Of a stretch of DNA of 64,000 nucleotides, positions 1-64,000 are shown in pieces. The stretch covers positions 237,615 through 301,614 of the forward strand of contig NZ_JMCB01000012.1 in NCBI RefSeq assembly GCF_000737315.1, read 5' to 3'. This stretch comes from Hyalangium minutum. Its GTDB lineage: Bacteria > Myxococcota > Myxococcia > Myxococcales > Myxococcaceae. Position 1 is the first letter of the stretch. Each line of letters begins with the position of its first letter. The notes under the pieces are model-generated. The model had not been told where the DNA came from and made no database searches. It worked only from the letters and a program-made list of their open reading frames with translations. The position numbers were made by a program, and so were the translations under genes.

Positions 1-2
1 AG

Positions 3-3000
3 GTGTGGAAGAGCGATGGCACCGAGGCGGGCACCGTGCTCGCCAAGGACGTCAACGCGACCTCGGACGACGCGGAGCTGTTCCGGTTCTCGATCGTGAA
101 TAACACGCTCCTCTTCTGGGCCAATGACGGAGCGACGGGCAGCGAGCCGTGGCGGAGCAACGGTACGGAGGCGGGCACCACGCTCGTGAAGGACATCGCG
201 GCGGGAACGGCATGGTCCAATCCCATCTCGACCCTGGTGATCAATGACACGCTCTTCGTCTCGGCAAGGGACGCCACCGGGGACCAGGAGCTGTGGAAGA
301 CGGATGGCACGACAGCAGGTACGGTGCTCGTGAAGGATATCCGCCCGGGCGGCGCAGGCTCCCAGCCCTCTGAATTCAGGAATCTCAACGGCACGCTCGT
401 CTTCGTGGCCAGTGACGGCAGCACGGGCGCAGAGCTGTGGAAGAGCGATGGCACGGCGGCCGGCACCGTGCTCATCAAGGACATCAACCCGTCCACGGGG
501 AGCACGGGGCCATCGAGGCTCACGCCCATAGGCAACACGCTCTTCTTCACGGCCTCGAACGGCACGAACGGCTATGAGCTGTGGAAGACGGACGGCACGA
601 CAGCCGGCACCGTGCTCCTCAAGGACCTCATGCCGGGCTCCGCAGACAGCTGGCCGAGCAACCTGTTCGCCACCTCGAGCGGCACGCTCCTGTTCTCCGG
701 CAATGATGGGGTGAACGGCGGCGAGCTGTGGAAGAGCGACGGCACGACGGCCGGCACGGTCCTTCTCAAGGACATCAATCCGGGCTCTGCCTCCAGCAAC
801 CCAAGCACCTTCGTAGAGGTCGATGGCACGATCTTCTTCATGGCCTATACCTCCGCAGGCCAGGAGCTGTGGAAGACGGATGGCACGGCGGCCGGCACGG
901 TGTTCGTCAAGGACATCTACCCGGGGGGGAACAGCTCTCGAATGGCATCGCTGACCCGCTTCGGCAACAAGCTGTTCTTCACGGCCGACGACAGCGTGCA
1001 TGGCCAGGAGCTCTGGGTGAGCGATGGCACCGAGGCGGGCACGATGCTCTTCAAGGACATCACCCCGAACACGTTTGGCTTCCCTCCGGAAAGCCTCACC
1101 GTGGTGGGCGACACGCTGGTCTTCTCCGCGGATGATGGCGTCAACGGATTCGAGCTGTGGGTAAGCGACGGCACCGTCGCGGGCACACGGATGCTCGCCA
1201 ACCTCGCCCCGGACAATGGGGGCTCCTATCCTGGCATGTTCATCCTCATGGGCCAGACGATCTTCTTCCGGGCCACGGATATGGTGCATGGCTTCGAGCT
1301 GTGGCGCCTACCGCTCACGACGGGCTCGGACACCGCGCCGCCGGTGGTGACGTGCCCCACGCCGAGGACCGCCGAGGCCACGGCGGCCACGGGTGCGGCG
1401 GTGACGTATCCGCCCGCGACGGCCGTGGATGACACCACTCCCAGCTCGTCGCTGGTGATGAGCTACAGCCGCCCGAGTGGCGCGACGTTCCCGCTCGGCA
1501 CGACGTCCGTCTCGGTCACGGCGACCGATCTGTCGGGCAATACCAGTGGGTGCTCCTTCACCATCACGGTGCGAGACACAACCCCGCCCGCGCTGACGTG
1601 TCCCGCGAACGTCACGGTGCAGGCCACGAGCGCCTCGGGCGCCACGGTGAGCTACCCGGCCACGACCGCTTCGGATGCCGTGTCGTCTGTCACGCTGACC
1701 TACAGCCAGGCCACGGGGACGGCGTTTCCTCGAGGCACCACCCCGGTCACCGTCACGGCCCGGGACGCCGCCACCAACACGTCCTCCTGCACCTTCAACG
1801 TGACGGTGACGGATCCGCCTGCGCCCACCATCACCTGTCCGGCGAACGCGTCGGCGGAGGCCACGAGCAGCGCGGGTGCCACGGTCTCCTATCCTCCAGC
1901 CAGTGCCACGGGAATGAGCGTCACGGTGAACTACAGCCGGGCCTCGGACACGGTGTTCCCGCTGGGCGCCACGAGCGTTACCGCCACTGCACGTGACAGC
2001 CTGGACCGCACCGCCACGTGCAGCTTCGCCGTCATCGTCCGAGACACCACGCCCCCGGCGGTCTCCTGCCCGGCCAACGTGACGGCGCAGGCCACGAGTG
2101 CCTCGGGCGCCACGGTGAGCTACCCGGCTCCGGCCGCCTCGGACACGGTCTCCTCCGTCACGCTGGCCTACAGCCAGGCCTCGGGGACAACGTTTGCCCG
2201 AGGCACCACCCTCGTCACGGTCACCGCACGCGATGCGGCCAACAACTCCGCCTCCTGCACCTTCAACGTGACGGTGACGGATCCGCCTGCGCCCACCATC
2301 ACCTGTCCGGCGAACGTGACGGGGGAGGCCACCAGCAGCGCGGGCGCCACGGCGACCTACTCGCCCGCCAGTGCCACCGGCACGGGCGTCTCGGTGAGCT
2401 ACAGCCAGGCATCAGGGAGCGCGTTCCCACTGGGCACCACCACGGTCACCGCCACCGCGAGTGACAGCCTGAACCGGACCGCCACGTGCAGCTTCACTGT
2501 CACCGTCCGAGACACCACGCCCCCGGCGGTCTCCTGCCCGGCCAACGTGACCGTGGAGGCGGCAAGTGCCTCGGGCGCCACGGTGAACTACCCAGCCGCG
2601 ACCGCCTCGGATTCCGTGTCCAACGTCACGCTGAGCTACAGCCAGGCCTCGGGGACAACGTTTGCCCGAGGCACCACCCTCGTCACGGTCACCGCGCGCG
2701 ATGCGGCCAACAACTCCGCCTCCTGCACCTTCAACGTCACCGTGACGGACCCTGCGGCTCCCACCATCACCTGTCCGGCCAATGTGCCGGTGGAGGCCAC
2801 CAGCAGCGCGGGCGCCATGGCTACCTATGCCCCCGCGAGCGCCTCGGGGCTGGGCGTCTCGGTAAGCTACAGCCACGCTTCGGGGAGCGTGTTCCCCTTG
2901 GGCGCCACCACCGTCACCGCCACCGCGCGTGACGGCTTGGAGCGCACCGCCACGTGCACCTTCACCGTCACCGTCCGGGACACCACTTCGCCCACCCTCT

Positions 3001-4556
3001 CCTGCCCGGCGAACGTGACGGCGCAGGCCACGAGTGCCTCGGGCGCCACGGTGAGCTACCCGGCTCCGGCCGCCTCGGACACAGTCTCAACGGTGGAGGT
3101 CAGCTACAGCCACGTCTCGGGAAGCACCTTCGCCCGAGGCACCACCGTCGTCACCGTCACCGCGCGCGATGCGGCCAACAACTCCGCCTCCTGCACCTTC
3201 AACGTCACCGTGACGGACCCTGCGGCTCCCACCATCACCTGTCCGGCCAATGTGACGGTGGAAGCCACCAGCAGCGCGGGCGCCATGGCTACCTATGCCC
3301 CCGCGAGCGCCTCGGGGCTGGGCGTCTCAGTAAGCTACAGCCACGCTTCGGGGAGCGTGTTCCCCTTGGGCGCCACCACCGTCACCGCCACCGCGCGTGA
3401 CAGCCTGGAGCGCACCAGCACCTGCACCTTCACCGTCACCGTCCGGGACACCACGGCCCCCACCGTCACGTGTCCGGCCAACGTGACGGTCGAGGCGGTG
3501 AGCGCCTCGGGCACCTCAGTGAGCTACACGGCGGCAACCTTTTCGGACACCGTGTCCTCCGTCACGCTGAGCTACAGCCAAGCCTCTGGGACACTCTTCC
3601 CCCTGGGTGCCACGGTGATCACCGTCACCGCCACGGACGCGGCGAGCAACTCCCGCTCGTGCACCTTCACCGTCTCTGTCAGAGACACCATCGCGCCCAC
3701 CCTCACCTGCGGTGCGGAGGTCATCGCCGAGGCGACTGGTCTTCAGGGAGCCCTCGTCGACTTCCCGCTCCCTACCGCTACGGATGACGGCTCTCCCTTG
3801 CCCACCATCGTGTCGAGCCACGCGCCCGGCAGCCGCTTCCCGCTCGGCAGCACGACCGTCACCATCACGGCTTCGGATGCCGCGGGCAACTCGGCCTGGT
3901 GCCAGTTCAGGGTCACCGTGCGAGACACCACCGCGCCTCAGCTCGGCTGCCCGGCCGACATGACGGTGGAGGCAACCGGCTCCTCGGGAGCGGCCGTCAT
4001 CTTCTCCTCGACCGCTCCGAGCGACGCGGTCACCCAGGCACCGGACGTGTCTCTCAGCCACGCGCCCGGCAGCCGCTTCCCACTGGGGACGACCCCCGTG
4101 CGCATCACCGCCACGGACGATGCGGGCAACTCCAGCGCCTGCACCTTTACCATCACCGTGCGAGACAGCACCGCTCCGGCCCTCGCCTGCCCAGCGAACG
4201 TGACGGTGCTGGCCTCGAGCACGCAGGGTGCGGTGGTGCAGTACCCGCCCGCGACTGCCTCGGATGCCGTGTCCACGCCGTTGCTCCACTACAGCCCCGC
4301 CTCCGGTGAGGTCTTCCCGTTGGGCACCACCCCGGTCTCGGTGACGGCGACGGACTCCGCCAGCAATGCTTCCGCCTGCACCTTCCAGGTGACGGTGCAG
4401 CCCCAGCCTCAGCCCCCGCCTCCCCCCGACGAGGAGCTGCCTCCGTCCGGCTGCGGGTGCGGCGCCGACCCCAGCGCTTCGACGGGGCTGAGCTGGGCGG
4501 GGATCTGCCTGCTGATGTGGGGGCTCTCGCGCCGCCGCATCCGCACCGGGGCGTAA
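3..4556 (+). CDS. ELWxxDGT-repeat / 13x HYR-domain surface protein with MYXO-CTERM tail (5' end outside window)
   Basis: About 10 ELW(K/V)(S/T)DGT repeats, then 13 DxxxPxxxCP-initiated HYR domains, a Pro linker and GCGCG + TM helix + RRR C-terminus. Confidence 0.92.
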   Translation: MWKSDGTEAGTVLAKDVNATSDDAELFRFSIVNNTLLFWANDGATGSEPWRSNGTEAGTTLVKDIAAGTAWSNPISTLVINDTLFVSARDATGDQELWKTDGTTAGTVLVKDIRPGGAGSQPSEFRNLNGTLVFVASDGSTGAELWKSDGTAAGTVLIKDINPSTGSTGPSRLTPIGNTLFFTASNGTNGYELWKTDGTTAGTVLLKDLMPGSADSWPSNLFATSSGTLLFSGNDGVNGGELWKSDGTTAGTVLLKDINPGSASSNPSTFVEVDGTIFFMAYTSAGQELWKTDGTAAGTVFVKDIYPGGNSSRMASLTRFGNKLFFTADDSVHGQELWVSDGTEAGTMLFKDITPNTFGFPPESLTVVGDTLVFSADDGVNGFELWVSDGTVAGTRMLANLAPDNGGSYPGMFILMGQTIFFRATDMVHGFELWRLPLTTGSDTAPPVVTCPTPRTAEATAATGAAVTYPPATAVDDTTPSSSLVMSYSRPSGATFPLGTTSVSVTATDLSGNTSGCSFTITVRDTTPPALTCPANVTVQATSASGATVSYPATTASDAVSSVTLTYSQATGTAFPRGTTPVTVTARDAATNTSSCTFNVTVTDPPAPTITCPANASAEATSSAGATVSYPPASATGMSVTVNYSRASDTVFPLGATSVTATARDSLDRTATCSFAVIVRDTTPPAVSCPANVTAQATSASGATVSYPAPAASDTVSSVTLAYSQASGTTFARGTTLVTVTARDAANNSASCTFNVTVTDPPAPTITCPANVTGEATSSAGATATYSPASATGTGVSVSYSQASGSAFPLGTTTVTATASDSLNRTATCSFTVTVRDTTPPAVSCPANVTVEAASASGATVNYPAATASDSVSNVTLSYSQASGTTFARGTTLVTVTARDAANNSASCTFNVTVTDPAAPTITCPANVPVEATSSAGAMATYAPASASGLGVSVSYSHASGSVFPLGATTVTATARDGLERTATCTFTVTVRDTTSPTLSCPANVTAQATSASGATVSYPAPAASDTVSTVEVSYSHVSGSTFARGTTVVTVTARDAANNSASCTFNVTVTDPAAPTITCPANVTVEATSSAGAMATYAPASASGLGVSVSYSHASGSVFPLGATTVTATARDSLERTSTCTFTVTVRDTTAPTVTCPANVTVEAVSASGTSVSYTAATFSDTVSSVTLSYSQASGTLFPLGATVITVTATDAASNSRSCTFTVSVRDTIAPTLTCGAEVIAEATGLQGALVDFPLPTATDDGSPLPTIVSSHAPGSRFPLGSTTVTITASDAAGNSAWCQFRVTVRDTTAPQLGCPADMTVEATGSSGAAVIFSSTAPSDAVTQAPDVSLSHAPGSRFPLGTTPVRITATDDAGNSSACTFTITVRDSTAPALACPANVTVLASSTQGAVVQYPPATASDAVSTPLLHYSPASGEVFPLGTTPVSVTATDSASNASACTFQVTVQPQPQPPPPPDEELPPSGCGCGADPSASTGLSWAGICLLMWGLSRRRIRTGA
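1572..3680 (+). repeat. 468-bp tandem repeat (two HYR domains per unit, about 4.5 units)
   Basis: cg(a/g)gacac unit starts at about 1572, 2040, 2508, 2976 and 3444; shadow ORFs recur at exactly 468-bp spacing. Confidence 0.9.
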
Positions 4557-4600
4557 CTCCCACAGCGCGAGAGGGCGCAGGTGTGCGAGAACCTCACGCC

Positions 4601-4885
4601 ATGCGCCCACTCATTCTTGCGTCGCTCGCGTTCCTCTCTGGCTGCTGTCTCTCCATGGAGGAGTTTGATCAGCAGGCCGAGGAGGCCGCCGCCTGCTCCC
4701 CGGGAGACACCTGTGTCCTCGCGGGTTCAGCGCAGTGCCTCTGCGCCCGGCCCGTCAACGCCTCGAAGGCCGCGGAGCTCAACGCCTCCGCGGGGGACGT
4801 CTGCTGCGGTGGAACGATGGTGGAATGCATCGCCTTCACGAACCTGCGCTGCGAGAACGGCCAGTGCGTGGGCGACATCCAGTAA
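4601..4885 (+). CDS. small Cys-rich lipoprotein (94 aa)
   Basis: MRPLILASLAFLSGC lipobox; 11 Cys in total. Confidence 0.75.
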   Translation: MRPLILASLAFLSGCCLSMEEFDQQAEEAAACSPGDTCVLAGSAQCLCARPVNASKAAELNASAGDVCCGGTMVECIAFTNLRCENGQCVGDIQ

Positions 4886-4889
4886 CGGC

Positions 4890-5783
<894 letters not shown>

Positions 5784-5850
5784 CGAGTCACTCTCCGAAG
5801 AGCGGTTGAAGTCGGGCGCGGACCCTACACCACCCTCCGGGGCCGCTGGC

Positions 5851-7257
5851 TCACTTCTTCGCAGCGTCCTGGCCCAGCTCCTGGGCCATCTGCGCCCCTG
5901 GATCGGGGCGCTTGTCTCGCAGGGTGACGAACTCCTCGGCGGCCGTGGGGTGGATGCCCACCGTGGAGTCGAGCTGCTTCTTCGTCACCCCACACTTGAG
6001 CGCCACCGCCAGCCCCTGGACGATCTCCGGTGCGTCCGCTCCCACCATGTGGAAGCCCAGCACCCGCCCGCTGGAGCGCTCGACGATGACCTTCATCATC
6101 GACCGCTCCTCCCGGCCGCTCAGCGTGTGCTTCATGGGCCGGAAGCTGGACGCGTACACGTCCACCTCGCCGTGCAGTTCCCGCGCCTCCAGCTCGGTGA
6201 GGCCTACCGTGCCCACCGGAGGCTGACTGAACACGGCCGACGGCACTCCGGTGTGGTCCATCTTCACGGGGTTGTTGTTGAAGAGCGTCTCCGACAGCGC
6301 CCGCCCCTCGGCGATGGCCACGGGCGTGAGGTTGAGTCGGTCCGTCACGTCTCCCACCGCGTAGATGCTCTCCACGGAGGTGCGTGAGCCCTCATCCACC
6401 ACCACCGCGCTGCGCGCGTCAAGCTTCACCCCCACCTCCTCCAACCCCAGCCCTTGCGTGTTGGGCACGCGCCCCGTGGCGAACATCACCGCGTCGGCCT
6501 CGGGCGTGTCGCCCATGCGCGTGAGCACGCTCAGCGTCCCGTCCGAGCGCTTCTCGATGTCGCGCACGAACACCTCGGAGCGGATGTCGATGCCCTTCTT
6601 GCGCAGCTCCTGCGTGAGGAACGCGCGCACGTCGTCATCGAAGCCACGCAGCACCGTGTCCCCGCGGATGAGCACCGTCACCTTGGCGCCGAGCGCGTTG
6701 AAGATGCCCGCGAACTCCACGGCGATGTAGCCGCCGCCCACAATGATGATCCGGCGCGGCAGCTCCTTCAGGTTGAGCGCGCCATCCGAGGTGATGACGT
6801 GCTCGATGCCCGGATGCTCGGGAAGGAACGGCCGCGAGCCCGTGGACACGAGGATGTGGGCCGCCGTGTACTGCTTGCCAGCGACCTCCACGGTGTGGGC
6901 ATCCACGATGCGCCCCCGGCCCTCGATGAGCTGCACGCCCGCGTCCCGGAGCAGGCGTTTGTAGACGCCATTGAGCCGGTCCAGTTCCTTGTCCTTGGCA
7001 ACTTGGAGCTTCTTCCAGTCGTGCTTCGGCTCGGGGACGGACCAGCCGAAGCCCGCAGCGTCCTCGAAGTCGTGGCGGAAGTGAGCGCCGTAGACGAGCA
7101 GCTTCTTGGGGACACAGCCACGGAGGACACAGGTGCCTCCTACGCGGTCCTCTTCGCAGATGGCGACCCGGGCGCCGTAGGCGCCGGCCCGGCGGCTGGA
7201 GGCCACCCCGCCTGAGCCTGCGCCAATCGTGAAGAGATCGAAGTCGTACTGGGGCAA
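5851..7257 (-). CDS. gor: glutathione-disulfide reductase
   Basis: GAGSGG FAD motif, GGTCVLRGCVPKK redox disulfide, GGGYIAVEF and C-terminal HPTAAEE. Confidence 0.93.
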   Translation of the reverse strand: MPQYDFDLFTIGAGSGGVASSRRAGAYGARVAICEEDRVGGTCVLRGCVPKKLLVYGAHFRHDFEDAAGFGWSVPEPKHDWKKLQVAKDKELDRLNGVYKRLLRDAGVQLIEGRGRIVDAHTVEVAGKQYTAAHILVSTGSRPFLPEHPGIEHVITSDGALNLKELPRRIIIVGGGYIAVEFAGIFNALGAKVTVLIRGDTVLRGFDDDVRAFLTQELRKKGIDIRSEVFVRDIEKRSDGTLSVLTRMGDTPEADAVMFATGRVPNTQGLGLEEVGVKLDARSAVVVDEGSRTSVESIYAVGDVTDRLNLTPVAIAEGRALSETLFNNNPVKMDHTGVPSAVFSQPPVGTVGLTELEARELHGEVDVYASSFRPMKHTLSGREERSMMKVIVERSSGRVLGFHMVGADAPEIVQGLAVALKCGVTKKQLDSTVGIHPTAAEEFVTLRDKRPDPGAQMAQELGQDAAKK

Positions 7258-7305
7258 AGTCTCCTCCCTCCGTCCGAGGTTTCCGGGAGGGCACCTTAGC
7301 CGGGC

Positions 7306-8391
7306 TCAGGCGCGAGCGCCGTCCCAGTCCTCGACTTCGTAGAGGAAGCGTGAACCACCCATCAGCTTGCGGTTCTGCGAGGTGCTCTGGACGAACACCA
7401 CGTACTTCTCCAGGTTGGCGGGGCGGATGCGAACCGTCTCGCCCGGCGGAAGCCCGAGCATCTCCCGCGCGCCGTCGCCGCTGAACAGGTCGCCCGTCTT
7501 GCGATCCATGAGGACGATCTCCTTGCGGCCCTGGATGGTCTCCGTCTTGGTGAACTCGTAGAAGCCGCGGCCCGCCTTGAACTTCAGGCCGTTCTCCGTG
7601 ACGAAGTTCTTGATGGGGCTGTCCTTGTCCACATCCAGGAACTGGAAGCGGCCCGGAGAGACGGCGCGTAGATCCGTGGCCGCGTATGCGGTGGGCGTCT
7701 CGCGCTTGAGCATGGTGTTGAACACCGTGTTCAGGCCGCGGGTCAGGCGGCCCTCCTTGGCCACCTCCGCCTCGTACGCCTGGAGCTTCATGTCTCCCGA
7801 CTGCTTGTAGCAGATGGCCAGCAGCGTATCGGTGATGTACGCGAACTGATCCAGGCTCAAGTGGAAGCCGCCGGACTTCTGCGCCAGCTCCTTGTAGAAG
7901 GCCGTCGCGTGGCGGCGGTTGAGCGCCTGCACGCCGTACACGGGGATGCCCATGCGTCCCAGCGCGTCCACCTCCACGCGCCAGTCCAGCTTGCGCGGGT
8001 TCTGGCTCGGCCCGTGCGGCACGTCGTCACCGATGAGCACGAACGCCTTCGTATAGCCCGCTGTCCAGGACAGCTTCTGCGCCTGGTGGAGCACCAGCTC
8101 GTAGCACTCGGGGGCATCACCGCCGCCGGTGGGCTCCACGCGCTCCACGAAGCGCACGATGGCGTCCTTGTCGTCCGTGAGATCCAGGAGCTTGGTGACG
8201 TAGGTGGATCCCTCGTCGCAGTAGTCGCCGTGCGCGATGACCCCAATGCGGATGCCAGGGATTTCCTTCATGAGACGCGAGACGGTGGCGCCCACCTTCT
8301 TTCGCACCTGCGCCAGGCACGGGTACATGCTGCCGGTAGTGTCAAAGCTGAAGACGATCTCGACGCGGTTATCGATCACCTCAGTGCTCAT
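7306..8391 (-). CDS. vWA-domain protein with uncharacterised C-terminal domain
   Basis: FDTTGSM MIDAS motif, GGGDAPECYE and LIGDDVPH; ATG at 8391 preceded by GAGGG; the upstream in-frame extension looks non-coding. Confidence 0.85.
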   Translation of the reverse strand: MSTEVIDNRVEIVFSFDTTGSMYPCLAQVRKKVGATVSRLMKEIPGIRIGVIAHGDYCDEGSTYVTKLLDLTDDKDAIVRFVERVEPTGGGDAPECYELVLHQAQKLSWTAGYTKAFVLIGDDVPHGPSQNPRKLDWRVEVDALGRMGIPVYGVQALNRRHATAFYKELAQKSGGFHLSLDQFAYITDTLLAICYKQSGDMKLQAYEAEVAKEGRLTRGLNTVFNTMLKRETPTAYAATDLRAVSPGRFQFLDVDKDSPIKNFVTENGLKFKAGRGFYEFTKTETIQGRKEIVLMDRKTGDLFSGDGAREMLGLPPGETVRIRPANLEKYVVFVQSTSQNRKLMGGSRFLYEVEDWDGARA

Positions 8392-8439
8392 CGTTCCCTC
8401 GATTGAAAGCGGCTGAACGGGCACAGAGATACGCAGGAG

Positions 8440-8447
8440 GTCTGACA
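8440..8447 (-). promoter_or_regulatory. TGTCAGAC promoter-like motif upstream of the vWA gene
   Basis: TGTCAGAC-N8-TATCTC, the same geometry as upstream of both Rpn-like genes. Confidence 0.4.
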
Positions 8448-8503
8448 AAAAAAGGGGCTCTGCCAGAGCGGATCCGCGCGTTTTTCGAGGGCTCTGGAGG
8501 ACG

Positions 8504-9199
8504 TCAGACCGCCATGTCAGGCGCGGGACTCGAGCTGTATTGCGGCCTGCGTGCTGAGAGGGCGATGCAGAGCTGCCCAGTCCAGTACAGCAGCATGACG
8601 GCGTAACCTGATCCAGGCACGGGCTGCACGAAGAGCCGGATGGCGAGCAGGAGATCACTGGCGGCGAACATCAATGCACCGGCCAGCGCGGCCCACTGAT
8701 CTCGAGGGCCCAACCCACTGGCACCCAGCATCGCCCATGAGCGCCACGTCATCGTGCAGATGACGGCGATATAGGCCATCACGGGCCATGCGAGGCCTCC
8801 GAGCCCGGGCCACAGGAACACGCCGGCCCCTACGGCGAGGAGAAGGAATGGGAGGCCACGCATGACACTGGGGATGCGCGTCACGGACAGATACGCAGCG
8901 GCATAGGCCACGTGGGCGAGCAGGAAGGCGAACAGCCCTGGCAGGAATTGCTCCGGGCCTATCTCCAACAGCAGATCTCCGATCAGCGAGAGGACCAGCC
9001 CGGCGAAGATCCACCGCGGATAGGCCCCGCGAGGAGGCCAGAGCCACAAGAGCAGACAGAGGAGCGGTACCGCCTTGGCGCCCATCCGCAGTTCGTAGCG
9101 CTCCCGCTCTATGATGAGCAGGAAGGCCATGACGCCCGTCGCGCCCACCGCCGCGAGGATCCGGCTCTTGACTGTGCTCTCTTCGCGCATGGGTGGCAT
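8504..9199 (-). CDS. YhhN/TMEM86 family lysoplasmalogenase-like membrane protein
   Basis: Multi-TM protein with KAVP, GDLLL, FAFLLAHVAY, GALMFAASD and LYWTGQ motifs; start uncertain. Confidence 0.85.
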   Translation of the reverse strand: MPPMREESTVKSRILAAVGATGVMAFLLIIERERYELRMGAKAVPLLCLLLWLWPPRGAYPRWIFAGLVLSLIGDLLLEIGPEQFLPGLFAFLLAHVAYAAAYLSVTRIPSVMRGLPFLLLAVGAGVFLWPGLGGLAWPVMAYIAVICTMTWRSWAMLGASGLGPRDQWAALAGALMFAASDLLLAIRLFVQPVPGSGYAVMLLYWTGQLCIALSARRPQYSSSPAPDMAV

Positions 9200-9256
9200 C
9201 CTAATCCAGTCAGCTTTGGCATGGCCGCCCGTCGGCGGGCGCCAGGGAGCTCAGCC

Positions 9257-10912
9257 ATGACCGAGCAACTCGAAACGCTGAGACGCAGGGCCCGGCCAGA
9301 TGACCTCGAGTCGCTGCGCCGCCTGGATCGCGCCCTCCAACGCTCGGGCTGGCGTGTGGCGGAGAAGACACCACGGGAGTGGATCTCCGAGTTCTCCCGC
9401 TGCCCGCTGGATCGCCACCTCAGCATTCCCGCGGAAGCTGAGACCCTGAGCACTGCTGGCCTGGCAGCGGTGCCTCCCTTGGTGGAGACCCTCCGAACGA
9501 AAGAGCTGTCTCCCAAGCATGAGCTCGACGTCCGGATCCGCGCGCACTGTGTCTCCACGCTGATGCTCATCCAGCCACCGCCCACGTGCGCCATCCCCGC
9601 GCTCCTGGAGACACTCCGCACACGCAGCACACGGCTGCGGCGTATGACCCTCTGGGTGCTGACTCGCAAGCTGATTCCCCAGCCCACGTCCCTCGCGACC
9701 CGCGAGCTCATCGCGTGTCTCGAGAGCAAGCACGAGCCCGAGGTCCGCGCGGAGGCCGCGCGCGCGCTGTACACGCTGAAGGGTCCTCTGCCTCCCGAGG
9801 TCCGTCGCGCGGCACTGGGACGGCTGACGGACGTGGACAAGCGGGTGCGAAGGGGCGCGCTCCGGATCCTCGCCCGGCTGCCCGCGCCTGACCCGGAGGT
9901 GCGCACCACCGTCGAGGAGCAGGCCATCCTGGACGACGCGAACCGACTGGAGGCCGCCAGCACCCTGCTCCACTTCGACGAGCCCCGTGCCTTCGAGTTC
10001 CTTCAGGAGGAGGTGCTCTGCGCGGAGTCCCCCCAAGCCACCCATGCCCTCCTCTTGCGCAGCTTCCTCGCGCTCCAGCTCATCGAGCGGCTGGGCGCGA
10101 GAGCTGAGTCCACCCTCCCGGCCCTGCGCCGCGTCTCCTTCCACCCTCGGCTCGAGCCGGTGCTGCAGGCCGCCGCCTCCAGCATCGCCCGTGGCCGACT
10201 CGCGGCGCGGATGCCAGCACCGAGCCCGGATCAACTCCGGGACGAGCGCGCCGTCCGGCTCTTGGCGCCTCCGCCCGCAGCCACTCCCGACCTTCCTCCG
10301 GACAAGGCTCTCACGCACTGGGCCGCAGGTTTCCTCCCCTATGGACGCGAGCTGTGCGCGCGTATCGCTCTGGCGGCCGCTCGCCACGTCGCAGTGCTCT
10401 GGGAGAACGAGTCGCCCTTGAATGGCACTCCTCGCGAGGCGCTCGACGTCTTGGAGGAGTGGCTGTGCGACCCCCATGACACGATGGGGAGGCGCGTGGT
10501 CCAGGAGGGGAACGTCACTCCGAGCCAGCTCTGCGCGCCGTCCGCCTTCTCGGCCTCGTGGTCCACGACCTTCGCCACCCTCTGCGTGCCCACGGACGAG
10601 CAGCGCTCCGAGTGGGCGCCGTACGCCCAGCCTCTCGGCTCGGCGGAGGGAGGCTTCCTGGGCTCGGCGGTCCTCAGCGCCTGCCGCGCGCTCGGCAGCC
10701 GATCCGTGATCACCTGGGCCCTCGGCTCCAGCGCCGAGCCGTCCCTCCTCTCCGAGCAAGAGGCTGCCGAGGAGGTGCGCAAGGCCATCGTGGCGGAGGT
10801 GCTCCCGTGGGTCTGTGGCACGTGGGATCCCGTCGTGGACATCATCCGCCTCCGCCGGGAGCTGCTCGAGAGGCCACCCGCTTCGGTGAACACGGGCCGT
10901 TATCCGCCTTGA
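9257..10912 (+). CDS. HEAT-repeat protein with Imm5-like C-terminal helical domain
   Basis: HEAT-like repeats (PEVRAEAARAL, KRVRRGALRIL); C-terminal ARIALAAARHV..W..P...PREAL..LEEW; GGGAG RBS before ATG 9257. Confidence 0.65.
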   Translation: MTEQLETLRRRARPDDLESLRRLDRALQRSGWRVAEKTPREWISEFSRCPLDRHLSIPAEAETLSTAGLAAVPPLVETLRTKELSPKHELDVRIRAHCVSTLMLIQPPPTCAIPALLETLRTRSTRLRRMTLWVLTRKLIPQPTSLATRELIACLESKHEPEVRAEAARALYTLKGPLPPEVRRAALGRLTDVDKRVRRGALRILARLPAPDPEVRTTVEEQAILDDANRLEAASTLLHFDEPRAFEFLQEEVLCAESPQATHALLLRSFLALQLIERLGARAESTLPALRRVSFHPRLEPVLQAAASSIARGRLAARMPAPSPDQLRDERAVRLLAPPPAATPDLPPDKALTHWAAGFLPYGRELCARIALAAARHVAVLWENESPLNGTPREALDVLEEWLCDPHDTMGRRVVQEGNVTPSQLCAPSAFSASWSTTFATLCVPTDEQRSEWAPYAQPLGSAEGGFLGSAVLSACRALGSRSVITWALGSSAEPSLLSEQEAAEEVRKAIVAEVLPWVCGTWDPVVDIIRLRRELLERPPASVNTGRYPP

Positions 10913-10932
10913 TCTTCGCGCTCTCCGGACAC

Positions 10933-11841
10933 CTACTGCATCGAGCGGAGCACGACCGGCTCCAGCTGGAACACCACGGAGAATGGGTCCACCGTGGGGG
11001 GGCGCTCTCCTTCCTGCAGGGGTGGAAGCTCGAGGGAGTGCTCTGCCGGCGTCTGCGGATTGAAGCGGATGCGCACTTCCTGCCCGCTCACGAGCGACCG
11101 GAAGGCCTGCTCTTGACGCCGCGCCGCCGCGAGGTGAGCCCGGCGCTCCTTCCGGGAGGATCCGGGCGAATGGTCGCTCGGGGTCATCTCCGAGATGGGC
11201 GGCGTCGGCTTGACCGCGAACACATACCCAGTGCCGCCCACGCTGTAGCGATAGTGCGCGTACGAGGCGCTCCCGCTCCCCGCGATCCCACCGAACACGC
11301 CCGTGACGGGCGTCCAGCTGGCGACCCTCGGATCATTCGCGGGCACAAGGAGCAGGCCCTCGCGAAGAAAACGGAGCCGCTGATCCCAGTGCTCGATGTC
11401 ACGGAGCACTTCCTCCACTGGCGCGGTGAGCAGCCGAGTGCTTCCGGGACGCCTGCCCAGCGGCCGGATGGGGCGGTTCATCATCTCCTTCAGGAGCGGA
11501 TCGAGGATCTCGTGCTTCGAGGGATCCGAGACGCTGTAGCGCACCCGGAACGCGCGCGGCATCGAGAGCCCGTCGTACCACTCGGCCGGAGTTCCCCCTC
11601 CCAGGGCCCGGTGCACCTCGTCCCACGGCGTGTCGTAGAGGAAGCAGTGCTCGCTCCCTCCCACGCAGTAGCCATAGAGGAACAGCGTCTCGTCGGCGAA
11701 GCCCGTCTTGCCGTAGAGGATCGCCTCGACCTCCGCCGTAGGCCCGGCCAGCGGCTCCGCCTTCTGGACGGGCAGCCGATAGAGCCAGGTGGACAGGTCC
11801 GACAACGCCGTGCGGACATCGGGAAGAGGAGCAGGAGGCAT
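10933..11841 (-). CDS. hypothetical protein with two DUF3592-like beta domains
   Basis: Two copies of YxYxVGG...(V/F)RxR(Y/F)...P..H. Confidence 0.6.
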   Translation of the reverse strand: MPPAPLPDVRTALSDLSTWLYRLPVQKAEPLAGPTAEVEAILYGKTGFADETLFLYGYCVGGSEHCFLYDTPWDEVHRALGGGTPAEWYDGLSMPRAFRVRYSVSDPSKHEILDPLLKEMMNRPIRPLGRRPGSTRLLTAPVEEVLRDIEHWDQRLRFLREGLLLVPANDPRVASWTPVTGVFGGIAGSGSASYAHYRYSVGGTGYVFAVKPTPPISEMTPSDHSPGSSRKERRAHLAAARRQEQAFRSLVSGQEVRIRFNPQTPAEHSLELPPLQEGERPPTVDPFSVVFQLEPVVLRSMQ

Positions 11842-11897
11842 GCGGAAGATCCTACTCGGGACTCGCGGAGCGGCCACTCGGGAGCCGTGGCTCCCGT

Positions 11898-13238
11898 TCA
11901 CCGCTCCTCGGGCACGGAGGACTCCAACAGCTTGTAGAGCGTCTTGCGATCCACGCCCAACAGCCGGGCCGCCTCGCTCTTGTTGCCACCCACGTGCTGG
12001 AGCACGTGCGCCGCGTACCGCCGGGACAGCACCTCCAGGCTCGGCAAGTCCTCCGCCAGCCCCGTGGCCTTCTCCGGCGCGTCCCCGATGGGCTCCGGGA
12101 AGTCCTGCGGCCCCAGCACTCCTGTCACGTTGAGCGCCAGCGCCCGCGCCACCACGTTCTCCAGCTGCCGCACGTTGCCCGGCCAGTCGTACGCCGCCAG
12201 CCGCGCCATGCCCTCCGCCGTCACCACCGGCTTCACGCCGCCCCGCGCGTGCAGCGCCGCGAAGTGCTCCACCAGCGCCGCGATGTCCTCCCGCCGCTCG
12301 CGCAGCGGCGGCAGGTGCAGGTGCACCACGTCCAGCCGGTACAGCAAATCCTCGCGGAAATCCCCCTCCGCCACCCGCGCCTTCAAGTCCTTGTTCGTCG
12401 CCGCCACCACCCGCACGTCCACCTTCACCGGGGCGCTCTCGCCCACGCGGCGGATCTCCCCCTCCTGCAGCACGCGCAAGAGCTGGGACTGCACCTTCAT
12501 CCCCACGTCGCCAATCTCGTCCAGGAACAGCGTGCCGCCGTGGGCTTCCTCGAACAGGCCGCGCCGTGCACCCACCGCTCCCGTGAAGGCCCCTCGCGCG
12601 TGGCCGAACAGCTCGCTCTCCATGAGCGACTCGGCGATGGCACCGCAGTCCACCGGGATGAACGGACCGCCCGCCCGCGCCGAGCGCTTGTGCAGCGCCC
12701 GCGCCACCATCTCCTTGCCCGTCCCCGTCTCGCCCGTAATGAGCACCGGCACCAGCGTCGCCGCCGCCCGCGCCACCTGCTTGTAGACCTCCAGCAGCGC
12801 CGGGCTCCGCCCCACCAGCGTGCTGCGCTCCACCTGCTTGCGCAGCGAGCGGTTCTCCTCCACCAGCCGCTTCTGCTCCAGCGCCCGCTTCGCCACCCGC
12901 AGGATGGCGTCCACGTCGAAGGGCTTGGCCAGGTAGTCGAAGGCCCCCTGCTGGATGCTGTCCAGCGCGCCCTCGATGTTCCCGAACGCCGTCACCACGA
13001 TGACGGGCGTGTCCGGCAGTCGCGCCTTCACCGCCTGGAGCACGTGGAGCCCATCCCCGGGGTTGGGCATCGCCATGTCCGTGAGCACCAGGTCGAACGG
13101 CCCCTCCTCGACCAGCCGCTCCTCGGCGGCCTTCGGGTCGGCGGCCAGCACCACCTCGCCCAGCGTGCCCAGCAGCCGCCGGAGCAAGTCCCTCGCGTGC
13201 GGATCATCGTCCACCGCGAGCAGGCGCACGGGGTTCAT
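11898..13238 (-). CDS. sigma54-dependent response regulator (NtrC/AtoC family enhancer-binding protein)
   Basis: REC (DD, DMAMP, KPF), AAA+ GETGTGKE, GAFTGA, LFLDEIG and C-terminal Fis-type HTH. Confidence 0.95.
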   Translation of the reverse strand: MNPVRLLAVDDDPHARDLLRRLLGTLGEVVLAADPKAAEERLVEEGPFDLVLTDMAMPNPGDGLHVLQAVKARLPDTPVIVVTAFGNIEGALDSIQQGAFDYLAKPFDVDAILRVAKRALEQKRLVEENRSLRKQVERSTLVGRSPALLEVYKQVARAAATLVPVLITGETGTGKEMVARALHKRSARAGGPFIPVDCGAIAESLMESELFGHARGAFTGAVGARRGLFEEAHGGTLFLDEIGDVGMKVQSQLLRVLQEGEIRRVGESAPVKVDVRVVAATNKDLKARVAEGDFREDLLYRLDVVHLHLPPLRERREDIAALVEHFAALHARGGVKPVVTAEGMARLAAYDWPGNVRQLENVVARALALNVTGVLGPQDFPEPIGDAPEKATGLAEDLPSLEVLSRRYAAHVLQHVGGNKSEAARLLGVDRKTLYKLLESSVPEER

Positions 13239-14647
13239 GGCGCCACCTTGCGCGCGGCGGGAGCCAACTCGGGCAATGCCGCCACCACCGGGCTCAACCG
13301 CGGGAACCGGACCGTCATCGTCGTGCCCACGCCTTCTTGGGACTCCACACTCAAAGTGCCCCCGTGGGCCTCCACCAGCCGCTTCGCCGTGGCGAGCCCC
13401 AACCCATGTCCCGGCAAGCCGCGGGCCTCGGGCGCGCGGAAGAACGGCTGGAAGAGCGAACTCCGGGTGGCCGCGCTCATTCCCATCCCGTTGTCCTTCA
13501 CCTCCAGCACCGCCTCACTGCCCACCGAGGCCACGCACACAGAGACGCTCGGAGAGGGCCGCCCCGCCGTGTACTTCACCGCGTTGGACACCAGGTTGCG
13601 CGCCACCACCTGCAGCAACTGGTTGGGGCAGTCCACCCGCACGCCCGGCTCCAGCTCGCGCTCCAGCGCCACGCCCTGCGCCGCCGCCGTCTGCGACAAC
13701 TCCAGCAGCACCGTGCTCACCGTCGTGTCCAGTTCCGCCGAGGTGCGCTCGCCCCGCGTGCCCGCCCGGCAGAAGCGCAGCAGGGCCTCGATGAGCTCGC
13801 CCATCCGCACCGCGCTCGACTCGCACTGCGCCAGCATCTCCAGCGCCCCGTCGTCCTGCACCGCGCCCGTGCGCCGGATCAACGTCAGGTAGCCCTTCAG
13901 TGGCGCCAGCGGGCCCATCAAGTCATGCGCTACCCGGCGGGTGAAGGAGTCCAGCTCTTGGTTGGCCCGGCCCAGCTCTTCAATCTGCCGCTGGATGGTG
14001 CCCTCCTGCCGCCGCAGCACCGAGGTGATGTGCCAACCCACCAGCAGCGACACGAGCACCGCCACCAGCGTCACGCCTGCCCCCAGCATCGTCGTGCGCA
14101 CACGCATGGCCGCCAGGTTCGCCACCAGTTCCTGGGTCTCCGCAGAGTTCTCCTGCGCCAACTGTGTGGCCTGCGTGTCCACCTCCAACAGCAGCGGGCG
14201 GATGCGCTCGGCCAGGTGGTGGCGGGCCCGCTCGGCCTCCTGGCGCAGCGAGAGCACGGCCGTCGCCCGCGTTTGATCCGCCAGCGTCCGGCAGGACGCG
14301 TTGAAGCGCTGCCAGGCCGCCTTCTCGCCCGGGGGCAGGTTGCGCGTGGAGGCCTCAGTGGAGCGGCGGATGCTCTCGAGGATGTCCTCCATCACCGCGT
14401 TGGCGGCCTGGCGCTCCTCGTCATCCCTGGCGCGAATGTGGGCCTCGATGGCGCTCTCCAGCGAGAACACATCCACGCGGATGCGGCCGATCAGTTGCTC
14501 GCGATCCAGGGCCTCGCGCACCAGCGCGTCCACCTGCTGGCCGGTGCGCACCTCCGTCCAAAGGGTGAAGCCCGCCACGGCCGACAGCAACGCCACCGCG
14601 AAGAGGAAACCCGCCCGGTAGCCACGAATGGGGGCGCGCGCGCTCAC
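13235..14647 (-). CDS. membrane sensor histidine kinase (4-helix-bundle sensor, HisKA, HATPase)
   Basis: Two TMs, VAHDLMGPL H-box, NAVKY, DNGMG and GHGLGL; GTG at 14647 with GAGGGA RBS; 4-bp overlap with the EBP gene. Confidence 0.92.
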   Translation of the reverse strand: MSARAPIRGYRAGFLFAVALLSAVAGFTLWTEVRTGQQVDALVREALDREQLIGRIRVDVFSLESAIEAHIRARDDEERQAANAVMEDILESIRRSTEASTRNLPPGEKAAWQRFNASCRTLADQTRATAVLSLRQEAERARHHLAERIRPLLLEVDTQATQLAQENSAETQELVANLAAMRVRTTMLGAGVTLVAVLVSLLVGWHITSVLRRQEGTIQRQIEELGRANQELDSFTRRVAHDLMGPLAPLKGYLTLIRRTGAVQDDGALEMLAQCESSAVRMGELIEALLRFCRAGTRGERTSAELDTTVSTVLLELSQTAAAQGVALERELEPGVRVDCPNQLLQVVARNLVSNAVKYTAGRPSPSVSVCVASVGSEAVLEVKDNGMGMSAATRSSLFQPFFRAPEARGLPGHGLGLATAKRLVEAHGGTLSVESQEGVGTTMTVRFPRLSPVVAALPELAPAARKVAP

Positions 14648-14654
14648 ACTTCCC

Positions 14655-15134
14655 TCAGGGCGCAGCCCCCTGCCCACCACCCGGCGCGGGTGCCGGTCTT
14701 GTCGCGGGAGCCGTGGCCGGCGCGGAGGACTCCGACTGAGAGCTGTGCCGCCGCGCACGAGAGAGCGCCGACTCGAACCACACGTCCGCCATCTCCTCGT
14801 GAATCTCCGTCAGCTCGCGCTGCCGGGCCTGCAGTTGGGCGTTGTGCTCCTCGAGGGCGTGCCGCTCGACTTCCCCGCGCACCAGCTCCTCACTCAACAC
14901 TTGCTGGGCCTGCTCGGCTTCGGCGCGCTCGAGCTGGAGCGCTTCCATCGCCGCCTCCGTGGCCGCCAGCCGCTGGGCCAGCTCCTCCGCACGCGCGCGC
15001 TCTTCCTCATAATGGCGACGCCACGCCTCCACTTCCAGCACCTGGGCGGGGCTCGGAGATGGCACGACAGGTGGGACTGTCGCGCACCCCATTCCCCACC
15101 CCGCAACCACCGTAGCGATGAAGAGGTACCGCAT
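14655..15134 (-). CDS. coiled-coil lipoprotein, first gene of the HK/EBP operon
   Basis: MRYLFIATVVAGWGMGC lipobox followed by a long Glu/Ala/Gln heptad helix. Confidence 0.75.
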   Translation of the reverse strand: MRYLFIATVVAGWGMGCATVPPVVPSPSPAQVLEVEAWRRHYEEERARAEELAQRLAATEAAMEALQLERAEAEQAQQVLSEELVRGEVERHALEEHNAQLQARQRELTEIHEEMADVWFESALSRARRHSSQSESSAPATAPATRPAPAPGGGQGAAP

Positions 15135-15188
15135 GACCCGCACATTGCAGAAGCGCGGGGATTCCGTCAAAGACCCGCCGGGTGACCT

Positions 15189-15238
15189 TGGGGAGTAGCT
15201 CCTCACCGTTTGAGAACCAAATGAGGAGGAACTCCCCA
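15189..15238. promoter_or_regulatory. long inverted repeat, candidate EBP enhancer
   Basis: GGGGAGTAGCTCCTCA-N16-TGAGGAGGAACTCCCC (14/16 match), centred about 90 bp upstream of the predicted sigma54 start site. Confidence 0.6.
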
Positions 15239-15278
15239 CGCCGTGGCCCACGCGGGCTCGGCTCCGAGGAAGCGGCGA

Positions 15279-15294
15279 TGGCACGGGGGCTGCT
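15279..15294 (+). promoter_or_regulatory. sigma54 -24/-12 promoter
   Basis: TGGCACG-GGGG-CTGCT with exact GG-N10-GC spacing, upstream of the gene at 15361. Confidence 0.75.
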
Positions 15295-15360
15295 CTAGCG
15301 AGCCGGTGCACACGGACGCATCTCGCGCCGTCGCTGCCCCAACTATCGGAGCTTTCCACC

Positions 15361-15624
15361 ATGAAGAAGATCATCGCCGCCGTCGTGTTCGTTGCCGCCA
15401 CCGCGTTCGCCAATGAGCCGGCCAAGACCGCCGAGACCAAGCCGGCCGCTCCTGCCGCTGCCCCTGCCGCCCCGGCTCCTGCCGCCCCGGCCGAGACGAA
15501 GACCGAGACGAAGACCGAGGAGAAGACCGAGGCCGCCCCGGCCGGTGAGAAGACCGAGAAGAAGACCACCAAGAAGACCACCACCAAGAAGACCGACGCG
15601 GCGAAGACCCCGGAGACCAAGTAG
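15361..15624 (+). CDS. small secreted Ala/Pro/Thr/Lys/Glu-rich protein
   Basis: Sec signal MKKIIAAVVFVAATAFA, low-complexity mature part, GGAG RBS. Confidence 0.85.
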   Translation: MKKIIAAVVFVAATAFANEPAKTAETKPAAPAAAPAAPAPAAPAETKTETKTEEKTEAAPAGEKTEKKTTKKTTTKKTDAAKTPETK

Positions 15625-15657
15625 TCACCGGTCGCCTCAAGGCGAGCGAGCTTGCAG

Positions 15658-15687
15658 GGGGTGCCCTCTCTTCGGAGGCGGCACCCC
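15658..15687 (+). terminator. stem-loop downstream of the small secreted protein gene
   Basis: GGGGTGCC...TTCG...GGCACCCC hairpin. Confidence 0.6.
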
Positions 15688-15790
15688 TTCGCATTTTCAG
15701 GGCAGCGCGCGATCAGCCCCAGTCCTACCCTGCCCCACCCAAAATACAGCAAAAACGTGATTTGACAGAAAGATCAAAAACAGGCTTAAT

Positions 15791-15810
15791 CCGTTCTTAG
15801 GGAATAACGG
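15791..15810. promoter_or_regulatory. imperfect palindrome in the AT-rich promoter region of the GAF gene
   Basis: CCGTTCTT-AGGG-AATAACGG within the AT-rich stretch 15730-15820. Confidence 0.4.
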
Positions 15811-15838
15811 AATATCCCGTGAACCCGGGGAGCCGCCG

Positions 15839-16420
15839 ATGATCGAAATCTTCGCGAAGATCTCTGAGGCCACGAAGCTGCTGATGGAGACGGGCTTCAG
15901 CCCGGCCCACGTCACGGCGGCGCTGGGCCACATCGGCTCCTCGGTGGGAGTGGACCGCATCACCCTCTTCGAGAACCAGCCGTTCCCTATCAAGGGCCGC
16001 CTGCTGATGGATGCGCGCTTCGGGTGGGCCGCTCCGAACATGCCCTCCATGCTCGAGTCGCCGACGATGAAGCAGTTCTCCCTGCGCGAGGCGGCGCCCC
16101 TCTGGGCCGACGCGCTCGCGGCGGGCCAGACGGTCTCCAGCGTGGCGAACGTCGCGCCGCCCCGGCTGAAGCTGCTGCTGACCCACCTCCAGACGCAGTC
16201 GATGCTCCTGGCCCCTATCCAAGCGGGCAGGGAGAAGTGGGGCTTCATCTTCATGGAGGACTGCCGCAAGGCCCGCGTGTGGACCGCCGAGGAAGTCACC
16301 CTGCTCAAGTCCCTGGCGGGCGGGCTCGGCACGGCGCTGCGCCACAAGCAGATGCGCTCCAACCTCTCGCAGACCCGCACGCAGCTGGCGGAGATGGTCC
16401 TGCTGAGCGGCACCCGCTGA
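15839..16420 (+). CDS. stand-alone GAF domain protein
   Basis: GVDRITLFE...SMLLAPI..GREKWGFIFMEDCRKARVWTAEEVTLLKSLA; no output domain. Confidence 0.85.
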   Translation: MIEIFAKISEATKLLMETGFSPAHVTAALGHIGSSVGVDRITLFENQPFPIKGRLLMDARFGWAAPNMPSMLESPTMKQFSLREAAPLWADALAAGQTVSSVANVAPPRLKLLLTHLQTQSMLLAPIQAGREKWGFIFMEDCRKARVWTAEEVTLLKSLAGGLGTALRHKQMRSNLSQTRTQLAEMVLLSGTR

Positions 16421-16530
16421 GCCCCTTTCCGCTGGGCCGCATTCCAGTCACGACGGAAGCAGAAGAGGCCCTGCTCCCAGGGGGTTCGTCACGCCCCAAG
16501 GTCTGCTAGCCTGCTGCTGCTTCCATCGCC

Positions 16531-18363
16531 ATGGCATCCCTGGACACCACCGCCATCAGCCGGCGCCCCGCGGCTGAGACCATCCCTGGCTACCGCCTCG
16601 AAAACCTCGTCGGCATGGGAGGCATGGGTGAGGTCCACAAGGCCATCCAGCTCTCCCTGGGCCGCATCGTCGCGGTCAAGCTGCTCAACCCCGAGCTGGC
16701 CAAGGACCCCGCCTTCGTGGCGCGGTTCGACAAGGAGGCCGCGGCGCTGGCCGCCCTCTCGCACCCCAACATCGTCTCCATCGTCGACAAGGGGCGCTCG
16801 GACACCACCTACTTCCTGGTGATGGAGTTCGTGGAGGGGCCCTCGCTGCGCGAGCAGGTCCGCTCCCCGCTGCTCACGCCCAAGGAAGCCCTGCGGATGA
16901 TGATGGAGATCTGCCGGGCCGTGGAGTACGCGCACAGCCGTGGCGTCATCCACCGCGACCTGAAGCCAGAGAACATCCTCTTCGATCAGCAGGCCGGCGG
17001 GCTGGCCAAGGTGACGGACTTCGGGCTGGCCTCGTTCCTGGACGACGCCAACTCGCGCTACAACCTCACCAGCACCCATGTCTCCATGGGCACGCTCTCG
17101 TACATGGCGCCCGAGCAGCGCGTGGACGCGAAGACCGCCGACAAGCGCGCGGACATCTTCTCGCTGGGCGTCATCCTCTATGAGCTGCTCACGGGCGAGG
17201 TGCCGCTGGGCACGTTCGATCCGCCCTCCGCGACCAAGCCGGGCATCGACTCGCGGCTGGATGCCATCGTCGGCCGCTGCCTGAAGCCGGACCCCGACGA
17301 GCGCTACTCCACGGTGGCCGAGATGATGGCCGACCTGGAGCCGCTGGCCCCGGTGATCACCTCGCAGCCGCCCAAGCCGCTCACCGTCATTCAGCGCGTG
17401 AAGGCGGGCGTGGGGCGCGCGGCGCGCTTCACCGGGCGGGTGGTGGCCACGCTGCTGGTGCTGGCGGCGGCGGGCGAGCTCGGCCGGGAGTGGCTGCAGA
17501 CGAAGATGAAACTCCCGCCAATCATAGCGGGCACGGCGCTCTCCAGCGATCTCGGACCGACTTCCGTGAAGAGCATCGCGGGCCGCAAGGTCAAGGGCAC
17601 CGAGCGCCGCTCCATGGAGATGGGCGAGGGCGCCGATCAGCTCTACTTCCTCGTCTCGGGCCGCACACTGGACATTGACGGCAAAGCCCTGGTGTTCCCC
17701 GCTCTCAGCAGGGACCACAAATCCCGCACAGGGCAGGCCGTGGCGGATGTAGATGTAATGGAGATGGAGGGAGACACCGCCCTGCTCAAGGCAGATGTGC
17801 TCACGAGCAATCCCGCGCCCACGCCCATAGAGGAGGCCCGCAACTTCCTCCTCGGAGAGCCACCTGCCCCGCAGGCAGCGCTCATGCTCGTGGGCGTCCC
17901 TGGACGCTTCGTGGGACTCGTCCAAGAGGGCTCGGGCGCCCCGCTGCGGCTGGAGTGGGTGCTCGGGGAGCGCCGGGGTACCATGCTCGGCCAAGCCTCT
18001 CCCGAGGGGGTCGTGCACTTTGAGATGGAGGTGGACGCAGAGGGCATGCTGAGGGGCTTCGTGGGTACCGGCAAGGACCGGCGACCCATCGGTGAGCCGC
18101 TCATCCTCGGCCGCGAGTGGCAGAAGCAGTTCGGTGAGCTGCCCCGCGCGGCAGTCGGCTGCATCGACGGCACCTGCCGGGTGGAGGGCTTGAGCTACAG
18201 CGTCCGGAAGGCCTCGAACGCGCCTCCCACGGCCGTGGCCGAGGCCCCCGTCAGCCGCCCCACCCCCGTCGCCACCAAGCCGGCCGTCAAGCTCGCGCCT
18301 CCCGCGAAGAAGCCGCCCGCCAAGGCTCCAGCGCCGCCTCCCAAGGGGGGAAAGAAGAGGTAG
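16531..18363 (+). CDS. Ser/Thr protein kinase (Hanks type) with TM segment and C-terminal domain
   Basis: GMGGMGEV, VAVK, HRDLKPEN, DFG and GTLSYMAPE motifs. Confidence 0.95.
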   Translation: MASLDTTAISRRPAAETIPGYRLENLVGMGGMGEVHKAIQLSLGRIVAVKLLNPELAKDPAFVARFDKEAAALAALSHPNIVSIVDKGRSDTTYFLVMEFVEGPSLREQVRSPLLTPKEALRMMMEICRAVEYAHSRGVIHRDLKPENILFDQQAGGLAKVTDFGLASFLDDANSRYNLTSTHVSMGTLSYMAPEQRVDAKTADKRADIFSLGVILYELLTGEVPLGTFDPPSATKPGIDSRLDAIVGRCLKPDPDERYSTVAEMMADLEPLAPVITSQPPKPLTVIQRVKAGVGRAARFTGRVVATLLVLAAAGELGREWLQTKMKLPPIIAGTALSSDLGPTSVKSIAGRKVKGTERRSMEMGEGADQLYFLVSGRTLDIDGKALVFPALSRDHKSRTGQAVADVDVMEMEGDTALLKADVLTSNPAPTPIEEARNFLLGEPPAPQAALMLVGVPGRFVGLVQEGSGAPLRLEWVLGERRGTMLGQASPEGVVHFEMEVDAEGMLRGFVGTGKDRRPIGEPLILGREWQKQFGELPRAAVGCIDGTCRVEGLSYSVRKASNAPPTAVAEAPVSRPTPVATKPAVKLAPPAKKPPAKAPAPPPKGGKKR

Positions 18364-18447
18364 CCCCCTCCGCCGCTCTGTTCGGGTGCACACACCCTGC
18401 ATGCGGATGTAGCCCCGCCCCTGGGATTGCATTATCCCTCGGGACCT

Positions 18448-21400
18448 ATGCGCACCTCTCGCGGCCTCCTCGCGCTCGTCGCCCTCGTCGCCGGCCTGTC
18501 CGGCTGTCCCAAACGCTCGCCCTCCGCCACGGATATCCTGGAGTCCGCCGCCGAGCGGGCCCAATCCGGCAGTGGCGAGGCCCGGACGCTGGCCTTCGCG
18601 GGCTTCCACACGTACCTCGTGAAGGGCGACACGGACGCCGCCCGGGCCCGCTTCGACGCCGCCATCGCCAAGGACCCGGGCGACCCGTACGCCCTCATGG
18701 GCCAGCACCTGCTCGCGCGCCGCATGGCCGCCCCGGACCGCGCCCTCACCGCCGCCCTGGAGCTGGTGCAGCGCGCTCCCACCCACCCGCTCGCCGTGCC
18801 TGCGGCGCGCTACATCCTCGACCAGGTGGGCAGCTCGCCCGATCTGGACGCCGTCATCCTCCAGGGCACCCAGAAGGCGCTCGACGCGGGCGCCATAGGC
18901 GAGGCCGCACAGCTCCTGCGCGGCTGCCACCTGGGCGCGGCCCTCGTGAAGGGCGACCGCGAGGCCCTGGCCGCCGCGGTGAAGGACGTGGGCGGTACGC
19001 CCGTGGCCACGCTGGTGGGCCCCTTCTCGCTCTACCACTCGCTGTCCTTCGATGAGCCCATTCCGCCGGAGAAGGATGGCTCGCTGGCGGGCCCCTTCAC
19101 CGGCCCCTACGGCCCGCTCACGCTGCGCACCCTCCAGGCCCCGGACAGCCGCCACCAGTTGGATGGAGAGCCCGGCGAGAGCGACGTCTACCTCCTCGCC
19201 TTCGACGCGGAGGTGGCCGAGGAGGGCGAGTACCTGGCGCGCGCCGTCTCCGCCTCCTCCTTCAAGGTGGTGATGGATGGAGTGCTCCTCTTCGAGCGCC
19301 GCAACTTCGAGCAGACCCAGTCCACCGTCACTGGCAAGGCCCTGCGGCTCTCCGCGGGCAAGCACCGCTTCCTGGTGAAGCTCACCAAGGACAACGGCAC
19401 GGGCACCATCGCCTTCACGCTGCCGCGCGCCGACGGCCGCCCCTCCAATATCCGCTACACACCGGCCACCGGGCCCGCGCCCTCCTGGGCGGGCACGGCG
19501 CCCACCTTCGTGCAGGCCTCCTTCTTCCCCACCGCGGCGGACCTCGCGGCCGCGCTCGAGGGCGAGGCGGGCGGGCTGCTCGCCACCTTCCTGGCCTCCG
19601 TGGACTCCGCGGGCCGGGACCCGGACGGCACTCGGCGCCTGCTGGCGACCCTGCCTCCGGAGCTCATCACCAGCGAGCCCCTGCTCATGCTGAGCGCGAC
19701 GCTGTCCACGCAGGACCGCTCCGTGCCCACCAAGGTGGCGCGCGGCCGGGCCACGAGGGACTTGGAGGCAGCGCTGGCGAAGGACCCCAAGGATGTGTCC
19801 GCGCTGCTGCTGCGCGCGGAGCTGGCGCTCGGTGACAGCCAGGCCGCCGCCGCGCAGGACGTGCTGAAGACCGCGCTGGAGCTGGCTGGCCCGGAGAGCG
19901 TCCCCGTGCAGATGCTGCGAGCCCGCGCGGCCATCGCGCTCGAGGTGGACGCCGAGGCCGAGGAGGCGCTCGCCGCGGCGCTCAAGGCCCAGCCCCGGCT
20001 CTGTGACGCGCTCTCGCTGCGCTACAGCCTGGCCCGCAAGAGGGACGCGGCGGCGCTCATGGACCAGCTCGTCACCGACTTCAATGGCTGTGCGGGCGCG
20101 AGGGCTCGCGCCGCGGAGCACGCGCGCCAGCGGGGTGACACCGCCACCGCCGCGAAGCTCTATGAGGAGCTGCTCGTGCGGGACCCCGGCAGCGTGAGCA
20201 CGTCCCTGACGCTGTCGAACCTCTACGTGTCGCTGCGCCGCTATGACGATGCCGCCAAGACCCTGAAGGAGCTGATGACCCTGTGGCCTCGGAGCTCCTA
20301 CCTTTATAAGCGGCTCGCGGACGTGCGCGAGTACGCGGGCGCGTCGGCGGAGGCGCTGGCGCTGCGCGAGAAGGCGCTGGCCCTGGACGGGAGCGACCTG
20401 GCCCTGCAGCGGGCCGTGGCGCGCGCGAAGACGGGCAAGGAGCTGCTGCAGGACTACGCCATCGACGGCAAGCAGGCCATCGCCGAGTACGAGAAGTCAC
20501 CGGGCGAGCAGAGCGCCGCCGCCACGTACATCCTGGACGCGGCCGCCGTGCAGGTGTTCCCGGATGGCTCGGTGGCCAACCGCATCCACATCGTCCAGAA
20601 GGCGCTGGAGCAGAACGGCATCGAGGACATCGCCGAGGTGACCATCCCCGCGGGCGCCCAGGTGCTGGCGCTGCGCACCATCAAGGCGGACGGCACGGTG
20701 CTGGAGCCGGAGAACATCGAGGGCAAGGACAACATCAGCCTGCCCGGCGTGAACGTGGGCGACTACGTGGAGGTGGAGTACCTGCTGGCCGAGTCCGGCC
20801 GGGGGCCGATGCAGGAGGGCTTCGTCGCCTCGCCCTTCTATTTCCAGATCGCCAACATGACGAACAACTGGACCACGTACACGGTGGTGGCGCCCAAGGG
20901 CACGGGGATGAAGGTGGACTCGCACAAGGTGAAGGTGAACCCGCCGCAGACGAAGGGCGACGTGGAGCTCTTCACCCAGGAGGCCCGGCGGGTGCCGCCG
21001 TGGATCCCCGAGCCCGAGTCTCCTTGGTCCTCCAACGAGTACCTGCCCTTCGTCATCGTGGGCTCGGGGAACACGGGCCAGGACAAGCTGGCGGCCATGT
21101 GGGCGGACACGTTCATCGACCGCTACAAGCGCAACGCGGACATCGAGGCGTTCGCGAAGAAGGTAACCGAGGGCAAGACGGGCCTCGAGGCCGTCAAGGC
21201 GCTGCACGCGGCCATCATGAAGCGCATCCCGGGCCGGGATGTGGGCGTGGTGCAGTCGGCCATCTCCACGCTGGCGCAGGACCGCGGCAGCCGGCTGATG
21301 CTGCTCAAGGCCTCGCTGGAGTCGCTGGGCATCCCCGCGCGGCTGGCGACGGTGCGCACCTTCTCCTCGGATCCCGCGCCTTATCTGTTCCCCAACGATC

Positions 21401-22224
21401 AGCTGCTGCTGTCCTATACGGGGCTGCGCGTGTACCTGCCGGGTGAGGAGCCCTTCTGGGTGGACACCACGGTGCGCTGGGCTCCGTTCGGCGGGCTGCC
21501 GGACAACGCCCTGGGCGAGCGCCCCGGCTACCTGCTGCCTGAGCCCGGCCGCCCCATGGAGAAGCTGACGACGCCTCCGCTGGTGGAGAAGGTCAACAAG
21601 CAGGTGACGCTCAGCATGGAGCTGAAACCGGACGGACAGCTCGTGGTGAAGGGCGAGGAGATCTACATGGACTTCGTCGGCGCGCAGCTGGCGGAGGCCT
21701 TCGACGCGCTGTCGGCCGAGAGCCGCAAGCAGTCGCTCCAAGGCGCGGTGACGCGGTACTTCGGCGGTGCGGACCTCACGAGCGTGACGCTCGACCACCC
21801 CGAGCAGGTAGGCGCGCCCTTCACCCTCCGCTACGAGTTCAACGTGCCGCGCTTCGCCCGCATCGAGAACAAGCGCATGGTGCTGGGCCCCGTCACCTAC
21901 CCCGCCCAGCTGGGCCGGCGCTTCGTGCAGCTCAGCACCCGCAAGGCGCCGCTGTTCCTCGACGACTCCGAGGCGAGCAACACGCAGGTGACGCTCACGC
22001 TGCCGGAGGGCTGGCGGCTGCAGGACCCGCAGGCCTCTCTGAAGGTGGACAACCGCTTCGGCCGCTACGTGCGCTCGGAGAAGCAGGAGGGCCGGGTGCT
22101 GACCATCGTCGAGGGGCTGCGGCTTCCTCGCACCCGCGTCATGCCCCAGGAGTACGAGACGTTCTCCCAGTTCGCCGGAGACGTGGACCTCATCCAGACG
22201 CGGGACCTCGTCTTCACGCCCTAA
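18448..22224 (+). CDS. large TPR / DUF3857 / transglutaminase-like lipoprotein
   Basis: LSGC lipobox, TPR arrays, DUF3857-like LPGVNVGDYVEVEY and a TG-like core (GSRLMLLKASLESLGIPARL). Confidence 0.75.
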   Translation: MRTSRGLLALVALVAGLSGCPKRSPSATDILESAAERAQSGSGEARTLAFAGFHTYLVKGDTDAARARFDAAIAKDPGDPYALMGQHLLARRMAAPDRALTAALELVQRAPTHPLAVPAARYILDQVGSSPDLDAVILQGTQKALDAGAIGEAAQLLRGCHLGAALVKGDREALAAAVKDVGGTPVATLVGPFSLYHSLSFDEPIPPEKDGSLAGPFTGPYGPLTLRTLQAPDSRHQLDGEPGESDVYLLAFDAEVAEEGEYLARAVSASSFKVVMDGVLLFERRNFEQTQSTVTGKALRLSAGKHRFLVKLTKDNGTGTIAFTLPRADGRPSNIRYTPATGPAPSWAGTAPTFVQASFFPTAADLAAALEGEAGGLLATFLASVDSAGRDPDGTRRLLATLPPELITSEPLLMLSATLSTQDRSVPTKVARGRATRDLEAALAKDPKDVSALLLRAELALGDSQAAAAQDVLKTALELAGPESVPVQMLRARAAIALEVDAEAEEALAAALKAQPRLCDALSLRYSLARKRDAAALMDQLVTDFNGCAGARARAAEHARQRGDTATAAKLYEELLVRDPGSVSTSLTLSNLYVSLRRYDDAAKTLKELMTLWPRSSYLYKRLADVREYAGASAEALALREKALALDGSDLALQRAVARAKTGKELLQDYAIDGKQAIAEYEKSPGEQSAAATYILDAAAVQVFPDGSVANRIHIVQKALEQNGIEDIAEVTIPAGAQVLALRTIKADGTVLEPENIEGKDNISLPGVNVGDYVEVEYLLAESGRGPMQEGFVASPFYFQIANMTNNWTTYTVVAPKGTGMKVDSHKVKVNPPQTKGDVELFTQEARRVPPWIPEPESPWSSNEYLPFVIVGSGNTGQDKLAAMWADTFIDRYKRNADIEAFAKKVTEGKTGLEAVKALHAAIMKRIPGRDVGVVQSAISTLAQDRGSRLMLLKASLESLGIPARLATVRTFSSDPAPYLFPNDQLLLSYTGLRVYLPGEEPFWVDTTVRWAPFGGLPDNALGERPGYLLPEPGRPMEKLTTPPLVEKVNKQVTLSMELKPDGQLVVKGEEIYMDFVGAQLAEAFDALSAESRKQSLQGAVTRYFGGADLTSVTLDHPEQVGAPFTLRYEFNVPRFARIENKRMVLGPVTYPAQLGRRFVQLSTRKAPLFLDDSEASNTQVTLTLPEGWRLQDPQASLKVDNRFGRYVRSEKQEGRVLTIVEGLRLPRTRVMPQEYETFSQFAGDVDLIQTRDLVFTP

Positions 22225-22397
22225 GAAAAGCCCTCACCCGGCGCCGCCCTCCTGGAGCATGGGAAGCGCTCCCTGCTCTGGGAGGACGGCAGCCCCTCGG
22301 CTGCCCGGCTCCCCTCTCCCGATTCTCGCCCATGGGGGCCGTACACAGAGTCAGCGGGTGCTCCCACACGCGCGGAGCAGCACAAGGGGTCGAATCG

Positions 22398-23063
22398 ATG
22401 GGCAAGAAGTTGAAGGGGCTGCGGGTGGCCGTGCTGGCGGCGGATGGCTTCGAGCAGGTGGAGCTGACGCACCCGGTGAAGAAGCTCAAGCGCGAGGGCG
22501 CTCTCGTGGAGATCATCTCCTTGAGGCCCGGCTCCATTCGGGGAATGAACCTCCTGTACCCGGGCAAGAAGGTGCACGTGGACACCACCCTGCGGGAGGT
22601 GAAGGCCGCCGACTACGACGCGCTGCTGCTCCCGGGCGGCTTCGTCAACCCGGACCTCCTGCGGCAGAGCGAGCTGGCGCTGGAGTTCGTCCGCGACTTC
22701 GAGCGCCTCGACCGGCCCATCGCCGTCATCTGCCATGGCCCCTGGCTGCTGGCCTCCGCGGATGTGGTGCGAGGAAGGCGAATCACCTCTTGGCCGGGGA
22801 TCCGCGATGACCTCCACAACGCGGGGGGTATCTGGGAGGACGCTCCCGTAGTCCGGGATGGCACCTGGGTCTCTAGCCGAGGGCCGCACGATCTGCTGGA
22901 GTTCATCCCCGCCATGGTCTCGCTGTTCGCCGAGCACCTGCCCGCCTCTCAGCCTAAGGAAACCCCCAAGGAGGCAAGGCCCTGGCTGCGCTGGGCCCTG
23001 GGAGGGTTCGCCGTGGCAGCGTTGGGCTACGGGCTGAAGGAGCGCAAGCTGCTCACCGCCTGA
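22398..23063 (+). CDS. PfpI/DJ-1 family (type 1 glutamine amidotransferase-like) protein
   Basis: DGFEQVEL, LLLPGG, AVICHGPW and WVSSRGP motifs. Confidence 0.92.
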   Translation: MGKKLKGLRVAVLAADGFEQVELTHPVKKLKREGALVEIISLRPGSIRGMNLLYPGKKVHVDTTLREVKAADYDALLLPGGFVNPDLLRQSELALEFVRDFERLDRPIAVICHGPWLLASADVVRGRRITSWPGIRDDLHNAGGIWEDAPVVRDGTWVSSRGPHDLLEFIPAMVSLFAEHLPASQPKETPKEARPWLRWALGGFAVAALGYGLKERKLLTA

Positions 23064-23164
23064 CTCCAACAAACCCATCTTCCTGTTGGAAGTCCTCGAC
23101 GATTCCTGGCCACAATCGGCTAGAGAGTCCCGCCAACTCCCTCTGGCGGCGGAGAGGTCTGGTC

Positions 23165-24475
23165 GTGAGCACAGCTGCTTCTCCCAATCGGCGCATCCTG
23201 GTGGTGGATGACAACCGCACCATCCACCAGGACTTCCGAAAAATCCTCTGCCCGCCCGCAGCCAATGACTCGCTGGATGAGATGGAGGCGACCCTCTTCG
23301 GTCACGCCGAGAAACATGAGCTGGCGCTCAGCTTCGAGATGGACTCGGCGTATCAGGGTGAGGAGGCGCTCCAGATGGCTCGCGCCGCCCGCCAGCAGGG
23401 CCGGCCCTACGCTCTGGCTTTCATCGACATCCGCATGCCTCCTGGCATCGACGGCGTGGAGACCACCTCCCGCCTCTGGCAGGAGGATCCCGACATCCAG
23501 GTAGTCATCTGCTCGGCCTACGCCGACTACTCCTGGGAAGAGATGATGCTCAAGCTGGGCCTGTCCCAGCGCCTGCTCATCCTCCGCAAGCCCTTCGACG
23601 GCATCGAGGTGCGCCAGCTGGCCTTTGCCCTCACCGAGAAGTGGGAGTTGTTGCGCTCCAACCGCCTTCATCTGGAGGACCTGGCCCGGGCCGTTGAAGA
23701 GCGCACCCGCCAGCTCACCGCCGCCAATGCTCGCCTCGTTCAGTCCCAGCGCCTGGAGGCTCTCGGCCGCCTGTCGGCCGGCCTGGCCCATGAGATCAAC
23801 AACCCCCTGAGCTTCATCCTCGCCAACCTCAGCTACCTGCGTACCCAGCTCGAGACGGATGCCTCGCGCCTGAGCGCCAGTGAGATGCAGGAGCTGCGCG
23901 AGGTGTGCGCCGAGTCCTTCGAAGGGGCCGAGCGCATCCGCCGCATCATCCAGAACATCAAGCTGTTCAGTCGTCTGGATGAGGCCCCGCGCACCCGCGT
24001 CGATGTGCACGAGGTGCTGGAGCACGCCCTCGGCGAGGCACGCCAGTTGCTCGCATCCGATGCCCAGGTGGTGCGCGACTTCCACGCTGTCCCTCCCGTC
24101 TTCGCCAGCGAGAACGGCCTGCAGCAGGTCTTCTTCGGCCTGCTGGCCAACGCCGCTCAGGCGCTCAAGGACGGGCCTGCCTCGCCTCCCACCCTGCGCG
24201 TCGAGACCCACGTCCAGGAGGATGGCCGCGTCGCTGTCGAGATCGAGGACAACGGCAAGGGCATTGCCCCCGAGCACCTCGGCCGGGTGTTCGAGCCCTT
24301 CTTCACCACCAAGCGCATGGGCACCACCTCGGGCCTCGGCCTGAGCGTCTGCTACGGCATCGTCCTCGGCCTCGGCGGCGACATCATCGTCGACTCCTCC
24401 CTCGGCCAGGGCGCCACCTTCCGGGTGTTGCTGCCCCCGGCTCCGCTGGAAGCCTCCCAGACCACGCCTGGGTGA
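23165..24475 (+). CDS. hybrid response regulator-histidine kinase (REC-HisKA-HATPase), copy 1
   Basis: VVDD, DIRMPPG, KPF, LAHEINNPL and DNGKG motifs. Confidence 0.92.
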   Translation: MSTAASPNRRILVVDDNRTIHQDFRKILCPPAANDSLDEMEATLFGHAEKHELALSFEMDSAYQGEEALQMARAARQQGRPYALAFIDIRMPPGIDGVETTSRLWQEDPDIQVVICSAYADYSWEEMMLKLGLSQRLLILRKPFDGIEVRQLAFALTEKWELLRSNRLHLEDLARAVEERTRQLTAANARLVQSQRLEALGRLSAGLAHEINNPLSFILANLSYLRTQLETDASRLSASEMQELREVCAESFEGAERIRRIIQNIKLFSRLDEAPRTRVDVHEVLEHALGEARQLLASDAQVVRDFHAVPPVFASENGLQQVFFGLLANAAQALKDGPASPPTLRVETHVQEDGRVAVEIEDNGKGIAPEHLGRVFEPFFTTKRMGTTSGLGLSVCYGIVLGLGGDIIVDSSLGQGATFRVLLPPAPLEASQTTPG

Positions 24476-24653
24476 GTTCCCTCCCACACTTCTAGACACC
24501 GCACCCTGACCGAGAGAGCAGGTAGGTCTTCCTGCCCTCCCGGCAGAGCAGCCTTCATGTCACGAGTGCCTTTGAACATCGTGTCGCGTTCTGAACACAA
24601 TCCGGGCTGCAAGCAGGCCATCGGTATCCGGCCTGCGCGCACGGCCAGGGGAT

Positions 24654-26585
24654 ATGTCGAGTTCGCATTCGCCCGAGACACCGAAGTCTCAGTCCCCAGC
24701 ATTGGGGCCCGGGACGGGCGTACCGGACACGGAGCCTTCTCGAAGCCGTTTGGTGGCATTCCTGGACAGGTTTCTCTCGGAGCGCCTCCGGCAGGCCGAC
24801 CCATCGGAGCTCACGCGTGCGCGGCTGACCGTGGGTTTCGCGCTGTTCCTACTGTTGTACGACCTGGTGTTCATGGCGCAGGCACTGCTCAAGCCCACGC
24901 TGCAGTGGCATGCGCTTGCGCTGGGCATCCCCGCGGCGCTGGCCTACTCTGGACTGCTCGCCCTGATACACCGGGCCGCCACGATCCGGCTGCCCGCGCT
25001 GCTGCTGTGCAGCATCGTCGCCTTGGCGATGGCGGGCTTCATCTTCGCACTGCGCATCCCCACCGCGGGGATGCACGCCGCGATGATGCTACTGCCCGCG
25101 CTCTCGGTGTACCTGCTGGGCTCCCGCAGGGCCCTGTCCTTTACCTTCTTCCTCATCCTCACGATGGGGATCGTCTTCCCGCTCTACATCACCCGCGCGG
25201 ACAGTGCGTTCACGCCGGATACGCACTTCTGGGAGATGTACATCTTCGCCAGCATCTCCTTCCTGGGCGCGTGGGGGTTGGGCGCGCTGCACAACACCGC
25301 GCGCGACCAGATCCAGCTCTCACTCGAGCGGACGCTGAAGGCGAAGCGCGAGAGCGAGGGCAAGCTGATCAGCCTCTTCGAGAGCACGGATGACATCGTG
25401 TCCTCGGTGGATCTGCAGGGGAACCTGATCACCGCCAACTCGGCGCTGAACCGGCTCTTCGCCTCCGCCGTGGGGAGGGCGCCCCTGCCGGGGGAGTTCC
25501 TCTTCTCCAACCAGGCGCCCGACCAACAGGAGATCTGGCGCCAGCTGCTGGCGCAAGTCGCCACGGGCCAGCATCTGAGCTTCGAGGAGGAATACCCCTT
25601 TCCGGGCGGACGCGTCGTCTACGAGAACCACCTGCACCCCATCACCGGCGAGGAGGGCCAGGTGGTCGGCGCGACGATCTTCTCGCGCAACGTCACGTCC
25701 CGGAAGGACGCGGACACGCGCCTGGGAGAGATGCACCGCACGCTGGTGGACGTCTCGCGGCAGGCGGGCATGGCGGAGATCGCCACGGGGGTGCTGCACA
25801 ACGTGGGCAACACGCTCAACTCCGTCAACATCGCCACGACGGTGCTGGCGGATCTGCTGCGCAAGTCCCGCGTCACCGGCCTGGCCAAGGCCGCGCAGAT
25901 GCTGAAGGAGCACTCCTCGGACCTGGGGACCTTCTTCTCGACGGATCCCCAGGGGCAGCGGCTGGCCAGCTACCTCATCGCGCTCTCGGAGAGTCTCCTC
26001 GAGGAGCGCGAGGCGATGAACAAGGAAGTGCAGACGCTGAGCGAGAGCGTGGACCACATCAAGTCCATCGTCACCACGCAGCAGCGGCACGCGCGCACTG
26101 CGGGGGCCATCGAGGAGCTGCATGTGCCCCAGCTCATCGACGAAGCCCTGCGCCTGCATGCCATCTCGCTGGAGCGTCTGGGCATCTCCATCGTGCGCGA
26201 ATATGCCGAGGTGCCTCCCATCCTGGTGGACCGGCACAAGCTGCTGCAGATCCTCATCAACCTGCTGAGCAACGCGCGCCACTCACTGGTGGACAGCCAG
26301 ACGCAGGACAAGCGCCTGACCATCCGCGTGCGGACCACCGAGGACTCGGCGCAGCTGCTCATTGAAGTGGCCGACAACGGCATGGGCATCGCGCCCGAAA
26401 ACCTGTCTCGCATCTTCTCCAAAGGGTTCACCACCAAGAAGACAGGCCATGGCTTTGGGCTGCACATCAGCGCCCTGGCCGCCACCGAGATGAAGGGCCG
26501 GCTCACCTGCGCCAGCCCTGGCGCCGGACAGGGCGCCACTTTCACGCTCGAGCTTCCCCTGGCAGGCGAGGAGATCCCTCCGTGA
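24654..26585 (+). CDS. multi-TM PAS sensor histidine kinase
   Basis: Several TMs, PAS domain, GVLHNVGN H-box, DNGMG and GHGFGL. Confidence 0.92.
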   Translation: MSSSHSPETPKSQSPALGPGTGVPDTEPSRSRLVAFLDRFLSERLRQADPSELTRARLTVGFALFLLLYDLVFMAQALLKPTLQWHALALGIPAALAYSGLLALIHRAATIRLPALLLCSIVALAMAGFIFALRIPTAGMHAAMMLLPALSVYLLGSRRALSFTFFLILTMGIVFPLYITRADSAFTPDTHFWEMYIFASISFLGAWGLGALHNTARDQIQLSLERTLKAKRESEGKLISLFESTDDIVSSVDLQGNLITANSALNRLFASAVGRAPLPGEFLFSNQAPDQQEIWRQLLAQVATGQHLSFEEEYPFPGGRVVYENHLHPITGEEGQVVGATIFSRNVTSRKDADTRLGEMHRTLVDVSRQAGMAEIATGVLHNVGNTLNSVNIATTVLADLLRKSRVTGLAKAAQMLKEHSSDLGTFFSTDPQGQRLASYLIALSESLLEEREAMNKEVQTLSESVDHIKSIVTTQQRHARTAGAIEELHVPQLIDEALRLHAISLERLGISIVREYAEVPPILVDRHKLLQILINLLSNARHSLVDSQTQDKRLTIRVRTTEDSAQLLIEVADNGMGIAPENLSRIFSKGFTTKKTGHGFGLHISALAATEMKGRLTCASPGAGQGATFTLELPLAGEEIPP

Positions 26586-27907
26586 GTACATCCGCCGCTC
26601 CCAACCGCCGCATCCTCGTGGTGGACGACAACCGCACCATCCACCTGGACTTCCGAAAGATCCTCTGCCCGCCCTCGGCCAATGACTCCTTGGACGAGAT
26701 GGAGGCGGATCTCTTCGGGCACTCCGAGGTCAGCGCCCAGCTCCCCGGCTTCGAGGTGGACTCGGCGTATCAGGGCGAAGATGCGCTCCAGTTGGCCCGT
26801 TCCGCCCGGCAGCAAAGCCGGCCCTACGCTCTGGCCTTTGTCGACATCCGCATGCCTCCCGGCATCGACGGCGTGGAGACCACCTCCCGCCTCTGGCAAG
26901 AGGACCCTGACCTCCAGGTGGTCATCTGCTCGGCCTACGCCGACTACTCCTGGGAAGAGATGATGCTCAAGCTGGGCCTGTCCCAGCGCCTGCTCATCCT
27001 CCGCAAGCCCTTCGACGGCATCGAGGTGCGCCAGCTGGCCTTCGCCCTCACCGAGAAGTGGGAGCTGCTGCGCTCCAACCGCCTTCACCTGGAGGGCCTG
27101 TCTCGTGCCGTCGAGGAGCGCACCCGCCAGCTCACCGCCGCCAACGCCCGCCTCGTTCAGTCCCAGCGCTTGGAGGCTCTCGGCCGCCTGTCGGCCGGCC
27201 TGGCCCATGAGATCAACAACCCCCTGAGCTTCATCCTCGCCAACCTCAGCTACCTGCGCACGCACCTGGACGTGGATCCTTCACGTCTCAGCGCCAGTGA
27301 GATGCAGGAGCTGCGCGAGGTGTGTGCCGAGTCCTTCGAAGGGGCCGAGCGCATCCGCCGCATCATCCAGAACATCAAGCTGTTCAGCCGCCTGGATGAA
27401 ACCCCTCGTACCCGGGTGGATGTGCACGAGGTGCTGGAGCAGGCCTTGGGTGAAGCCCGGCCGTTGCTGGCTCCCACGGCCCAGGTGATGCGCGACTTCC
27501 AATCGCTGCCTCCCGTCTTTGCCAGCGAGAACGGTCTGCAGCAGGTCTTCTTCGGCCTGCTGGCCAACGCCGCTCAGGCGCTCAAGGACGGGCCCACCTC
27601 GCCGCCCACCCTGCGCATCTCCACTCAGCTCGAGGAGGATGGCCGCATCGCCGTGGAGATCCAGGACAACGGCAGGGGCATTGCCCCCGAGCACCTCGGC
27701 CGGGTGTTCGAGCCCTTCTTCACCACCAAGCGCATGGGCACCACCACAGGCCTCGGCCTGAGCGTCTGCTACGGCATCATCCTCGGCCTCGGTGGCGACA
27801 TCACGGTCGACTCGACGCTCGGCCAGGGCGCCATCTTCCGGGTGTTACTGCCCCAAGCCCCCCTCGAGCACCTCACGCCCGCCCCTGTCGGCGTGACAGC
27901 GGACTGA
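26582..27907 (+). CDS. hybrid response regulator-histidine kinase, copy 2
   Basis: Close paralogue of 23165..24475; 4-bp overlap with the PAS kinase gene. Confidence 0.92.
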   Translation: MSTSAAPNRRILVVDDNRTIHLDFRKILCPPSANDSLDEMEADLFGHSEVSAQLPGFEVDSAYQGEDALQLARSARQQSRPYALAFVDIRMPPGIDGVETTSRLWQEDPDLQVVICSAYADYSWEEMMLKLGLSQRLLILRKPFDGIEVRQLAFALTEKWELLRSNRLHLEGLSRAVEERTRQLTAANARLVQSQRLEALGRLSAGLAHEINNPLSFILANLSYLRTHLDVDPSRLSASEMQELREVCAESFEGAERIRRIIQNIKLFSRLDETPRTRVDVHEVLEQALGEARPLLAPTAQVMRDFQSLPPVFASENGLQQVFFGLLANAAQALKDGPTSPPTLRISTQLEEDGRIAVEIQDNGRGIAPEHLGRVFEPFFTTKRMGTTTGLGLSVCYGIILGLGGDITVDSTLGQGAIFRVLLPQAPLEHLTPAPVGVTAD

Positions 27908-27910
27908 GCG

Positions 27911-28465
27911 CTACATCCACCCCAGCTCGAGACGGGCCACGTCTGACATGCGGCTCTGGTCCCAGGGCGGCTCCCAGACCAGCTCCACGTGGGCCTCTTT
28001 CACGCCGGGGACGCTGGACACCTTGCGCTTCACATCCTCCACGAGCACCGGGCCCATGCCGCACCCGGGCGCCGTCACCGTCATCTGGATGTCCACCCGG
28101 TGGCCGCCTTCCGGCAGCGGCTCGGCCTTGCACTGGTACACCAACCCCAGCTCCACGATGTTGACGGGAATCTCCGGGTCATAGACCGTCCGGAGCTGCT
28201 CCCACACCTGGTCCTCGTTGAACGAGCCATCCTCCGAGTGCTTCGGCTCCAGGGCCTTGGCCGCCTGGGCGTACTCCTCGCCGAGCACGTCCGCGTCCTT
28301 CGCGTCGATGCGCAGCAGCTGACCGGTCGACTCCGACTGCACGGTGACGTTGCCGCCCAGCGTCTGCATCACGCGCAGATCCGTCCCGGCGGGGACCATC
28401 ACCCGGTCTCCACTGGGAATCAACGTCGCTTCGACCTCGCGGTCGATGACCACCAACCCTCTCAT
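27911..28465 (-). CDS. sufT: Fe-S cluster assembly protein SufT (DUF59/MIP18 family)
   Basis: YDPEIPVNIVELGLVY, TAPGCGMG and VWEPPW; last gene of the suf operon. Confidence 0.92.
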   Translation of the reverse strand: MRGLVVIDREVEATLIPSGDRVMVPAGTDLRVMQTLGGNVTVQSESTGQLLRIDAKDADVLGEEYAQAAKALEPKHSEDGSFNEDQVWEQLRTVYDPEIPVNIVELGLVYQCKAEPLPEGGHRVDIQMTVTAPGCGMGPVLVEDVKRKVSSVPGVKEAHVELVWEPPWDQSRMSDVARLELGWM

Positions 28466-28475
28466 GCGACCCTCG

Positions 28476-28928
28476 CTACTCCGTCGAGATGGGATCGGCC
28501 TCGCCCCGCAGCGCCGCGCGCAGCGTGTGCCAGGCGAGGCTCGCGCACTTCACGCGCGCCGGGAACTCGCTCACTCCGGACAGGACGGCCAGCTTGCCCA
28601 GGGCCTCGGTGTCCACCTCGGCCGGGCCCTCCGTCACCAGCTTGTGCACCTGCTCGAAGAGCTGCTCGGCCTCCTCGCGCGTGCGGTCCTTCACCGCCCC
28701 CGTCATCAGCGACGCCGAGGCCCGCGAGATGGCGCACCCCTGTCCCTGGAAGCCGATGTCCCGGATGACGCCGCCCTCCACCTTGATGGTCACGGTGAGC
28801 TGGTCGCCGCACAAGGGGTTGTGGCCCTGGGCGCGGTGGTTGGCCCCCTCCACCTCGCGGAAGTTGCGCGGGCGCTTGCCGTGGTCCAGCACCACCTCTT
28901 GATAGAGGTCCTGCAGATCCGAGCTCAT
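28476..28928 (-). CDS. sufU: SUF system NifU-family protein
   Basis: LYQEVVLDH, NPLCGD, GCAISRASAS and RVKCA motifs. Confidence 0.92.
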   Translation of the reverse strand: MSSDLQDLYQEVVLDHGKRPRNFREVEGANHRAQGHNPLCGDQLTVTIKVEGGVIRDIGFQGQGCAISRASASLMTGAVKDRTREEAEQLFEQVHKLVTEGPAEVDTEALGKLAVLSGVSEFPARVKCASLAWHTLRAALRGEADPISTE

Positions 28929-30154
28929 GCGAACACCTCCCGCACCTTGTGGAGCCCGCGCACGAGCGCGTCCACGTCCTCGCGGGTGTTGTAGAGCGCC
29001 ATGGAGGCGCGCACGGTGGCCGCCACGCCGAAGCACTGCATCAGCGGCTGCGCGCAGTGGTGGCCCGTGCGGACAGCCACGCCCTCGCGGTCCAGGATGG
29101 TCCCCACATCATGCGGGTGAATGTCCTCCATGATGAAGGACACCACGCCCGAGCGCTCGCGGCCCTGGCCGAGGATGCGCACGCCCGGCACGGCCTTCAG
29201 CGCCTGCTCGGCGTAGGCCAGGAGCTCCCGATCATGAGTGGCGATGGCGTCCAAGCCCACCTGGCCCAGGTAGTCGATGGCCGCGCCCAACCCCACCGCG
29301 CCCGCCACGTCCGGCGTGCCCGCCTCGAAGCGGTACGGCACGCGGTTGTAGAGCGTCTTCTCCAGGGTGACGGAGAGGATCATGTCGCCGCCGCCCTGGT
29401 ACGGAGGCATGGACTCCAGGTGCTCCTTCTTGCCGTAGAGCACACCGATGCCCATGGGGCCGAAGAGCTTATGGCCCGAGAAGGCGTAGAAGTCGCAGTC
29501 CAGGTCCACCACGTCGACAGAGAAGTGCGTCACCGATTGGGCGCCGTCCACCAGCACGGGGACTCCCCTGGCGTGAGCGCGGCGGATGATCTCCTTCACC
29601 GGCACCACCGTGCCCAGGGCGTTGGAGACATGCGTCACCGCGAGGATGCGGGTGCGCGGCGTGAGGAGCTCCTCCAGCCCGTCCAGCACGAGGTCCCCAC
29701 GAGTATCCACGGGGATCTGCTTCAGCTTGGCGCCCACCTGCTCGCAGAGCATCTGCCAGGGGACGATGTTGGCGTGATGCTCCAGCGCGGTGATGAGCAC
29801 CTCGTCACCGGGGCCGATGTTCTTCCGGCCAAAGGTCTGCACCACGAGGTTGATGGCCTCGGTGGTGCCGCGCACGAAGACGATCTCCTTGTCGCTCTTG
29901 GCGTGGAGGAAGCGGGCCACCTTCTCGCGAGCAGCCTCGAAGGCGGCGGTGGCGCGCTCGGAGAGGGTATGCACGCCGCGATGCACGTTGGCGTTGTCGT
30001 GCGTGTAGAAGTGCGAGATGGCATCAATGACGGCCTGCGGCTTCTGCGCGGAGGCCGCGCTGTCCAGGTAGACCAGCGGTCGGCCCCGCACCTCCTGACT
30101 CAGGATGGGGAAGTCCGCGCGCACTTTCGCTACGTCGAGTCCACCGCCACTCAT
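28925..30154 (-). CDS. sufS: cysteine desulfurase
   Basis: YLDSAASAQKP, SGHK PLP lysine and RTGHHCAQP. Confidence 0.95.
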   Translation of the reverse strand: MSGGGLDVAKVRADFPILSQEVRGRPLVYLDSAASAQKPQAVIDAISHFYTHDNANVHRGVHTLSERATAAFEAAREKVARFLHAKSDKEIVFVRGTTEAINLVVQTFGRKNIGPGDEVLITALEHHANIVPWQMLCEQVGAKLKQIPVDTRGDLVLDGLEELLTPRTRILAVTHVSNALGTVVPVKEIIRRAHARGVPVLVDGAQSVTHFSVDVVDLDCDFYAFSGHKLFGPMGIGVLYGKKEHLESMPPYQGGGDMILSVTLEKTLYNRVPYRFEAGTPDVAGAVGLGAAIDYLGQVGLDAIATHDRELLAYAEQALKAVPGVRILGQGRERSGVVSFIMEDIHPHDVGTILDREGVAVRTGHHCAQPLMQCFGVAATVRASMALYNTREDVDALVRGLHKVREVFA

Positions 30155-31475
30155 GCCACCACCTCCGGCCGAGCCCCGCCCGGCAGCCGCCCCGCCACAA
30201 GTTGCTCCACCCGCGCCCGCAGGGGCTCCAGTGCCACCGCGCCCACCACCTCGCTGGCAAAGGCGTAGGTGAGCAGCCGCTCCGCCTCGGCGCGAGGGAT
30301 GCCGCGCGCGCGGAGGTAGAAGAGGGCCTGCTCGTCCAGCCGGCCCACCGCCGCGCCGTGAGCGCACTTCACGTCATCCGCGAGGATCTCCAGCTGCGGG
30401 CGCGTGTCCACCAGCGCCTCCTCCGAGAGCAGGAGGTTGCGGTTCGTCTGGCTCGAGTCCGTGCGCTGCGCCTCGGGCCGCACGAGCACCCGCCCGTGGA
30501 AGGTGCCGCGCGAACGGCCATCGAGCACTCCTTTATAGAGCTCGCGGCTGGTGCACCGGGGCACCGCGTGGTCCAGGTCCGTGCGGTTGTCCAGGTGCTG
30601 CGAGCCGCGCCCTATGTAGAGGCCGTTCAGCACGCACTCGCCGCCCTCACCCGCGAACACGGAGTGGACCTCATTGCGCGCCAGAGCCCCGCCCAGCGCG
30701 AAGAGGTGCGAGGCCAGGCGGCTGTCCCGAGCCTGCTCCGAGTGGAGGCTCGCCACGTGGAAGGCCGCGTCCGGCTCCGCCTGGAGCTTGTAGTGGTGCA
30801 GCCGCGCGTTCTCCCCGAGCACCACCTCCGTCACCGCGTTGGTGAACGAGGCACCGCCCTCCACCCCGGCGTACAGCTCCACCAGCGCCGCCTCGCTGTT
30901 CGCTCCGGCCACCACCACGATGCGCGGGCTGGCCAGCACCGGTGAGGCGCTTGCACCGGACGACAAGAAGAGGAACTGCACCGGGCTCGGAGCCACGGCG
31001 CCGGGCCGCACCTGCATGAAGGCTCCTTCGTCCAGCAGCGCCGCGTTGAGCGCGACGAACGGATGGGCCTCCGCCTTGGCTCGCCGGCCCAGCACGGCCT
31101 CCAGCGCCTCGGCGTCCTCGCGCACAGCATCGCGCAGGGGCTTCACCGTCACGCCTGGGAACAACCCCTCCAGCGAAGACAGCTCCGCCGAGAGCCGCCC
31201 ATCCACGAAGACGAGCCGGGGCCCCGGAAGGGCGAGCTGCTCCACCCGCGCCTTCAGCTCCAGCCTCCCGGCCGAGCCCGTGGGCGCGAACGGGCGCGAG
31301 ACGATGGGCGCCACGTCCGTGTACTTCCAGTCCTCGTTCTTCGTGGAGGGGAAGCCCTGGCGCGAGAGCTGTGCGAGGCCCTGCTCCCGGAACGAGCGCA
31401 GCCACAGGGGCGACTCCGCCGCGCGCTCCTCCTGGAAGCGCTGCGCCACGTCGAGGTAGTGCTGGAGCCCCGGGC

Positions 31476-31479
<4 letters not shown>
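30151..31479 (-). CDS. sufD: Fe-S cluster assembly protein SufD
   Basis: KNEDWKYT, PQLEILADDVKCAHGA and LFYLRARGI motifs. Confidence 0.95.
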
Positions 31480-32252
<773 letters not shown>

Positions 32253-32254
32253 GA

Positions 32255-33687
<1,433 letters not shown>

Positions 33688-33691
<4 letters not shown>

Positions 33692-34170
33692 GAGAGCCCT
33701 CCGGAGGTGCTGGGGCGCGCGGGCGTGTTCAGCCCGACGAGGCGCTCCACACGCGGGGTGGGAGCACACAGGTCGGCCAGGGTCAGCCGGCCCAGTGCGT
33801 CTTGGATGGCCTGGTTGATGACGCGCCAGTGGCCTCGGACGCGACACACGGACTCCAGCTCACAGGCGGCCTCGTTCGTGGACGAGTGCTGCACGCACTC
33901 GGTGATGGCCACGGGCCCTTCAAGGGCGGTGATAATCTGCGTGAGCGGGATGGCGGCAGCCGGGCGGGAGAGCCCATAGCCGCCCATGGCCCCCCGGTGG
34001 GACACGAGCACGCCGGCAGTCTGCAACCCCTTGAGCACCTTGCTCACCGAGGGCAGTGGCACCTTCGTGGCCTCGGCCAGCTCGCGGGCGGTGCGCGTGC
34101 TGCCCTCCTCCCGAGCGAGCTCGGTCAGCAGCACGAGGCCGTAGTCGGTCATCTTGCTCATCCGGAACAT
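33688..34170 (-). CDS. Rrf2-family SUF system transcriptional regulator
   Basis: [11 protein letters not shown], wHTH with RGAMGGY, three C-terminal Cys; heads the suf operon. Confidence 0.92.
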
Positions 34171-34224
34171 CCGGTACTCTCCTGGAGTGGGCTTGAGGCG
34201 CCCCGGCTTGCGCCGCCTCTCTAC

Positions 34225-34253
34225 TTAAACAGTACTAAAACGGTCCACATTAA
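34225..34253. promoter_or_regulatory. candidate Rrf2 operator / suf promoter
   Basis: AT-rich imperfect palindrome TTAAACAGTACTAAAACGGTCCACATTAA about 55 bp upstream of the regulator. Confidence 0.45.
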
Positions 34254-34328
34254 AATGGGAGGGGCCCTGGCTGGACGGCTGCCAGGGGGACATGTGAAGA
34301 GAGGGCGTTCCTTGGAGGAAGCCTGCCC

Positions 34329-35522
34329 ATGCGCCGTCCCGTGTCGCTGTTGCTCGCTGCGCTGACCCTGGCCGTGGTGGCCTGCGAGAAGAAGTCGCAG
34401 CCCCCGCCTGCTCCCTCGACTCCTGCTCCTACGGCCGAGGCCCCGGCCACTCCTCCGGCGGCCTCGGACACCATTCTGATGGGTGAGGTGGGGAGCCTGA
34501 CGGGCAGCGAGGCCACGTTCGGCATCTCGGCGCGCAACGGCATCGAGCTGGCCATCAACGAGGCGAACGAGGCCGGCGGGGTGCGGGGCAAGAAGGTGGC
34601 GGTGCGCGTCTATGACAGCCAGGGCAAGCCGGAGGAGGCGGCCCAGGCGGTGACGCGGCTGATTGCTCAAGACAAGGTGGCGGTGATCATCGGCGAGGCG
34701 GCCTCATCGGTGTCGATGGCGATGGCGGAGAAGGCGCAGGCGGCGGGGGTGCCTCAGATCACGTACACGTCGACGGCGCCCGAGGTGACGCAGAAGGGGG
34801 ACTACATCTTCCGGGTGTGCTTCATCGATCCGTTCCAGGGCAAGGTGATGGCGAAGTTCGCGAAGGAGAACCTGAACCTGACCCAGGTGGTGGTGCTGAC
34901 GGACAACAAGGCCGCGTACTCGATTGGCCTGGCGAAGGTGTTCATCGAGGAGTTCCAGAAGATGGGCGGCCAGGTGGTGGCGAACGAGAGCTACTCGAAG
35001 GGGGACACGGACTTCCGGGCGCAGCTGACGGCGATCAAGCGGGTGAAGCCGCAGGGCGTGTTCGTGCCGGGGTACTACACGGACGTGGGACTCATCGCGC
35101 GGCAGGCGCGGGAGCTGGGGCTGAAGGTTCCGCTGCTGGGCGGGGATGGGTGGGAGAGCGAGAAGCTGTTCGAGCTGGGCGGCTCGGCGCTGGATGGGAG
35201 CTACTTCTCGAACCACTACGCGCTGGACAACCCGGATCCGCTGCTCAAGGCGTTCGCGGAGAAGTACCAGAAGGCGTACGGGAGCCTGCCGGACAGCGTG
35301 GCGGCGCTGGCGTACGACGCGACGAAGCTGGCGATCGACGCGATGAAGCGGGCTCCGGATCTGTCGGGCAAGGCGCTGCGGGATGCGATTGCGGCGACGA
35401 AGGACTTCCCGGGGGTAGCGGGGAAGATCACCATCAACGCCAACCGGGATGCGGAAAAGCAGGCGGTGGTGCTGAAGGTGGAGAACGGGAAGACCCAGTT
35501 CGTCACCACCGTGCAGCCGTAG
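34329..35522 (+). CDS. branched-chain amino acid ABC transporter substrate-binding lipoprotein (LivJ/K-like)
   Basis: VVAC lipobox; GIELAINEAN, YIFRVCFIDPFQG and LGGDGW motifs. Confidence 0.9.
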   Translation: MRRPVSLLLAALTLAVVACEKKSQPPPAPSTPAPTAEAPATPPAASDTILMGEVGSLTGSEATFGISARNGIELAINEANEAGGVRGKKVAVRVYDSQGKPEEAAQAVTRLIAQDKVAVIIGEAASSVSMAMAEKAQAAGVPQITYTSTAPEVTQKGDYIFRVCFIDPFQGKVMAKFAKENLNLTQVVVLTDNKAAYSIGLAKVFIEEFQKMGGQVVANESYSKGDTDFRAQLTAIKRVKPQGVFVPGYYTDVGLIARQARELGLKVPLLGGDGWESEKLFELGGSALDGSYFSNHYALDNPDPLLKAFAEKYQKAYGSLPDSVAALAYDATKLAIDAMKRAPDLSGKALRDAIAATKDFPGVAGKITINANRDAEKQAVVLKVENGKTQFVTTVQP

Positions 35523-35527
35523 CGCGG

Positions 35528-36520
35528 CTACCGCTTCGCGCGCGGGCTGCGGGCCTTGAGACGCGGGCTCGAAGAACGGCCCGCGCGCTTGGGCGTCGGC
35601 TTGCGTTGGAAGAGTTCCTGGACAGACTTCGCCGTCACGGCCTGGCCGAGCCAGCGCTCAAGCTGGGCCCGCTCCGTACACGCCAGAATCCGTCGCTGGG
35701 CCGTGCCCTCTACAGCGAACCCACGGGCTTCCAGCACTTTGATGAGGGCCTGACGCTCGCCCTCCAAGTGTCCCTCCTGACGTCCCTGCTTCAACCCCCT
35801 CTCCAACCCCTTCTCCATCCCCTTCTCCATCCCCTGAGCCACGAACTTCCGGAAGAACTCGCTCTGGTACTCGTACTCGCCGCTCTTCATGATGGACTCC
35901 AAGACTCTGCGCACGGCCTCTCCTAGCGAGGAGAAGGCCAGGTCAAGGTAGAAGGTGGCTTGCTCACGAGCAAGGCCACGAGAAGAACTCGCCACGGCCT
36001 CGAACAGTCCCGGCGCTAGCTCCGGTTTCTGCCCGTGAGCCATGGCCGATAACACCGCCAACTCGGGAGAGTCTCCTGCTTCCCGCTTGCCCAGAAGCAC
36101 GGGGATGGAGCGCGGCCCCGCGACCAACGGCTGGAGCACGAAGCCAGGATGCCCCAACAAGATGGGTTGAGCACACCAGTGGGCCACAGCTGGGTCTGGC
36201 GCCACCACCAGCAATACCGCAGGGCAATTCATCCGCGCGCGCAGGGTGGTCAAGTACACCGGCCAGCTCTTGCGCTTCCGCGTAGAGCGCGACAGCTGCA
36301 CCTCCACGACGATAGCGAGGACGGGCCTGCCCTTCCTCAAGAGCACCACCAGATCTGCCCGATACTCGGTGGGCACCACCTGGGTGAACTCCGGGGACTC
36401 CACTCGAATCTCGGCCCAAGAGGGGAGCTCCATTCCCAACGGCCCTTTCAACAACTCGGGCGCCAGGGCCGGGTGGTTGCGAAACAAGCTCACCAGCCCG
36501 TCATGTTTCATGGATGCCAT
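35528..36520 (-). CDS. Rpn/RpnC-YadD-like PD-(D/E)XK nuclease, copy 1
   Basis: EYRADLVV..VEVQL..RKRKSWPVY catalytic core; C-terminal QGMEKGMEKG...EG repeats. Confidence 0.8.
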   Translation of the reverse strand: MASMKHDGLVSLFRNHPALAPELLKGPLGMELPSWAEIRVESPEFTQVVPTEYRADLVVLLRKGRPVLAIVVEVQLSRSTRKRKSWPVYLTTLRARMNCPAVLLVVAPDPAVAHWCAQPILLGHPGFVLQPLVAGPRSIPVLLGKREAGDSPELAVLSAMAHGQKPELAPGLFEAVASSSRGLAREQATFYLDLAFSSLGEAVRRVLESIMKSGEYEYQSEFFRKFVAQGMEKGMEKGLERGLKQGRQEGHLEGERQALIKVLEARGFAVEGTAQRRILACTERAQLERWLGQAVTAKSVQELFQRKPTPKRAGRSSSPRLKARSPRAKR

Positions 36521-36528
36521 GACGCGGC

Positions 36529-36550
36529 ACCCTACGTGGTACGTCTGACA
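36529..36550 (-). promoter_or_regulatory. TGTCAGAC-N8-TAGGGT-N8-ATG leaderless-type promoter candidate
   Basis: Read directly on the minus strand; identical spacing recurs at 48194..48215. Confidence 0.55.
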
Positions 36551-36652
36551 GGCCAGGGCCTACCAGTCCCATGCGGTTTCATCGGCACTCCCCGTGCTGT
36601 GACCCGAAGGTGGTACAGCCTTCCTCCCATGGGTCCGGTACTCCACAGATCC

Positions 36653-37357
36653 ATGCCATCGCTCAGGTCTCAGACCGCTCGGGCCCTCCCGGACACCCGG
36701 ATCCTCCGGCAGCAGGTTCTCGCGGACGAGAACACCTCCGAGCTCGCACGGATGTTGGGCGTCTCCACCGACGAGTACCTCGATCACGTCGTGCACTTCC
36801 TCCGCCACACCCAAGAGGAGCCGGAGTTCTACATCGTCGAGGACTCGGATCTGCGCGCCATGGGACTCGAGCGCCCGGATCCCGAGGAGATGGGGCGCTT
36901 CGTCCTGGACGCCGCCAGCCTCGCCGAGGCCGCCGAGGGCAAGCTGGAGCTCGTCCCCGGCCTGGGCGTCGCGAAGTTCACCGGGTCGCCCTTCGGCAGG
37001 CTGTTGGTCAGCGTGGGGCTGTCCTCCGTCGAGGGCGGCCCCAGCAGCCGCCTCAACCAGGGGCTGGGCCGCCTCGGCAAGCTGGGCGGCGGCAAGCTGC
37101 TCGGCGCCTTCAAGGGCTTCGCCTCCCGCTTCCTCGGCCCCGTGCAGAGCTTCCTGAGCAAGCCGGGCCTCTGGGGGATCGCCGGGTTCCTTCAGAGCGC
37201 CAAGAGCCCCGAGCACCTGCTCTCCATGGCCCGCATCCTCTTCGCCGCACGCCAGCGCGCCGCTACGCCGGATGACACCACCCGCCACCTCATCCAGCAC
37301 AACCTCATGCAGCTCTTCGCCTACCGCCACGCCCAGATGACCGCGCCCGCCTCCTGA
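36653..37357 (+). CDS. hypothetical protein
   Basis: High-GC3 ORF with an acidic helical N-domain and a Gly/Leu-rich amphipathic C-domain; start at 36629 or 36653. Confidence 0.7.
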   Translation: MPSLRSQTARALPDTRILRQQVLADENTSELARMLGVSTDEYLDHVVHFLRHTQEEPEFYIVEDSDLRAMGLERPDPEEMGRFVLDAASLAEAAEGKLELVPGLGVAKFTGSPFGRLLVSVGLSSVEGGPSSRLNQGLGRLGKLGGGKLLGAFKGFASRFLGPVQSFLSKPGLWGIAGFLQSAKSPEHLLSMARILFAARQRAATPDDTTRHLIQHNLMQLFAYRHAQMTAPAS

Positions 37358-37360
37358 GCC

Positions 37361-38896
37361 TCACCGCTTCGCTGCGTTCTTGATCGTCTCCTGGATCAGG
37401 TCCACGTAGCGCCGGTTCTTCGGGTTCAGCTTGAACGCCTTGCGGTACGCATCCTCCGCCTGCGCCCACTGGCCCTCTCCGCGGCTCACCTCGCCCAGGA
37501 AGAACCACCCCTCTTCCAGCCCCGGCTCCTGGCGCAGCACGTCCGTCAGCTCCTGCACCACCAGCTTGCCGTGCACCTCCGGTTTCATCAGGTACCGCGC
37601 CCACGCCCGGTAGGACAGGTGCAGCGGCCGCGGCTCGATGTCGCACGCGTACTCGAAGTACTCGAACGCCCCCGAGAAGTTGCGCGCCTCCAGCCGCTGC
37701 TTGCCCTGCTCGAACTGTGTCCGCCCGTCCAGCAACTCCGTCTTGATGCGGAACTGCTCCGCCGTCGACGGCCGTCCCGTTGCCCCTCGCTCCTTCTCCC
37801 GCGCCGCCGCCCGCCGCTTGCGCCACAGCGCCGCCAGGTCTGGCTCCGACAACACCCCAAACGCCCGCCCGTACGCCGCCAGCAGCACCTCCGCCTTCTC
37901 CTTCAAGTCCGGAGTGTTGAAGCGCAGCGGGTTGAACTTGTCCGCCATCGACAGGAACGCCTTGCGCAGCGCCAGTGGCTGCACGTCCTCCGGCACTCCC
38001 AGCAGCCCGAACGGATCCTGGCTCCGGTGCGACATGAACGCGCTCATCAGCGCGTTGCGCGCCGCCTCGTCCTCGTCCGAGAACGGCGTCCCCGAGGGCA
38101 CCGCCGCCTTCACCGGCTCCGGCTCCACCACCACCGGAGCCGCAGGTGGAGGCGCAGACGCCACCCGCTCGTCCACCGAGTCCGCGAAGTCCACCACCCC
38201 CACGATGCACAGCGCGTACAGCCGCCGCAGCGCGGTCTCCGTGTCGTAGCTCGTCTGCTGCAACAGCTCCGCGAACGTGGGCCGCGCCTTCAGCGCCTGG
38301 AACAGCCGCGCGTCCTTCGCCGACAGCTTCGGCCCATCCACCCCCGGCACCTGCGCGAAGCGCCGGTCATCTGTGAAGGTGAAGTGCGTGGCCACCGCGT
38401 CGAACGGCATCATGTTCGCCACGCCCGTGAGGATGAGCTGCGCCGTGTTCGTCCGCACGCTCGTGGCCGGCTGCTCCACGTCCGCGATCAGCTTGTACTT
38501 TGCCTCTGTCCACCGAAAGCAATCCAGCAGGCTCATCCCCAGGTTCGCCTGCAGCTGCTTGTACAAATCGAACGGGCTGATCAGCCCCTTCTGCACCAGC
38601 AGCGCCCCCATGTCCTGCCCCGTCTGGATGCTCTCCGAGAGCGCCTTCTGGTAGTCCACCTCGCTCAGCCGCCCCTTCTCCACCAGGAACTTGCCCAGCG
38701 TCTCGTGCAGCAGGTTCGACACGCACGCTACAGGCGCGCCGTCCTCGAACGTGATGCGCTTCTCGCGCTGGCGCACCCTCAGCTCCAGCGTGCAGGTGCG
38801 CTCCTCCACATCCAGCGCGTGCAGCAGCAGAGGCAGAGGCAGTTCCGAGAGCGTCCCCTCACGCTGGCGGAGCACATGGGATGGAGCGGGGAACAT
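37361..38896 (-). CDS. DUF4388 / J-like / TPR protein
   Basis: N-terminal DUF4388 (LHETLGKFLVEKG), J-like DPFGLLGV...KFNPLRF and C-terminal TPRs. Confidence 0.8.
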   Translation of the reverse strand: MFPAPSHVLRQREGTLSELPLPLLLHALDVEERTCTLELRVRQREKRITFEDGAPVACVSNLLHETLGKFLVEKGRLSEVDYQKALSESIQTGQDMGALLVQKGLISPFDLYKQLQANLGMSLLDCFRWTEAKYKLIADVEQPATSVRTNTAQLILTGVANMMPFDAVATHFTFTDDRRFAQVPGVDGPKLSAKDARLFQALKARPTFAELLQQTSYDTETALRRLYALCIVGVVDFADSVDERVASAPPPAAPVVVEPEPVKAAVPSGTPFSDEDEAARNALMSAFMSHRSQDPFGLLGVPEDVQPLALRKAFLSMADKFNPLRFNTPDLKEKAEVLLAAYGRAFGVLSEPDLAALWRKRRAAAREKERGATGRPSTAEQFRIKTELLDGRTQFEQGKQRLEARNFSGAFEYFEYACDIEPRPLHLSYRAWARYLMKPEVHGKLVVQELTDVLRQEPGLEEGWFFLGEVSRGEGQWAQAEDAYRKAFKLNPKNRRYVDLIQETIKNAAKR

Positions 38897-38984
38897 CGGT
38901 GGCCTCAGCGAGTGAGTCGATCCAGAAGTCTACGAAAGCCGAGTATAATGGTATCAACCCTGAATCACAGCGCCACGCGTCTTC

Positions 38985-39782
38985 CTATTCCTCATCCGTG
39001 GCGTATGGATCCGCGTACGGGTTGGCGTACGGGTCGTCCATCGGCGGATGGAGCGTGCTCAGTGCCCGGTAGCCCAGCACCAAGACCACAAGGGCAATGA
39101 TCCCATAGGTGATGGGACGGCTGGGACGGGCCCTCCAAGCCCACATCCGCTCGCGGCGGCGCTGGAAGCCCGGTGCCGCCACGTAGTCCTTCCAGGCCTC
39201 GTCGCGCATCAGCGCCGCGTCCGCGTCCCGGCCCGCCTTGTCCAGTGCCTTGGCCAGCAGCGTCCGCCCTTCAATCGAGCCGTTCCGCCCCTTCACGAAG
39301 CGCTCCAGCGCCTCGATGGCGCCTGCCGTGTCCCCCTGCGCCAGCCGCAGCCGGCCGCGCTCCAAGTCGAGGGAGCCCTGGCGGTAGTCCGGGTTCAGCT
39401 TCTCCGCCTCGCTCAGCAGCAGCTCGCCCTTGGCCTTCTCCCCCGCCCCCAGGTACGCCACCCCGAGCAGGAAGAGCGTGTCCACGTCGTCGTCGCCCGC
39501 CTCCAGGTTGGGCTTCAGCAGCTCCACCGCCTGGGCATAACGCCCCTGCCCCACCCGCAGCTCCGCCAGCTCGAAGCGGGCCCGGCGATCGTGCGTGTTC
39601 GTCATCAACGTCCGCTCGAGCTGCCCAGCGCGCCGCCACCGGTGGATGAAGCGCAGCGGGCGCGGCAGGAGCTGGAGGGTGAACCGGTCCATCATCCACA
39701 GGGCCCCGAACACCAGCACCAGCGACAGCAGCGGGCTGCCGGTGAGCATCGAGACGACCATCCACAACATCCACGTGCTCAT
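38985..39782 (-). CDS. membrane-anchored TPR protein
   Basis: N- and C-terminal TMs around TPRs; PYANPYADPYA tail. Confidence 0.8.
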   Translation of the reverse strand: MSTWMLWMVVSMLTGSPLLSLVLVFGALWMMDRFTLQLLPRPLRFIHRWRRAGQLERTLMTNTHDRRARFELAELRVGQGRYAQAVELLKPNLEAGDDDVDTLFLLGVAYLGAGEKAKGELLLSEAEKLNPDYRQGSLDLERGRLRLAQGDTAGAIEALERFVKGRNGSIEGRTLLAKALDKAGRDADAALMRDEAWKDYVAAPGFQRRRERMWAWRARPSRPITYGIIALVVLVLGYRALSTLHPPMDDPYANPYADPYATDEE

Positions 39783-39815
39783 GCTTCGCCGTTCCCTCCC
39801 AAGAGCCTCTCTACC

Positions 39816-41021
39816 TCAAATCAGCCGCGCGGAAATGGCGCTGTGCAGATCCGCCCCCGCGTCCGTCAACACCAGCCGCCCGCCCTGGAGCGTCGCCAGC
39901 CCGTGCGCCACCAGCCGGGTCACCTCGGCCCGCCGAGGCGCCGGGTCCTGCCCGTACGCCGCGCACACCGCCTCCCAGTCCACCCCCGAGCGCAGCCGCA
40001 GCCCCATCGCGAGCCGCTCCGCGAACAGCTCCTCCGCGCTCAGCTCCTCGCGGCTCGCCTCCGGCAACGTCCCCTGCTCCACCGCGCGCAGGTACGCCTC
40101 CGCGCTCCGCAGGTTCACGTACCGGTGCGGAGCGGGCACGTGCAGCATGCCCGTGGCGCCCACGCCCAGCGCCAGGTACTCGCCGCCGGTCCAGTACAGC
40201 GCGTTGTGCCGGGAGGCGTAGCCCTCCCGCGCGTGGTTGGAGATTTCATACCGGTGCAGACCGTGCGCTCCGTACACCTCGCGCACGGTGGCGGCCATCT
40301 CCACCACGTCGTCGTCCGAGGGCAGCGCCACCTCACCCCGCACCAGCCGCTTCGCCAGTGGCGTGTCCTCCGCCAGCACCTCGCGCTCCAGCGTCAGCGC
40401 ATAGGTGGACAGGTGCTCCGGCTCCAACGTCACCGCGCGCCGCGCATCCGCCTCCACCTGCGCCCGCGTCTGCCCGTGGACTCCATAGATGAAGTCCATC
40501 GACACCGCCTCGAAGCCCGCGCGCCGAGCCATGCGGAATGCCGCCTCCGCCTCCTGCCCGTCATGCGCGCGGCCGAGCGCCTTCAACGTCTCCGGCTGGA
40601 AGGACTGGACGCCGAGCGAGAGCCGGTTCACCCCCGCAGCCTGGAAGCCTGCATACCGCTCCGCGTCCGCCACCTCGGGGTTGGCTTCCAGCGAGACCTC
40701 CGCCTGGGGCGCTACCGGCAACCGAGCAGCAATGCCCTCGAGCACCCTCGCCACCCACTTCGGGTGCCACAGCGAGGGCGTGCCCCCTCCGAGGAAGATG
40801 GACTCCAGCGTCCGCTTCCGGAGCTCCGGCGTGGCCTCCAGCCGCGCGTCCAGCTCCCGGAGGACGGCGTGGGCGTAGCGCTCCTCTGGCACCTGGCGCG
40901 CCACCGCCACGGCGAAGTCGCAGTACGGGCACTTCGCCAGGCAGTACGGAAAGTGCAGGTACAGCCCGAAGCGGGCCGCTGCCATTCCAGTATGGGGATC
41001 GATGGGCGCGGAGAACGGCAT
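39816..41021 (-). CDS. hemW: radical SAM family heme chaperone HemW
   Basis: GLYLHFPYCLAKCPYCDF, GGGTPS and YEISNHA motifs. Confidence 0.92.
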   Translation of the reverse strand: MPFSAPIDPHTGMAAARFGLYLHFPYCLAKCPYCDFAVAVARQVPEERYAHAVLRELDARLEATPELRKRTLESIFLGGGTPSLWHPKWVARVLEGIAARLPVAPQAEVSLEANPEVADAERYAGFQAAGVNRLSLGVQSFQPETLKALGRAHDGQEAEAAFRMARRAGFEAVSMDFIYGVHGQTRAQVEADARRAVTLEPEHLSTYALTLEREVLAEDTPLAKRLVRGEVALPSDDDVVEMAATVREVYGAHGLHRYEISNHAREGYASRHNALYWTGGEYLALGVGATGMLHVPAPHRYVNLRSAEAYLRAVEQGTLPEASREELSAEELFAERLAMGLRLRSGVDWEAVCAAYGQDPAPRRAEVTRLVAHGLATLQGGRLVLTDAGADLHSAISARLI

Positions 41022-41028
41022 GGGGTGG

Positions 41029-43257
41029 CTACTTCTTGCCACCCTTCAACTGCGCCTCGAGGCGGGCCAATTTCGCCTTGTAGGTCGCCGCCGCCTCAAT
41101 GGCGGACTCGGCTGCCATCAGCTTCTTCTTCATGGCCGCCACATCCGACTTGAGCTTGTCGCGCTCAGCGATGAGCTCGGCCGAAGCCGCTCCCCCGCCC
41201 GCCGCTGGGGCCGCCGAGGCCGCACGCGCCTGCTCCAGCTCCTGCTCCAGGCTCGCACGCTGGGTCTGCTCCAGTTGCAGCGCCGACTCCAGCTCGGCCA
41301 TGCGCTGCTCCAGGCTCTCTTTCTCGGCCTGCTGCGCCTGCAGTGAGGCCTCCACCTGCGCCAGCTTCTGGCCCATGGCCCCCTGGCCGCCCTTCTCGGA
41401 CTTCAGCGCCGCCTCCGCCTGCGCCAGCTTCAGCTCCAGCGTGGTGCGGGCCTTGGTCGCCTCGGCCTCGGCCTTCTTCGCATCGGCCTCCGCCTTCTTG
41501 AGCGTCTTGAGGGTGTTCTCGTTGGCCGCCAGGTCCGCCGCCGCCTTCTTCGTGGCAGCCGCAGCGTCGCGCTTGGCCGTCTCCAGCGCGCCCTCCAGCA
41601 TCTTCAGGCGCTGCTCGAGCTTCGTGACCTTGTCGTCGGCATCCCCGCGCGCCTCCTCATGAGACTGGAGCGTCAGCTGCGTGGACTGCAGCGCCGACTC
41701 CGTGGACGCGAGCGTCTGCTTCACCGTGTCCAGCTGCGCCACCACGTCGTCGCGCTCGGCCCGCGCCACCGCGAGTGCCGTCTGCAGCTCCTCGACCTGG
41801 GCCTCCGCGTTGTGCACCGTCTCGGTCAGCGCGGTGGTGTCCGCATCGAGGCGGTCCCGCATCGCCACCTGCTCGGCCTCGCTGGCCTCCAGCGCGCCCT
41901 TGAGCGAGGACACCTCCAGCTCGGCCGTCTGGGCCCGCTCGGAGAACGAGGCCACCTCGGACTCCAGGCCACGCACCTTCTCCTTGAGCGTGGCCACCTG
42001 TCCCTCGGCCATCTCCGCGCGGCCAATGAGCGACCCGGCCTCAGCCGTGCGGGCGGAGAGCGCGGCACGCACGCCCACCAGGTCCGCGTCCTTGAGCGCC
42101 GCCGTGCGCTCCAGCTCGGCGATCCGCGTCTTCTGCTTCTTCTGGTCAGCCTCGAGCGCTTCGACCTGCACCCGCGCCGCCATCAGCTCCGAGCGGGCCT
42201 CGTCCCGCTCCGCCTCCACCAGCTGGGCGCGGGACTGCGCCTCCTCGAGCGAGCTGCGCGACCACTCGCTCTCGCTCTCCAGGGCGCTCAGGCTGCCGTT
42301 GGCCTCGGCCAGCGCCGTCTCCAGCTGGCTGTTGCGTAGCTGCTGCTCGTCGCGCTCCGTCGCCAGCGTGTCGCGCTCGGCGGCGTAGGCGTCCCGCTCC
42401 GTGGTGGCGGTGGTGAGCTCTTCGGTGAGCCGCTCCACGTCCGCCAGGGCGGCCTGGAACTGCTCCTGCACCGCCTCCATGGTGCCCTGGGCCTCGGACT
42501 TCTCCGCGGCCAGGTCCGCCACGCGGTCCTGCGCCAGCGAGAGGGCCTCCTTGGCGCCAATGAGCTCCTCGGCCAGGGCCGCGCGGGCCTCCCGCTCCGA
42601 GCGCAGGTCGTCCTGGAGCCGCGGCAGCTCCGCCTCCACGTTGAGCAGCGCGCGGGACAGATCCTTGCGGTCCGCCTCCATCGCCTCCAGCTCGCCCTGG
42701 GCCTCGGCCAGCTTCGTCTCGGCCGTAGCGGCGCGCTTCTCCAGGCGCGCCTTCTCCTCCTGCACCTGGGCCAGCTTCAGCGGCAGGTCCTTCAAGCCGC
42801 CAAGCTGGCCGCGGACCTCCGTGATTTCCTTCTTTGCGGCCGCGAGGTCCTGGGTGAGCTGCGCCACGGACTGGCGCTGCGCGTTGGCCTCGGTCTCCTT
42901 CTCCGAATAGAGCGAGCGAGCGCGGGCCAGCGTCTCCGTCTTCTGCTTGAGGACCTGACGGAAGAACTCGAGCTTCTCCTCGGGCGCCGCGCCCATGGGG
43001 AGGCGGGGCTCGGAGGGCTCACCGAAGGGGTCTCCGCCCGGCACGGCGCGGTTGGCCCTCAGTGGGTTGGCCACACCGGACTGACTCCCCGTGGGAATGG
43101 GGGCGGGAGCGGCCGAAGCCGCCTTACGCGGAGGTAGCGGGGGAGGAGCCACCGCCGGTGCGGGTTTGGTGGCCGTGGAGGGGACCGATGGACTGCCCCC
43201 ATCCAGGCTCTCGCGCAGGTCCGCCAGCGGATCCAGCTCTTCCAGGGGCGATGCCAT
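41029..43257 (-). CDS. long coiled-coil protein
   Basis: Pro-rich N-terminus followed by about 640 aa of heptads. Confidence 0.8.
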   Translation of the reverse strand: MASPLEELDPLADLRESLDGGSPSVPSTATKPAPAVAPPPLPPRKAASAAPAPIPTGSQSGVANPLRANRAVPGGDPFGEPSEPRLPMGAAPEEKLEFFRQVLKQKTETLARARSLYSEKETEANAQRQSVAQLTQDLAAAKKEITEVRGQLGGLKDLPLKLAQVQEEKARLEKRAATAETKLAEAQGELEAMEADRKDLSRALLNVEAELPRLQDDLRSEREARAALAEELIGAKEALSLAQDRVADLAAEKSEAQGTMEAVQEQFQAALADVERLTEELTTATTERDAYAAERDTLATERDEQQLRNSQLETALAEANGSLSALESESEWSRSSLEEAQSRAQLVEAERDEARSELMAARVQVEALEADQKKQKTRIAELERTAALKDADLVGVRAALSARTAEAGSLIGRAEMAEGQVATLKEKVRGLESEVASFSERAQTAELEVSSLKGALEASEAEQVAMRDRLDADTTALTETVHNAEAQVEELQTALAVARAERDDVVAQLDTVKQTLASTESALQSTQLTLQSHEEARGDADDKVTKLEQRLKMLEGALETAKRDAAAATKKAAADLAANENTLKTLKKAEADAKKAEAEATKARTTLELKLAQAEAALKSEKGGQGAMGQKLAQVEASLQAQQAEKESLEQRMAELESALQLEQTQRASLEQELEQARAASAAPAAGGGAASAELIAERDKLKSDVAAMKKKLMAAESAIEAAATYKAKLARLEAQLKGGKK

Positions 43258-43451
43258 GAGGCTCGCAGGTTATCGCCCGTGGGGGCACTTCTCCAAATAC
43301 ACATGAGGTGTAAGGAGCGCCTGCCCCCCTGCCCGCGCCCTAGACGTTCAAACGGATCGCCTCGGGCCGGGCCGGACGTTAGGCAGTAGGGAATCACCAT
43401 ACGCTCCGTCTTGCTTCCGTGCAGGGCTGGTGCCAGCTTCGGACACCTCCT

Positions 43452-46049
43452 ATGACCCTCCGCTATGCGCTCCCCAACGGTCTGACCGTCATCTTCGAAG
43501 AGCAGCATGCCGCCAAGGTGGCGGCCTTTCAGGTCTGGGTGAAGGTCGGCAGCGCCGACGAGCGCCCGGACCAGGCGGGCCTGGCCCACCTCCACGAGCA
43601 CATGCTCTTCAAGGGCACGGAGCGCCGGAGGCCCGGAGAAATCGCCCGGGACGTGGAGGCCCACGGCGGAGAAATCAACGCCTGGACGTCCTTCGACCAG
43701 ACGGTCTACCACATCGTCATCGCCAGCCAGTTTGCCCGGATGGGGTTGGACATCCTGGGCGACGCAGTGCGGCACTCGGCGTTCGACCGGGAAGAGCTGG
43801 CCCGGGAAATCGAGGTGGTCTGCGAGGAGATCAAGCGCAGCCAGGACACCCCGTCCCGGCGGGCCTCGCGGGACTTGTTCGCCACCGCGTACCAGGTGCA
43901 CCTGTACAGCAAGCCCGTCATCGGCACGGAGGAGAGCGTCCGAAGCTTCACCCGGGAGAAGGTGCTGGAGTTCTACCACCGGTACTACTCGCCCAAGAAC
44001 CTGGTGCTCTCGGTAGTGGGAGACCTGCGCGAGGCGGACGTCCGGCAGTGGGTGGATGAAATCTTCGGTGGGGACTGGGGGCGGCCCTTCGAGGGGCTGG
44101 CGCCGCGCGCCCAGGAGCCTGCCGCCACGGGCCGTCGGCTGCTGCTGCGCGAGGATGACGTGAAGGAGGGCTACCTCCACCTGAGCTTCGGCATCCCCCA
44201 GGCGGAGCACCCGGATGTGCCCGCGCTGGACATGCTGGCGATGCTGGCGGGCCAGGGCGACTCGTCGCGGCTGGTGGTGGAGGTGAAGCACAAGCAGAGC
44301 CTCGTCAATGACATCCACGCCTCGGCGTACACGCCGAGAGACCCAGGCCTGTTCAGCGCGTCCGTCACCGTGCCGCCGGCAAACGTGGCGAAGGCGCTGG
44401 AGGAGACGGCGCGGGTGCTGGCCGAGCTGCGCGTGCGCCCGGTGTCCGCGGATGAGCTGGCCACGGTGAAGGCGCTGGTGGAGGCCGAGGCCGTGTACCA
44501 GCGCGAGACGGTGCAGGGCATGGCGCGGAAGATGGGCTACTACCAGTCCTCCATGGGCGGGCTGGAGGCCGAGGAGCGCTACTACCAGGCGGTGGCGCGA
44601 CTGACGCCCGAGGACATCCGGGACGTGGCGGAGCGGTACCTGCGCTTCGACCGGGCAGTGGTGACAGGGCTCTTGCCACCCGGCACGGGGTTCACGGCGG
44701 CCCAGGCGGAGCAGATCCTCGACGCGGTGGCGCAAGAGGCCCCCACCCTGAAGCCCGAGCGCCGCGTGCGCCGGCCTGAGAACGATGTGCCCATGCGGGT
44801 GGTGCCCTCGCGCACGAGCACGGGGGAGATCATCCAGGAGACGCTGCCCTCGGGGGCGAAGATCATCGTTCGCCCGGAGCACGGGGTGCCGCTGTTCGCG
44901 GTGCGCGCGGCGTTCCTGGGCGGGCTGCGCTACGAGACGCCGGCGAACAACGGGCTGACGACGCTGCTGGGCCGAAGCCTCACGCGGGGCACTCGCACGC
45001 GGGACGCGGAGGAGATCTCCCAGCTGGTGGACGCGTACGCGGGCTCGCTGCAGGGGGTGGGCGGGCGCAACTCGGTGGGAGTGCGCGGGGAGTTCCTCTC
45101 ACGGCACTTCGACGCGGCCTTCCGCCTCTTCGCGGACTGCGTGGTGGAGCCAGCGTTCCCCGAGGAGGAGGTGGCGCGGGAGCGGAGGCTGCTGCTGCAG
45201 GACATCCTCACCCGGGAGGACAAGCCGTCGGGGCTGGCGTTCGACCTGTTCGCGAAGACGCTGTACCGGGCGCACCCGTACCGGATGCAGGCGCTGGGCG
45301 AGCCCGGGTCGGTGGAGGCACTGGGGCCCGAGGCGCTGCGGGACTACCACGCCTCGTACATGGATCCCTCGCAGCTGACGCTGAGCGTGGTGGGGGACGT
45401 GAAGGTGGACGAGGTGATGGCGTTGGCGCGCGAGTACTTCGGCAAGCCTCGGGGTAAGGCGAAGAAAGCGCCCAGCGTGGTGACGGATGCGCCTCCGGAG
45501 GCGCCTCGGCAGGAGAAGCGGGTGTTGGCGCGGGCGCAGTCCCACGTGGTGTACGGGTTCATGGGCCTGCGGCTGACCGAGCCGCAGCGGCACGCGCTGG
45601 AGGTGCTGTCCATGATGCTGTCCGGGCAGGGCGGGCGGCTCTTCGTGGAGCTGCGGGACAAGCGCTCCATGGCGTACAGCGTGAGCTGCTTCACGCTGGA
45701 GGGCCTGGATCCGGGGTACTTCGCCACGTACATTGGGACGAGCCCGGAGAAGGTGAACGACGCCATCGCGGGCATCCGGACGGAGCTGGCGCGGGTGCGG
45801 GACGAGCGGGTGCCCGAGGAGGAGCTGGCGCGGGCGCGGCAGCACCTCATTGGGACGAACGCGATTGGGCTGCAGCGCAACGCGGCTCGGGCGGCGCTGC
45901 TGGCGCTGGACACGTGCTACGGGACAGGGCTGGAGAACTTCCTGCACTACTCGGAGCGCATTGCGGCGGTGACGGCGGACGAGGTGCGCGAGGTGGCCCG
46001 GCGCGTCATCGACTTCGATCACGGCGCGATGGCCATCGTCGGGCCGTGA
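43452..46049 (+). CDS. M16 family (pitrilysin-like) zinc metallopeptidase
   Basis: LPNGL, GLAHLHEHMLFKGT (HxxEH) and a second M16 half. Confidence 0.93.
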   Translation: MTLRYALPNGLTVIFEEQHAAKVAAFQVWVKVGSADERPDQAGLAHLHEHMLFKGTERRRPGEIARDVEAHGGEINAWTSFDQTVYHIVIASQFARMGLDILGDAVRHSAFDREELAREIEVVCEEIKRSQDTPSRRASRDLFATAYQVHLYSKPVIGTEESVRSFTREKVLEFYHRYYSPKNLVLSVVGDLREADVRQWVDEIFGGDWGRPFEGLAPRAQEPAATGRRLLLREDDVKEGYLHLSFGIPQAEHPDVPALDMLAMLAGQGDSSRLVVEVKHKQSLVNDIHASAYTPRDPGLFSASVTVPPANVAKALEETARVLAELRVRPVSADELATVKALVEAEAVYQRETVQGMARKMGYYQSSMGGLEAEERYYQAVARLTPEDIRDVAERYLRFDRAVVTGLLPPGTGFTAAQAEQILDAVAQEAPTLKPERRVRRPENDVPMRVVPSRTSTGEIIQETLPSGAKIIVRPEHGVPLFAVRAAFLGGLRYETPANNGLTTLLGRSLTRGTRTRDAEEISQLVDAYAGSLQGVGGRNSVGVRGEFLSRHFDAAFRLFADCVVEPAFPEEEVARERRLLLQDILTREDKPSGLAFDLFAKTLYRAHPYRMQALGEPGSVEALGPEALRDYHASYMDPSQLTLSVVGDVKVDEVMALAREYFGKPRGKAKKAPSVVTDAPPEAPRQEKRVLARAQSHVVYGFMGLRLTEPQRHALEVLSMMLSGQGGRLFVELRDKRSMAYSVSCFTLEGLDPGYFATYIGTSPEKVNDAIAGIRTELARVRDERVPEEELARARQHLIGTNAIGLQRNAARAALLALDTCYGTGLENFLHYSERIAAVTADEVREVARRVIDFDHGAMAIVGP

Positions 46050-46126
46050 GCGGGGCCTGAGCCGCTTGGCCCTTTGCTGGGGGCGGAGGTTGAACGAGAC
46101 TGCCGCGGTTCTTCCGGGAGGAATGG

Positions 46127-47236
46127 ATGGGAATCGCGGAGCGCAAGGCAGCCAGCGAGTTCGAGGAGACGATCTACCCGAAGCTGAAGAAGGAGCTCGA
46201 CGCCGCGGCGCACTTCGAGGTGCCGGTGGAGGTGGACTGGAACACGCTGGCGGTGGAGGGCTACCAGCACCTCTATGAGGAGGCGTGGCCGAAGATCTAC
46301 TTCACGCCACTGATTGGGGCGCTGAAGGCCATCGCGGTGGACGCGCTGGGCCAGGAGGTGCTGCGAGGTGCGCTGAAGCGCGTGGTGATCCGCAACACGA
46401 CGGGAGCGTCTTCGGGCTCGAGCATGGTGAGCTTCCAGGACGGCGTGCTGACGCTGGACCACGAGCCGGCGTCGAATGTGGACAGCATCGACGACCGCCA
46501 GGAAGCCATCCAGAAGGTGCTGGAGGCGGCGCCCGAGGACGTGCACGTGGAGGATCCTCTCGCGGCGTTCCTGGAGTGGAAAGCGCACGGGGTGGACGCG
46601 ACGCTGGCTGTGCTTGAGCGGCTGTCGTGGCGCCAGCAGGCGGGCATTCCCGTGCTGCTGCCGCGGGTGACGCTGCTGATGCGAGGCGGGCGCGGAGTGA
46701 CGGGCATCCTGCGGGAGATCATGGAGGACCGCCGCGAGGGCCGGAACGTGCTGCTGTGGGTGCCTCGGGAGAGCGGCGTGCCATACGACGATCTGATCAT
46801 CGTCCCGGTGAACACGATCGAGGCCATCTCAGTGCATGACTCTCGGGCATTCGGAGCGCTGCGGAGAGATGCATCCGGGACGCCCTCGGTGCTGGAGCTG
46901 CGGCGCCGGATGGCGGCGCTGGAGACGCAGCTTCGGGGACAGTTGGAGACCTCGGTCAGCGTGGTGCTCGCGTCAGGGGTGCAGACAACGTCCGCGAAGG
47001 AGCTCCGGGCGCTGGCCTTTCTGGCGGATCGGGCCCGCGAGGTGCTGGAGCCCTTGTCCAAGGACAAGGTGGGCAAGGCGGCGCTGCGCGAGAAGGTGCA
47101 GCGCATCCAGCTGGGCGTGTCCGAGAACAAGGGCATCTCGGTGACGGGCTCCACGCTGGAGCTGAACACCGGCCGCCGCCCCGTGGATTGGTACACACGC
47201 TCGGAGCTGGAGGAGGCCATCCAGTCCGCGCTGTAG
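46127..47236 (+). CDS. hypothetical three-domain protein
   Basis: Continuous high-GC3 ORF with GGAGG RBS; see findings. Confidence 0.8.
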   Translation: MGIAERKAASEFEETIYPKLKKELDAAAHFEVPVEVDWNTLAVEGYQHLYEEAWPKIYFTPLIGALKAIAVDALGQEVLRGALKRVVIRNTTGASSGSSMVSFQDGVLTLDHEPASNVDSIDDRQEAIQKVLEAAPEDVHVEDPLAAFLEWKAHGVDATLAVLERLSWRQQAGIPVLLPRVTLLMRGGRGVTGILREIMEDRREGRNVLLWVPRESGVPYDDLIIVPVNTIEAISVHDSRAFGALRRDASGTPSVLELRRRMAALETQLRGQLETSVSVVLASGVQTTSAKELRALAFLADRAREVLEPLSKDKVGKAALREKVQRIQLGVSENKGISVTGSTLELNTGRRPVDWYTRSELEEAIQSAL

Positions 47237-47276
47237 CCAAGCTCGGAGCCTGGGGACTCCGGTCCCGCTTGCTGGC

Positions 47277-48185
47277 CTAGCGAGCCTCGGGCTGGGTCAC
47301 AGGCCCAGGCTCGAAGAGCTCCTGAACGGACTGCACCACTACGGCCTTGCGGATCCAGAGTTTGAGCTGAGAGGGGTCCTTGCAGTTCAGGATGCGTTGG
47401 CGCGCCTCCGCATCCACCTCAAGGCCCCGAGCGTCAAGCACTTCGAACACGGCTGTCCGCTCGCCCTCATAGAGCCCCTCCTCACGCCCCTCCTCACGCC
47501 CTTGGGCTACATACTTCCGGGCAAATTCGCTCTGGTACTCATAGTTGCCTCGTTTCATCAGGTCCTCCAGGGCGACGCGAGCCGCCGCGCTGAGCGATGA
47601 CATCGCTAAATCAACGTAAAGGCGGACGCGCTCGGTATCAAGGCCCCTCACCGCCGCCATGACTGTCTTGACGATGGAGGCGCCTACCTCCTCGTGGCCA
47701 TGTGCCATGGCAGACAGCACCGCCAGTTCTGGATCATCGCGAGCAACCTGCTCCTCCAGGATGACTGGAATCGAGTTTGCCCCCATCACGAGAGGCCTGA
47801 GCGTGAACTCCGGATGCCCCAGGTCGATGGGCTGTCCACACCACCGTGCCACCGAGGCGTCCGGAGCGACCACCAGCAGCGCGGTGGGACACTTCACCCG
47901 TGAGCGGAGGCTGGTGAGGTACAACGGCCAGCTCATGCGCTTGTCCTCATCCCGTGACAGCTGCACTTCCACGACGATGGCGAAGACGGGCTTGCTGTCC
48001 GAGAGGAGGACCACCAGATCGGCCCGGTACTCGGTGGGCACCACCTGGGTGAGCTCTGCGGATTCCACCCGCGCCTCGGTCCACGGAGGCAAGCTCAGGC
48101 CCAGCGTGTCGCGCAGCAACTCCGGCGCCAGCGCAGGGCGGTTGCGAAACAAGAGCAAGAGTCCTTCGTGCTGCATCGAAGCCAT
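47277..48185 (-). CDS. Rpn/RpnC-YadD-like PD-(D/E)XK nuclease, copy 2
   Basis: EYRADLVV..VEVQL..DKRMSWPLY core; C-terminal QGREEGREEG repeats. Confidence 0.8.
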   Translation of the reverse strand: MASMQHEGLLLLFRNRPALAPELLRDTLGLSLPPWTEARVESAELTQVVPTEYRADLVVLLSDSKPVFAIVVEVQLSRDEDKRMSWPLYLTSLRSRVKCPTALLVVAPDASVARWCGQPIDLGHPEFTLRPLVMGANSIPVILEEQVARDDPELAVLSAMAHGHEEVGASIVKTVMAAVRGLDTERVRLYVDLAMSSLSAAARVALEDLMKRGNYEYQSEFARKYVAQGREEGREEGLYEGERTAVFEVLDARGLEVDAEARQRILNCKDPSQLKLWIRKAVVVQSVQELFEPGPVTQPEAR

Positions 48186-48193
48186 GGCTCAGC

Positions 48194-48215
48194 AACGTAG
48201 GAGATAGGTCTGACA
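48194..48215 (-). promoter_or_regulatory. TGTCAGAC-N8-TACGTT-N8-ATG leaderless-type promoter candidate
   Basis: Read directly on the minus strand. Confidence 0.55.
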
Positions 48216-48294
48216 ACTGCCGACCTCACTGGTTGGGGCGGCGATCTTGTGCTCCACTTCTGGAATGGCCTCGTTGCGGATCGACGGGTGACGC

Positions 48295-48516
48295 ATGCCC
48301 GTACACACTCCATCGTTGGACCTGCCCGGCGACTCCACCTGCCTCGACTGCGAAGGAAGGGGCTGGCTGCACATGACCAGCGGTTTGCATGGGCGCCAGA
48401 TTGAGCGCTGTGACTCGTGCCGCGTCTTCGGCATGGACGAACAGGCAGAGGCAGTGCACGACCAGGTCTGCGGCTGCTCGTGGGCCGGCTCCGAAGAGGA
48501 TGCAATGGACAGTTGA
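48295..48516 (+). CDS. small Zn-finger-like protein (CxxC...CxxC...CxC)
   Basis: CLDC, CDSC and CGC in 73 aa. Confidence 0.5.
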   Translation: MPVHTPSLDLPGDSTCLDCEGRGWLHMTSGLHGRQIERCDSCRVFGMDEQAEAVHDQVCGCSWAGSEEDAMDS

Positions 48517-48606
48517 TGTCAGCCAGGAAGCGCCTCACTTCAAGACCGCGAGAGCCAACCCCTCGGGTTCTTCACTCTCTTCCCTTGAAAACCTTCACTC
48601 TGGAGG

Positions 48607-49413
48607 ATGGAGCCACAACGGGCTTGGCTGGCGCTCTCCCTGGGTGCGGAACGCGAGTACGCAGGGAACGTGGGGTACGCCGATGAGCTGGACCGATGCA
48701 GGGAAGGTCACACGTTCGAGACCCCCAAGATTACCTCCGAGCCCTGTACCCACTTCGAAGCCCACTTTGAGGGCACATGCTTCCCAGTTCCAGGGCGCAT
48801 CCCTGTTCAAGAGGTGCGCAAGGCCTGCCCACGGTTCAATGGGCAACTGGCCATTCAAGCATTGGATCTGGAGCGCTTGGATGGCAAAGCCGCGCTCCTC
48901 CGCACCCTGTCAGCGTCACTCCAGCCCTCGCACCAGGAACCCTTGTTGTTCGCGCACGATGCCGCAGAAGACGCTTACGTCCCCAACGAACTGGACGAGC
49001 GCACGGTGCTCAAACGTCAGATCCGTGCACGGCGAGGACAAGCCACGTTCCGCCAAGCGCTCCGAGAGCGCTTCGACGACACGTGCCTCGTCACCCGTTG
49101 CAAGCTTCCGGATCTGCTCGAAGCAGCCCATATCTCTCCCTACCGAGGCCAGAAGGATCACCATCCATCGAATGGGCTCCTCCTGCGCGCGGACATCCAC
49201 ACGCTCTTCGATCTGGACCTCCTCGGGATTGACCCGGCGACGCTGCAAGTCCACCTGCACCCGAGGCTCCATGGCTTGGGGTATGACGCCTTTGCAGGGC
49301 AGGTGCTAGCATGCAACCCCCACCATCTGAGCCGAGAAGCGCTGGAGTCCCGCTGGGGTCTTTTTCAGGCCAATCTCCCAGCGGTGGGCTTCGCCCCCAG
49401 AGGAGAAGCCTGA
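48607..49413 (+). CDS. HNH endonuclease (HNH_2-type), possibly with an internal N-terminal deletion
   Basis: RRGQATFRQAL...CLVT...LEAAHISPY....SNGLLLRADIHTLFD. Confidence 0.85.
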   Translation: MEPQRAWLALSLGAEREYAGNVGYADELDRCREGHTFETPKITSEPCTHFEAHFEGTCFPVPGRIPVQEVRKACPRFNGQLAIQALDLERLDGKAALLRTLSASLQPSHQEPLLFAHDAAEDAYVPNELDERTVLKRQIRARRGQATFRQALRERFDDTCLVTRCKLPDLLEAAHISPYRGQKDHHPSNGLLLRADIHTLFDLDLLGIDPATLQVHLHPRLHGLGYDAFAGQVLACNPHHLSREALESRWGLFQANLPAVGFAPRGEA

Positions 49414-49694
49414 AAACGATCCTCGTGAAGTGCGGGGTCCTGACCAGGGTCCTCGGGCTCGTAGCGCTCTAGGAACCACTGGATGGAGCTCGCACGGTCG
49501 AAACCCTCTTCATAGCGGAAGATGACAAGGCCCGATTCTCTGCGCACTACCTCGACGCACCAGGGTCGTGGCTCGACGCACTTGATGCGCCACCACGCTC
49601 CCGGCTTCAGGTGCTGCTCAAGGTCGGCGAGGAGGGCGCTGCTCTCTGGCTGCAACTTCGCCTCTTGCTGCTTCTCGCTTTCGGCAGTGCCCAT
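49365..49694 (-). CDS. hypothetical protein (may be 5'-truncated by the adjacent IS end)
   Basis: 109-aa ORF whose ATG lies 13 nt from the IS3-like terminus. Confidence 0.45.
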   Translation of the reverse strand: MGTAESEKQQEAKLQPESSALLADLEQHLKPGAWWRIKCVEPRPWCVEVVRRESGLVIFRYEEGFDRASSIQWFLERYEPEDPGQDPALHEDRFQASPLGAKPTAGRLA

Positions 49695-49707
49695 GGGCCC
49701 CCAAAAG

Positions 49708-49876
49708 TGGGCTTGCCCCGGTTGGTTTCGTGGACAGGGGTCTTATATTGCCAACCTATCAGGTAGGGCGGCCCTCTCATAGTCCCAAGGCTTCAAGTAG
49801 CCCAGGCTCAAGTGCCGACGCTTCCGGTTGTAGAAGACCTCGGTGTGCTCTGGGCTGTCCACTCCACCCAAGCTCA
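49708..49876 (-). mobile_element. 169-bp internally deleted IS3-family element
   Basis: Termini TGGGCTTG..GTGGACAG and TGAGCTTG..GTGGACAG in inverted orientation enclose the transposase C-terminal remnant EVFYNRKRRHLSLGYLKP. Confidence 0.7.
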
Positions 49877-49912
49877 GCCTACCCCGAGAGTAGGCAGCTG
49901 TCAGCGCACCCC

Positions 49913-51589
49913 TCAGGGCTTCTTCACGAACGTCATCGCGGGGCGGTCGTTCTTGCCCTTCCCCGCCGCGCGCAGCGCCGCCGGATCCAGCCCCGACAGG
50001 TGCAGCGCCGTCGAGTACACGTGCCCCGGATCCGAGATGTAACTGTTCGGGTTCTTCGTCCGCCCCGAGATCAACAGCCCCGTGTCCGGATCGTACGCCG
50101 GGTCCAGCGTCCCGTCCGGCATCATCGGGATGCCCTCCAAGGACACGCTCCCCACTCGCCCAAACTGCGAGTTCCCCTTCACCGTCCCGCCCAGGAACGC
50201 CACGCTGTTCACTCGCCAGTGCTGGCAGCAGTCCTGGGCCATGATCTCGTCGTACTTCTGCGTGTCCGTCAGCCCCGCATTCGCCAGGATCGCTTCCACG
50301 TCCCCGCTGATCGTCCGCCCCATCTCCGACGCCAGCACGATCGTCGTGTAGTCGAAGTAGCTCTTCCCCGACGTCCCGTACTGCGTGTTCTTCAGCCGCG
50401 TCACCAGCGCCTTCAGCGGATTCCACAGGTTGCGCCGCATCGTCGCCGCCTGGTCCGTCTGCCCCAGGTTGCTCATGATCGACCGGCGATCCCGGTGCGA
50501 GTCGAACAGCCGCAGGCCCCGGTTCTCGATGAAGAAGCCGATCGACAGCCCCTTCGTCATCATCTCGTACGCCATCAGCGCCTGGACGTTCGTGTTCGGC
50601 GTCTCCTTCGAACGCGCCGGGTTGCCGTTGATCGACGCCGACTCCGTCGTCTCGTCCGCCGCCGCCACTCCGAACTCGGCCCGCAGCGTCGCGTCCGTGA
50701 ACATCGTCTGCGGGTTGATGGTGACGCCCGTCCCTCCCGTCAGCGCCCGGTGAATCGTCAGCGCCGAGGAGAACGCCCGCACCGACTCACCGTTCTTCTC
50801 CGCCAGGAAGTTCGACTGCAGGTTGTCCGTGAACTGGCGAATGCGCGCGTTGCGCTGCCCCTGCGACACGCTCCCCAGCGACATCAGCCGGTTGCGCATG
50901 TCCGCCGGCGTCTTCCCGTACAGCGTGTGCGCGTGCACCGGCCCCAGCTTCTCGTAGTACCCCGTCCCCTCCGGGTACGACGGAATCGACAGCTCCCCGT
51001 CCGACAGCCACCGGTGCCAGCTCAGGTGCGGCAGCAGGTACCCGTTGCCGTACGCCTCGCAGAACGCCTGCATCACCGTGCGCTCGACCGGCTGCCGGTA
51101 CGCCGACAGCGACGCGCTGTAGCGCCCGTAGTGGTACTCCCACCGGCCACCCGAGTGGAACGTGTTCCCGTTGTGGCTCGACACCACCGCCATGTTCGGG
51201 AACAGCGGCACCCCGTCCTCCGCCAAATAGCCGTACTGGATGCCCCCCGAGGTGCGCGGCGGGTTCAGCGGGCTCGTGCCGTAGCTCTTCGGCCGGTACT
51301 TGTGCTGGCTCCACGTCGGCGCGGGCCGCAGCGTCCCCGCCGGAATCGAGCGCGTCGCGTCGTTCGGCGTGTGCACCGGGTTGAACATCGAATACCCGTC
51401 CCAGCCTCCCTCCTGGAACCAGTAGATGAGGAAGCGCGGCTCGGCGGCGAGCTCCGCCGCAGCGGCCTCGGCGATGCCCAGCTCCTTCTTCGTCCCCGGC
51501 ACTCCAAAGCTCCGGAAGAAGCGGAGCCAGTCCAAGGTGCTGATCGCGGTGCCGGCCATCGCACCAGCAAGGAATTGACGGCGGTTCAT
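49913..51589 (-). CDS. TAT-exported DUF1501-like protein
   Basis: MNRRQFL twin-arginine signal; FQEGGWDG, FDSH and ASEMGRT motifs. Confidence 0.8.
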   Translation of the reverse strand: MNRRQFLAGAMAGTAISTLDWLRFFRSFGVPGTKKELGIAEAAAAELAAEPRFLIYWFQEGGWDGYSMFNPVHTPNDATRSIPAGTLRPAPTWSQHKYRPKSYGTSPLNPPRTSGGIQYGYLAEDGVPLFPNMAVVSSHNGNTFHSGGRWEYHYGRYSASLSAYRQPVERTVMQAFCEAYGNGYLLPHLSWHRWLSDGELSIPSYPEGTGYYEKLGPVHAHTLYGKTPADMRNRLMSLGSVSQGQRNARIRQFTDNLQSNFLAEKNGESVRAFSSALTIHRALTGGTGVTINPQTMFTDATLRAEFGVAAADETTESASINGNPARSKETPNTNVQALMAYEMMTKGLSIGFFIENRGLRLFDSHRDRRSIMSNLGQTDQAATMRRNLWNPLKALVTRLKNTQYGTSGKSYFDYTTIVLASEMGRTISGDVEAILANAGLTDTQKYDEIMAQDCCQHWRVNSVAFLGGTVKGNSQFGRVGSVSLEGIPMMPDGTLDPAYDPDTGLLISGRTKNPNSYISDPGHVYSTALHLSGLDPAALRAAGKGKNDRPAMTFVKKP

Positions 51590-51608
51590 GGTGCGCGTCC
51601 CCGTGGGC

Positions 51609-53975
51609 TCAGCGGTGGGTGTACTCGGGCGAGAGGGCGATCGTCTTCAGCACCGCCTTCAGGTTCCCGTTGTCGGCCTGCGCCACGTCCCAGAGCCGCT
51701 TGTACATGACGCGCTCGTCCTGGGTGTGCCGCATCTCCCGGCCAAAGAAGAGGATGTACTGCGCGTTCAGCGTCCGGCGCGCGAAGGACTCCTTGAGCAC
51801 CGCCTTCTGCGCGAAGGCCGACATGCCCTGGCCCTTGAAGGCGTACGCGCCCACCAACCCCCGGTCGCTGTCGTCGATGGGCCGCCCCTGCTCGTCCGTG
51901 GTGCGGTACGTGCCGTCATCCGCCCAGCGCAGCCGCTGGTGCGACAGCGGCGTCAGCGTCTGATGGCACGAGAAGCAGAGGCTCGTGGGGTCCACCGTGG
52001 AGGCCGCCGTCGCCGCCCCGCGCATGTCGAACACCTCCGAGGGAATCTCGAAGATGGAGCCCATGAAGTCCGTCATCACCCGCGCCGCGTAGTTGTAGTG
52101 CGGCAGGCCCGGCTTGTTCTGCAGGAAGCCCTTCATCGTCAGCACGCCCGTCTTCCCGTGCTCCGAAGGCCGCGACACCTTCGCGAAGTCCGTGGACACC
52201 GAGTAGTCGCCCGTCAGCAGATCCTGGAACGGCGTCCCTGTGGTGGCCAGGTACGTCCACAGCCGCGCGGGCTCGTCCGTGTCCGCCGTGCCCTCGCTCT
52301 CCGTGCGCACCCGCATCTTGTGGAAGTAGTACGTGCGGAAGTCCACCGAGGCCAGGTACCCGTCCACCATCTGCTCCCAGCTCTTGCGGCCTGCGTCGAA
52401 GTCCGCCAGCTCCGTCGCGTTGGGCGGCCGACCCACCAAGTCCTGCGCCAGCTTCACCAGCAGCAGCCTGTCCTTCTCCCCCCCCGTGCGGCTCTCGTAC
52501 GAGGGCGGCAGCGTGAAGAGGAAGTCCGGCGAGCGCATGATGCCCTCGCACAGCCCACTCCACGCCTTGGGCAGATCCGCCTCGTAGTTCGCCAGGTCCT
52601 TCACCAGCGCGTAGCCGTCCGTCTTCTCCTGCGGGGTGCTTGGCCGGTACACCATCCGCCGGAAGAGCGTGTCCACCTTCGCCTTGGCCGCGTCCGTGCG
52701 CGTGGTGCCCGTGGAGGGCTCTGTGGGGCCGTTCACCTTCACCCAGTCCACGTACAGGTTGCGATCGCACGTGCCCGACATGTTGAAGTCGTTGGTGAAG
52801 GCCGCTGACACCGTGTGAGTCCCCGCTGGCACCGTCATCGTGTGCACGTGGTCCGCGTACGCCGTGGCCGACACCGCGAAGGACTTCACCACCGTGCCGT
52901 CCACCCGGATTTCCATGGCCGGCAGGTCCGGGCCGCACTGGCTGCCGTAGGCGCGCACCGTCAGGTTGTACGTGCCCGTCACGGGGAAGTTGTACGGCGT
53001 CGTCGTGGTCAGCTGGCCGTTGGTATAGAGGTTCCACCCCGTGGAGGTGAGCGCGCCCGTGGTCGCCGTCAGGTCCGTGGCTGTCTCCGCCTCGTACTGC
53101 CGCGTGGCCGCCGGCGGCGTGTCGATGATGGGCGCCGAGGTGTCCAGCCCCGCGAAGGGGCCCGTCTTGTTGCGCGCCGCCTGGAGGCACACGTCCGGCG
53201 CCAGCGCGTCCATGCCCAGCAGGAAGTCCGGCGAGGCCACGCGCGCCTCGACGAAGTACTGCACGTAGTCCACGCCGCCGAACAGGCCCACCGTCTGGGC
53301 GAACTTGTCCACCCCGCCGCGGACCCAATCGTCGTTGAAGACCTGCTTCACCTTCCCCTTCAGCTGCACGTAGCTGAGGAAGGGATTGTCATAGGTGACC
53401 ACCGCCGGGCCCGTGTATGGCTGCAGCAGCGCCGGGGGGAACTCCTCGTCCGGAGGCGTCTGCGGCGAGCGCGCCTCCACCGCCGCCAGCTGGCAGGTGA
53501 GGCTGGCCATCGCCGCGATCTCCTTCGCGCTCCACGAAGGCTGGTTGCGCGGCATGCGCACGCTCTCGTCCGTGGACACCAGCCGCGACACGAGCGAGCC
53601 CGGCTGCGTCGTCAGGAAGCCCGCCGCCCGCGCCGCGTAGAACGTCTCCGTGGGCTCCTGGCTCACCTTGAACTGCCGGCCGCTCGTCGTGGCGTGGCAG
53701 GAGATGCAGCCCGAGTCCTGGCGCACCATCGCCGGGTACACCTGGCGGCCGAAGTCCGCGGCAATGGTCGCCAGCGACACCGTCTGCGGCACGCTGGCCA
53801 GCTGGCACGAGAGCGCCCCCGTCGGGTCCACCGGCAGCGGGGGAGGGTTCTCGTCGTCGTAGTTGGGCACCCCGCCGATGGAGGGCACTTCCAGGCTGGC
53901 CTCGCCGTAGCAACCCACGGCGCTCATGGCCAAGGCCACCACGAGCATGCGCAATCGATGCGGTCCGGATTCCAC
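51609..53975 (-). CDS. diheme cytochrome c / CBM60-like / DUF1585-type lipoprotein
   Basis: AVGC lipobox, CISCH and CFSCH heme motifs, inserted beta-sandwich ending FTND..DRNLYVD; GTG start with AGGAG RBS. Confidence 0.72.
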   Translation of the reverse strand: MESGPHRLRMLVVALAMSAVGCYGEASLEVPSIGGVPNYDDENPPPLPVDPTGALSCQLASVPQTVSLATIAADFGRQVYPAMVRQDSGCISCHATTSGRQFKVSQEPTETFYAARAAGFLTTQPGSLVSRLVSTDESVRMPRNQPSWSAKEIAAMASLTCQLAAVEARSPQTPPDEEFPPALLQPYTGPAVVTYDNPFLSYVQLKGKVKQVFNDDWVRGGVDKFAQTVGLFGGVDYVQYFVEARVASPDFLLGMDALAPDVCLQAARNKTGPFAGLDTSAPIIDTPPAATRQYEAETATDLTATTGALTSTGWNLYTNGQLTTTTPYNFPVTGTYNLTVRAYGSQCGPDLPAMEIRVDGTVVKSFAVSATAYADHVHTMTVPAGTHTVSAAFTNDFNMSGTCDRNLYVDWVKVNGPTEPSTGTTRTDAAKAKVDTLFRRMVYRPSTPQEKTDGYALVKDLANYEADLPKAWSGLCEGIMRSPDFLFTLPPSYESRTGGEKDRLLLVKLAQDLVGRPPNATELADFDAGRKSWEQMVDGYLASVDFRTYYFHKMRVRTESEGTADTDEPARLWTYLATTGTPFQDLLTGDYSVSTDFAKVSRPSEHGKTGVLTMKGFLQNKPGLPHYNYAARVMTDFMGSIFEIPSEVFDMRGAATAASTVDPTSLCFSCHQTLTPLSHQRLRWADDGTYRTTDEQGRPIDDSDRGLVGAYAFKGQGMSAFAQKAVLKESFARRTLNAQYILFFGREMRHTQDERVMYKRLWDVAQADNGNLKAVLKTIALSPEYTHR

Positions 53976-54024
53976 CTGGCTCCTCCGACGCGGAACGATG
54001 GGGAGGTGTAGTGAGACCCAGAGT

Positions 54025-54043
54025 TAACTTGGAAAACAAGTTA
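54025..54043. promoter_or_regulatory. perfect palindrome, candidate operator
   Basis: TAACTTG-GAAAA-CAAGTTA in an AT-rich divergent intergenic region. Confidence 0.5.
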
Positions 54044-54270
54044 GTTAGTAAACCCTTGAGATTACTCAGAGCACATAGGTACTGGGGTCGCAATGTTGCG
54101 CTGGGGACATTTACCGACATAGCCCCTGGGCGCCTCGGGAATCCGTGACTCCAGCCGCGCGTCTCGGATTTTCGCTGCCTCCCGCGTGCTCAAGCGGACC
54201 CACTTCGAGGGGTTCGTTTGGGCTCAGGCCTTGCACCGCCAGCCTCCATACCGACGAGGAGGTTCGCACG

Positions 54271-54756
54271 ATGAAGTGGATGGGAGCTTGGGCCGCCCTG
54301 GCCCTGTGTCTGGCGGGCTGTGGCGAGAGCGCAACGAACGTGGATCTGGATGGCGTCGCGCACGCCAGCGTGTCCTATGGGGATGGGATGTCGTTCTCCA
54401 CGCGCTACACCTTCGCGCTCTCCGAGCGGGTGCTGCTCGGAAAGTGGAGCCAGAATGGGCCGGGCCCGGGCTACCGCTCCGAGGAGGACAGCCGGAGCCT
54501 CTCGGAGGCCGAGGCCGCTCAGCTGCAGGAGCTCGTCAATGCCATCCACATCTCCGAGCCCTCACAGTCCGGGCAGTGCTGGGAGGACACGGCCTCGCTC
54601 AGCTTCCAGCTGACGGACACCACGGGCACCGAGCGCCGCTACCCCACGGATCCCGAGCGGCAGCGCTGCAATAACACGAAGCTCTTCGCCGAGAAGGATG
54701 ACGTGCAGGCCTTCCTCGACGGCTGCCGCGCCCTGCTGCCCGAGAAGGAGCTGTGA
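54271..54756 (+). CDS. hypothetical lipoprotein
   Basis: LAGC lipobox and GAGGAGG RBS. Confidence 0.8.
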   Translation: MKWMGAWAALALCLAGCGESATNVDLDGVAHASVSYGDGMSFSTRYTFALSERVLLGKWSQNGPGPGYRSEEDSRSLSEAEAAQLQELVNAIHISEPSQSGQCWEDTASLSFQLTDTTGTERRYPTDPERQRCNNTKLFAEKDDVQAFLDGCRALLPEKEL

Positions 54757-54780
54757 GCCGCTGAGGCGCGGGGAGCCGAA

Positions 54781-56049
54781 TCAGAGCGCCGTGCGCATCC
54801 ACACGGCGCGCACCAAGGGGGCCTCCAGCGACCCGAGCCGCTGCTGCCCCATCACCACGCCGACGAGCTCCACCCGCGAGCCCCTCGGAAAGTCCTGCGC
54901 CCACAGCCGGTCGGGTGCCACGAACACCAGCACCCGCATGCCGCCCACCTGCACCACCGCGATGTTCTGCTCCTCGCGCCGCTCTAGCACCCCGCGCAGC
55001 AGCACGGCCTGCCCCACCAGCCGCTCCGGCTCTTGCAGCTTCTCCAGGTCCGGGCTGCCCTCCGACAGCTTCAGCGCCTGCGGGTAGGCCGCCACCGCGT
55101 CCTCGAACGAGTTCACCGTCGGCGCGTCCGTAGGCTCTGGGCTCGTGCCCTTCGCCGCCAGCGCCGCATCCAGCTGCTTCACCCGCTCCTCCACGGGCGC
55201 ACCCGGCAGCACCCTGCACGCCAGCACCCGCCTGCGCAGCGCCTGCAGGTGCTCCGCCTCGTCCTGCTCGAGCGCCGTGGGCTCCAGGGGCTCCGACAAG
55301 AGCCGGCTGCAGGCTCGGAACGTGGCGAGCAGTTCCTGGTCCTCCTCGCTGATGACCGCGGGCTCACCGCCCACGAGTACCCCCGTGAAGCTCATGCCGC
55401 GCAGCTCGTCCGCCGTGAGCTCCAGCGTCCCGTTCGTGAGTGCACGCGGCTCCGGGGGCGTGCCCGGGCCTCCGGCGAACTCCACCGTGCCCGTGGCCGG
55501 CTGGGGATGACAGGACTCCTCGCGCAGGCTCACCACCGCATCCGCCTTGCGCGTCTGTGTCTCCTCGCCCGCCCGGGCCGTCTGGATGATGCCCGTAATG
55601 AGCGCCGGCACCCCGAGCGACAGCAGCGCCACGCCCCACACCGTCGCCGCCTTCTGCGAGGACGCGCCGTAGCGGCCCTCCCGGTCGATGGTGTCGCGGT
55701 TGGGCTCGGTGCTGAAGAGAGGCCGTGCCAGCAGCAGTCCCGCGCCTACCGCCGTGTTCGCCGCTCCCGCGCTGATGGCCGGTCCCGCCGAGGGCTCGTA
55801 GTGCTCGGTGATGAGGTTCTCCACGAACTCCTCGTGCTGCTCGGAGCGGCACACCTCCGAGCTGACGAAGCGGAGCTGGAGCGTGGGCCACTTCGCCTCC
55901 ACGTCCGCCGCCAGCGTCCGCTCGCCCAGCGTCACCTCCTTCGAGTACGTGCGCAGCAGCGGGCCCCGCTCGACGCGGCGCTCCGCCTGCATCGGCGCGC
56001 ACCCCACCGCCAGCATCAGCGCTCCGGCCATCCCTCGCTTCCACTTCAT
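54781..56049 (-). CDS. hypothetical lipoprotein with C-terminal OB-fold-like domain
   Basis: AVGC lipobox, two internal hydrophobic helices and a beta-rich C-terminus. Confidence 0.7.
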   Translation of the reverse strand: MKWKRGMAGALMLAVGCAPMQAERRVERGPLLRTYSKEVTLGERTLAADVEAKWPTLQLRFVSSEVCRSEQHEEFVENLITEHYEPSAGPAISAGAANTAVGAGLLLARPLFSTEPNRDTIDREGRYGASSQKAATVWGVALLSLGVPALITGIIQTARAGEETQTRKADAVVSLREESCHPQPATGTVEFAGGPGTPPEPRALTNGTLELTADELRGMSFTGVLVGGEPAVISEEDQELLATFRACSRLLSEPLEPTALEQDEAEHLQALRRRVLACRVLPGAPVEERVKQLDAALAAKGTSPEPTDAPTVNSFEDAVAAYPQALKLSEGSPDLEKLQEPERLVGQAVLLRGVLERREEQNIAVVQVGGMRVLVFVAPDRLWAQDFPRGSRVELVGVVMGQQRLGSLEAPLVRAVWMRTAL

Positions 56050-56408
56050 GGCTGGCGCCCTCCCAGGAAGCCCGTGAGGTCCGGACAGTCCTCCAGCACC
56101 TCATCCACATCCTCGCACCGGGGCGCCTTGTTCGGATCCGTGCCCTGGCGCACCAGCGGCAGGCGGCAGCGCAGCACCCGCTCGCGCGAGGGCGTGGAGA
56201 AGGCGAACTCCTCCGCGCCGCACCCGGTGCGCTCCTCCAAGGTGGACTGGCAGTCCATGGACCCCAGCGCCAGCTGCTCGTTCACTCCCTCACAGGTCCG
56301 CGCCAGGCACATGCGGGTGATGACGTCCTGACAGAGGGCCCCATCCGGCGCGGGAGGACCGGAGCAGGCGGACACCCAGACGAGCAAACCCAGGGGAAGC
56401 AGTCTCAT
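56046..56408 (-). CDS. small Cys-rich lipoprotein
   Basis: VSAC lipobox and multiple Cys; 4-bp overlap with the downstream gene. Confidence 0.75.
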   Translation of the reverse strand: MRLLPLGLLVWVSACSGPPAPDGALCQDVITRMCLARTCEGVNEQLALGSMDCQSTLEERTGCGAEEFAFSTPSRERVLRCRLPLVRQGTDPNKAPRCEDVDEVLEDCPDLTGFLGGRQP

Positions 56409-56448
56409 GGCCCTTCCACCATAGCGAGCCCGGGGATAAAGGGCCCGC

Positions 56449-57315
56449 ATGTCCCAGACCTATCTGTCTCTCACCGTGGAGTTGCCCGAGGATCAGTCGG
56501 AGGCCGTACAGGACGTGCTCCACGAGTCCGGAGCCATGGGCCTCGAGGTGCGCGACCGGGAGGCCCCGCCCATGCCCGGCGTGCGCGGCCCCAATCCCGG
56601 CGAGGCCATCGTCATCGCCTACTTCGAGGACATGGACACGGCCGAGGCCGTCCGTGCCCAGGTGGCCGAGGACTTCCCGGACGCCCGCGTGCTCCTGGAG
56701 GAGAAGCCCCAGCAGGACTGGAGCAACGAGTGGAAGGCGCTCATCAAGTCCGTGCAGGTGGGCCGGCTCTGGGTGGGCCCGCCGTGGGAGGCAGACTCGG
56801 CGCCCCAGGACAAGGTGCGCATCGTCATCGAGCCGAAGATGGCGTTCGGCACGGGTGACCACCCCACCACCTCGCTGTGCCTGGCGGCGATTGACACGTA
56901 CATGGGCTCGCACCCGGGCGCGAGCGTGCTGGACGTGGGCACCGGCACCGGCGTGCTCGCCATCGCCGCGAAGAAGCTGGGCGCGGGCCGCGTGGTGGGC
57001 ACGGACAACGACCCCACGTCCGTGGAGCTGGCCCACGAGAATGCCAGCGTGAACAGCACTCCGGACGTGGAGCTGTCCGGCAAGGAGCTGACACAGGTGA
57101 AGGGGCCGTTTGATTTGGTGGTGGCCAACATCCTGGCCAACACGCTCATCGCCCTGGCGCCGCTGATTGCGCCGAAGGTGAAGGACCGGCTCATCCTGGC
57201 GGGCGTGCTCGCGCACCAGAAGGCCGAGGTGGAGGCCGCCTTTACCGCCCACGGGCTCACCCCCGAGCCGGGGGCGGCCCAGGGCGAGTGGGTGCGGCTC
57301 GACTTCCACCGCTGA
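56449..57315 (+). CDS. prmA: ribosomal protein L11 methyltransferase
   Basis: EPKMAFGTGDHPTT, VLDVGTGTGVLAI and VANILA motifs. Confidence 0.95.
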   Translation: MSQTYLSLTVELPEDQSEAVQDVLHESGAMGLEVRDREAPPMPGVRGPNPGEAIVIAYFEDMDTAEAVRAQVAEDFPDARVLLEEKPQQDWSNEWKALIKSVQVGRLWVGPPWEADSAPQDKVRIVIEPKMAFGTGDHPTTSLCLAAIDTYMGSHPGASVLDVGTGTGVLAIAAKKLGAGRVVGTDNDPTSVELAHENASVNSTPDVELSGKELTQVKGPFDLVVANILANTLIALAPLIAPKVKDRLILAGVLAHQKAEVEAAFTAHGLTPEPGAAQGEWVRLDFHR

Positions 57316-57321
57316 GGTGGC

Positions 57322-58599
57322 TCAGGTGGCGGCGGCGGGCTGCGGCTTCTTGCGCAGGAAGAGCAGGAAGAGCAGCCCCATGCCGGCGATGCCCGCGAAG
57401 GTGATGAGCCCGTCGAACCCCACGCTCGCGCGAGCCCCCAGGCCCCGGAAGCTCGAGGCCTGGCCATCCAGCGCGGTGGCGTAGCTGATGGCGAAGTTCG
57501 AGGCCGCGACGAAGAGCGTGTACTTGGTCGTGACGGCCGCTCCGGACCTCACCATCTCCAGCACCATGCCGGCGAAGGCCGCGAACCCGGCGCCATTGGC
57601 GAAGCTGTAAGCGAGAATGCCCCAGATGTACGTCGTCTCCGTCATGGGCGCAGCCGCCATGGCGAGGGCACACAGCCCCGTGGCGACTCCCATGAGGGCG
57701 TAGTTGAGCTTGCGGTTGATCCGATCCGACAGCCAGCCCCCCAGCAGCGAGCCCAGCGCCCCAGAAATCCCCATGCCCAGCCCGTTCACGAGCTGCACCG
57801 TGCTCTCGGAGGCCTTGTACTCGCCGGACATCGCGCTGAAGAGGTTGGTGAGGGCGCCACAGCTCACCGGCATCAGGCACAGCACGAGCATGATGACGCC
57901 ATCCCGGCTGAAGGCCGTGCGGAAGAGATCCTGCACGATGCCCTTCACGCGCTCCCAGGTGGCGCGCAGCAGCGAGGCCGGGGCCGCGGACTTCTCGTCC
58001 TGGCGCTCGGAGATCCAGAAGATGCCCGCGCCGCTCACGAGCACCAAGGTGGCCAGCACCACTCCCGTCACTTCCCGGGAGAACGTGCTGGCCAGCCAGA
58101 TGGCGAGCGCTCCGAGGAGGGCCGTGGCCCCCACGTTCCCCGCCATCTGCCAGCCACCGGCGCGGCCCTTGTCCTCCAGGCGGGTGGTGATGGCCATGAG
58201 CCCATTGAGCGCGGCATGCGCCGTGGTCGCGGCGGCCTGCAGGGCGGTGAGCAGCAGCGTGTAGAGCCCCAGGTGCTGTGCGGGCTCCGGGAGGAGCGCG
58301 CAGGCCAGGAGCAGCACGGCGGTGAGCAGCGTGGAGACGCCGTACCAGACGCGCCGCCAGGGCCCCAGGTCGATGAGCGGCACCCACAGGAGCTTCCAGG
58401 CGTGGGGAGAGAAGGCCGTCCCGGACAGCAGGCCGATGTCCGCGAGCGGCATCCCATCCTTCGACAGCCAGTAGGGCACGGCCGTCTGCAGGAAGCCGAC
58501 GGCGGCGCCAAACGGGACCTCGAGGAGGCCGAACAGCGGGGGCCAGGACCAGCGTTCTTCAGTGGTGGCGGCGGGGACAGCCGCCTCGCTTTCAATCAC
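57322..58599 (-). CDS. MFS transporter (AmpG-like)
   Basis: About 12 TMs and PHAWKLLWVPLID..GPWRRVW; GTG start. Confidence 0.85.
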   Translation of the reverse strand: MIESEAAVPAATTEERWSWPPLFGLLEVPFGAAVGFLQTAVPYWLSKDGMPLADIGLLSGTAFSPHAWKLLWVPLIDLGPWRRVWYGVSTLLTAVLLLACALLPEPAQHLGLYTLLLTALQAAATTAHAALNGLMAITTRLEDKGRAGGWQMAGNVGATALLGALAIWLASTFSREVTGVVLATLVLVSGAGIFWISERQDEKSAAPASLLRATWERVKGIVQDLFRTAFSRDGVIMLVLCLMPVSCGALTNLFSAMSGEYKASESTVQLVNGLGMGISGALGSLLGGWLSDRINRKLNYALMGVATGLCALAMAAAPMTETTYIWGILAYSFANGAGFAAFAGMVLEMVRSGAAVTTKYTLFVAASNFAISYATALDGQASSFRGLGARASVGFDGLITFAGIAGMGLLFLLFLRKKPQPAAAT

Positions 58600-58643
58600 G
58601 GAGCGCTCGGGATGGGAGGAGAGGTGCGGAGTATATGCGCGGC

Positions 58644-59744
58644 TCAGCGCGGGCGAAGCTGCCGGTCCAGTTCCACCACCTCCGTGCCGATGCCACTGCG
58701 CGTCCGCGAGTACCGCACGTCCTGGAGGACCACGCGGTAGCCGTCTGCCTGCTCCTCCACTCGGTAGGTGGGGAAGCGCAGCCAGTTCACGAAGCCTTTC
58801 ACCTCTGGAGCGGCAAGCGCAGCCTGGACGACCGGGCTGGGGGCCTCGCGAGGGATGGGAGGATGGCTGGTGCGGAAGCGCCCGGATTCTCCCGCCAGCC
58901 AGTCCAGCTCGATGAACTCGTAGCGGCCTGGGAGCAGTGCAATCACATCGCGTGTGAACGGGTTGGCGGGGAGTGGACCTGCGGCGACGCGCTCCGGCTC
59001 GGTGCCCTGCTGGCGCAGCCACTCCGCCACCTGCCGCTCCGCCAGCCGCGAGCCCGCGAACATCGCCACCATATAGAGGAGCAGCGTGATGCCGCAGACC
59101 GTGGCCACGCGCTCGATGCGCAGGGAGTGGATGCCTCGGATTCGCAGAGAGGCGACGGCGGCGACTCCCACCAGCCAGAGGGCCTTCAGGGGGAGCGGCG
59201 TCAGGTCCGTATAAAGGATGAGCCCCGTGGTCGCTACGCCGAGCACCAGCCATCCGGCGATGCTCCAGCGGGCGCGCGCATCCGCCATCACGACGGCGGC
59301 TCCCGCGAGCAGCCACATCCACGGGTCGATGATGAAGAGCGCGTCGCCGTAGAACCACCGCCCATCAAAGGGCATGAGCACGCGCACGCCATAGTTGTTC
59401 ATCCAGTCCAGCAGCGTGTGGCTGAACACGGAAAGGTAGGAGAGCAGCAGCAGCGGCCAGAACCGTGCGGGCTCCTTCTCCGGATGGCGTCTCCGGCGGA
59501 GGTACGTGTCCCCCAGCTTCACCGCGCCCGCGAGCATCCACGGCAGCACAGCCAGGGCGAGCACCCCGTGCGTGATTCCCCGGCGCAGCAGGAGCGAGGT
59601 GTCCGAGTTTCCCAGCACGGTGAAGCCGTCGATGTCCGGCAGGTTGGCGCCGAGCACGAGCGTCAGCGTGGCCAGCGGGGTCTTCCGCTTGAGGCCCGCC
59701 TCTCCCATCCAGGCGCCAACGAGCGAGTGCGCGAGGTTGTCCAT
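58644..59744 (-). CDS. membrane-bound metal-dependent hydrolase (YdjM/DUF457-like)
   Basis: MDNLAHSL, ANLPDID, RRGITH, SHTLLDWMNNYG and FIIDPW motifs. Confidence 0.88.
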   Translation of the reverse strand: MDNLAHSLVGAWMGEAGLKRKTPLATLTLVLGANLPDIDGFTVLGNSDTSLLLRRGITHGVLALAVLPWMLAGAVKLGDTYLRRRRHPEKEPARFWPLLLLSYLSVFSHTLLDWMNNYGVRVLMPFDGRWFYGDALFIIDPWMWLLAGAAVVMADARARWSIAGWLVLGVATTGLILYTDLTPLPLKALWLVGVAAVASLRIRGIHSLRIERVATVCGITLLLYMVAMFAGSRLAERQVAEWLRQQGTEPERVAAGPLPANPFTRDVIALLPGRYEFIELDWLAGESGRFRTSHPPIPREAPSPVVQAALAAPEVKGFVNWLRFPTYRVEEQADGYRVVLQDVRYSRTRSGIGTEVVELDRQLRPR

Positions 59745-59793
59745 GCGAAATACGCTAGCCTCTGGCCCTCGCTTGGCGAAGCCGACTTCCCAG

Positions 59794-60807
59794 ATGGAGG
59801 GCTCCTCCTCCCCGGCCGTGCGGACCCAGCTCGTGGGCCCGTTCCTCGGCTGGCTGCGCGCTCGCGGCCAGGACCCGAGCCCGCTCATCCAGCAGTTTCA
59901 GCTGCCTCCCGACGCGGAGTCGCTGCCCGAGCTCAGTCTCCCGCTCTCCACCCTCCGCGCCTTCCTCGATACCGCCGAGCAGCGCTCGGGTGATGCGTTC
60001 ATCGGCCTTCACGTGGCTCAGGCCTTCAAGCGCGGCACCTACGGCCTCGTCGAGTACATCGCTCGGGCCTCCCCCACCCTGCGAGACACCTTCCGCCGCC
60101 TCGCCCGGTACATGGCGCTCCTCAATGACCAGATGGTCGCCTCCTTCTCCGAGGACGCCTCCACTGGCACCTTCACCTACGGCGTCCCCGGCGAGCCCCT
60201 CTCCTACGGCCGCCACGCCAATGAGTTCGGCCTCGCCCTCTTCGTCCACGTAGGCCGCCAGCTCACCGAGCAGCCGTGGAACCCGCTCGCCATCTCCTTC
60301 GCCCACCCCGCCCCTCCTGACTTCGCGCCCCTCACCGCCCACTTCGGGGTCACCCCCTCCTTCGGTGGCGGCCTGAACGTCCTCACCCTCTCCGCCTCCA
60401 CCCTGGACCTCTCTGTCGTCTCAGGCGATCCCGTGCTGCTCTCTGTCCTCGAGCGTGCCGCCGGAACCCCTCCCGCACGTGAGCCCACCCCCGCCCTGCC
60501 CGAATTCGTCCAGCGCGTGCACGAGGCCATCCGCGGCTCCCTCCGCGACGGCGCTCCCAAGATGGAGACCCTCGCCAAGCAGCTCCACGTCAGCGCCCGC
60601 ACCCTCCAGCGCCGCCTTGCCGAGCACCAGACCACCTTCCAGGATGCCGTCGACGCGGTGCGTTGCGAACTCGCCCAGCAATACCTCCGAGACCCACACC
60701 TGGGCGTCAGCGAAGTGGCCTTCCTCCTGGGTTACTCGGAGCTGAGCACCTTCGACCGGGCCTTCAAGCGCTGGACCGGAAAGACTCCTCGCGAGTTCCG
60801 CGGCTGA
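59794..60807 (+). CDS. AraC family transcriptional regulator
   Basis: LAKQLHVSARTLQRRL and EVAFLLGYSELSTFDRAFKRWTG. Confidence 0.93.
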   Translation: MEGSSSPAVRTQLVGPFLGWLRARGQDPSPLIQQFQLPPDAESLPELSLPLSTLRAFLDTAEQRSGDAFIGLHVAQAFKRGTYGLVEYIARASPTLRDTFRRLARYMALLNDQMVASFSEDASTGTFTYGVPGEPLSYGRHANEFGLALFVHVGRQLTEQPWNPLAISFAHPAPPDFAPLTAHFGVTPSFGGGLNVLTLSASTLDLSVVSGDPVLLSVLERAAGTPPAREPTPALPEFVQRVHEAIRGSLRDGAPKMETLAKQLHVSARTLQRRLAEHQTTFQDAVDAVRCELAQQYLRDPHLGVSEVAFLLGYSELSTFDRAFKRWTGKTPREFRG

Positions 60808-60809
60808 GC

Positions 60810-60828
60810 CCTGGCGTCTTCCGCCAGG
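60810..60828. terminator. hairpin between the convergent AraC and DUF3396 genes
   Basis: CCTGGCG-TCTTC-CGCCAGG. Confidence 0.45.
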
Positions 60829-60834
60829 AGCAAC

Positions 60835-61764
60835 TCACTGGCAGAGACGCCGGAGCCAGTGTCGCATGTTGTCCTTGTTGAGGGGCGTGAACCATCCGTT
60901 GCGCTCCTCATACATGAAGGGCTCTAGCAGGTGAGCCAGCGCCTTGTACTGCGGCAGGTGCGGCTGCTTCTCAATGTCGATGGGGTCCGGCCACTCACCC
61001 AGGGTGATCAGCAGGCGCTCGCCCTCCATCGGCTCGAAGGCGACGTCCGGGAAGGCGAGCTTCGGACGCAGCCCCTCCAGTCCACCGAGCTCGCCCAGAA
61101 GTGGCTGTCCGAGGAAAGTGAGCCAGTAGGCCCCTCGGGCGCGCGTGCCGATGACCCGGCTGGTGGCACTGAGATCGTAGAGATCCAGGCCCAGGTAGCG
61201 GGGAAGCAAGCCGAGGAGTTCCTTGCGCGCGGAGTACCAAAACCCCCGTGGAGCAACAAACGCGAGGCTGGCATAGCCAAAGCTGAAGGGCAGTTCGCCC
61301 GCCAGTTGGAGCGCCAGAGCGCGCAGGTGGGCAGGACCGTGCTCCAAGAGGTATTCGGTGGGAAAGGAGAACGCCACCCCGCTGGTCGCCTCCTCGTCAT
61401 GCGAGAACATCGGATGATCGAGCCTCACACCGCAATATTCGAAATGGTAGTCGCCCGTCTCACTGGGATTATCGTCCAGTTCAACGTTCCAGCCTCCGCG
61501 TTCTGGCCCTGCTCGCTCCAGCAAGGTATGGCGAACAGCCTCCCAACCCTTGTCATCCAGCGGGAGCATGTCTCCCTCATTCGAGGCGTACCAAGACAAG
61601 GACTGCTGCGGTATGGCTCGGACATAGGTCTGCAAAGCGCGCCAGATGTCGAGAGCAATTTCTGGGTGGGAGCGGCGCATGAAAAAACAAATGACGACGC
61701 CGTCTCGTGCCGCCAAGACTCCGTCCTTCGTCCGCAGGCGGATGACAGGAATGCTCTCCCTCAT
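60835..61764 (-). CDS. DUF3396 (TsiV-like) toxin immunity protein
   Basis: FPTEYLLEHGP, LPFSFGYASL, RYLGLDL, GAYWLTFLG and GEWP motifs. Confidence 0.82.
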   Translation of the reverse strand: MRESIPVIRLRTKDGVLAARDGVVICFFMRRSHPEIALDIWRALQTYVRAIPQQSLSWYASNEGDMLPLDDKGWEAVRHTLLERAGPERGGWNVELDDNPSETGDYHFEYCGVRLDHPMFSHDEEATSGVAFSFPTEYLLEHGPAHLRALALQLAGELPFSFGYASLAFVAPRGFWYSARKELLGLLPRYLGLDLYDLSATSRVIGTRARGAYWLTFLGQPLLGELGGLEGLRPKLAFPDVAFEPMEGERLLITLGEWPDPIDIEKQPHLPQYKALAHLLEPFMYEERNGWFTPLNKDNMRHWLRRLCQ

Positions 61765-61994
61765 CGAACCATTCCGCTCTTGGGAGCAATGAGCACAGCG
61801 GGTCCCCCCAATGCGTCCTCGTAAACTCTGCGTTGATCGAGCCCCGAGTAGGCGCTGCGTTCCCTATACAGAGTCCACTGCGGACGGTTTGTATCGGGGC
61901 ACGGAAACTTGAAGTCGAATACACCCAACGCCATTCCCTCGTTTTTCCACGTGTTTTCTCCTTCCAGGGATATTTGAAGTTTGCGCCCGTTCAA
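61761..61994 (-). pseudogene. 5'-truncated C-terminus of a PD-(D/E)XK/VRR-NUC-like polymorphic toxin
   Basis: VFDFKFPCP...W..Y..Y...Q..VYEDALG; ATGA overlap with the immunity gene; no N-terminal part or RBS. Confidence 0.7.
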
Positions 61995-61996
61995 AT
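61972..61996. other. candidate recombination (att) site inverted repeat
   Basis: ATTTGAA-N11-TTCAAAT at the integrase stop codon in an AT-rich junction. Confidence 0.35.
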
Positions 61997-63099
61997 TACC
62001 CAGGACGGTTCTGCACCAAGTTGTTCACCACCTCCTGCTGCTGCTTCGCCGCCTGCCTCACCGCTGCCAGCGCGTCTCTATCCACCTCCTTACCTCGTAA
62101 GTTGTCGGCGTACAGCTGTAGGGTGTTGACGAACTTGTGGCCGGTGAGCGTCTTCGCCTTCTCCACGCCCACGGCCTTCACCGCCTCGGTGACGAAGGTG
62201 TGGCGGAAGCGGTGCCAGAGCTTGCCCGGGCGCACTCCCCGAATGGCCTTGGGGAACTCCTCCGGGCAGGCCGCGCGCAGCTTCTCCTCGAGCTTCTCCA
62301 CGTACGTGCCGTTGTAGGGGAAGATCCACCCGTACGCTTCCCCGTCCGGGCCGAGGCCGCCCGCGAGGCGACCGCGCTTGGCGCCGAAGAGCTTCTGCCC
62401 GCGCATGAGGGCCTTCCGCGTCTCCCGGAGGTAGTGCACCGTCTCCTCCGAGAGAGGGAACACGAGGCTGTTGGCGTCGTTCTTCAGCGAGTGCGGCTTC
62501 ATGAGTTTGCGGTCGCGTTGCTGCTGCACGTGCAGCTCCGGGCCGCCCTCCGCGTTCCAGCGGATGTGCCGCCACTCCACTCCCAGCGCCGTGCTCACGC
62601 GCATCCCGCCCTCGTGCCGTTGGAAGCAGAGGAAGGCTCTGGCCCGGTCATCCGGCATCGCCGCGAGCATGCGCGCCCAACTGCGCACCGGGTCTTTGAG
62701 CCCCTCCGGCTTGCGCGGCGCCGCCGGGAAGCGCTGGAAGGCCCCAGCATTCAGGAGCAGCGGCCACTTCAAGTCCCGCGCGCGCGCATACACTGTGTGC
62801 AGGTGGTCCTTCGTCATGTTGGCCGTGCCGGGCAGAATCTCCGCGCGCCCCAGGCGATCGGAGAGCCAGCCCTGGAGTTGCCCCCGGCTCGGCTTGGCGT
62901 GGTGCCCGAAGCGCTCCAGAGCCAGGCGGAAGGTGCTCGCGTAGGCCTTCTGGGTGTGGCGCTTCTGGTGCCGGAGGAAGGCCTTCTCGTACCACGCGAA
63001 GAGGGCGCCCAGCGTGGGCGTCTCCGTGAGGGGCAGTTCCTCTTGAGCCTTGGCCCGGGGCTTCTTCTTCGAGAGCGTCTTCAGGCGCTTAGTCGTCAT
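61996..63099 (-). CDS. tyrosine recombinase/integrase
   Basis: Full catalytic set: GMR (R), LKN (K), HRFRH (HxxR), TGH (H) and QLY (Y). Confidence 0.92.
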   Translation of the reverse strand: MTTKRLKTLSKKKPRAKAQEELPLTETPTLGALFAWYEKAFLRHQKRHTQKAYASTFRLALERFGHHAKPSRGQLQGWLSDRLGRAEILPGTANMTKDHLHTVYARARDLKWPLLLNAGAFQRFPAAPRKPEGLKDPVRSWARMLAAMPDDRARAFLCFQRHEGGMRVSTALGVEWRHIRWNAEGGPELHVQQQRDRKLMKPHSLKNDANSLVFPLSEETVHYLRETRKALMRGQKLFGAKRGRLAGGLGPDGEAYGWIFPYNGTYVEKLEEKLRAACPEEFPKAIRGVRPGKLWHRFRHTFVTEAVKAVGVEKAKTLTGHKFVNTLQLYADNLRGKEVDRDALAAVRQAAKQQQEVVNNLVQNRPG

Positions 63100-63481
63100 C
63101 CCGTTCCTGCCCTTCCAGCCGCGCTGAGAGTTCGTCGGCCGCCTCTCGCGTCACGTCGCTGGCCTCACTGAGCCGGGCGCGCGCCTTCAGCATTGCGGCA
63201 ACGGCTTCGAGGGCGAAGGTGGTGGGTCTACGGCCCGGCTTCCCTTCGAGCCCAGAGGGCAGCGCACGGGTGAATGCGGCCAACTCCTCGTAGGCCTTGT
63301 TGGCGTGGCCCATCGCCTTGCTGAGGTGTGCCAGGGCCTGCGCCGCCTCCTTGAGGCTCTCCTTCGTCTTCTTGCGTGCCTCGGCCGGCGTCGGTTCGTA
63401 GGCGCGGCGCTTCGTCTTCCCTTGGCCGTGCACAACGCGAAGCTCAGGAGTGTCCTTCGTCTTGTCGTTCTTCTCGCTCAT
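63089..63481 (-). CDS. small helical basic protein coupled to the integrase
   Basis: 130 aa, AGGA RBS, 11-bp overlap with the integrase start. Confidence 0.65.
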   Translation of the reverse strand: MSEKNDKTKDTPELRVVHGQGKTKRRAYEPTPAEARKKTKESLKEAAQALAHLSKAMGHANKAYEELAAFTRALPSGLEGKPGRRPTTFALEAVAAMLKARARLSEASDVTREAADELSARLEGQERDDD

Positions 63482-63575
63482 GTCTGGTGGTTCCTGTGGG
63501 GAGTGAATGGATCTTCCGGCGCGGGCTCGGCAGTGCTCCAGAGCCACGCCAGCCTGCGCACGGAGGTGGGGGGAG

Positions 63576-63983
63576 CTACTCGCTGGAGTCCTTGCGGCTG
63601 AGGCCTCTGCCGCTGTGCTCGCGGATGGCCTGCTCCTGCAGCTGCTCTTGGATTCGCCAGCTCTCCTCAACCCCCTTGCTCGTGCCCTTCAGTTCCACAT
63701 TGAAGGCGTTGAGGTACGTGTACGTAGTGGACGGCTGCTTGTGGCGGAGCATCTGGTGCAGATCCTCCTTCTCCATCGTCCCATCCAGCACCGCCTTGTA
63801 GTGGAGGACGGCGAAGGTGTGCCGGTACACGTGCCATGCATCCCCGCCGTCCACCCCGCGCACGCGCTTGGGGAAGTCCTGGGGCGACACGGCCCGGTGA
63901 ATCGTATCTGTTCGCCGTGCCCCGTCGTGACGAGGTGCTCCCCGGTGTGACACCTCATGGGCTCCAGACGAGGAGGAGTCCAT
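63576..63983 (-). pseudogene. second tyrosine recombinase, C-terminal portion
   Basis: FPKRVRGV..WHVYRHTF..LRHK..TYTY; recognisable similarity fades upstream of about 63905 although the frame stays open to the window edge. Confidence 0.65.
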
Positions 63984-64000
63984 GGAGAAGGAGTTGGAGC

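Follow-up and report, generated by a model that had tools for sequence, protein, structure and literature searches.

The end of the window (the window being the whole 64,000-nucleotide stretch analyzed here) carries an intact immunity gene directly behind the severed 3' end of a toxin gene, with a recombinase gene stopping just short of the break. The question raised by this locus is whether the recombinase made the break, either as a reversible switch or in the course of gathering immunity genes, or whether the toxin decayed at the edge of a mobile element.

Layout of the locus

The module lies on the minus strand in the order int2 - orfX - int1 - spacer - toxin stub - tsiV and faces a convergent AraC-family gene (GC3 0.865), which is the first ordinary chromosomal gene beside it. 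The features are the following:

63576-64000, minus strand: int2, the last 140 codons of another tyrosine recombinase gene, truncated by the contig end
63089-63481, minus strand: orfX, 130 aa, or 193 aa if the start is the TTG at 63670
61996-63099, minus strand: int1, a 367-aa predicted tyrosine recombinase, apparently intact, of a rare family
61938-61995, minus strand: AT-rich spacer of 58 nt (45% GC) between the int1 stop and the stub
61761-61937, minus strand: toxin stub, the last 58 codons and the stop (ORF as listed, 61761-61994)
60835-61764, minus strand: tsiV, 309 aa, PF11876 TsiV/DUF3396, intact
60808-60834, no strand: intergenic gap of 27 nt, bounded by the stops of the two converging genes (AraC-family and tsiV), with a hairpin inside
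59743-60807, plus strand: AraC-family regulator, Pfam Arabinose_bd and HTH_18, annotated in the public record with 354 aa

Contig JMCB01000012.1 (GCA_000737315.1) ends at window position 64000, inside int2 and about 2 kb upstream of the stub side. The packing is operon-like: orfX overlaps the int1 start by 11 nt, int1 and the stub ORF are 1 nt apart, and the stub and tsiV overlap by 4 nt. In the region 60700-64000 no terminator-like site was found between orfX, int1, the stub and tsiV, the single predicted one lying inside int1 on the wrong strand, and no sigma-70-like promoter was predicted by a scan model that is uninformative for myxobacteria. The window contains no tRNA gene, and it gave no match to Rfam families.

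The composition breaks within the module. The GC content is 0.56-0.60 at 61400-62000 as against 0.68-0.72 in the flank, and GC3, which is a host-like 0.905 in int1, falls to 0.61 (stub) and 0.75 (tsiV). The boundary of the lower-GC block is the 27-nt gap, where a hairpin with a 7-bp stem and a 5-nt loop (60810-60816 / 60822-60828) can be read from the sequence.

The toxin stub and its parent family

In the closest TsiV homologues, the immunity gene is ATGA-coupled to an upstream gene for a lipobox protein whose C-terminus is homologous to the stub. A profile of 19 toxins of this family (16 database proteins and 3 read from loci) matches the window only at 61764-61937, from GMALGVFDFKFPC to the end (E 2.8e-25); of the 267 profile positions the stub covers 210-267, and the toxin has lost its 5' 78%. 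Nucleotide homology with intact toxin genes begins at about 61916-61936. A word-indexed protein search with the 77-aa ORF gave no match, and an exhaustive phmmer search matched 49 cluster representatives at the C-terminal end of the protein, with the sole exception of P0140, a low-complexity repeat protein. Over the stub region, the closest known cognate toxins of the window tsiV are only about 55-63% identical.

The full-length relatives are 261-296 aa long (about 270), with a lipobox and 60-80 variable residues between it and the nuclease core. P206, D207 and K226 are invariant, and D224 is nearly so. The AF2 model of the core has a pLDDT above 90, and its best Foldseek matches, weak as they are (best E 0.067), are Cas4 (probability 0.91), NucC and NlaIV, all PD-(D/E)xK nucleases; the family profile found no match among PDB sequences. 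What these comparisons show is an uncurated family of predicted lipoprotein nucleases of about 270 aa, with a PD...DxK signature and ATGA coupling to TsiV. The stub keeps D-F-K and is devoid of the invariant P-D and of all upstream elements; lacking PD, it is almost certainly catalytically inactive. In TseV2 and TseV3, replacement of the conserved catalytic Asp abolished toxicity (PMC9635880).

Two known systems resemble this family. The TseV/TsiV effector-immunity pairs of the T6SS (Hespanhol et al. 2022, PMC9635880) have the same immunity family (PF11876/DUF3396), a PD...(D/E)xK partner and an immunity gene immediately downstream. In contrast, the toxins of the myxobacteria bear the signal peptide of a lipoprotein, carry neither PAAR nor another T6SS marker, and match neither Pfam VRR_NUC nor another model. 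The SitA/SitI loci (PMC5562445, PMC8546572), which are lipoprotein nuclease toxin-immunity loci of myxobacteria, share the lipoprotein nuclease, the adjacent immunity gene in one operon, the many copies per genome, the frequent location on mobile DNA and the host organisms. However, the SitA escort domain spans about 375 aa (PMC8546572), whereas the toxins described here measure 261-296 aa in total and have a short variable linker; by the measure of the escort domain, the family appears not to be SitA.

The immunity gene

The tsiV product matches PF11876 over profile positions 2-271 of 271 (E 1.4e-57, 195.6 bits, cut-off 25) and the solved structure 7DRG (PA0821) with an E of 1e-5. It has 430 homologues at E<=1e-10, the best of which align over 100% of the length with 73-74% identity, and these closest alleles are not integrase-linked. 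When 14 TsiV sequences are aligned, the window copy included, the window gene has no lesion at the 97 invariant columns. Its ATG start (61764-61762) overlaps the TGA stop of the stub (61763-61761), the same ATGA coupling as in intact pairs, and this genetic linkage in the intact relatives suggests that TsiV is paired with the nuclease toxin.

The recombinase module

The match of int1 to PF00589 is weak (E 2.4e-5, 24.6 bits, under the gathering cut-off of 27.1). In the alignment with its three homologues, R167, K206, H296, R299, H321 and Y330 are invariant, and on the strength of this catalytic R-K-H-R-H/W-Y set int1 is assigned as a putative tyrosine recombinase. These three homologues, at 56, 48 and 39% identity, were the only ones among 5.8 billion proteins; the closest (56%) belongs to Stigmatella aurantiaca, and the remaining two are metagenome proteins. 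Conservation between int1 and its homologues stops near a Gln run, beyond which the C-terminal tails differ. A profile scan of genome contigs with the integrase alignment returned relatives of 27-30% identity only, and a single-protein integrase scan of genome contigs gave no match and likewise missed the source genome. No match was obtained in metagenome contigs scanned with the integrase alignment, nor in viral contigs scanned with the integrase and also with TsiV. The only close relative of int1 that turned up on contigs is an internal 280-nt pseudogene fragment (86% nucleotide identity) on 1-kb metagenome contigs. An origin from a known phage was rejected, as tblastn against 50,697 phage records gave no match.

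The orfX gene is called in the public record and has no Pfam or NCBIfam match. It weakly resembles (31% over 83 aa, E 0.02) the ORF L007_136 of locus L007, which is described below and carries the 48%-identical integrase; L007_136 is in turn 51% identical to the ORF immediately upstream of the S. aurantiaca integrase. The probable role of orfX is that of an accessory gene to the recombinases. The int2 fragment sits 95 nt upstream of orfX, and an H-x-x-R box (WHVYRHTF) can be recognized in its translation, together with a Tyr that is likely to be catalytic. Over the 36 residues of the catalytic box the fragment shares 53% identity with int1, and it matches both int1 and the L007 integrase with an E of 1e-9; cluster look-up found no full-length paralogue of the fragment. 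The intact int1, the orfX-like ORFs upstream of homologous integrases and the adjoining second recombinase point to a mobile-element context. Because a second recombinase gene, cut by the contig end, lies upstream, the element would be composite and clean excision unlikely.

The junction between the integrase and the stub

As the earlier note on this DNA had it, the integrase stop (61996) lies 1 nt from an ORF that is toxin-like only in its distal part, here the last 58 codons, and that keeps its ATGA coupling to the immunity gene; its picture of a decapitated toxin beside a spared immunity gene also holds. The word "fused", which it applied to the integrase and the toxin, goes too far. The two are separated by the AT-rich spacer, and int1 (stop TAA at 61998-61996) and the stub ORF are in different frames, so no protein fusion is possible. 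The stub reading frame is open from 62024, and the TTG at 61994 with which the ORF opens, one base past the int1 stop, is merely the first possible start codon.

The spacer holds two GGAAR repeats, whose clustering around the integrase stop was tested post hoc, and the 12-mer GGAAAAACGAGG at 61937-61948 directly abuts the stub. With one R position, the 12-mer also occurs in L007, 9 nt past the integrase stop and before a truncated kinase gene, and within the 3' tail of the integrase of another locus, L009, in each case once per locus. No copy of the spacer was found elsewhere in the window or in the other loci, and no att-like repeat of the junction in 60700-64000, in the rest of the window or in the loci; the remaining 61.8 kb of the window do not contain the 5' half of the toxin. 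Residual toxin homology in the spacer and the 3' end of int1, where TTWCRTV resembles LWRTI, was considered and rejected, a six-frame profile search having found nothing upstream of 61937.

Broken toxins and integrase links in the family

Among the 17 TsiV genes with readable upstream DNA, the window included, the toxin is intact in 9 and broken in 8, and TsiV stays whole. The lesions are the following:

3' stubs: L006, L020, L024 and the window (n = 4)
IS66 insertions in the toxin gene: L014 and L034 (n = 2), both halves present
In-frame deletion in the toxin gene: L028 (n = 1)
Frameshift in the toxin gene: L037 (n = 1)

The breakpoints of the stubs vary (profile positions 210 in the window, 211 in L024, and 222 and 234), all of them inside the nuclease domain. 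Since the stubs of L006, L020 and L024 have no integrase nearby, int1 need not have made the window stub, and the stub may predate the element, the integrase being a mere neighbour. The idea of the earlier note that mobile DNA disarms the toxin and spares the immunity gene is borne out at the level of the family by the two IS66 insertions. The window locus is one more case of toxin decay with immunity spared.

Orphan toxin-tip/immunity modules of this kind are known from CDI and Rhs systems (Poole et al. 2011, PMC3150448), and the orphan immunity gene of E. coli EC93 shares a transcript with genes upstream of it (PMC3150448). The likeness is the following: a toxin fragment that has lost its 5' part and lacks good translation signals precedes an immunity gene that is intact and can be expressed, the stub-immunity units of L020 and L024 stand in tandem downstream of a full toxin-immunity pair, and IS elements interrupt some copies. 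However, the orphans of CDI/Rhs loci retain a complete toxic C-terminal domain from the conserved VENN or PxxxxDPxGL boundary on and are toxic when re-fused, whereas the window toxin is broken within its nuclease domain, after PD and before DxK and at no shared boundary, so that the stub would be dead. Furthermore, the toxin here is a small lipoprotein rather than a giant filament or Rhs protein, and the neighbour in the window is a recombinase gene rather than the main toxin gene.

Because broken toxins are common in the family, only the repeated link with a rare integrase family is unusual. An int1-family gene was found in none of 22 metagenomic TsiV loci. The earlier note had held that integrase homologues without associated toxin or immunity genes would count against it; such an association is in fact present, as one of the two independent int1-homologue loci with context (L007) has a toxin-TsiV pair downstream. 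The order in L007 is integrase, 5'-truncated kinase, toxin, TsiV and a gene of the SMI1_KNR4 immunity family, with the toxin-TsiV pair intact, co-oriented and 1.2 kb downstream of the integrase. The integrase stop lies about 40 nt before the kinase (Pfam profile positions 122-258), whose 5' half was not found in the 5.7 kb upstream of the integrase. Between the window and L007, the integrases are 48% and the TsiV proteins 50% identical. The L007 arrangement suggests that the integrase-TsiV link is non-random. The S. aurantiaca integrase has no toxin or immunity neighbour, and the distant int1 relative in L009 adjoins tRNA-Gln.

Origin of the locus

The reading that we favour as the probable one is that of an orphan immunity module, consisting of the intact tsiV and a dead 3' toxin stub, on the margin of a degenerate integrative element; the locus would be a product of one-way decay, neither a programmed switch nor a cassette array. 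Most of the toxin gene would have been lost when DNA was rearranged where the recombinase element ends, possibly because the element integrated in the toxin gene or shortly upstream of it, or because an adjacent stretch was deleted. The tsiV gene would have been kept for the protection that it still gives when neighbours deliver the intact toxin. Its transcription could occur by read-through of the orfX-int1-stub-tsiV string, and its translation from a ribosome-binding region within the stub, which would explain why the stub is always kept.

A more far-reaching proposal is that int1 belongs to a rare myxobacterial tyrosine-recombinase family with its recombination site at or just past its own stop codon (the GGAAR repeats and the 12-mer GGAAARACGAGG), and that this family repeatedly joins the site to the interior of other genes, so disarming or capturing TsiV-type toxin-immunity units. 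It would then represent the Myxococcota equivalent of rAID systems, or else turn toxins on and off, and so shape the repertoires used in kin discrimination. In this general form, we regard the proposal as unlikely.

Its array version, in which units of toxin stub and immunity gene would be gathered by the int1 family at a site immediately 3' of the recombinase gene itself, is quite unlikely. The model for it is the rAID-1 cluster of Bacteroidales, defined by a XerD-like 5' recombinase at least 44% identical to BF9343_RS08045, at least two co-oriented downstream genes and a skewed, lower G+C content (Ross et al., 10.1101/471110); such clusters have up to 31 genes with integron-like repeats between them (10.1101/471110). 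The window and L007 both have a 5' tyrosine recombinase followed by co-oriented, lower-GC immunity DNA, in L007 with the SMI1_KNR4 immunity-family gene after TsiV, and the composition break and the short conserved motif 3' of the recombinase stop echo rAID-1 (10.1101/471110). Furthermore, the chance of a second integrase-TsiV linkage is about 0.003, a rough figure that assumes about ten TsiV genes per 10-Mb genome. The comparison with rAID-1 that the earlier note had drawn falls short, however: there is a single immunity gene, the stub and tsiV are co-oriented and only tsiV is complete, the next gene is the convergent araC, and the window junctions show no repeat family and no repeated intergenic sequence. 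The toxin of L007 is intact, so that its unit is not an orphan. The linked loci number only two, against which stand the closest integrase homologue, that of S. aurantiaca, and the 22 metagenomic TsiV loci.

The switch version is about as unlikely. Here, an element with int1 at its extreme end would have inserted at about codon 210 of an intact toxin gene, the 5' half would lie at the other end, and precise excision would rebuild the gene. The precedent is phage Mx8, whose attP lies within the integrase gene and whose integration gives the integrase a new 3' end (PMC6070905). Like Mx8, the module has its integrase gene at the very edge, with the stub 58 nt past the stop, and the homologue tails diverge from a fixed point, near the Gln run; L007, where a related integrase likewise ends shortly before a 5'-truncated gene, has the same 12-mer at its junction, and L014 proves that mobile DNA inserts into the toxin gene with both halves kept. 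In contrast to Mx8, int1 showed no sequence relation to a phage integrase in the 50,697 phage records, and no tRNA target is present. The rest of the window (61.8 kb) contains neither a toxin 5' half nor a junction repeat. Upstream of orfX-int1 lies another recombinase gene instead of element cargo, which means that at least two events are stacked and that one excision would not restore the toxin. The L024 stub, broken within a few codons of the window stub, arose without an integrase. The usual targets of tyrosine integrases are conserved sites, tRNA genes among them, as the distant L009 relative beside tRNA-Gln illustrates.

It is likewise quite unlikely that toxin-tsiV was integrase-proximal cargo, as in L007, and that a later deletion of about 2 kb, from past the int1 stop into the toxin, left the stub: L007 does show the proposed ancestral order (integrase, gene remnant, toxin and TsiV, all co-oriented), the window-L007 divergence is alike for integrase and TsiV, and sitAI toxin loci are said to be frequent on mobile DNA (PMC8546572), but the strong GC3 difference between int1 and the stub and tsiV argues against long co-residence, the window TsiV is far closer to alleles that are not integrase-linked, and the end of the deletion would have to coincide with the 12-mer that precedes the truncated kinase of L007.

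Meaning for kin discrimination

Myxobacteria discriminate kin largely by the toxin-immunity pairs that they carry. A cell that drops the toxin and keeps the antidote changes whom it kills, not who kills it. In this previously uncurated lipoprotein-nuclease/TsiV family about half of the loci are in the immunity-only state, so that such states are a common outcome and not an oddity. In two loci, the window and L007, a recombinase gene abuts a 5'-truncated gene. If recombinase activity, and not coincidence, made both junctions, this would provide a concrete mechanism for the editing of toxin-immunity repertoires.

The toxin stub and its immunity gene

Position 64000 is the end of contig JMCB01000012.1 (assembly GCA_000737315.1, Hyalangium minutum DSM 14724), the window being the contig's last 64 kb, and the terminal genes lie as follows.

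Genes at the contig end
63576-64000, minus strand: int2, a tyrosine recombinase gene of which the contig end leaves the last 140 codons
63481..63089, minus strand: orfX (130 aa), overlapping int1 by 11 nt
63099..61996, minus strand: int1, tyrosine recombinase (367 aa)
61994..61761, minus strand: small ORF (toxin stub), 1 base past the int1 stop
61764..60835, minus strand: tsiV, intact TsiV/DUF3396 immunity gene (309 aa), with an ATGA overlap with the small ORF
Within the 27-nt gap between the stops of tsiV and the convergent araC-family gene: hairpin

The earlier note had recognized the integrase, the toxin-like ORF and the immunity gene, and its coordinates and description were correct on re-reading; its word "fused" was wrong, as the small ORF is in a different frame from int1, is open from 62024 and has a TTG that is simply the first possible start codon. 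The contig break inside int2 may reflect further copies of int2-type sequence elsewhere in the genome.

The closest homologues of tsiV are proteins of Hyalangium spp. Directly preceding these homologues (73-74% identity), and coupled to them by ATGA, are genes for ~270-aa proteins with a lipoprotein signal (e.g., MPARQ...LLAAC) and the C-terminus ...KPDIVLHADR...LTLDFKFPCPDTN.P.WT.Y...SAY.G..QG.IY..ALGG...ISP, to which the window ORF is clearly homologous starting at ALGVFDFKFPC. With the stub as query, exhaustive phmmer searching returned 49 cluster representatives, all matching at the C-terminus except the low-complexity repeat protein P0140. A profile built from 19 family toxins (16 database proteins and three read off loci) had its sole match at 61764-61937, corresponding to positions 210-267 of 267 (E 2.8e-25). 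Neither six-frame searching of 61700-62500 nor a search of the entire window gave another; the toxin-like ORF is thus a truncated toxin.

Family members are found at comparison loci L002:7183-8004, L004:7285-8004, L007:8069-8890 and L013:4973-5953 and among proteins P0138-P0175, and are always ATGA-coupled to TsiV. They consist of a lipobox, a short variable linker and a conserved ~190-aa core (EC..AE..VN, LG.EKH, EQRYRY, PD, DFKFPC), in which P206-D207 and K226 are invariant and D224 nearly so. The AlphaFold model has a core pLDDT >90, and its best fold matches, which are weak, are the PD-(D/E)xK nucleases Cas4, NucC and NlaIV. The family has no Pfam, NCBIfam or PDB sequence match and is apparently uncurated; neither a PAAR/T6SS marker nor a SitA escort domain was found in its members, and by the escort-domain criterion the window locus is not SitA (PMC8546572). 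Effectors of the VRR-Nuc/PD-(D/E)xK type have TsiV as their known immunity protein and lose their toxicity when the catalytic Asp is replaced (PMC9635880). The stub retains DFK, and because PD and everything upstream are missing, its sequence makes it almost certainly catalytically inactive.

Broken toxins beside intact TsiV genes

TsiV loci were gathered by exact homologue look-up and a metagenome scan and were scored with toxin and TsiV profiles. Among 17 TsiV genes with readable upstream DNA, the toxin was intact in 9 and broken in 8.

Broken toxin genes upstream of TsiV
3' stubs (profile positions): L006, 234-266; L020, 222-267; L024, 211-266; window, 210-267
IS66 insertion at profile ~130-146, both halves kept, TsiV intact: L014:2674-6004 and L034:1669-4200
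In-frame deletion: L028
Frameshift: L037

A TsiV gene that stays intact beside a decapitated toxin is therefore not very unusual. All four stubs keep the last 22% of the gene or less, and since the tsiV ribosome-binding region is located within the toxin's 3' end, this would explain why a stub is always retained. IS66 sits at roughly the same position in L014 and L034, representing either one inherited event or two; in L027, two TsiV genes adjoin and the second is frameshifted.

At L020:3993-8157 and L024:2292-5601, a stub-TsiV unit comes after a complete toxin-TsiV pair, with an unrelated ORF between the two in L020; CDI/Rhs orphan arrays are arranged in the same way (PMC3150448). The window's module would work like CDI and Rhs orphan toxin-tip/immunity modules and T6SS orphan immunity genes; unlike these, its stub begins within the catalytic domain, its toxin is a small lipoprotein and its neighbour is a recombinase. 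A full-text search for DUF3396 yielded seven papers, none of them on myxobacteria as judged on titles and abstracts.

The int1 recombinase family

Int1 has every catalytic residue and belongs to a rare family, with three homologues only among 5.8 billion proteins and no phage relative found. Two metagenome contigs (L015:640-919 and L016:304-583) carry, within unrelated DNA, a decayed internal fragment of 280 nt that is 86% identical to int1 (codons ~60-153). The earlier note's proposed association of such integrases with immunity genes was seen at one locus and not at another. In Stigmatella aurantiaca DW4/3-1, the integrase (56% identity) is preceded by a conserved ORF and IS66 and followed by a convergent oxidoreductase gene, with no toxin or immunity gene. 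In metagenome contig L007 (identical copy, L008), the integrase (48% identity) ends ~40 nt short of a Ser/Thr kinase gene without an N-lobe (Pfam profile 122-258); next in order are genes for an intact 273-aa toxin and TsiV and, at a greater distance, an SMI1_KNR4 immunity-family gene. The third homologue (L039, 39% identity) is on a contig too short for neighbourhood reading. The ORF upstream of the integrase is 51% identical between L007 and S. aurantiaca and weakly similar to orfX.

The C-terminal part of the truncated L007 kinase (6857-8053) comprises a transmembrane segment and a Cys-rich domain (DMPK.PF.GQ...CWF...C...GY...G.CY.P) that recurs in a 267-aa protein (2531-3334) 3.4 kb upstream of the integrase (33% identity, E 2e-13).

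TsiV is within 2 kb of the integrase at one of two independent homologous loci, for which the chance is ~0.003 if a 10-Mb genome holds ~ten TsiV genes, a density that is assumed and unmeasured; on this basis, the link of the recombinase family to the toxin-TsiV module is taken as real.

Junction and origin of the module

Nucleotide homology to intact toxin genes starts between 61936 and 61916. The spacer from the int1 stop to the stub is 58 nt with 45% GC, against 68% for the genome, and no copy of it was present in any other sequence examined; the junction has no direct or inverted repeat and no tRNA gene. The purine-rich 12-mer GGAAARACGAGG sits at the exact boundary of the truncated gene on the integrase side, both in the window (61937-61948, minus strand) and in L007 (6899-6910), and also occurs in the 3' tail of a 30% relative (L009, 3420-3431), an integrase that adjoins tRNA-Gln in the classical arrangement. 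In all four int1-family genes, looser GGAAR repeats are concentrated near the stop codon (combined p ~4e-4, post hoc test), and the C-terminal tails of the four integrases diverge past a Gln run; the L039 cluster is at about 1340-1395. The 12-mer and repeats could be candidate recombinase-binding or att-related sites, or simply coding sequence of the C-terminal tail that the genes still share. An attachment site within the integrase gene has a precedent in myxophage Mx8 (PMC6070905).

Int1 has a GC3 of 0.905, compared with 0.61 in the stub, 0.75 in tsiV and 0.87 in flanking host genes, so that recombinase and immunity module would have different compositional histories. Elsewhere, a short stretch between high-GC3 housekeeping genes, in which the coding signal is weaker, may be another small insertion; no ORF in it passed the coding filter (GC3 > 0.78 and GC2 < 0.62).

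ORFs of the block at 47277-49413
47277-48185, minus strand: 302-aa ORF, no match in a Pfam search
48607-49413, plus strand: HNH_2 endonuclease ORF, 268 aa (PF13391, E 9e-13)

The account that we favour, and hold as a whole to be reasonably probable, is that stub and tsiV form an orphan immunity module bordering a degenerate, composite integrative element; the toxin would have been lost at that border through rearrangement, and selection would keep tsiV, probably transcribed by read-through from orfX-int1. The earlier note had offered two other models. Capture of immunity units by the recombinase, as in rAID-1, shares gene layout and GC break with the window, but array size and intergenic repeats do not fit and an int1-family gene is present in 0 of 22 further TsiV loci, which makes it unlikely. 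A reversible insertion that split the toxin gene would place int1 at the element's edge, as it lies, with a parallel in L007; it is nevertheless improbable, as neither the toxin 5' half nor a junction repeat was found in the window (the contig ends inside int2), a second recombinase rather than cargo lies upstream of orfX-int1, and equivalent stubs occur without integrases. Carriage of toxin-tsiV as cargo, with later deletion of the toxin 5' part, is possible, though doubtful given that recombinase and stub/tsiV differ in composition. Of the features of the locus, only the association with a recombinase merits further pursuit.
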